From the human T2T-CHM13v2.0 reference genome, Homo sapiens, in assembly GCF_009914755.1 (NCBI RefSeq), contig NC_060925.1: 64,000 bases of DNA. One strand, given 5' to 3'. Below, one piece after another: positions 1 to 64,000 of this stretch (within the stretch, counting starts at the first letter, position 1; each line of letters opens with the position of its first letter). The translations under genes were made by a program, and so were the position numbers. The notes beneath the pieces were generated by a model. It was not told where the DNA came from and made no database searches. It saw only the letters and a list, made by a program, of their open reading frames with translations.

Positions 1-130
1 CACCTCCCAGGTTCAAGCAGTTCTCCAGACTCAGCCTCCTAAGTAGCTGGGATTATAGGCACCTGCCACCACGCCCAGCTAATTTTTGTATTTTTAGTGG
101 AGATGGGGCGTGAGCCACTGCTCCTGGCCT
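1..130 (-). mobile_element. Alu fragment
   Basis: Antisense Alu consensus with an internal deletion. Confidence 0.85.
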
Positions 131-554
131 TTAATGCTTCTTTTGTTCTAAACAAATGAAATGGTTTTTAAAAGTTCTCTTAGTATTGGTGCAAAACTTG
201 ATATGCTACAATTCACAAATTCAGAGATTATGACACTAAAAATTATTTTTATACTGGTATTTGACCAGAAATTAACAATTAGTTTTTTTTTAGAAACTGT
301 AAAAGCATCTGTTTTTGTTTTTAGTTCTACTTGACAAGAGATGACATTGCCTTTGGAGAAGAGAATGGACATCTTTCCAAAGCACCAAATTCTTATTGTG
401 GATGAAGTCAGCTCCTCATTGGTGAATTTATATAATGTGTACGTCTGTAACCTTTTGTACAAAGGTAATTTTTGTACCCCAAAAGTATGCATATTGGGCC
501 TCCAAGTTTTTTTAGAATCCATTAAACTTAAGAGATTCTTGACTTGAGTAACCA

Positions 555-585
<31 letters not shown>

Positions 586-631
586 GTGATGGAGGCATGA
601 GATGTGCAAAAGATTAAAAATGAGGTAGTGA

Positions 632-968
<337 letters not shown>

Positions 969-1254
969 CTATATTTATAAGGGAGTTGTGATTTGCAGCC
1001 CACCTAGAACGAAGCAGCTCTAATATGAATGTAAAGCTGTGCCCATCAGCCTGCAGTGTCCTCACCCAAACGCCACCTCCATGGTTTCTTCAAAATGCCA
1101 CTTGTTCTTGCAACGAAAGAGTATGTCTCCTAATAGCCCTGGCCCAGGAAGTGTTAGGAGCACGAGCATAGCATCACGTGATACCACCTACTTACTGAGA
1201 AAATACCAGACTCTAAATAATTTTAATTTTGCACTCACTTTGAGAAAATTTAAA

Positions 1255-1515
1255 AGGCAGAGTAGCGCTGCAGTTAATAATTTGAGCTTTGGAGTCGGAC
1301 CGATTTGGAACTAAATCTGGGCTGTGCTTCTCACTTGCAACTGCTCTTGTGACCTGGGGGACACGTTCCTTACTAAACCTTCTCTTTCCTCACCTGTGAA
1401 ATAGGGATAATAATAGTATCTACTTCATGAGGTTGTCATGAGACTTAAGTGGGAAAAGGTATATAAATTGCTTGGGATAGTGCCAGGTTCATAAGAAAGG
1501 CTCAGTGAATATTAA
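1255..1515 (+). mobile_element. MIR SINE
   Basis: MIR core-like ttcctcacctgtgaaatagggataataatagta. Confidence 0.75.
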
Positions 1516-1720
1516 CAAAAAATAACCATCACCTGGAGTTTTAAATCCAAGTTTAGAGAGACAGCAGAATATTTTCCTTCACCAAAGGATTCGCTAAGGA
1601 TTACTTTTAGAGAAAATACACATTTAAGAATTTGTTTACAGATCCATCTGGGGAGCAGTGAAGTTTATGAAGACATAAGATAAAACATGTTTAAGTTTCT
1701 GCAATTAGAAGAGAAGTATA

Positions 1721-2330
<610 letters not shown>

Positions 2331-3324
2331 AAAAGCATAGTTTGAAAGACAATAGTTCCACATATACAAAATATAGGAACCAAAGTTACCATCTGTTGAT
2401 CGCATGGATGTAAAAAGATGACATCAATTTTTATATAACACCAGGATGATGCCTTTTTTTCTCGAAGTATTTCAGAATGCATTAAATTTAAGAGATTCTT
2501 GACTTGAGGTGAACGCTATTATTTTTCCATGAGATATGGAATGATAAAAGCTGGGTAATGGCTAACACCACTTTGAATGGGCTGCTGATAAAGGAGAAAT
2601 ACTTCCTTGGGCTATTAGATTCATTTGAGAGCAAAGAGGCCAACTGTGGTATCTGGGGTCATCTTGTCATTATTGACACTATAGCACTGCTCTCTGTGTT
2701 TCTTACCATCTCCAGGTCACAAGGACAACCCCAGAGACGCACTCATAGAGAAACCCTGTGCTTGGGGTTTGTCAAGGGGACAAGGGTAAGTGAAAACACG
2801 AAAATGAAAGGGGTTATGGCTACTAGGAAGAACAGGGGAAAGGGTTAAAGGCAGAACTGGCAGTTTAAGAAACACTTTTCATTCAGAGTTCATCATCATT
2901 TACTGATATCATTTGGGGTCTGAATCCTCCTGATGGGTGAACAGTGAGGGGGAAAAATCAGCTTTTAGACTATTTCCAATTCAAATGGAAGCAAAAAGAA
3001 CTACAAGTTGCAAGAAATAGAGAAAAACCCCTTGATGTTGATTCTAGACCTAATTGTTTTAACTGTAAGTTAAATTGTGTTATTTTGTAAGTTACAACAA
3101 GGTTTCCTATGTGTTCTTTGGTGCCATCAGAAACAATCCAACACAGATGGCAACCTTCTTCACTGCTAGATTTCGCCTTAATTTTTAGACTATATGAACA
3201 TGAAAAAAGCCTTTTGCCCAAGAAATTGTGGAAATAATTTTGTGTGAAGGGGAGAGAGGGTCAAAACCAAAGATATTAATAAATGTCCTTAACTTTATTT
3301 GCCAAGTGCACTGGTTGAATATGT

Positions 3325-3550
3325 AGTGGGACAACATAGGCTTTGGAGCCATGCACATCTAAAATCCAATCTTGCTTCTGTCAGCTCTTCGCAAGTGAGC
3401 AAGTCACTCAACTTCTGAGCCTCTATGTTTTCATTTCTAAGCTAGATATAGAGGTATCACTCTCTCAGACAGTAGTTATGAGAATCAAATGAAAAAGCTT
3501 ATGTAAAGGGTCTTGCATAGTTCCTTTAGTGGATAATCAACAAACATTGG
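3325..3550 (+). mobile_element. MIR SINE
   Basis: caagtcactcaacttctgagcctc...atgagaatcaaatga. Confidence 0.7.
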
Positions 3551-5383
3551 CTCCTTCCATTGATTTCTGGCTGTTGTCATACCCAAAACTATTGTTGACT
3601 TCCAGTTGTGGAATCTCCTTCATAGTTATCTAGAGTATCCTACTTTTTATAAAATCATGTATGTCCCCTTAATCCAAATAATCTACTTAGCTAATTATCT
3701 TAAAACAAATTAGCTATTGACTAATAAAATATTATATGAATATAAAACATTGATTAATACTATGTTACAAATATAAAAATATTTAAAATAAAATCTTTTG
3801 TAAATCTAAACCCAAACCCCCTAGTTTTATCATTGACATCCTTCTTTTGCCATCATGACCTACCTGCTAGTCATGTGGCAGAAAAGTAGAGAGAATCAAG
3901 GTATCTGGACTGGGAGACACTATTACTATCACAAAATGAGAGGCTGTTTTGAATATTGAAATGAAGTCTGGAAGAGAACTAAGATTCTTGACCTCTGACA
4001 TGAAGTTATTGTACAACTTGGACCAGTTACAGAATTTCTGAGCCTTAGTTTCCTAATCTGTAAAATGCAAAGAATAGCCTCATACTACTTAGTGTATCTA
4101 GTTGATTTGAATATCAAATAAGATAATGAAGGTACAAATATATAGAAAAATAAAAGGCATTATTGCTGTAATTATGAAGCCATGGACCCACAACCAACAT
4201 GAGTTCTAGAAAGCAAGCACTGTATTTGTGGCCACCAGTATTTAAATGGGTCAGCTTAAGCTTCAGATTGCCTGGACCCCTCCCTGAACCCCTCCCTGCC
4301 TTCCTGTGGTAAGATATCCTGTTCCCTTTGTCCCCTTGGATACAGAGGTAGGCACGTACACCAATCACAGTCCCTCATGCCCTGATCACAATGCTTGGTT
4401 CAAGAGATGGGCACTTGACCCAAGATGGGCCAGAGTTCTTCTTTCGGAATTTTTCAAATGAACCTGGGAGAGAGGTTTCATTTCTTGTCTGGTCATTAAA
4501 CATGAGGATGTGACTTGGAGCCCCTGGTAATCCTGTCTTCCCCTGCTTCTTTCCAATACCCTTCAAACTGCAATAGGAGAGGAAGCAGAAAGAGCTGAGA
4601 GGCAGTGGTAGAGAATCTTTGCTTTCCTTCTTCAATTACGCTCCTAATTTGACTTTTGAATGCTGCACCCTCCTGGTTTTCCTTATATTTCATTGACAGT
4701 TTCCAAAACACTTACATTCTATTGTGTACCTGTAATTCTGAAAGTGGCTTAGCCACAGTTCTATATTCAAATTGATTTGATGCTCACCAACAGTCTTTTC
4801 ATACCATGGCTTTCCAATTTCTGAGCTCATCTTGATTCACATTTTGGTTGACTGGATTTCATCTAGTCTTTTTTTAAAAAAAGAAGAGCTCTTGGGTTAT
4901 CTACATATATATATTTGTTAATGTCATTATGTTGCCATTCATAAATGAGCAAAACTTAGATTAGATGGGTATGAAATTCATAGGTTCGTGTTTTATTTTA
5001 TTTCTGAGAACTGTATAGACATCTCATCATTGTATCTTGACATTGCATGTCGCTGTGGAAAAATCTGAATACAGCCTGATATTTGTCCTCAGGCTTTTTC
5101 TGCCTAGATGCCTGTGGGATTCTTTCTTTATTTTTGATATTTAGCAACTTCTCCAGAATGTATGTATGAATTATTCCATATCAATTTTCCCTTTTGGTAT
5201 GCAAATTTTTATCATCATTTAGTTCAGAAAAAAAATCTTCTATTATATCTTCGAATTTCTTTCATGGGGCACTTGTCTGCTTTCTACATCAGGAAACACC
5301 TAGTGTGTATATTATGCTGCATGTCTGCTCTTTGTTTTCCATATCTATTATCTGTCTTCCAGTTGCTTTAAATTCCTTGATGA

Positions 5384-5670
5384 GGCCAGGCACAGTGGCT
5401 CACGCCTGTAATCCCAACATTTTGGGATGCCAAGGCGGGCGGATCACTTGAGGTGTGGAGTTCAAGACCAGCCTGCCAACATGGCAAAACCCCATCTCTA
5501 CCAAAAATACAAAAATTAGTCAGGCGTGCTGGTGTGTGCCTTTAATCCCAGCTACTCGGGAGGCTGAGCACAAGAATCGCTTGAACCTGGAGGCGGAGGT
5601 TGCAGCGAACTGAGCTCGCGACACTGAACTCCAGCCTGGGTGACAGAGCAAGACTTAGTCTCAAAAAACT
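5384..5670 (+). mobile_element. AluS
   Basis: Alu consensus, short A tail. Confidence 0.9.
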
Positions 5671-7269
5671 AGAATAATTCCTTAATCAATTTCTCCACCC
5701 TGTCTTCTAGCTCACTGATGGTTTTCAGTGGTGCTTATTTTATGCCTCACTGCTTCCTATATGAGTTTCATTTCTGTAATGTTTGTTATCTTTTCCCTAG
5801 CCACCGGAGTTCTGACAGTTCATGTTCATTGTTTTATCTGAAAATTTCTTCTGTCACCTGGGGTAATTATTATTTTTCTTCAATGTATTTTTTCTTCTGC
5901 CTTTTTTGCTGGTTCCTTTTTTAACTTTTTCTTTGTAGTATCTCTATGTAGTTACCATGTTGGATCTTTGCTGATTATCATGCATCTTTGAGTGGGGCAC
6001 TTATATCCAAATCTGCTAACAGTGGGGGAAGGGGTTGAGGGATGGAACAAAATATGCTTCTTCCCATCAGGATAAGTCACTCTGGAGATGGCCTACATGG
6101 TTCACAATGGAGCTGCCCAGTGCAGTTTTTGATTTGTGTTAGGGGAACACTGCATTCCCCCAAGCTTCACATTTCCATGAGGGCGCCTCCAAAGGCCCAT
6201 CACTCTAGACATCTTTCTACCACTCCCCTGACTTTTCCCAGAGGCAGGATCGCTTCTCTGTCCAGTAAGCTTGGGAGAAAGAGTGCAGCATGCTCAGCTA
6301 TCCTCTTCTGGGACTTCTTTTTCAAATTTGCCTTCCCCAGGGACCTGCAATCCTGCTACATGAGAGAAGCTAACTGGGGCAGGTTTTGCCCTGTGGAGGG
6401 AGGCCTGGGACTGGGTGAGGAAGTTTAATTCTGGGGTGGACGATTAGGAAGCTCTTTGCCACTACATGTCTAAGCCATATCCTTCAATATCAGTAATCAG
6501 GTTAATATTTTATGTTCAACTGTCATCCATATCTTATGTTATCAATTGCTTCCAAACCTAGAAGAGTAAGAAATGGGTATTATTTATGTGTCCCTGAAGC
6601 CCTAACATATTGGTAAGTTGGCAGGAACCTTGAGAAAGATAAAGATGAGTATCTACAGGCCAAAGTAACCCATGGAGATTGAGCCTGTGGTAAGCAGCTG
6701 CCAGGTTTTAATGCTTCAGTAAGAGTGAGTCAGGCAGTCAGGCAGTATTTCAACCTTGGCAGGTCGCAGCAGCTTATTGGCTACAGAAGAATGCTGCTGT
6801 CGTAGCTATGGGGCTGTTTTAACAGACCTTAGTGAGCATGAGTTTTTAAGAGCAATTTTTATTACATGCTGCAGTATTACTGTGCAAAGAAAATGAGAGA
6901 GAGTAATTTGCTCTCAGAAACAACAGGCAGACTAAGCTAGAGGATTGGAGAGCTTTCTTGGGGCTAGAAAGATACAAAAAAGAAAAATGCCCACATATCT
7001 AAATACTCTTAAAAGGGGGATGAATTAGATGAGACTGGGGACTAGCAACCAAATAAATCTTTCAGAAGCAGGAAGGCAATATTTCAGATAGTTGCCTGGG
7101 ATTTGGAATGCACCTCTACCATCAGTGGGATACAGATCCAGGCAGCTATTAAAAGCTACCCTCTCAAAGCTGTGAATGCCATCCAAAATAAATGCAATTG
7201 GGGAATACAACAGTTATTCCATGACTGTCCTATCATTATGTGTTGGGTGTGTGGAGGGCAGGTCATGGG

Positions 7270-7578
7270 TTTCTTTTTTTTCCTTTTTTTTTCTTTGAGA
7301 CCAAGTCTCACTCTGTCGCCCAGGCTGCAGTGCAGTGGCCATGATCTTGGATCGCTGCAACCTCCACCCCCCCAGGTTCAAGTGATTCTCCTGCCTCAGC
7401 CTCCCAAGTAGCTGGGATTACAGGCACCTGCCACTGCGCCCAGCTGATTTTTGTATTTTTAGTAGAGAGGGGGTTTCACCATCTTGGCCAGGCTGGTCTT
7501 GAACTCCTGACTTCATGATCCACCCACCTCGGCCAGCCAAAGTGCTGGGATTACAGGTGTGAGCCACCACACCTGGCC
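7270..7578 (-). mobile_element. AluS
   Basis: Antisense Alu consensus. Confidence 0.9.
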
Positions 7579-7804
7579 CATTTCTTTCTTTACTTCACAG
7601 ATCTCCAAATCAAGAGGAAGATAACTCAAGGAGCTGTATCTGAGGAATTGTCCCAGAAGAGCCTCTTTAACCATGGACCCATTCAAGGTGACAAGATCCT
7701 GGACTTGGAGCTCATGCCGCATGGACTGAGATTTTAGGGATCTTAGGGAGGAGTGAGAGTCTTTTGCATGTGGAAGTGATGAGAATCATAGCCAAGGGGC
7801 AAAC

Positions 7805-8382
7805 CGGGCAGATTGTTTTTCTAAAGATGGCCATAATCATATCTCTACTCCACGTTCTCCTAGTCCACATGTTCTTCTACAGGGTGACCTTGATACGCCT
7901 TCCATTCAAAGGCCGACTCTATGTGCTTGACACTCCTTCCATCTTGTCACTTGCTTGCAATCCACAGACTCGAAGGTTGAATCAGAAAAGGCAATGGAGC
8001 TTCTACCTTGTTTGATGGAGCACTCATGCTTGAAACGCTGAGCCACCACACCCAATGTCCTGAGACCACCCTAGTGCAAGGAAGCCAAGACGCAAGGAGC
8101 AGTCACGTGTAGGTGGTCCAGCCAGCAGTCCTATACATTGAGACCTTCCAGCCCGGATGCCAGACCTATAAGTGAATGAGCCTTCAAGTGACTGCAGCCT
8201 CAAGCCATCAAGTCACCCCTAGCCTTTGAGTCTTCCCAGCTGAGGCCTCAGACATCGTGGAAGCACACAGCCTGTTCCCACTGTGTGCTTTCCAAATTCT
8301 AGCCCACTGAACCCCTGGGTTCATAAAACAATTGCTATTTTATGCCAGTACATTTGGGATGGTTTGTTATAGAGTAACTGGA
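7805..8382 (+). mobile_element. MLT1-family (MaLR) LTR
   Basis: MLT1-like ...ccagctgaggcctcagacat... and 3' end tttgggatggtttgttatag...aactggaa. Confidence 0.65.
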
Positions 8383-9326
8383 AGGGAGAACCACCATGTG
8401 AAAGATTGGGAAGCCGTACAAAGGGTCTATAAAGTTTGGAACTATAAGAGAGGAGAAGACAATGGATATTGGCATAGAATATTTAGGGTATTATTAGATG
8501 AGCTTCAAAACAAAATAGTTATTGTGGGGCAGGGTTTTCCCATGTCCTGAGTGAACAGATTAAAAAACAGACAAAGGTAGGATTCTCCTGACAGGCACAG
8601 GAAGGCCGAGACTTACTGAATGGGATCTAGGCAGGACAATAATAGTTTGAGTCCAGGCCTGGGTCGATTTTTGGTTTAATTGGAAAATGCCTTTCAAGTG
8701 AGACTATCTAACTCAGAGAGGTGAGGGTTGATCAGATTTGTTTGGACAACTGTTGCCTTTGGCAGACCCATAAAACCCTGACTTCATTTCTCTCACTGAG
8801 AGTAGAAAAAAATCTGTTTGAATAATAAATATCTGACCCAGAAAACCATGACAAAGTAAAAGGAAGAAAGTCCAATGAAAACGCCAGCCTACAGGAGGTA
8901 GAGAAGGAAAAAGACCAGCTTACGAACTTGATTAAACCATTAACAACCTAACTGAGCCTTCCTGAGAGGAGAAGGAGAACACAGAAGGAAATAAAACACG
9001 AGAAGCACGTTCCAAACTTCAGAATGAGACATTCAGTTGAATGATATGCTTGCAACCTTCAAAAGCTGTGGAAAGATAATGTTTGGAGGAGCATAAAGCA
9101 GAAACAACAAGACAAACTTGAAGCCTTCAAAACAGCTTCAGCTCAGGAGTTTGCTAAGGCTGAACTTCAGATGAATGTGAGCATGAGGGAGCAGCAGGAT
9201 TAGAAGCAGGATTCACAGGTCTAAGCAGTGCTAGAGCTACAGGCAGTCACAGCAGTGAGTATAGATGGTGCCCAAGTGTAGACAGAGCCCAAAGCAGGGG
9301 CTTCAAGTGGAAATGGAATTAAGGAC

Positions 9327-9522
9327 CTTCCTTCCCTTCCTTCCTTCCTCCCTCCCTTCCTCTCTGCCTTCCTCTCTTCTTCCCTTCCTTCCTTCCTTCT
9401 TTCTTTCATTCCTTCCTTCCTTCCTTCTCTCCCTCCCTCCTTTCCTTCCTCCCTTCCTTTCTCCCTTTCTCTCTCTCTCTCTCTCTCTCCCCCTCTCCCC
9501 TTCTCCCTCTCTCATCTCTTTC
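9327..9522 (+). repeat. (CCTT)n/(CT)n polypyrimidine microsatellite
   Basis: Directly visible. Confidence 0.95.
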
Positions 9523-10329
9523 ACATGCTGACTGGAAATGTACCACAAATAAAATCTGCAGCCCAGGATGTCACTGCTGCACATATCTAAACTCTGCAAG
9601 CAAGCAAGAATGTTTTCAATGTCACTCGCTGGGAAAGGATACCATGTGTTTACCAGATAGGAAAACTTGGTGCCATAATCGATCTCCTGTTGTGAAAGCT
9701 CTGCCAGTGGACCTAAGTACCCAGGTCTTGGCCCTGGCCAGGTCTGGCAGATACTGGCTGGTATCTTTGAGAGGCAAAAACCAAGAAGACTTCTTTCCTT
9801 TCTGAGTCTCTGCTGTGGCCATAAAAAGCAATAAAGATGGCCTGGTTTATAGTAAGTGCTAAATTCTGGTAATCTAAATTTTCCTATAACTGTTCTAGCT
9901 CTGGGATAAGGTTTCAGACTTTTTGAAATCTTCAGAAAGTGTGGCAGAAAATAAAAAATGTACTCAAAGGCCAAAAATGAAGTAAAAGTCAAAATCCAGA
10001 AAGGTAAGTTGAAGTCAGAATCTGACTTAAGAGCATCTGTCCAATAAAGACAAATGCTCTAGCCTTGAGTTTTGACAGCCACATGATCATGGATGTTATA
10101 AGAGACAAAACTGAGATCGATGCGAGATGGAGAGTTGGACCAGAGATCCCCTTACAAAGTTTGACTCCTTGATCAAAGGTTGAACCAAAATGAAATGAAC
10201 AATCAAATAAACAAACAAAAACCCGCTGCCCCAAAGGCGACAACAAGGAAACTTGAATCTGTTAGCCTTGGTTGTGGACATAGGGAAAACTACCTCCCAT
10301 GGGAAGTTGAAACTATAATGTGGTCTTCA

Positions 10330-13600
<3,271 letters not shown>

Positions 13601-15028
13601 AGGTGGAGAACATGAAAGTCTTGGTGCTAAACTTATGCAACTTTGGATGCCCTGAAGGAATGGCATCCATTCTAGTGGAAAACAATCCAGACTGAAACTG
13701 CTGAAGGAACTCCAACTCCACCAGGCATGAAACTATACTCAAACTGAGACTGTGCCCAAAAGAGGAAGCTTGGGGGTTTTGTGGTTTTACTTGCCTTTGG
13801 TCTTGCCTTTAGATTAATAACCAGTGGTTTTGATTTCTTTGGCTATTAATACATAAGTTCAAAGATATTTAATTTTGAAATTTAATTTTCTGTTATAATT
13901 TGATAATAGGAAGGGATTCATATTGCTAAAATTTGGGGCATTTTTATATTGCTGACATTGAATTGTTAGCATATCTTGATACTATCACTTTGTGTCACTA
14001 TATAATTGCCAATGAGCAATATTGAACATTTGGGGGCCTCAGAGTTAATTTAACTAGTATACTTACTCTTCTAACCCTTTTCAGTCATTGAGGGTATCTA
14101 AATTGCCAAACCTGTTCCAAAGGATGAAATCCAAAGGAAGCAGTGGTTGATATTGGGAGCACAAGCTTTATGGAAATGCAGCAGTACAGTCCTGATAAAC
14201 TGTTCATCTAGTCCTTCCAGGGGAGCCAGGAGTGAAGGGAACATAAATCTGGAGAGTGTTGGGGGAGACTGCCATTCCTCTTGTCTTGTGTTTCCATGAG
14301 ACGACCACCAGTGTAGCCTCCATTCCCTCCCCAGTCCCCATGTAAGTAGTCACTCTGAGGGTGGAAGGGTCTTCTCTCACTGGCGGGTTAGGTTGAAGAA
14401 ATGGATTAAGCCTGGCTCAGCCCTTCCTGGGCTTCCTCCTTCCAACTGCCTGCCCACTGAGAAGGCACATTCTCTCTGTTCCTGGGCCCACCCCTGCTCT
14501 TCCAGTTGTTGTGCTCTGCTTGTAAGAGGATAGGTGAGTTTACTCCACAGAATTAGTATTAGGAAGCCAATTGTGACATCCAAGCTACACTCTCCAAAAC
14601 AGCTTTTACCAAAAACACTGAGCTACTATTTTCATTGCTATTGGACTTTTATTCCTTATTTCTCAAGTAGTTCCAGATTTATGAATGAAGTTGTTTATTG
14701 GCCCCCAAAAGTCCCAACAATGTGCTCAACTGGCTCTGGTCAGCATGTGTGGAGCTAGTTGCTAGTTCTCCTCTTTCCTCTCCTTCATGACCTTAAGAGA
14801 GTTTCTTCAGGTAAAGAATTCTACAGAAAACAGATGGTCCATTCAGCCAGTTGCCCCTTCAACCTGACTTCTCTGCTGTTCCTTTGTAAGGAGCCAGCCC
14901 CTACCTCCCATTGACCTGATGTAAGGATCATCTTTATTTTATTTCCTATTAAGCTGATACATTTTTAAAGATCTCATGGCAGATGAAGAACAAGAGCATA
15001 GGTATACTTTATCAAAAACTACATCCTC

Positions 15029-15320
<292 letters not shown>

Positions 15321-15355
15321 TTACCTCCTCAAAATTCTCTAAAGACACCTATTCA

Positions 15356-17570
<2,215 letters not shown>

Positions 17571-18136
17571 AAAAATTGGTGTATTTCATAATCATCAGAG
17601 ACAGTTGTACACAATGTTTTCAAAAAGCCACAATGACTATTGTCTCCATCAAAAGAACAAGAAAGAGGCAAAAAATTAGAAATATAATGTCTCCATCTTG
17701 TAAACAGCTAGCCAATAAGAAAACCAAAATAATAAGCTTACTTTCACCCTACCTTCCTGAAAAATCAAGCTTCTCAGCAAAGAAAATGGGGAGTATCATT
17801 ATTCACTAGACAGGACTGCAGGAAAATATTCAAGAGGCAAACTATCTGTTGACAGAAGAGAGGTGCAGTAATACAAAGTCCAGCTCTAACATCAACTTTG
17901 GGTTAGCCATAAAACGGTTGATGCCTCAGTTTCTTCATCTGTATCTTGGAAATTACAGTCTAGTATATGAGCCACATTTGCATTATTTCAATGAGCTACA
18001 TATTGACATTGCATTACCATTAAAGCAGTTTAAAATATGTAGTTTTAAAAGTACAAGTAATGGCCTGCTACAAAATGCCATCTTGAGCACTGAAAGATGG
18101 GGAAGCTAACATTTACAAGAGCCTTCTTAAAAATCT

Positions 18137-19680
<1,544 letters not shown>

Positions 19681-19979
19681 AATATATATTTTTGTTACTG
19701 GTCTATGCTCCTTCTGGTTCATCCCACAAGAGATGCCACTAACCCATCATCAAAACAACACATGTTTTGTACGGTTTGTAGAAATAGTGATGGATCTGCT
19801 GTAACCATATATATGATTAACAATAATAAGAGTCTTGGCAAGGATAAGGTGGCCTGCCAGTTTGTGGATGTGAAATAGAGCAGAGACCTTGTCTGCCAAG
19901 GGATCTTACTAATATTTCATTAGTTCCTCTTCCCTTCAGCCCTTGGACAATCACTACCAGCCACCACCACCACCACCAA

Positions 19980-20180
19980 TGTTACCATTTATTGAGTGTT
20001 CAGTGTATTCCAAGTACTGTGTTGAGTACTTTACACAAATAATATAATTTCATTCTTGCAACATCTCTAAGAGACAGATATTACCAGATTTACAGATGAA
20101 GAAACTGAGGTTTAGAAAGTTTAAGTGACTTTTTGGAGGTCATCTAGCTACTGGAATTAGGATTCAACTTATGGTATGTT
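19980..20180 (-). mobile_element. MIR
   Basis: atttacagatgaagaaactgaggtttagaaagtttaagtgact. Confidence 0.75.
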
Positions 20181-21092
20181 CATTTGCACATTTTAATATG
20201 CCCTTTTGTGATTATTGCCAAATAACTTTCCACAGTCCATAACTGTTTTCCTCTCTGAGGGGAGCCAAGTAGAGTAGAGTCTTTAATTAAGGGCCTGGAC
20301 TCAAAGTTTTAATTTCTTTGTACCCTACTATTAACTAGCTGTATGATTGTGGATTTGTCTGAACCTGTTTTCCTTGTCTAAACAATGGAAATAAATAGCA
20401 AGTATTCTCTCTAGCTAATTATTTTGTACAGTTCTTCAAATGTATGTGATATGATGCTGTTAATTATTCTCTCTATACTCTGACAAAGACTGACAATGCA
20501 CAGATGTCAATATAAACTCATTTTTCATTAAAATTTACCTGATATCAGTCATAGCAGCCTCTGCACATTGGAAAAAAAAATTACTAAGAACAAAGAGATG
20601 GTCTCTTTAACTTCTTTTTTCTTCAGTTGAATTTGGTTTCACAAATGTGAAATAGCACCTATTTTTCTATCTTCCTTTAATCTTTCTTATTTACTCCCCG
20701 TAACTAATCCAGACCCCTTCACGGGACAACAAGAGAAGTAAGAGGTTAGGTAAGCTGTCAGGAACGTAGCAAAAGAGCTGTGAGGGAATTTATTAGGTCT
20801 CTACCATGGGACAGATACTGTGATCTGTGGTGTGTGCATTCTTATCACCGAATCCTCATGTGGAAGTTAATTGATCAACAGCTGTGACAGTGCTTGGAAA
20901 ACAATGGTTACTGTCAGATATAGACAAAATGCAAAGTAAAGCTGGTGGGAATTAAGCATCATGTTTCTTTAAATTATTTAATAATTATCACAAATTCCCA
21001 ATCATTACCATTCTGCCTCCGATCTAGAAAGGGAACTCAGGTAACCTATGCCTAGAAAACCTTCCCTTTTCTAGTTTGAAAAGCCACCTTCA

Positions 21093-21768
<676 letters not shown>

Positions 21769-22102
21769 TCAAATTTTATTTACTCCATAGTATTTGCTAC
21801 TGGTAGAGAGACAGCAAATTCCCCTTTGCCTCTCCTAAAATTCTTGGCCTTGCCTACTCTGCTTGTCACTGAATAAAATTTCCTCTATGACAAAAGGAAA
21901 CCTGACTTGTTTCAGCGGCTACAGGACTGTCCACGTGAAAAGCCCATGTCAGGCTATAGTACTGAGTCTTAACTAGAAGCTTGCATGAGCAACTAATCAG
22001 CAGTGTGTTAAAACCTTCTGCAACAATACACTTTGCTGGATGCTGTGCTGTCACTGCCTCTAGCGAGTTGGTTGGAGAAACATAATGCCAGAACCGTGAT
22101 TA

Positions 22103-22466
<364 letters not shown>

Positions 22467-25400
22467 TTAAATTCAAAGGAAAGGCATTTTTTTAAGAAAA
22501 AAATACTTTAAAATAATTAACAGATATTTCTGATATAAATGTATCATTTGTACATGATATAAATGGCAGGCCCCGTCTATCCCAGACAGAAAAAGACGCA
22601 AAATAGAGCAGAAGCCATCCTACTAGAAAAGTGAGCTGTACAAGGTCACCTTTAGGTTAAAATAAAGGCCACTGTACAGCAAGGTTATTCGTACAGTACA
22701 AGGCAAGGGCATGGAGGGTTTTGGTAGCTTGATTCTAAAGAAACTTCAGGTCTGAAAAAATAACTAAAAATAAGACTTAAACATGAAAGATAACAAGAAA
22801 ATCAAGGAAAATCAAATAAAGTAAGCAAGGAATAGGAAAACGTATAAACGTTAACAAAAGGAGTCCCTAAGCCTAGAGAAAGAAACTGGCTCGTGACAAG
22901 TATCTCCTGCGATCTGGACCTACATGTTGTTTCCACCCCTTCAACCTTTCCCCTACTCCCTTCCCCGAAACACATGCACACACAAAGCCATCGACCATTG
23001 TGGACTTTAACCCTATTTTGTTTGTTTGTCTTTTACTTAATGCTCGTATTTTTTACTTTTTTCACTTTGCCTCTCACTTTAGCCAAAAATACTGGCTCTA
23101 CCATCACCTGAACTTCCTCACACCTTTTAGAGTCAGGGGTGACCTCCCACCGGCTAGATCTGGATCTAAGACTTCCAAGTTTTCTCATCTCAGCTAAATC
23201 TTCCAGACATTCTTTTCTCGCAGGTTTTAAAAATTTTCTGGTTCTGTATGTCTGATTCTCCAGTATAACTTTTTTCATGAATCCCAGGGATATTTAAAGT
23301 CTTACCTATATATAGTTTGTTCTATTATATTTAATTTAAAGTTAGTGGTCTTGATTTTTTTTACTTTCCATGATCTCAAACATCAAATATTATGAATTCA
23401 ATTTCTACACCAGATAGATAAGCAGAACAAGTAAAACATCCACAAAACCTGGGGGAGACTGAAGGCTTGTTAAGCAAAATCTCTAGTTAGAGATTCCACA
23501 AAAGAAGTGATACATTACTGGATTCTGATCATGAAGCCAGGCGGTACCAGGAGTTGTTTTATAGGCACTGCCATGTGCTATAAGCTAGGGTTCTAGACTT
23601 ACAGAAATTCTTTATCCTAAGTTTAGGTTGAATCTTTTGAAATCAAGAGTCTTTCCCTCTCATAGTTTATAACTCCTTTTATAAATATGGATGGATTAAT
23701 CATATTTGTTCTTAAAATGTGAGCCAATTGATATCAGGTTAATGTCAATTTATGATGTTCATCTGATGCAATATTTATTCTTTTCTTTAAACCAATTTAG
23801 ATGATGGGAAGAATACCAAAATGTATGGTTCAGAAAAGGTGATACATAACTGCAGACATAAATGCTAACAAGCCAAACAGCTGTCCTAAAGGAATTTGGC
23901 AAGTTTAAACACTAAAATTTCTTTTCTTTTTCTTTTTTCTTCTTTTTTAGTGACAGGGTCTCACTCTGTCACCCTGGCTGAAGTGCAGTGGTGTGATCAT
24001 AGCTCACTGCAGCCTCAAACTTCTGGGCTCAAGTGATCCTCCTGCCTCAGTCTCCTCAAGTCTAGGATTACAGGCATGAGCTGCTGTACACAGCCTAAAA
24101 TTTCTAATAGAAGAATTTAACAACACCAAAAGCTGCCAAAATAATAATGGTAACATAGAACATGGATCTTAAAGCGTGAGTCACACGTGTATTGTACCTA
24201 TCACTATTTAAACTAGAACACTATATAGAATCAAATACTTCACAACAAGCTAGATACTCTTAGAATTAAGCCAGCAGAAACCCATATGGCTGGACCAGAC
24301 ACTGTGGCACACACCTATAATCCCAGTGCTTTGGGAGGCCAAGCAGGTGGATCACTTGAGCTCAAGAGTTCGAGACCAGCCTGGCCAACATGGCGAAACC
24401 CTGTCTCTACTAAAAATAAAAATTAAAAAAAAAAAAAGAAGAAAAGAAAAAAAAGAAACCCATATGGTTGGAGTGAAACATTTGTCTTAAGCCTCTTGTT
24501 ATCTCAGCATGAACATACACATTGGAAAATACCACTTCCCAAACAAAAGCTTAACTAAGACCTATCCAGTAATAATTCAATTTTATAAAAATAGAACTAT
24601 GGTGTGTACCAAGTTTCATACTGGTCAGAGTCAGACCGTTTACCTAAATTGCTTTTGTTATGTGCAGGTAAATGTTGTATGTCAAGAATGAAGGCAAAAT
24701 CAGAACTGTTATGTGACAATCAAAAATATAATGGTAATGTCAACACTAATCATTTGAAATCATCTCTCTTGCCTTAAATTTATACCTAGCAATAAAAAAT
24801 ATATATTTGTCTTATATGAAATATGTGAATTTCATGATCTGGAAGCTCTAGTAGTAATTTTCACGATGATTGATGTAGCCATAGCATAGGGTCTCAAGTT
24901 AACAATGAATTTTCCTTTACAAAAGATGAGGCCCAAATTCAGTGATTCATTAACTCAAATAAAAATCTAGACTCTAGTTTCTAATTTATTTTTATGTTTA
25001 CCACATCCTACAGATACTCTCATAACATATGTTCTACCAACAGGAAAATCGACACAGAGGTAGGATAAAGGACCGGCTCCAACTGACGTAATTTATAATA
25101 GTAGCAAAGACAGGGAATCAAATAAAAAATGCAGCTTAGCCTCTGAGGTCCCCATACTCAGTTATATAATGGCCCAGCTACTGAGAGAAAACTCTTCAGC
25201 ATCAAATAAGGAAATATTTGAAATTTTTAAAAATTCATATGAGCTATTAGAATTAAATACTGGATTGCCATGTAGTTTAAAGGCTTGCATTGTGATTTCA
25301 AAAATAATTTATATTTATCAAGTGCCTACTAAATACTAAATAAGTTACTTAGCATTTCTCTCAGTCCTTATTAACTCCATATTACAGGTAGAGAAACATG

Positions 25401-26326
25401 CTAGGTGAAGTAACTTGACTATTGCCCTGTGCTGGAACCATAATTTGAATCTATTCATGCTATATGACTTCTTTTATAAAAGCACTAAAAATTTCTCTTC
25501 TGTAAGAACTTTCTGATACATATATACTTACAAACACCTCTTGTGGCAATAAATTAAAGAAACATGATTCCATCTTAAAAAAAAGCATCTTTTAGATATA
25601 TTGTTCTCTTCCAAGATTTAATTCCATTCTTTTGACAGATAATCTAATAAGTTTGGTACTCACACTTAAGTCTCTCCTAAAGATTCTCATGTAAATTGTC
25701 CTGTTTCTCAAACAGAACAGACGTATGCAATAAATAAGTGCAAATTTTCCTTTCAAAAACTAGCCCATTTACTGGACTATCTTCTTTATTTTTTCTCTCG
25801 CCATTTTACATACCATTCCTCAAATATATTCCTAACAGTTAATCAGCGTACCTGATTGTCTGATACTGTGCTCTTTGTAAATTGGTTATGTAGCCCAGTA
25901 CTTTTAAACATATTTTATGGAGACATTAACTTTTTTTTTAATTCAAACATAGCCATGTCACATATGGGTAAACAACAGTGAATCACTTAAAGAAGACTGC
26001 CACATCCACCGTCTTTCCAATCGCTCTCTCTGTGGCTACGATTAGTGCCTTTACTTCCTCTCTGCGTGCCTGAAGACACTTTTTCATTCCCTGTGAGTAA
26101 AAATTCGAGAAGTCCTCCCAACATTGAAGCAAACTGCTGCTACCCTACTCACAAGGAACCTCAAACTAAAGGCAACTCTTCTGAGAAAGGTCGATTGTAA
26201 AATCACAGGGACAAAAGGCTGACCCAAAGACTCGGGCCCCTTTGGATAGCACCACAAAGGCCCCCTCAGACAGCACCTGCCAGGACTCTCACCAAATTTA
26301 CTGCCACCCTCTGAGTAGCTATTTAC

Positions 26327-26777
26327 CTGCTTCCATGTCTCCCTGGGGCTTGGGTGCTGCGCAGTAACAGCAGTCCAAGAAGATGACATAGTTAAGAACA
26401 TTGAAGAACAGACCGATAATTCCAGCACTGAGAACCAGTATCGGCTCCTCTGTCTTCTGGGGATTGATGTACCTTTTGATGGCTTCAACCAGGATGCTGA
26501 ACATCAGCGCCACCGCAAAAATGGTGTTCCCAAATGCTCCCACAACATCTGCCCGAAGAAAGCCGTAAGTGCTCTTCTTGTGCTGTTTTATGTTACTGGC
26601 CCTTACACCAAAAAAACCTATGATCATGGACACAAAGTGGGAAAGGACGGCAAAAGCATCGGAGGCCAAGGAGAGGGAGTTGCCAACGTAAGCGATCACT
26701 AGTTCCATCACAAAGAGGAGGATGCTAACGACGCACATGAGGATTAAACGGAAGCTTCTTCCGGAGTATCGCCCCAT
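26327..26777 (-). CDS. SLC30A10: ZnT/SLC30 (CDF family) first coding exon, TM1-TM4; probable alternative, duplicated exon 1 of SLC30A10
   Basis: MGRYSG start, GNSLSLASDAF, TYGFLRADVVGA and VEAIKRYINP are SLC30A1/A10 signatures. Kozak GCCGCCATGG. 451 nt ending GCA G|GTAAAT (phase 1). SLC30A10 is the known neighbour downstream of EPRS1 on the same strand. Confidence 0.85.
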
Positions 26778-26917
26778 GGCGGCTCGGTGCCCTGGCAGTT
26801 CCTCTCCCTTTCTTGGGAAGGCTGAGCTGCTAGGGAAGCAGCTATAGATTCAGTGATTACAACTCCTGGGTAACTCTTCCCTTCAGCCCTCCGGCGCTTG
26901 TCATATTTGGAAATCAC

Positions 26918-26926
26918 CTTTTATAG
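26918..26926 (-). promoter_or_regulatory. TATA box of the upstream ZnT exon
   Basis: CTATAAAAG on the minus strand about 140 nt upstream of the ATG; no upstream ATG between the predicted TSS (about 26895) and the start codon. Confidence 0.6.
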
Positions 26927-27577
26927 GTTGCTATAAAGCCATAAAACAGTTTAAAGGGCAATTAAGCAAGAGATGTCACATGAGCCAGGATTTATGGAAA
27001 TACAAGACACTGGCTTCAGATATGGACTTGAGAGACTGTTTTGTTTGTGCATGTGTGTGTTTAATTACAGACGTCAAGAGCTTCTGTGTCCTTGAGTCAT
27101 GTAGAAGCTCATCAGTGGCGGTGGCCTTTCCAGCTTCCATGCTCCGTGTGTGCAGCAACAGCTCAGGTGAAGCAAGTCATTTGACATAAGCAATTACATC
27201 TTGTCCACCTGGTGTGCAGTTCTGAATGTCATTTACTGTGTGAAGTAGGGAATATTCGAGGGGTCACCCTACTTCCAAACATTCTCTATAAGACAAAAGA
27301 AATATTCCTCATATTCAGGAAACCTTTAAACTGGAAGAGCTGAAGACATAATTCCAGTTAGTTTCCAGGAAGACAGACAGGTAATAATGATTTCACTGAT
27401 GCAAGGAAGTTTTTGTTTTTATTTTTAAAAAATGTTATCTGTCAAACACTCATAGCCCTTAAAGGCCTATCAGTTCCAAAATGACTGAAACAGCAGTGGC
27501 CTCTATTGTGAGCAGCCTGACTACTGTCAATCTTTTAAAGAAACATAGAGTGATATTACAATCTCTGTTTCTCCCAG

Positions 27578-30395
27578 ATGTGATGTTAATTTTGTATGTC
27601 AACTTGACTGGTCATTTGGTCAATGACATGCAAGACTTTCTGGCTTTGTCTGTGAGTGTGTTTCTGGATGAAATTAACAGTTGGATCAGCAGAGTGAATG
27701 AAGGAGATTGCCCTCACTAATGTGGGTGGGCCTCCTCCAATCAGTTGAAGCCTGAGTAGAACAAAAATGCTGAATAAGAGGTAGCTCTTCCTGCCTGACT
27801 GCCTTCAGCCTGGGACGTTTGTTTTTTCCTGCCTTCAGACTCAAACTGAAACATGGACTCTTCCTGGGTCTTGAGCGTGTGGGTCTTTGATTTGGGCTAC
27901 ACCATCGGCTCTCCTGGGTCTCTTGCCTACTGATTCACCATCAATCTTGGGACTTCTTAGTCTTTTAATCATGTGAAATAATTCTTTATAATACATTTCT
28001 TTATATATATATATAAACATATATAAATATATATATAAATATATATAAATATATATAGATATATATAAATATATATAAATATATATAGATATATATAAAT
28101 ATATATAGATATATAGATATATAAATATATATAAATATATAGATATATATAGATATATAAATATATATAAATATATATAGATATATAAATATATATAAAT
28201 ATATATAGATATATATAGATATATATAAATATATATATATATAGATATATATAAATATATATAGATATATATAAATATATATAGATATATATAAATATAT
28301 ATAGATATATATAAATATATATAGATATATATAAATATATATAGATATATATAAATATATAGATATATAAATATATATAGATATATATAAATATATAGAT
28401 ATATAAATATATATAGATATGTATAAATATATAGATATATAAATATATATAGATATATATAAATATATATAGATATATATAGTTATATATAAATATATAA
28501 ATATATAAATATATAAATATATATAAATATATAAATATATAAATATATATAAATATATATAAATATATAAATATATATAAATATATATAAATATATAAAT
28601 ATATATAAATATATATAAATATATATAAATATATAAATATATATAAATATATATAAATATATAAATATATATAAATATATAAATATATATAAATATATAT
28701 ATAAAAATATATATAAATATATAAATACATATAAATATAAATAAATATATAAATATATATAAATATATATAAATACATAAATATATATAAATATATATAG
28801 ATATATAAATATATAGATATATATAAATATATATAGATATATAAATATATAGAGATATATAAATATATATAGATATATAAATATATAGAGATATATAAAT
28901 ATATATAGATATATATAAATATATAGAGATATATAAATATATATAGATATATATAAATATATATAGATATATAAATATATATAGATATATATAAATATAT
29001 ATAGATATATAAATATATATAGATATATATAAATATATATAGATATATAAATATATATAGATATATATAAATATATATAGATATATAAATATATATAGAT
29101 ATATATAAATATATATAGATATATAGATATATAGATATATATAAATATATATAGATATATAGATATATAGATATATATAAATATATATAGATATATAGAT
29201 ATATAGATATATATAAATATATATAGATATATAGATATATAGATATATATAAATATATATAGATATATAGATATATAGATATATATAAATATATATAGAT
29301 ATATAGATATATAGATATATATAAATATATATAGATATATAGATATATAGATATATATAAATATATATAGATATATAGATATATAGATATATATAAATAT
29401 ATATAGATATATAGATATATAGATATATATAAATATATATAGATATATAGATATATAGATATATATAAATATATATAGATATATAGATATATAGATATAT
29501 ATAAATATATATAGATATATAGATATATAGATATATATAAATATATATAGATATATAGATATATAGATATATATAAATATATATAGATATATAGATATAT
29601 AGATATATATAAATATATATAGATATATAGATATATAGATATATATAAATATATATAGATATATAGATATATAGATATATATAAATATATATAGATATAA
29701 ATATATATAAATATATATAAATATATATAAATATATAAATATATATAAATATATATAAATATATATAAATATATATAAATATATAAATATATATAAATAT
29801 ATATAAATATATATAAATATATAAATGTATAAATATATAAATATATATAAATATATATATAAATATATAAATATATAGAAATATATATAAAAATATAAAT
29901 ATATATAAATATATATGAATATATATATAAATATATAAATATATATAAATATATATAAACATATAAATATATATAAATATATATAAATATATAAATATAT
30001 AAATATATATAAATATATAAATATATAAATATATATAAATATATAAATATATATAAATATATATAAATATATAAATATATATAAATATATAAATATATAT
30101 AAATATATAAATATATATAAATATATGTAAATATATAAATAAATAAATATATATAAATATATATAAATATATAAAAATATATATAAATATATAAAAATAT
30201 ATATATAAATATATATATAAATATATAAATATATATAAATATATATATAAATATATAAATATATATAAATGTATATATAAATATATAAATATATATAAAT
30301 ATATAAAGTATATATAAATATATATATATAAAACTATCTGTGTACCATGCATACACATTCTCATTGGTTCTGTTTCTCTGGAGAACACTGGCTAA
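27578..30395 (+). mobile_element. MLT2 (ERVL) solo LTR split by the AT-rich expansion
   Basis: Starts tgtgatgttaattttgtatgtcaacttgactgg, ends ttggttctgtttctctggagaacactggctaata, both MLT2 termini. Confidence 0.85.
28000..30332. repeat. 2.3-kb AT-rich micro/minisatellite of A(A/G)(AT)n units with a perfect 36-bp higher-order core (about 29100-29695)
   Basis: Unit AAATATATAT-AGATATAT-AGATATAT-AGATATATAT; sequence lines recur every 180 nt. Confidence 0.97.
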
Positions 30396-31339
30396 TAGTC
30401 TGACTTTGACTAAAACCTGATAATTTAGACAGTAGCCCTAACAGCTTCCATAGTATCTCATAAATTATCTCCAATTCAGTTAATATTCTGACAGACTTCC
30501 AATACAACCATATTGTGAAAATTATTGCTCTAAGACTAGCTCTTTCATCCATTCATGCCACAAATACTTACTGAGTGCCGACATGCTGGACAGAGTTCTA
30601 GGCTCCAGAGAGACAGCAGCCAACAAAACAGGCAAAAATCTCTGCCCTTATGAAGGTTGTATTCTAGTGATTGATGGGGGGAGATAAATGATTAACAAAA
30701 TAAATTATGAAATGTATTGAATATTAAATGGTGATATGTATGATGAAGACACATAAAGCAGGGGAAAGAGATAGGGATGGATTGTAATTTTAAAGAAAAT
30801 GGTCAGGGAAGAATTTTAAATAAATTTTAAATAAATTTAAATTTTAAATTTTAAATAAAATGGTCAGGGAAGAATTTACTAAAATGTTCTTCGAATAAAG
30901 ATCTGAAGGAGGTAAGAAACTAAACCACACAGACATCTGAAGGAAGATCTTTCTGGGCAGAAGGAACAATGAGCATGGGAATTCAAGGGACACCAAAGAA
31001 GTCAGCAGGGCTGGAGAGGAGTAATGGCGAGGATGAGAAAGAGGAGACAAAGCCAGAGAAGTGATGGAGAAGGGGCAGATCATGTGGGGCCTGGAGATGG
31101 GAGAATACTGAGCAGAAGAATGAGGAGGTCCTGTATATGTTTTAAAGGAATCGCTGTATGTGTTTGAGATCACATGAAAGCAGAGAGACCAGTTAGGAGG
31201 CTACTGCAATAATCTAGATGAGATTGTGGTTTAGACTAGGTGTAAAGTGGAAACACCCAGGCAGGACTGGCTACATAATTCATGGGTTCTACTGCAAAAT
31301 GGAAAAGCAGGTTCCATTGTTCAAAAATTATCAAGAATG

Positions 31340-31960
31340 TTTTATTTTTTTGAGATAGTCATGCTCTATCGCCCCGTCTGGAGTGCAGTGGAATGATCTC
31401 TGCTCACTGCAACCTCTACCTCCTGGTTTCAAGTGATTCTTGTGCCTCAGCCTGCCAAGTAGCTGGGACTCCAGGCATGAGCCACCATGCCCAGCTAATT
31501 TTTGTATTTTTAGCAGACACAGGGTTCCACCATGTTGCCCAGGCTGGTCTGGAACTCCTGGCCTCAAGTGATCTGCCTGCCTTGGCCTCTCAAAGTGCTG
31601 CGACTGCAGGTGTAAGCCACCATGCCCAGCCAATTATCAAGAATTTTTAAGCCAGGCGTGATGGTGTGCATCTGTAACCCCAACATTTTGGGAGGCCAAA
31701 GTGGGAAGATTGCTTGAGGCCCAGAATTCAAGATCAGCCTGGGCAACATAGCAAGAGTCTGCAACTACAAAAAAATTTTTTAAATTAGCCAGGCATGGTG
31801 GCACACTCCCTGTTGTCCCAGTTACTTGGGAGACAAGTAGATGGGAGGATTGCTTGAGCCCAAAAGTTTGAGGCTGCAGTGAGCTATGATTGTGCCAGTA
31901 AACTCCAGCCTGGGTGACAGAGAAAGACTTTATCCCCCCACCCCGCAAAGAAAAGGAAGA
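31340..31960. mobile_element. Head-to-head Alus (- 31340-31630; + AluJ 31650-31960)
   Basis: Alu consensus; TSDs aattatcaagaat and aagaatttttaa/aagagtttttaa. Confidence 0.9.
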
Positions 31961-31985
31961 AGAAGAGTTTTTAAATGGCGCAGCC

Positions 31986-32137
31986 CTGGAATCCACAAGG
32001 AGGAGGTTCAGTATTCTCTCCTGAGCGTGAAGTTGGTTCTTGGCGTTGCTTCACTGCAACTGCTATTTGCCATTGATGATTGTTCTTCTCTTCCTCTGAG
32101 AGAGTAAGAGGGAGAGGATGCATGCAGTCTGAGTGGT
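31986..32137 (+). pseudogene. 5'-truncated U3 snoRNA retropseudogene
   Basis: Matches the U3 3' domain: ctcctgagcgtgaag (box B), ccattgatgattgttcttctc (box C), gtctgagtggt (box D); A-rich tail; TSD aaatggcgcagcc/aaatggtgcaacc. Confidence 0.92.
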
Positions 32138-32169
32138 TTCTCTTAAAATAAATAAATAAATAATAAATA

Positions 32170-32780
32170 AAATGGTGCAACCACTATGGAAAACAATATA
32201 GCAGTTCTTTAAAACTTAAAAATAGAATTGCCATATGATCCAGCAATTCCACTTCTGGGTATAGAAACTTGAAAAGATTTGACAGCAGGGCCCTGAAGAG
32301 GTATGTACACCCCATGTTCATAGCATCATTCACAATAGCCAAAAAGCAGAAGCAATCCAAGTGTCCATCAACAGATGAATTTTTTTAATGGGGTCTACAT
32401 ACATACAAGCACATATTATTCCACCTTAAAAGGAAGAAAATTCCAATACATGCTAAAACATAGATAAACCTTGAGGACATTTGCTCGGTGGAATAAACCA
32501 GCCACAAAAAGATGAATGTTGTATGAGTCCACTTATATGAGGTATCTACAGTCAAGTTCAAATTCACAAAAATGGAAGGGAGAATGATGGTTGCCAGGGG
32601 CTGAAGGGAAGGTGACATGGGGCAGTTGTTTAGTGGCTACAGAGTTTTGGTTTTGCAAGGATAAAAAAAGATGAGACTGGGTGCACAACTATGTGGATAT
32701 ACTTAACACTACTGAACTGTACACTTAAAAATGGTTACGATAGTAAATGTTATGTTATATGTATTTTACCACACTCCAAT
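32170..32780 (+). mobile_element. L1M (L1MB-like) 3' fragment
   Basis: atagaattgccatatgatccagcaattccacttctgggtata ... ctgaactgtacacttaaaaatggtt. Confidence 0.85.
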
Positions 32781-32993
32781 TTTTTTAAATTATTAATAAT
32801 TTCAAGACAGCAACAGCAGAGCACTAAACCAAGCACAGAGCCCGGTGCAACTGCTCAGGTCGCACACACATGAAGCTGGCTGGTATCCAGGAGATTTTGA
32901 AATTAAAGTCAACAGCATGTGCTGAGTAATTAAACATAAGGTAGGAGAGAGGCAATAGTCAAGACAGCACTAGGGGCTGGGCACGGTAGCTCA

Positions 32994-33422
<429 letters not shown>

Positions 33423-36239
33423 CTAGTTGGGAGTTGAATGACCCTGGAGTTCAGGGGAGGGTGAACTCAAGAGTTGATAATTTATAACATTAAAAGCCAT
33501 GAGACTGGATGAGGCCACCAAGAAAATATGAAGAGAAGAAAATATGAAGAGGTGAGAAGGAAGGACTAGAGAGATAAAAGGAAAAATAGAAGAGTATAGT
33601 GTTTTGAAGGCCAAGGAAGAATGTGTTTCAAAGAGGAGGGAGAATCAGCTGAGTCAAGTGTTGCGAGGGCAAGCAAAATGAGGGCTGGAAATGCCGATGG
33701 GATTGCACCTTATGGAGGCCATGGGTGATCTTCACAAGAGTGGTTTCAGGGAAGTGCTGAGGGTAAATGAGACAGGGGCTCAAGAGAATGGAGAAGAGAA
33801 ATTGGAGCTGGCAAGTGTGGATAATCCTTTCAATGAGTTTTGCTCTACACCGAAAGGGATGTGGAGTCAAGAAAGGGTATTTTTAGGTTGGGAAAAATAA
33901 CAGCATGTTTGTAAGCTGATGGAAAGAACCAGGAGAGAAAGAAAACCTGATGATACATAGGGGAGAATTGCTGATGTGCCACGACTGAGAAGGCAAGAGG
34001 GGATGAGATTTAGTGCACACGTGGAGGGGTTGGCATCCACTCTGAGAACAGACAGTTCACCTGAAACAGCAGAGAAAGTGAAATGCATGGACATGAGTAG
34101 GTGGGTAGATGTGGTGGGAGGTCCCAAACGTTCTATCTTTATTGCCTCTGTCATCTCAGTGAAAGAGAAATCAAGATGATCAACTGAAAGTCAAAAAAAG
34201 GAAGCATTCGTATTTGAGGAGAGAAGGGTATGAAATAATTGTCTAGAAGAGTGAGAGAATGAATGAAGGAAATATGGTACAATTACATATTTACCCACAT
34301 ATAAAGTAATACTGATATTATCATCATCACCAGCTCTTGTATCCCTCAACCTCCTCATCAACAGATATTTCATCACAAAATTTGGTTTTGGTGACATACT
34401 TCAAATGTATTTTGAAATATCCTTATTACATGATGCTTTTTAAATATGAATAAAATATTTTATATCATTTCAGTACTTTTGATGTTCCAAACTCATACAT
34501 TTTCCAGTAAAATTGAACAAAGACATTGGTTTAAAATTGCCTACTGACCACAAGATGAATATGGTTCTACCTGTTATTTGAAGCCTGATGGTGTGGCAGA
34601 GTGATTTTCCAGGCATTATCTCAACTACAAAGTTCTCAGTGTGTTGCCACTGGTGACAGGGATAATCTCATGATTAGATAAGACCCTCTTAGTCAGGGTC
34701 ACTCAGACTATGGCCTCTTACTGACAACACTCAACCCAATTTCAGTGCCCCATCTCACTTTCCACCACTGAGTGATTGCCTAATTTGGCATCTCAAACAG
34801 AACTACTGCAAGGACATACAGCCAAGAAAAAGAAAAATCATGTTTTGCTTTACTCACTAGTGTATCCTCTGGCGCTGTGCACAGAGCAGGCACTCAAATT
34901 TGTTAAATGGCTAGCACTTTCTAGACATAGTAAAAGTGACAAGCAAAGGACCAAAGTTATGTTTGAAAATAACAGGGTAGTGGTAGCTACTTCCCCCAAC
35001 TTTTTGATGGTACTGGCAACCCCTGAACACCACAGTTATATGGCAGATAACTAATATTAATAACTAGAGTCAGACGTAAATAGGGTGATCTCTCCACTCT
35101 CCGGTCAAAATGCCTTCCTCCTTGCTTGCTTGATGAATGTTCTGATGCTGCTATTATCAAGACTTAAATCCTCTTCACTGGCAAGCCAACCGTTATTGTC
35201 CAATTCTCATTAAGGATTCATGTGATTTACTGGCATAATGAAAAACACACTCTCATGGATGAACTAGAAATTGCTAAGATGTATTGTAGTACACGGGCCC
35301 CAGTGAACGGAGTAGTAGTAAATATGCCTTGACCTGCTTTCTTTTGGCTACAATAAACATGAAGCACATAATCACAAACTGTCAGTCATACATCTAGTTT
35401 ACAGCTGTCACCTGTAAATAAAATCGTGTTCATTTCATTCAGGTTCATGTACTCTTTTGAAAAGCGCACACTCAAGAAAATATTTTGATACTTTAGCTGA
35501 ACCTCAACTTATGAAAAAAGGCCAATGTGCCAGAGGTACATTTTGAGTAAAGGATTCCCTGCTTAACAAAAGTACTTAATGTAGAGTTTCTTTAAATAGT
35601 GACTTCCTTTAAAGCAGCAAACTTCAAGCTTTTCTGTCGTTAGTGCTACTCATCTGAAGTTTCAAAATGTAATATTAAGGATTTCTCTTTGCACCAGAGA
35701 TGGCCACCTCCTCCAAAATGGCCAGTGGCTACAGGGAAAAATGTGAATAATCTCTAATGTACTTTTTGGGCTTTTATCGTGGACTGGTTAAAAAAAAAAA
35801 GCCTTGTCCCCTAAAAGCATTTATGTTGGTTTGCAGAAAAACAATTAGCAGCTAAAGTAACTACTATAACTAGGATTATATATTAGAAGCAACTTCCAGT
35901 TGACCCTACATAATGGTCATAACCAACAACAGCTATTTATTATGTGCTGGGCATTGTTTTAACTGCCTTCCTCTATGAGGTAGAGTAACTGAGATAGCTG
36001 TTAGACTTTTCTCCATTTTATAACTGAACTTAGGCAGTTTATGTAGACACTTAGAAGGCAAAGCATTCTGAACTGCCATAAATGAATACAAAATGATTCT
36101 GAGTATAAAAATGTGACTATATATATTTCAGTCCATTGAAATCAATTTCACTAACAGGTATATGAATGCACATATTCAAGACATGAGTCTTGAAAGCATG
36201 CTCTATTTAGTCTGCTTTCAACTGACAATTTCCTACCAA

Positions 36240-37750
36240 TGTTAAGAACAGTTCTTGCTTTCTCATACAGTGTGTGCTTTTGTTCTTTTCCATCTCTTGT
36301 TCCCTCTACCTGGAATGTCCTTCCTCCTTCCTCTACCTATTGAAATTGTACTCATCCTTCAAAGCACAGCTCAAAATGCAAGTCCTTTTTTTTTTTTTTT
36401 TTTTTAAATGCAAGTCCTTTCTGATGCATTTTCCTTTACTGGTGTATTTATCACTACCAAGTGTAAAAGCATTTTGGAAGAGATTTACCAAGTGGACTGG
36501 AAATATTGGTAAAAGATTGACCAAGTGGACTAGAAATGAGGGAGGAAAGGCATTTTCCCAGCAAAGGGCACAGGCAGGAAATAGCCACGTTGTTTCCAGG
36601 AAACCCCAAATGGTTAGGTTGCAAAGGACTTTGCTGGACTGAAAAGGAAACTAGATGGGCTAGTTTAAATTTTATCTTTTAAGTGATGGTGAACTACAAA
36701 GGGATGTTAAGGGGAAGAAAAAATTCTTAATAAACTGTTAGGAAAAAGAAAAACAACACTGTGAAAACGTGGACTGGACTGGAGATGACTGGAGTCCATT
36801 GCAGTAATCAGCACAAGAGGTACCAAGGCCTGCAGGCAATCCACAGGTTTTTGAAAGGGAATACCCAAGAGGAATTAGAGGTACTAGCAACATGTTTTGC
36901 TGGCCGAGTGAATATGGATGATGGTGCTGGAGGGACAGCCCAGGGGGGCTCTCAGTTTTCTGGTTTGGGTTATGACGAACGTTTTGGCAATGCCAATCTT
37001 CTGGGCAGGAAATACTATAGGAGGAGGTCTGGCGGTAAAGAGTGAAATGAGCTTTTTGGGACATGTTGACCTGAATGGCTGATGGGACACTCAAGAGAAT
37101 TGAGTATGCAGTTGGAAAAGATCTAGAACTCAGACATACAGATAAAAATATTGGAGTCATTAGCCTATTAATGCTATTTGAAACTGTGGGATTAGATGAG
37201 GCTGATTAGGCATGAGAAGACGGCCAAATATGGAAGTTTAGTAAACCAATGTCAAAGACGCATACCCAGGAAGAAAAGTCAGTGAAAGACATGGAACTAA
37301 AAAGGGTCAGAGATGTAGGAGGGCAGGTCATAGGAATAATTTTTTTTAAAAAGTATCAAATGCACCGGAGTGATATGGTAAGACATGAAACTAAGAAGTC
37401 AACATGAGCTTTGCTCAGGAGTACCCTTCATGATCTCAGTGAAAACAGTGCTATGGTGGGGGCAGAAGGGTGAGGAAAAGTAGAAAGTTTAAAGAAGGGA
37501 GGAGGGCTTATCACTCTTTCAGACAGAAACTGTAACCCTTATTTCAAAGACCTGATAGTAACTAGAGAAAGACAGAAGTTCAAGGGAAATCTTTATTATT
37601 GTTGCTTTTTCCATTTGTGGGTTTGCTTTGTTTTTTAAACAGAAAGATTTAGGACAATTTCAGATTCTGTATTAGGAGCTATGGAAAGAAAGTGCTTCGA
37701 GACCTATCAGTGTAGGGTATAACTGGCGGTTCAGGGTCTGAGACATGTTG
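36240..37750. mobile_element. L2-like remnants
   Basis: Diverged L2-like tracts (cctggaatgtccttcc..., purine-rich body). Confidence 0.5.
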
Positions 37751-37879
37751 GGAGTGCTTAGATCAATAACAGATAGCTGGCTTTCAATTGTCTTCATCTC
37801 TTTGTAGAAATTTCCTCATAGTACATAATGCACATTTTTCAGAAACAAATGAATACAAAAACCATATTAGTTCATGATA

Positions 37880-37885
37880 TTTATT
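37880..37885 (-). terminator. EPRS1: EPRS1 polyadenylation signal AATAAA
   Basis: First AATAAA, about 190 nt after the stop, followed by a T/GT-rich stretch on the minus strand. Confidence 0.8.
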
Positions 37886-38072
37886 ACTGGAGTTGTTTAC
37901 AGAAAAGTCTTTTATCCACTGTTAACTTAGGCATAAGAATAATTGTCTTGTGTGACTTCATTTTAGAACTTTTACTTTTTAAAAAATCATAAAATGGTCT
38001 GTATCTGAGAAGATACTAATATCAATGCTTTAAAAAGTGAGAGGAGTTGAAGAGGGGGCTTTCGTTCATCCC

Positions 38073-38252
<180 letters not shown>

Positions 38253-38324
38253 TCATTTATGCTGCAAATTGCTATTCCTTTCCATTGCAATTTTTCAAAA
38301 GTTTTGCCAGTTAATTAGGTTTAC

Positions 38325-38389
38325 CTGGCAGTGGTCTTTTTGATCCAGTCCTCACAGTCAATTTCCCCACAGAATGGAATCTGAACAAT
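38325..38389 (-). CDS. EPRS1: EPRS1 exon 31
   Basis: IVQIPFCGEIDCEDWIKKTTA(R); AG/GT boundaries. Confidence 0.96.
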
Positions 38390-39097
38390 CTAATTAAGAA
38401 AAGGAAAAGTAATCAGTATTTATAACTCCTTCAATTCTATTCTGCAGAAGGAACATTTGAGTTCTATATTAAACTGGCAAGCAAAAAGGATAGGTCTCCC
38501 AACCTTTTTTCAGGCTATGATACCTTTGCAAACCTATTAGGAACTTTGCTCAGTTATAAAAGATAGGAAAGAATGTTTTTCCACTATCCAAAACCCACGC
38601 TCACAGCACATCAAGACACAACAAAGACATCTTTGCAGTACCCTCAAATCTCCCATAAACTGGCTAAAACACAGTGGCTGAAAAGAAGTTGAACTCCAGT
38701 TATATCTCCCTCATTTCAAACCTGGACTACACCTGCTCTACCTATCTAAATAGTTATCAGGAGGAGAAAAGGAACATCAAAAATAGCAAACTGATTTTTA
38801 ATGTGTTGTTAACAGCAACAATTAACAATCACGCAAATTTCACTTTATGCCACAATGTTCCTAACACGTTATATAGGTAAGTGGATCATTTTTAAAGTCC
38901 TAAAATCATTTTGTGTAAGGAAAAAAAAAAAAAAACCTTTCAATTTTTCATTCTTAGACTACATAAAACAAAGGCCGAATCAAGATACTTAGGATTTTAT
39001 TTTAATTTTGAAATTTGCCATGTGTTTGAAAATCTCTAGCTCTGGGTTTTCTTTTAATAAATTGTGGATGTCAGACTAGACAAGCATTAAAAAAAAA

Positions 39098-40115
<1,018 letters not shown>

Positions 40116-41046
40116 TTACAAAAGCAATAACCCAATAAGGATAGAAGGCTAAATACTGAAGAATTATAGATCTAAAGAGGATTTTGATATTATCTATTTT
40201 GTACTCATTTTACAGAATAGTAAAATGAAAGCCAGAGAGATTAATTTTCCCAGCTCAAGAAATACGAGACATATTAATACGTTATGACCATAAAAATTAA
40301 AGCTTTACATAAATTCATGCTCATTCTCAGCATGAATTTAAAACACAAAAAAAGATACAGAGGAAAATGCATTAAACCTAGTCAGAAGAGTGATCTAAAT
40401 TCTGTATAGTTTGGGGTATTCATTTAAGACACTGGCCCATGGTTTTCTCACTTGTAACCTGAGGACACAGGATTGGTTGTATATTCAAACATGTATACCA
40501 GAATACTAAAGTCCATAAGTGATTCATTCCAATAATTAAATAACTTTGCAAATCTGAAATTCTTCTTTATGAAACTTTAAAGTTTCAGCTCGAAACAACT
40601 GCATATACCCAATATATAAAATCAATTAAATCTTAAAGAGCCATTAACTACCTAATTAGGAAAGCCTATGGAGTTCTAAGGAGCCAGGTAGCCCCTCATT
40701 ATGAAAAACAGGCTTAGAATAAGCAACACTTTTCTTCTCATTATTCAGAAAGTTCAATCAATTGAGAGCTGAGTATGTACAGTCAGGGAATGGAAAGAAA
40801 CTGACTTTTCACCTTGTTTTAGGCAGCCGCATATGACAGCTCTAAAGCTAGAACAATGGTTACTTTAGGAACTTACCAGAAACTGAAATAACACAGATTT
40901 TCAATAAAGAAATAAGGAGACATACAGAATTAATGTTCTTTAGAAAGTAGCATATCAAACATGGGGAAAAAAAAACTTACATAATCAGTTCACAAGTATT
41001 ACCCCCAAAATGGTATAATGTTGTAATGCTTTAGAAAAGCCAGTAG

Positions 41047-41053
41047 AAAACAA

Positions 41054-41105
<52 letters not shown>

Positions 41106-41245
41106 TACACACACACTATATTTATATATGACATATATAAATATAAAACAAAGACTATATATTTAGATTATATATTTATATGACATATAAATGTAAAACA
41201 AAGACTATATAATTAGATTATATATTTATACGTATATATAAATGT
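41047..41245. repeat. (TA)n(CA)n microsatellite within three degenerate aaaacaaagactata-led units
   Basis: Directly visible. Confidence 0.85.
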
Positions 41246-41331
41246 TGAGTAATGTACTATCTTTTTATGTGATTGGCTTAAAAAGGTATTAATACCATGC
41301 ATAAATTCAATGAGCCTTAAAATACAATTTA

Positions 41332-41508
<177 letters not shown>

Positions 41509-42541
41509 TTATGAAACACATAAGCACAATTTAATGAAAAGACAACTTGGGAGTGAGAAGGACTCAATTTGAATCTCAAGTCTATCACTCATAGTGACCA
41601 TCAGTATATCAGAGTTATCTTATCATTGCACTATTGTGAGCCTTAAATGCATGGGAAATGTGTTAAGCACACAACAGGTGATCATAACTTTTGTTACTGC
41701 TGTTAAATCTCTAATGACCATCATTCTTTTCCTGGCATTAACACATTACCTATGGGAGTCTATGTTATTTTTTAAACCTCCCTGGTCTTAAATATTTCCA
41801 GATTCAGAGGAATATATATATATCTTTTATCAATATATAAGTGCCCTTATATAAGATGCAGGCATTACCCTCTCCCAAACTGCACCTCCATCCTCAGTGG
41901 TAGTGGGCCTTCCTCTCTGCTTTCTGCTCCAGGTAGGCAGAGAAAGAAAACAGGGTGCCACGCTAAGCCACTAATCTTCTGGTGCCTCTGCCTTGACTAC
42001 CTTGAGATCTATGATTCTAAATGACTCTCTCCATAGGTGAGGGCGGCCCTAAGGCCTTCCTCTATCCCTCATTCCCAACCCCAGTCAGGAGGTTCTCAGC
42101 CTTGGCTATATTATAATCCCCTGGGGGAGCTTTTAACAGTATAGTTTCCAGGCCCTCTCCAGTCCAATTAAATTAGTATCTCTAGGAAGGCACTGGTATT
42201 TACTAAAGCTTCCCAGGTGCTGCCAATGTGTACCCAGCAGATGACAGTCAATGCCTGAAGCCCTCACATTTATATCTCATAAAAGCCTAGATTTAAATTA
42301 ACCCACATTAGTCCAGGGGACAGAAACTTCATTGTTGCAAACCTAGTAGGAAGCAGGTGGCACTTAGAAAAATAACCATAATACAAGTAAAAAACCCAGA
42401 GAGTGGCAAATTAAGTAGCATGGGGGTTCAGAGGGAGGGAACAATTGCTTCCAATTGGGGCAACCCCAAAAATTCCTTGGTAAAGATCTCAAAGGTGGTG
42501 GAAGATCTGGAGAGAGAGACATAAGCAATTTTAAGAAACTA

Positions 42542-42703
<162 letters not shown>

Positions 42704-43169
42704 CTATAAGATAAAAAAGGCAGTTAAAATGATATATGAATGTCTCCAGTTGAATATACAGATGTAATTCATGGCTTTAGCTACCATAAATTATAAAAAA
42801 CCCAAAAAACAAAGGCAAAGCCAAAAAAAACAAGAGAAAAAAAAAAAAACAGGTAATACTGCTGAGATACTGTAGAAACCTATTCCAGTAAGAAGGCATA
42901 AACCTAAAAAAAAAATCTACTGCCCCAGAAGTTCTTCATGGAGAAACAGAGTAGTTTCTAGACCAGCATTCCCAACTTTTCTCACAAAATAGCATCCAGA
43001 AAACGTATTTGCATAGGAATGGGGTTAAACGAAGACTTTTTGAGGCTACAAGCCACTGAGGGGATCAGTAACATGACACATTTTTGACTCATTCCTGATA
43101 CAGTGGTATTCTCTGGTTGAAAAGTCCTCATTCTGGGTACTCTTATCTTTAGCATGCATTATGATTATA

Positions 43170-43630
43170 AGGATTGTTAAAGCACAGATTTTGGGGTCCT
43201 GCCTCCAGAGTCTTTTATTAGAGTAGGTTGGGGATGCGACCTGAGAATTTGTTTTTTTTTGTTTGTTTGAAGACAGAGTCTCACTGTTGACCAGACTGGA
43301 GTGCAGTGACATGATCTTGGCTCACTACAACCTCCGCCTCCCAAGATCAATTGATTCTCATGCCTCAGCCTCCCGAGTAGCTGGGATTACAGGCACCTAC
43401 CACCATGCCTGGCTAATTTTTGTATTTTTAGTAGACATGGGGTTTCACCACATTGACCAGGCTGGTGTCGAACACCTGGCCTCAACTGATCTGCCGGCCT
43501 CAGCCTCTCAAATTGCTGGGATTATAGACGTGAGCCACCGTACTTGGCCAAGAGTTTGTATTTCTAACAAGTTTCCAAGTGATGCTGACACTGCTGGTCC
43601 TAGGACCACAGTTTAAAAACCACTCCCCTA
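43170..43630. mobile_element. MER5A-like element with an antisense Alu (about 43250-43550)
   Basis: ttgttaaagcacagatt...[Alu]...tttctaacaagtttccaagtgatgctga. Confidence 0.75.
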
Positions 43631-44279
43631 TACTCTTTGGTTTTTCCAAAGCAACTTAAGGACAGACTATATGCAAGTTTACGACTTGGGAATGTTCAAT
43701 CTTGTGAATGTGTATCCCGTAAGGGGATTAAAATCCTTAAGGCTTAGGGAAAAACCACATTTTTAGGGCCCAGAACCTTATCTGATAAATAGTAGATTTT
43801 AAGTAATTTTTTTGAATGAATAATCCTCTAAAATTAACTTGGGATTTTCCTGAGTTACATGCTTCCATATACAATTTAGATGACGGGTGGTCACCCCAAA
43901 AATGCCATAGGAAAAATTTTAAATATTACTCTAGAAGTCCTTATTTACCCCTAGGGAAGACTTATTTTACAAAATGATATTTAAAAAAAAACCACAATGG
44001 AACCAACTGTTGTATGCTAAATATTACATTATTTTATTGCTTTAGTTATTTATTCAATGTATTATACTGGATGTATTACATGCATTTGTAAGATACAGTG
44101 CTAAGTGCAATGAGATTTACAAGATGAATAAGAAATACATCTTGTCCTCTAGAAGCTTCATGCTTTGTAGGGTAAATAAGGCACACATATAAACAACAAA
44201 AATTAATACAGAAAGTCAGCAGTGAGAGAATATTCCTCAGCTGGAAGAGAGAAGAAAAGTTACTGGAGAAGGTAAAAAT

Positions 44280-45960
<1,681 letters not shown>

Positions 45961-47850
45961 AAAAAAATTTTACAAGCCAGGTAGAAGAAATCGCACAAGT
46001 AAAGACACAGAGGTGGAAAAACAGGCTGTCTGTGAAGAAGAGAGAAAAGGGCATATGAAAGGGGATAATGAAAAGTGAAAGTTGGAAAGGTAATCTGAAG
46101 CCAAATCATGGAGGAGGCAAATATTTTGTTGACAGTTTTTTTCTAAAACTAGTTACAAATTTAACTTTAAAAGATTCGTGTTTTGTTTCTATAGCAACAC
46201 AGAATTATCTTACTCTTTCCACATAGTAAAAAGAAAAGTAGTTAATTCACTCAGATTATTTTCCCCTTTATACTTTCATAATATAGGAAGGGGTACCAAA
46301 GAAGAATTACAGGAGTTGCTGGGTTCTGGCCTCACAATCAAACAATATTATAGCTCATTTATTAATCTGAATAAGTTTCAAAATGCGCGTACACATCGCT
46401 CACACACTTTGGTCAATCGCTGTCAAATAAATATAAATCCAGATCTCCTAAAATATTTTTTCTTAGAAATTCTTTGACTAAATGGAATTAAAATGGCATT
46501 AAAAAGTATAACTAATACCTTCACTAGATAGTGAACTCTCTTTCTCAATGTTCTTTAACTTGAGGCGTCAAGTTTAGAACTTAGGTGCTTTATTTTCTTT
46601 CCTGAGGAATACAGACAACGAAGCTGTAGAAGACCCAACTCATACTAAGAATACCTCCCCAGCATAGTATAGGCTCACTAGAGTACTAAAAGAAGAGTGA
46701 CAAAGACAAAGCCAAGTCAGTCTAAGGATGAGAAATGAATAAAAGAGGAAAGGGTACAAAGAATTCAGGAATGAACGTGGATGGTTTTTTCTTTTTAATC
46801 CCGCTAGTAGCCAGCAGTAAATTTCTCCTTTAACATTTTATAGCCCAGGTTAAGTAGAAATTAGTTTAGAGAAACTGCTACTGGCATCACACAATAGCTA
46901 TTTATAAGTAAGCAAAAAGGAGTGCAATTAAAAAGGAAATGACATGGAAAAAAAATCATGTTTAGAAAAGCATATAAAGAAGCTGGTATATTACATAAAA
47001 GGGAAACAATTATCAATATAATTACCATTCCTCAGCACAGGAAATTTACCTCAGGGGCAATGTGAAACAAATAAGATGATAAATATTAGCAACTTTGGGA
47101 ACCCTAGATGTATAAATACCTAAAAATCCCAATATTGCTGAGCTTCCATAGTTTGAAAGCATGCAGCTGCAATCTCAATACATTCTCTCATACTGTCACC
47201 TATAATATCAATTTATATAGTCTCGATTCCTAATTTCTAGATCCAGTAAGATTCCCTCTTTCAGCATAAGAAAAAAATGTTGTAAGTTTATAAATCAGAA
47301 TTAAGGCCACAGATAATCTATTAATGACAATGTGCAATACATGAAAGTTATATTACAAACAATAAAGCAGAATTTAGACTGGCTTTAATAAACAAAATAA
47401 AAATCAACAAACTGGTATGAAACAATGTGGTGTGAAAACTCAAGAATAAAATTAATCTCAGATGTTTCACTATTAGCTATAACAAACACAGCTAAGTGAT
47501 GTCCATGTACTGTTATTCTGGTGGTCTATGTAAATAACTTATTTATTTTATGAATTCCTGGCATAAACATTTTAGTATACTAGTTACGTGAGGGTAATCA
47601 TAAACAAGCGCTCAAGATCGTTTTTATTCTAACATAATAAAAATAAGCTTCCACAAAAACTGTTTTAAATTTAGGTATCACTATTGCAAAGCTATGAACT
47701 GTGTCAGTGCTCAACAGTTTAAGTGAAGAAGAAGAAAACTCACAACTATCAAAATAGAGGAAAGTAATGAGAAACCTCAAGTTTTATAAAAACATGCAGA
47801 GGAAAATCTAAACTCAAATTGCAGATGTTGGGGGTAAAAGATAAAGCTTA

Positions 47851-48033
<183 letters not shown>

Positions 48034-48661
48034 CTAGAATCAGCACAATGTCCCAAATGTATGCAAAGAAACAGATATAGAAGTAATGAGCTCTCAGAAG
48101 TCGAAACCTACCAGTGGCTATATTATTAACACGAATCAGCTGTGTGATTTCTAATCTTATATATAATGTCTACTAATTACCTGCAAATCACTTACCCGTG
48201 CTAAATGCATTTTCATCTGACCTACTATATTTCACTTAATCTATTTTTCATATGTGTGTATATATATATATATATATTTTTTTCCCCCCCAGCCTCCCAA
48301 GTAGCTGGGACTATCAGTGCATGCCACCACACCTGGCTAATTTTTTGTAGACTAGATTTTGCCATGTTGCCCAGGCTTAGTCTCAAACTCCTGGGCTCAA
48401 GCAATCTGCCCGCCTTGGCGTCCCACAGTGCTGGGATTACAGGCGTGAGCCTGCATGCCCAGCTCATTTAACATACTATAAACCGTTTTTAAAAAATGAC
48501 TTCTAAAAATGTTTATATAAGTAGCTTAAAAATTAAAAGAGTAAGAAACAATAAATAAATAATACACACAGTCACAAAACACTAGGGTCCAGACTGCATT
48601 CCACGTTGTTTTTATTATCAGAGAAATCTGCCTGAATGATATTCAGAAAATCACCCTTTCA

Positions 48662-48925
<264 letters not shown>

Positions 48926-49294
48926 CTAAAATAGAGAGAGAAAAATAAGCTTCATTTTTAATAACCTATTATGCCCTTGAAAATGATTACTATAAGATCA
49001 CATGCTTTAAAATGGCACTACACTTTTTTTCTCCCTTTTTTTACATTAAATAAGGTTTTTAATTATAAGCATAATTACCATAATAAGAGATTAAGATTAG
49101 TCAAAAAATACTATTTACAAGCATTTTGCTCTGGGCAGCCCCTTTTATAGCAGTAATTTTACCTACAACAGTTAAAAAGGAATTCATATTTTAGTAGTAA
49201 TTCAGGATACATACTATGACTTAACGAACCATGGAGACAGAGGAATGGGATAGATTTGTTTGAAATTATTATACGAAAGTACATGAAACACTTA

Positions 49295-49609
<315 letters not shown>

Positions 49610-50064
49610 CTATAAAACTGCACTACTTAAGACTAATTGTGTGGGAAAAGCAATCTGAACAATAAAAACCTCTTTTTATGAAAAGGTTAAAGCAGCCAGT
49701 GTGAACTTATTAAGAAAGATATTCAATGAAGCAATGTAAAAAGAAGTCAAATAACTTTTTAAAATGTATATATGTTTAGAATATAAGAGAAAATAAATGT
49801 TAAGAAAGATATACAGTATCAAAATGCAAATTTCCTGAAAAATAATTTTTTCTACACATTAAAGTCCAGAAGTATTTTCACCTAAAAATTTAAAAGAGCC
49901 TATTTCCTTAATAATAACATTCCAATAAGCAGTTACTTAAATCCATGAACATTTGAATTAATTTGATTTTGCTTTTAACAGGTGTTACATACATTTTAAA
50001 TAACAAAATTGCAGAACCTGAACAAAAATAATGGAACATAGTTAATATGGAAAATAACTTTTTA

Positions 50065-50307
<243 letters not shown>

Positions 50308-50577
50308 TCAAATGATCCTTCTACCTTAGCCTCCCAAGTAGCTGGGCTACAGGTGCACGCCAATGCAGCTGGCTAATTTTTGCATTTTTAGTAGAGATGT
50401 GGTTTTGCCATGTTGCCCAGGCTGGTCTCAAAATCCTGGGCTCAAGTGATCTGTCCGCTCGACCTCCCAAAGTGCTGGGATTATAAGCATGAGCTGCCAC
50501 GCCCAGCCACTTTCCAATTTTTATTACCATTTTATATAATAAGTAATCAAAAATTACAATTTATCTTAAACACTTCA

Positions 50578-50796
<219 letters not shown>

Positions 50797-52023
50797 TTAA
50801 GGCTTTATTTCTCCTTTAGGGATGTAACAGCTAAACCAGCAAGATAATTAATAGGAATTAAAATGTAATAAATAAATTTGAAAAATAAAATGTATGTTTG
50901 TGTAAATATATTTCCAATGTTTATAATAAGTGAATAGTATTATCTATTTCATGAAGTGTATTACTCAAGGATACAAATCTAAACTTGATCATATTTTACA
51001 TTCTTCACAGATTTTACATTCTTCACATAACAGTTAATGTACTTCGACGGTTTTCACATTTTGTTTTTAAAAACACAAATAAAGGTCATGTTCTATGTTA
51101 AGTTCTCTGCATTCATTGACCTATTCAATTCTCACATTCAACCCACAAGAAGGTATCATAACTCAGTTTTAAAGACGTGGAAAGCTGAGTTTATAGAAGC
51201 TAAACAATTTGCTGAATCCAGCAGTTATGTATGAGAAGCAGAATTAATTTATATCTGATGCATCTACTCAGAGTATGAAAGCTCTTGCAATGAAGTGCAA
51301 AGTGAAGATACCTGTCTTAGAATAGCCTGCTCATGATCTATAATTAGTAAACCAAAACAAACAAAACTTTGCCAAATAGTCTGAGAGAAAAAAACTGGTA
51401 TCACAATATTAATAATGTATTATACAAAAGTATCACTAGAAATATCAATAAGAACAGACAATCCTGAACTCTACAGATGAATGATCACTTTGAAAGACAC
51501 TGTAAAGCCCAAAACCTCAAATTTTCCAACAGCATTTCCATTTACCATACGTAATTTCAGAAAAATCATTTAATCTTTCAGAGACTTTTCTTTACCTGCA
51601 AAATGGAAATCACAGTAACTTTCCCTGCCTTCCTCACAACACTGTTGTCAGAATAACACGAGATGACGTAAAAGTACTTAGCAACCTATGAACACCCTAC
51701 ATGAATGCAAACCTAAATGTATTATTAAAATTTAAAAATAATTATGGCATAAAAATTGCATTTGCAATATTATAATCAATTCCAACAATAAAAATTATTC
51801 TAAGAATAAAACTCCTTGAAAAGTCCTAAAAATTTACAGCATAAAAATGAGTATTTAAATTAAAAATCCTATAATTTAATGATAAAGAGCTCTACAATGA
51901 ATATTAGAGAATAAAACTCTAGACAACTTAAGTTTGCATTCAATCTTCATCAACATTCATGAAATGTTATATCGTCAACAGAGATTATAGCTATCACAAA
52001 GCAAAAGCTGAGACTCAACTTTA

Positions 52024-52152
<129 letters not shown>

Positions 52153-52415
52153 CTAGTAAGAAAAAATCATTTTTCATACTTTTTTTTCAATAGCATTTTG
52201 GAGCAACAGTACAAATGCAGGCAAATTTCCTCTGTTTTAATTTTTGCTATATCAATTTAGGCAAGTTAAAATAGTCGCTGCTGTTCACTGTGAGGAAAGG
52301 TACGCACTTACTGACCTTCTAAATATTAAAAGTCAGTTAATTAATGTAACAAAATCATTACTTGCTATAAAGGTAGAAACAGAACTTTTTAACAAAAATG
52401 GCTTTATATTTTTCA

Positions 52416-55069
<2,654 letters not shown>

Positions 55070-55559
55070 TAGGTCTCCAATAAAAAAACTATTTCAGACA
55101 ATAATCATTTTCTTGAAATATCAACAATTATTCAGGATAGAGATGGTCTCTTTTTGGAGTTTAAAAACAAGGTTTTACTGGCTAAAAATTTTAATGTATT
55201 TGCATTTGCATTCTCCATTGTTTCACTATGACATACCTCAACAAAATAACTCTGTGAAACCTAGCACTTTCACAGGCACTAAGAAAGTAAAAGGTGAGAA
55301 GTTCTACATTCTCTTCTACCCTGCTATAACTCTGGTTATTCAGTTTAATAGTCAAAAGGAAAAATAACTGTTGCATTCTCTTGTTTAAAGAGACATTGTG
55401 TATATGACATGAGAGCTAAGAGGCAGCAAAATTTGATACTCAGCTAAACAAATGTAAAACCAAAGTATCTCAGTAACAGCTTTTTCTTCTTATTAAGTAA
55501 GCCATTAAGGGAAACCCATCACAAAGTTCACTGTAATTGTGGAAACAGACAAAAAATTA

Positions 55560-55865
55560 CAATTATGCGTCACTTAATGACATGAATACATTTTCAGAAA
55601 TACGCTGTTAGGTGATTTCATCATTGTGCAAACATCATAGCTTGTACTTACACAAACCTAGATGATATACGTATATTTTTATATGGAAAACCAAATATCC
55701 CAGCAACATTACTGAATATCAATAATTTCCCCCACTTGATCTGCGATGCCAATATCAAGTGCCATATATCAGGTTTCCATACATGCTCCATTATAATCTT
55801 ATGGACCAATGTCATATATGTAGTCCACTGTTGACTGACACATCATTATGTGGTGTATGACCGTA
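55560..55865. mobile_element. Tigger3/MER7-like DNA transposon remnant
   Basis: tgcgtcacttaatgac...cattgtgcaaacatcatag...tacacaaacctagatg. Confidence 0.6.
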
Positions 55866-56086
55866 CATTATTTATACAGATTGGAAGATCCTTAAAGAGC
55901 CCTCTATCCAACCATTTTGTCTTTAGTCAGTTTTGTCTTATATTTAAACTATCAATTTTTAAATTGAGAATGAAGCTCTCACTTAGTCCCCACAAAAGAT
56001 CTTCATCTGAAAAAAATCTGCTTAAGGTGCAAAACAATGTGTATAATTAGGCTACCAATCATGTTTAAAAAGGAGGAGAGAAAATA

Positions 56087-56123
<37 letters not shown>

Positions 56124-56455
56124 CAGTATTTACTTGAATAATAAATGAAAATCGCTCAACAGATACAGAAGAAACTGTTAACAGTGGCTACTGACTGATT
56201 ACGGTGGTGGGGAAAACCGGAAAGATGGGAAACACGCACAGGAACTTCTTACATTCTGAGATTCTTGAACCAAACAAACGTGTTACCTATTTTTAAAACT
56301 AAATGGAAAATCAATAAATGCTATCTGCTGACGTTGTAGCTTTAGCGTTCTCTAACTTAATGTGATGGTTAAACCAGTCAAAATTTGTTTTAAAAACTAT
56401 TAAGAGTTGAATTAATTCACTGCTTTGCTTCAAATGAAGTTTCTGCGATTCATTA

Positions 56456-56767
<312 letters not shown>

Positions 56768-56825
56768 TCATTGTCTAAGCACACTTAAACAAATACAATG
56801 CTCAAAGCTTTCTTTTTTCCGCCAA

Positions 56826-56929
56826 TATCACACGGGGAATGTGCCCAGGTGGTGATAAGGTTTGAGGGAGGCATATCTCACATATGAGTGTGAAAACCCA
56901 ACCATCACACTTAGGAACTACAAAAGGAT
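56826..56929 (-). pseudogene. U13 snoRNA retropseudogene
   Basis: Minus strand ATCCTTTTGTAGTTCCTAAGTGTGATGGTTGGG...GGGCACATTCCCCGTGTGA matches U13; A-rich tail; boxes C and D mutated. Confidence 0.9.
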
Positions 56930-57039
56930 CTGTCCAAAGTTTAAAAGTAGATCTGCAAACACAATTAAAGACAGGGGTTTGGGGACAGAGGGGTTTGGGG
57001 TAGGTGTTACACCAACTATTGAAATTATAAAGATTATGA

Positions 57040-57285
57040 TAAACAGGGATAGAATTGTGCAAAACTGTGACTGGAAAACAGCACAGTCTATAACTGCATT
57101 ATCCAAATAGTAGTCATGTGGCTGAATTTAATTTAAAGTAAATAAAATTAAAAATTCACTTCCTCAGTCACCACAATCACATTTCAAATGCTCAATAGCC
57201 ACATGTGGCTAATGACTACTGTATTAGACAATATTGTTATAGCATATTTCCATCACTGCAGAAAGTTCTACTAGAAAGCACTGGT
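57040..57285. mobile_element. MER3/MER33-like hAT remnant
   Basis: atttcaaatgctcaatagccacatgtggcta...catcactgcagaaagttcta. Confidence 0.7.
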
Positions 57286-57733
57286 ATCTAACATGTATTC
57301 CATAGGAATCTAAGTTAAGAGCCATTAAATTATATAAGTTGAACATTTCACAATTATAAAGATGAGATAATGGTTATCAAGTTCTAATAAAGTTAAATTT
57401 CAAAACTACAACTGTCTTCCACTCATGTGAATCTGTACAGAAAAACCTACTCCTAAAAAGATAACAGAATTCGCACTTAAAGAACTAGCACAAACTACTA
57501 AGAGCTCAAAATAAAACCTACTATTTCAGTTTGACAGAGCTTTAGGAGAAAGAATGAAAAACAAGGTAAATATTAAGGGCCTTCAATGGGGTGAGCACTG
57601 TGCTAGGGTCTAGGTCACTATTCTGGATCTTACAGATTGGAGGGAAACAAACAATTTAACAATTAAAATACAGTCTGTTTAAGTACTATGTCAGTGATGG
57701 GCGGTGTCATATGAAAACATCCAGTCAAATCTA

Positions 57734-58138
<405 letters not shown>

Positions 58139-61100
58139 CTAAAATAAAAGAGAGAAAGAGATATTTACAAAACTTTGGAAATTTCTGGAAATTTCAATGC
58201 CATTTAAAAATCTTTAATTATCAGCAAATCATTCCCATAAGTTAATCATGGGGAAACCTATGTTAAATCATCAGCCTACAATAAGTGATAAAGCTAAATT
58301 AAAAACATAAATTATATATAAGCTGAATAAACAAAAATACAATTCAACATACAACAGTGTAACTTTCTATTTTACTTAAGTAAACAGACAAATAATAGAA
58401 CATCTAAGTAAACTGTCAGTGTCAAGACCTAGGTCTATAAATAGTGAAGTCAGAATTTACAAAATCAGAACAAAGATCAGATCAATGGCTTTGCCTATAC
58501 AAACCTTACTTTCCACAGCTTATTAAACAGAAATTAAATACAACTTTGGGGAAAAAAAGGAAGTTTGGGTCCAACTAATGAATAGTTATATCAATTTTAA
58601 AAACTGACAATGAGATGAGAAAGCATGTTGAAGTTTTTAGACACTTACCTATATATTTTAATCTGATACTTCAACATAATAATAAAAAAGAATGATATAC
58701 TCAGCCCCACCGAGACACTTGTGACTCTCTAGCAGAGAATGATAGCAACACAGGCAAAGGGCCCAAGCTGGACACCTTACCTGAAATGGTGCTACTATCT
58801 CACCACAAACCAGTGTACCACTGGGAACTTGGAGGTATCAATCAAAATAGATAGGAAAAGTGTCTCCAAATCACCCTATCCAATTTTTACTGCTACATTC
58901 GAATAATGCTCCAGATAGCTAAATGAAACCAGGCAGAAGCCATGAAGAATACTCAAATGGGCATCAGAGGAATGCAGGATACCAATGGTATACCTTCAAA
59001 AAATTTGCATCTATGAGGCAGCAAAGCACATTTCCTTGTCCAGCTACTTTATAACGTTTTCTGCCTATTAGAGTGTCATACCAGGTACCACACAAAGGTA
59101 GTAAAATTAAGAGAAAATGTACAAAGAGAAGATGAGAGTAGATTGTCTGATTTGTACTCCTGTTGTGTCTCTTGTTTATTCTGTTTTTAGGAAAGAGTTT
59201 TCACAGCAGAAACTACTTTATCTCAAGAAAAAGGGCCAAGTTAATCAGACGTATGAGAATCAAGGGGGGAAAAAAGGGAAATTTCCACCAGCTAAAATAA
59301 AAATGGAAAAGAAGGAACTTCCCTGCAACTATTTCTAGAAAAATGACTATTTGATGACTATTTGAAAGAAGCTCCATTTTACACTATAAGCAGGTATTCA
59401 TTAGAGCTTAAAGTCAGATGGCACACTTTTCACACGGAAAAAAAAAAAAAAAACCCCGTTCGCCAAGATTATAATTTGAAACGTTATAAAGGAGAAAATT
59501 AAGGTGAGCAAACCACTCTGTTATTCAATGAGATACTCTTAATAAAGCTATGTATTCATATATTTCCCCTCCCATTAGGAAATGGAATATTCTAGATAAC
59601 TAAGTAAATTACTCAGGTTATTCTTCCAAAAAGAGTAAAATTATACTAATCACCACTATGCAATCTTCCCTGATGATTTAGAAGGTACCTAAAGATTCTT
59701 GAGAGAATTTGAATTATAATATGAAAAGTATCATTATCATTTTATGGTATATTTAGTCTGTGCCAGACACTACACTAAGTGCTTTACGTGGTATCTTATT
59801 TAACTCTCAAAACAACCCTTAGAGAAGTTGTCAAGTTTAGAAAGATTAAGTTCCTTCCCCAGAGTTACACAATAAGTAGTAGAGCTAGTATTTGAATCCC
59901 AAGTTTATTCCAGAGGCTGTGATCTTGACCACTACGGTTTGCTAAGGATTACAGAAAACAAAGATCTAAATGTGCATTTTAATCCTAGTAACATGCTAGG
60001 AAAACTGCTTTTCGAAAGAGATGTTTGACTATTACTTTGAATTTATCTCTTAGAATACACAATGAAGAACAAATGGGTGGAGAACAAATTATCTCTTAAT
60101 ATACTAGTTTTCTGGATCAAAAGGCATTTACAAAGAGGAATTGGGTGGTATACTATGATTTAGTACAATATCATACAACAGCAGAAGCTGAGAGAGCATT
60201 GCTAGTAGATTTTAAGTTGTTAGTGGACAAAGACTGTTTTAAACTTACCTAACATATGCCAATACAAACAGAAAAGGTTTTCAGCAAATAATTGCTGATG
60301 TGGATTAATGAGAAAAGAAACAACCTATACAAAAGACTTTGGTAAAGGTTTAAGATGGGAATTGGAAATAAGTAAAAGTGATGCTAATGTTATGACTAAA
60401 AACTGGAAAGTTAAATAAAATGGAGAAAATGGACAATTTTTTTTTATTACATTCTGATTACATTCAGAATGAGTACTCAAACAGCTATTTTTTCAGCAGC
60501 CACTAGATGGAAACATTTCTCCATGGGGAAAGGAGTGACCTTAAAAAAAAAAAAAAAAAAACCTGGAACATTATCCATTTGAAATACTAGAACCTTTCAA
60601 AATAGCCTGGATATCTCGATTCTAAATGAAAAAACTTTTTTCAAAAAATACTTTTTTCAAACTTGTTTTTTCCAATTTTATTACCACTCACCTTTGCTCC
60701 TTACTAGCATATCTAAGAGAACTATATCTACACACGTTGGTAATGATGACTCCTGAAAGCAGAGATTCTCACTTGGTTGGGAGGGGGATGAATGAAAGGT
60801 AATCAGAACAGAAAATCCTTCCAAGTGAGTGAGGGAAGAGAGTGATGATGCTTGTATTATATTTTTTAAAGTCTGCTAGGAGACTTAGTAAACTAGAAGT
60901 TCACAGGTTGCAAAGAGAGGCATTTTAAGAAAATAATTAACCAGTTGTGCATAGCTTAAATACCTACACCTGTAAGGAATAACAGATTACTGAAACCTGA
61001 TTCTAGGAGCCAATACAGCACAGGGTAGAGCCGAGATCCTGACATCAAACCTAAATTAGAACACAACACCTGTTCTCCTGCTTATCAACTGGGCTGATTC

Positions 61101-61795
61101 GTTTACCTAAATCACAATTTACCTGCTATTTTCCTCTGATACAAATCAATTAACACAAATTCTGAAGATTTTCCAGAAGATCCCCAAGCTGATGTAAGTC
61201 TTGTGAAGTATCCTGAACCATAATCTGATGTAAGATGTATTTATATTTGTTTAGATCAAAATCAATTTTGCATTAAGTACTAAATAGATATAGCTGGAAT
61301 TCACTACACACATCCCAAATAAGAATTACAAACAACATCAAGAAAAAGATAGGCTTTTTTCTTGTTTCCTTCCCTGCAACATTTATCTTTTGGCCTGAGA
61401 CATCTTAAAGCTATCTGGGGTGAGAGTGCAGGGTGGCGGCTTCCTAGAACAACCTGCTTAATGGACAAAAGGGTACAGGGATGTATGTCCTTTCCTGATA
61501 AACTGTGGTTTGGGTTTTAAAAAACAATAACATTGGTGTAAAAAATAAAAGAGCAAAGATTGGCAAGATGAATTATTGGGGACATAAAATACAAGGTGCC
61601 GTGAATTAAAATGCTGCAACTACAGAAGCAAATGGTGATTCAACTCCCCTCCACATAGACTGGGTATGGCATAGAGAGAGAACATTAGTGACAAAACAAT
61701 TGTGAATTATTTTTATTTAATAATCATTTTATTTTGTTGTTACTTGATTTTTAAACAACTGTTAACTACAATGGTTCTCAAAACTCTTTCTTCCA

Positions 61796-62559
<764 letters not shown>

Positions 62560-63366
62560 TTAAAGTGCTTTAGTTTTTAAAGTAACTTAGTATTCAGTGT
62601 TATTATATCTTTGGTGTATTCTCTGTTATGCACCTCACACTACACCAACTTGATCCATTATTTTATGCAGCAACCTACTGAGCAGGAGAAAAAGAATAAG
62701 AGGAGCAAAAGATGGTAGACTTGATGGACTTCAAGTTTTTATTACTTGCCCGTCTTTTTGCTTATACTTTGCCTTTACACTTAAAAGTTCTTTCATAGAA
62801 GCATCTATCTGATCCTGAAGCAGGAAAGAGAAGATTAAAAACAAAACAAAAAACAGAGCAAGAAAAGTCTAGTTGAAGCTGGTAACCTAAAACTTCAGCT
62901 GGTCACCTTCCTTACCATTTAACATGACATAGTAAAATAACCACCTTTGTAGAAAACTGAATAGTTAAGAAGCTTAGGCAAATTATTAATGTAAAACAAG
63001 CACAGACTTGCTAAATAATGATAAGCTAGTAAAACTATAACTCTCTAGCGCTTTCAATGGAGTACCCCACTGTCACCACCTCTCAAGGTAAATAACATGG
63101 GAATCGGTCAATATTTTAATCTAGGCTTTGCAAATTTCAGGAAGTTACTTTCATATTCAGTTTCTCCTCTGTTGCTATAACAAGCAAATAGAAAAAGTAG
63201 CATTCTTTGAATATTTTTGTACATGGCTCTTGGGAGGACTAAAAAGTGTATAGTACACAGTGCCAGATGCAGGCTAAATGCGTTCCATTCCTAGTAACTG
63301 GGTTCGTTCTTTAGAAGAGAAGAAACATTTACTACTATTAGCATTCGGAGAAAAAATATACGGAGT

Positions 63367-63945
63367 ACAGCAGGTCCTTGAATAACATTGTTTTGTTTGA
63401 TGTCATTTCATCATAACGTTTTAGAGAAAAAAAACATGATCCCCAGCCGAAGCCACTGTCTGTGTGGAGCATGTGCATTCTCCCCATGTCTGTGTGAGTT
63501 TTCTCTGGGAACTCCAGTTTCATTCCACATCCCAAAGCTGCACACATTAGGTGAACTGGTGAGTCTAAATGCTCCCGGTCTGAGTGTCGGTGTGTGTGAG
63601 TGTGCCCTGCAATGGAATGATGTCTTATCCAGGGCTGGTTCCTGCCTTGAGCCCTGAGCTACAAGGATGGGCTCTGGCCACCCAAAACCCTGAACTAGAA
63701 TAAATGGGTAAATAATTATCTTGTCTTTATTCATCTTTCTTAAATGTATATACAGCTCACATTTGTTTCAATTAGAAGTGTTTGGGTCTTTATTAGAGGT
63801 CTGTGTAATGCAAAAATAATAATTTTAAAAAGAAAAGACAAAATATTAAAAAAGAAAAAGAAAAAATGAAGACAACAACAACAATAAAAAAACACAAGAA
63901 GTTTGTGTAATGCGATGTTTTTGAGATCAGAAATATGCCGTGGTA
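63367..63945 (+). mobile_element. MER6 (TcMar-Tigger) transposon, followed by an antisense Alu at the window end
   Basis: tacagcaggtccttgaataac...gtggagcatgtgcattctccccatgtctg. Confidence 0.75.
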
Positions 63946-64000
63946 ACTTCTTCTTTTTTTTTTTTTTTTTTTGAGATAGAGTCTTGCTGTTGCCCAGGCT

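What the first reader, a model, noticed from the sequence alone, without database searches (positions are those of the whole stretch)
26327..26926. Duplicated alternative first exon giving a second SLC30A10 N-terminal half
Seen: an intact 150-codon exon with TATA box, ideal Kozak and phase-1 GT donor. No further ZnT exons (TM5-6, C-terminal domain) were found in the 26 kb downstream. Knowledge (recalled): canonical SLC30A10 starts MGRYSGKTCRLLFML and its exon 1 also ends phase 1 at ...NVA-G; roughly half of the first 50 residues are identical. Inference: two paralogous promoter-plus-exon-1 cassettes splice onto shared exons 2-4, similar to UGT1A or protocadherin variable exons. This would give an isoform of about 422 aa with different TM1-4 and a much shorter TM4-5 loop. 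A transcript from this exon may already be in gene catalogues, but the protein appears uncharacterised.
Basis: partly seen in the sequence, partly recalled or inferred. Interest (0 to 1): 0.85.

Follow-up and report, generated by a model that had tools for sequence, protein, structure and literature searches.

The report
Duplicated first exon of manganese exporter
The human manganese-exporter gene SLC30A10 carries a second, duplicated first exon, conserved from frogs to humans, that is predicted to swap four of the protein's six membrane helices and likely yields a little-studied isoform that handles metals differently.

Summary
Confirmed. Window 26777-26327 (-) is an intact 150-codon exon ("1B"), 45% identical to canonical SLC30A10 exon 1 ("1A"), whose start codon lies 30.5 kb downstream. 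Both donors are phase 1. Joined in silico to the only human set of exons 2-4, 1B gives an open 422-aa protein. The gibbon version models onto the SLC30A10 cryo-EM structure (TM-score 0.90). Gene models with this junction exist in mammals, birds, reptiles and amphibians, and eight short unnamed contigs encode the spliced rodent-like form. N-terminal halves split into 1A and 1B groups, while C-terminal halves mix by lineage, as shared exons predict. New here: 1B keeps E25, D40 and N127, but carries His at Asp47 (222 of 225 homologues). D47A abolishes Mn transport in the canonical protein, and 133 of 137 further representatives keep Asp. So 1B is likely not a redundant Mn exporter; its substrate is untested. 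The exon is already in RefSeq, and the architecture is a known kind (CLDN10, ASIC1, GCNT2). But the event is missing from the 2021 catalogue of 236 such human events, and I found no paper on it. No human junction read or peptide could be checked.

The parts
26918..26925 (-). TATA-like element TATAAAAG, 148 nt upstream of the ATG (function not shown)
   Evidence: the motif is common in the window
26778..26857 (-). 5' UTR of exon 1B as annotated in RefSeq; no ATG in this stretch
   Evidence: annotation supplied with the finding; (nearest upstream ATG at 26904)
26774..26783 (-). Consensus Kozak context and start codon (ATG 26777-26775)
   Evidence: only match in the window
26327..26777 (-). Coding part of alternative first exon 1B: 150 codons + 1 nt, TM1-TM4 of a CDF/ZnT transporter
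26658..26660 (-). Asp40 codon (Mn ligand in canonical SLC30A10; kept)
   Evidence: 225 of 225; PMC12480533
26637..26639 (-). His47 codon, in place of canonical Asp47
   Evidence: His in 222 of 225; Asp in 133 of 137 further representatives
26400..26402 (-). Asn126 codon (= canonical Asn127, Mn ligand; kept)
   Evidence: 221 of 225
26321..26329 (-). Phase-1 splice donor CAG|GTAAAT
   Evidence: 53 of 72 short homologues read G-K/N at this place
1..26326 (-). Window part of the predicted 31,368-nt intron from 1B to exon 2. Beyond the window start lie canonical exon 1A (coding part G000:C1:219166290-219165651, inside this intron) and the shared exon 2 (219164958-219164881), exon 3 (219156380-219156141) and exon 4 (coding part from 219153835)
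   Evidence: loci L004, L005

Best explanation
This is a tandem duplicate of SLC30A10 exon 1, at least as old as the frog-mammal split, that likely splices from its own promoter onto the shared exons 2-4 and is predicted to give a 422-aa transporter likely differing from the canonical Mn exporter in metal preference or gating. Shown: the intact exon, the phase match, the in-frame join, a single human set of exons 2-4, conservation across tetrapods, and the residue pattern. Inferred: (1) transcription from the 1B promoter skips exon 1A, which lies in a 31-kb intron (supported by short rodent-like spliced contigs; not seen in human here); (2) TM1-4 from 1B pack with the shared TM5-6 and C-terminal domain into a normal CDF protomer (predicted model); (3) the TM2/TM5 'site A' changes from N43-D47/H244-D248 to A43-H47/H244-D248. 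That removes the acid proposed to recruit Mn2+ at the cytoplasmic face and puts two His and one Asp together, so a softer ion such as Zn2+, or pH-dependent transport, is the likeliest outcome. Confidence in the architecture alone is about 0.93; the figure below is for architecture plus altered transport.
For: In-frame 422-aa product, 411 of 422 identical to the gibbon model. One set of exons 2-4 in the human genome. Of 214 fetched homologues with both anchors, 191 have the short spacing of this isoform. Eight unnamed 402-417-aa proteins on contigs of 1,601-5,591 bases carry the junction; the human exons span about 43 kb. Human vs frog identity is 91/136 for 1B and 110/137 for 1A, against 58-67 between paralogues. 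N-half tree: 13 1B sequences plus P0299 group at 100/99 inside the ZnT10-type sequences. C-half tree: a frog-type 1A protein nests among frog 1B proteins at 100/98. Model pLDDT 78.9; TM-score 0.90 (target-normalised) and rmsd 2.4 A to 9KVX. H47 in 222 of 225 against D47 in 22 of 23 1A-type representatives. D47A abolishes and D47N/E reduce Mn transport; N43A has no effect (PMC12480533). Disease variants D40A, L89P and del105-107 all fall in exon 1A, so an intact 1B does not rescue patients.
Against: No human junction read, CAGE peak, tissue or peptide was available. Most homologues are automated gene models whose join may be propagated between species. E25 and D40 are invariant and N126 is at least 90% conserved across the whole family alignment, so keeping them does not show Mn or any other transport. 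H47 could be offset by other 1B-specific residues. Three homologues lack H47 (2 Gln, 1 Asn). Failure to rescue patients could simply reflect expression outside liver and gut. The structural match is expected from 62-63% identity and says nothing on substrate. The C-half tree is poorly resolved (14 of 23 forks open).
Confidence: 0.52

Rival explanations
1. Same architecture, but the 1B isoform is still a Mn2+ exporter. It is used in another tissue or stage, or trafficked differently because of its shorter TM4-5 loop, and other 1B-specific residues compensate for His47.
For: All four Mn ligands (D40, N127, D248, S252) and E25/S39 are kept (TM5 H/D/S in 217 of 225). N43A is tolerated. The promoters differ in type: GC 0.46 and CpG o/e 0.30 for 1B against 0.69 and 0.71 for 1A.
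Against: D47A abolishes transport, and even D47N/E reduce it. M44 and C93, which also affect transport, are changed to V and M in 224 of 225 each. Lesions limited to exon 1A give full disease.
Confidence: 0.2
2. Same architecture, but the 1B isoform transports little itself and acts as a partner subunit. It would dimerise with the canonical protein through the shared TM5-6 and C-terminal domain and tune its trafficking or activity, as ZnT6 does for ZnT5 (analogy recalled).
For: SLC30A10 is a homodimer and the C-terminal domain is identical in both isoforms. The site-A motif is non-canonical (A43/H47).
Against: Strong constraint over TM1-4 (65 of 136 columns at least 95% conserved in 214 homologues), including cavity residues, fits an active pathway. 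There is no evidence that the two isoforms are co-expressed.
Confidence: 0.2
3. The exon is a relic or a stand-alone truncated gene: not spliced to exons 2-4, or not translated in human.
For: Some annotators call it a separate short 'zinc transporter 10-like' gene. No human read was seen. Read through, it ends two codons after the donor.
Against: The human frame is intact, and the frog exon is 91/136 identical. The donor position is conserved (53 of 72 short homologues). Spliced contigs exist. RefSeq extends the gene to 26857 (supplied annotation). TM1-4 alone would lack TM5-6 and the C-terminal domain.
Confidence: 0.06
4. It is the first exon of a separate full paralogous gene with its own downstream exons.
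For: 45% identity is typical of old paralogues.
Against: There is no second set of exons 2-4 in the window or in the human genome search. C-terminal halves mix by lineage.
Confidence: 0.02

Closest known systems
SLC30A10/ZnT10 canonical isoform (485 aa, PDB 9KVX; PMC12480533)
   Same: Shared exons 2-4; same predicted six-helix CDF fold (TM-score 0.90); E25, S39, D40, N127, H244, D248 and S252 kept.
   Different: TM1-4 only 45% identical; N43A, M44V, D47H, L89A, C93M; 63 aa shorter (62 in the TM4-5 loop); (L/M)DCC(Y/F)C motif after TM4; promoter region is not a CpG island; no functional study found.
N-terminal tandem exon duplication-derived substitutions (PMC8373072: 39 N-terminal events of 236, including CLDN10, CLDN18, ASIC1, ASIC2, GCNT2, ATP10B)
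   Same: Two homologous first coding exons, each presumably with its own promoter, swapped onto common 3' exons; old vertebrate origin.
   Different: SLC30A10 is not in that catalogue (0 hits for SLC30 in the supplement; control SLC7A2 found). Here the swap replaces four of six helices and half of the metal site. That CLDN10a/b differ in ion selectivity is recalled, not checked.
UGT1A and clustered protocadherin variable first exons (recalled)
   Same: Paralogous promoter-plus-exon-1 cassettes spliced to constant exons.
   Different: Only two cassettes were found; no array, and no sign of stochastic promoter choice.
SLC30A1/ZnT1 (HDHD zinc site)
   Same: Nearest paralogous gene; 36-39% identical over TM1-4.
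   Different: 1B has Ala at 43 and His at 47 where ZnT1 has His and Asp; 1B branches among ZnT10-type sequences, not with ZnT1.

Membership tests
N-terminal tandem exon duplication-derived substitution | Two homologous 5' coding exons in tandem in one locus | tested here: met
   45% identity, E 3.6e-31, start codons 30.5 kb apart, same strand
N-terminal tandem exon duplication-derived substitution | Both donors join the same downstream exon in frame | tested here: met
   451 and 640 nt, both phase 1; open products of 422 and 485 aa
N-terminal tandem exon duplication-derived substitution | Downstream exons are shared, not duplicated | tested here: met
   one set in human; C-halves mix by lineage
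[quoted passage not shown]
   Eight short rodent-like contigs encode the spliced form and RefSeq lists the exon (supplied annotation); no human read could be examined
N-terminal tandem exon duplication-derived substitution | Own promoter; protein detected | not testable with these tools
   Needs CAGE and proteomics; the TATA and Kozak motifs are only suggestive
CDF/SLC30 transporter (ZnT10 branch) | Cation_efflux TM domain plus cytoplasmic C-terminal domain, six-helix fold | tested here: met
   (PF01545 + PF16916 on most full-length homologues)
CDF/SLC30 transporter (ZnT10 branch) | Branches with ZnT10 rather than ZnT1 | tested here: met
   outgroup including ZnT1 separated at 100/100; exact position within the ZnT10 group unsure (long branches)
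SLC30A10-type Mn2+ exporter | Mn ligands D40, N127, D248, S252 | tested here: met
   but D40 and N127 are family-wide
SLC30A10-type Mn2+ exporter | Acidic residue at TM2 position 47, needed for Mn transport | tested here: not met
   His in 222 of 225; D47A abolishes transport (PMC12480533)
SLC30A10-type Mn2+ exporter | Measured Mn2+ efflux | not testable with these tools
   bench assay needed
Zn-selective ZnT (HD-HD site A) | His43 and Asp47 in TM2 | tested here: not met
   Ala43 in 213 of 225, His47 in 222 of 225
UGT1A/protocadherin-type variable-exon cluster | Array of many variable first exons | tested here: not met
   only two copies found

The most novel reading that the evidence does not exclude
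SLC30A10 is in effect two transporter genes in one. Exon 1B encodes an eleventh vertebrate ZnT pore with an A-H/H-D metal site seen in none of the non-1B sequences examined, kept since at least the first tetrapods and possibly since bony fishes. It moves a different ion from Mn2+ (for example Zn2+, or a metal in a pH-gated way) and can form mixed dimers with the Mn exporter. This would bear on the old disagreement over whether ZnT10 carries zinc, on exon-1-only versus whole-gene knockout phenotypes, and on patient genotype-phenotype differences.
Probability: 0.3. Interest if true: 0.85.

Novelty: new member of a known kind. Interest (0 to 1): 0.66.

Why it matters
SLC30A10 is the disease gene for hypermanganesemia with dystonia 1 and the main Mn exporter. 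A second isoform with different TM1-4 changes how existing data are read. One widely used floxed mouse allele targets 'exon 1'; if that is the canonical exon, as I assume, 1B is left intact. Published qPCR primers in exons 3-4 cannot tell the isoforms apart. Variants in exon 1A spare 1B, variants in exons 2-4 hit both, and variants in 1B look non-coding on the selected transcript. The exon is also a natural experiment on CDF metal selectivity: a constant TM5-6 paired with two long-diverged TM1-4 halves that differ at a residue shown to be essential. All of this is directly testable with one cDNA and isoform-specific primers.

Tried and rejected
The first AlphaFold model, from 61 close homologues, was poor (pLDDT 50; rmsd about 11 A) and was discarded in favour of the 102-sequence model. 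The first residue census used a motif filter that dropped 11 of 225 proteins and guaranteed D40; it was repeated without the filter. Promoter motifs: two MRE cores and a DR3-like site lie 230-290 nt upstream of the TATA, but the MRE core occurs 45 times in the window and several motifs were tried, so this is a lead only. A tandem 1B+1A fusion protein (frog model P0004, treeshrew model P0005) is seen in 2 models only and is treated as a likely annotation artefact; I did not test it. The fish origin is unresolved: no fish appeared among the named hits listed (only the best 120 of 273 and of 248 were shown in the first two), and P0299 is unnamed. dN/dS was not possible because no orthologous DNA is held. 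No complex prediction was run, because a shared dimer domain would pass by likeness to solved structures. Literature: ten searches gave no paper on this exon. The accession used was recalled and is unverified. The supplement held for PMC9741552 did not contain the control gene either, so it is uninformative. One scanned supplement of PMC13429693 was unreadable, bioRxiv supplements are closed, and subscription papers are not searchable.

Full report
OBSERVATION. On the minus strand an ATG at 26777, in the window's only GCCGCCATGG context, opens 150 codons plus one base to a CAG|GTAAAT donor at 26327. The peptide matches Pfam Cation_efflux over residues 11-130 (E 4e-20) and, best among solved structures, human SLC30A10 (E 2e-33). 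A search of the whole genome gives three matches: this exon, canonical SLC30A10 exon 1 (45% identity, start codon 30.5 kb downstream) and a third locus at 36% that I take to be SLC30A1. I call the new exon 1B and the canonical one 1A. A TATAAAAG lies 148 nt upstream of the ATG, but the pattern is common here (433 matches), so it carries little weight. At DNA level 1A and 1B barely align (66% over 120 nt, E 0.01), which fits an old duplication.

GENE STRUCTURE. I fetched the 30 kb beyond the window start and mapped exons with tblastn. 1A is 640 nt and 1B 451 nt, both phase 1, and both donors end in GCAG. Exons 2 and 3 are 78 and 240 nt with canonical AG/GT ends. Joined in silico, 1A gives the known 485 aa (control) and 1B gives an open 422 aa, 411 of 422 identical to a gibbon gene model. 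The 1B intron is 31,368 nt and contains 1A. The 500 nt upstream of 1A look like a CpG island (GC 0.69, CpG o/e 0.71); those upstream of 1B do not (0.46, 0.30). A genome search with the full isoform finds only one set of exons 2-4. The supplied RefSeq table lists 26327-26857 as an exon of another SLC30A10 transcript; it does not say whether that transcript is coding.

CONSERVATION. Two searches (best 120 of 273 shown, best 120 of 248 shown) returned 225 distinct proteins, mostly 410-422-aa models named SLC30A10 or ZnT10, many as 'isoform X2'. They come from placentals, marsupials, birds, turtles, squamates, frogs, a caecilian and a newt. Of 214 with both anchor motifs, 191 have the short spacing of this isoform. 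Eight unnamed 402-417-aa proteins, close to the named murid model, carry the junction on contigs of only 1,601-5,591 bases. The human exons span about 43 kb, so these are best read as spliced cDNA, or less likely retrocopies; the meaning of the source label 'lgn' is recalled. A third search for short proteins gave 72 hits. In 53 of 72 the frame reads G-K or G-N at the exon end, as expected from a conserved G|GTAA-type donor. Human vs frog identity is 91/136 for 1B and 110/137 for 1A, while 1A vs 1B comparisons give 58-67, so the duplication predates the frog-mammal split.

TREES. A search of 1.84 billion representatives (best 150 of 3,421 shown) gave 13 top hits with 65-86% identity, then a gap (one further 1B fragment, P0373, ranks lower), then P0299. 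P0299 is an unnamed 391-aa full-length protein with His47, closer to 1B (143 bits) than to 1A (118). In a tree of N-terminal halves (38 rows chosen by me), 13 tetrapod 1B sequences plus P0299 group at 100/99 on a long stem inside the ZnT10-type sequences; the ZnT1-containing outgroup separates at 100/100 (long-branch warning for P0299). In a tree of C-terminal halves (26 rows; 6 dropped for lack of the anchor motif, 2 trimmed), the 1A/1B split disappears. A frog-type 1A protein nests among frog 1B proteins (100/98) and a mammal-type 1A protein among mammal 1B proteins (92/78), though 14 of 23 forks are open. That is what shared 3' exons predict, with the caveat that gene models partly build it in. 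P0299 falls outside the sampled tetrapod 1B group in the N-half tree and may be a fish; this is unconfirmed.

STRUCTURE. The gibbon isoform, folded with a 102-sequence alignment, gave pLDDT 78.9 and pTM 0.73, with four helices from 1B (7-32, 35-61, 74-104, 112-137), two from the shared exons and the alpha/beta C-terminal domain. It matches inward-facing SLC30A10 9KVX at TM-score 0.90 (target-normalised) and rmsd 2.4 A. This shows that the parts are compatible, not what is transported.

METAL SITE. PMC12480533 (parts 1-3 of 8 read; supplement searched) places Mn2+ on D40, N127, D248 and S252, with E25 and M44 supporting. N43A and H244A have no effect, D47A abolishes transport, D47N/E reduce it, and S39 and C93 mutations impair it. 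In the 225 1B homologues E25, S39 and D40 are invariant and N127 is kept in 221. Position 43 is Ala in 213, position 44 Val in 224, position 47 His in 222 and position 93 Met in 224. The TM5 His/Asp/Ser triad is present in 217 of 225. Among the 137 further representatives, 133 have Asp at 47, as do 22 of 23 1A-type ones. E25 and D40 are invariant and N126 nearly so across the whole family alignment, so keeping them does not indicate Mn. The discriminating change is A43/H47. A Cys cluster after TM4 (C136 in 222, C137 in 223 of 225) is unexplained; lipid modification or metal binding are guesses.

MECHANISM. Most likely a separate promoter drives 1B in a restricted tissue, splicing skips 1A, and the product is a normal CDF protomer. 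In it, site A (A43-H47/H244-D248) has lost the acid proposed to recruit Mn2+ and gained a second His. I put 0.52 on an active transporter with changed ion preference or pH gating, 0.2 on a Mn exporter used elsewhere, 0.2 on a modulatory dimer partner, and 0.08 on relic or separate gene. Genetic support for non-redundancy is indirect: D40A, L89P and del105-107 lie in 1A, leave 1B intact, and still cause disease. Tissue separation would explain this equally well.

KNOWN VERSUS NEW. The architecture is a known class. PMC8373072 (passages; supplement) lists 39 N-terminal events among 236, including CLDN10, CLDN18, ASIC1, ASIC2 and GCNT2, but no SLC30 gene (control SLC7A2 found). PMC9741552 (passages) does not name SLC30A10 in its main text. 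The predicted protein is already in automated annotation of many species. Ten full-text searches (listings and abstract starts seen) found no paper describing the isoform. Keyword passages in PMC12596596, PMC13094726, PMC13272668, PMC8316433, PMC13035577, PMC12264432, PMC5524415, PMC8061520, PMC13429693, PMC11141921 and PMC12827705 showed none either; only up to 12 passages per paper are shown, and subscription papers are not covered. The preprint 10.1101/2022.02.21.481385 (passage) states that the floxed mouse allele flanks exon 1, and two mouse papers use qPCR primers in exons 3-4, which cannot separate the isoforms.

VERDICT. This is a real, deeply conserved alternative first exon of a disease gene. 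It is catalogued but apparently unstudied, and it carries a near-invariant substitution at a residue essential for the canonical activity. New member of a known kind; interest 0.66. Human expression and substrate remain open.

Noticed in passing
window 28002-30330: A 2.3-kb AT-rich tandem array (TA and TATAAA units) about 1.1 kb upstream of the exon-1B TATA; it produces spurious long ORFs. It may be length-polymorphic next to this promoter.
   Followed up: no
window 27218-27212 and 27154-27148 (-), 27165: Two metal-response-element cores (TGCACAC) and a DR3-like site 230-290 nt upstream of the TATA; the core occurs 45 times in the window, so this is weak.
   Followed up: partly
window 26904 (-): An ATG opening a short upstream ORF lies between the TATA and the RefSeq 5' end; it would matter only if transcription starts upstream of it.
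   Followed up: no
window 26372-26361 (-): A conserved Cys cluster directly after TM4 in 1B (C136 in 222, C137 in 223, C139 in 206 of about 225); role unknown.
   Followed up: partly
P0004, P0005: A frog and a treeshrew gene model fuse 1B and (part of) 1A in one chain; probably an annotation artefact.
   Followed up: no
P0299: An unnamed 391-aa full-length protein of the 1B type, sister to the tetrapod 1B group; it may push the duplication back before tetrapods.
   Followed up: partly
P0200: The pika model has Gln instead of His at position 47; 3 of 225 homologues lack the His.
   Followed up: no
window 15769-16683 (+): A 304-codon ORF inside a repeat-masked stretch (15443-17387) of the 1B intron, probably a transposable-element remnant.
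   Followed up: no
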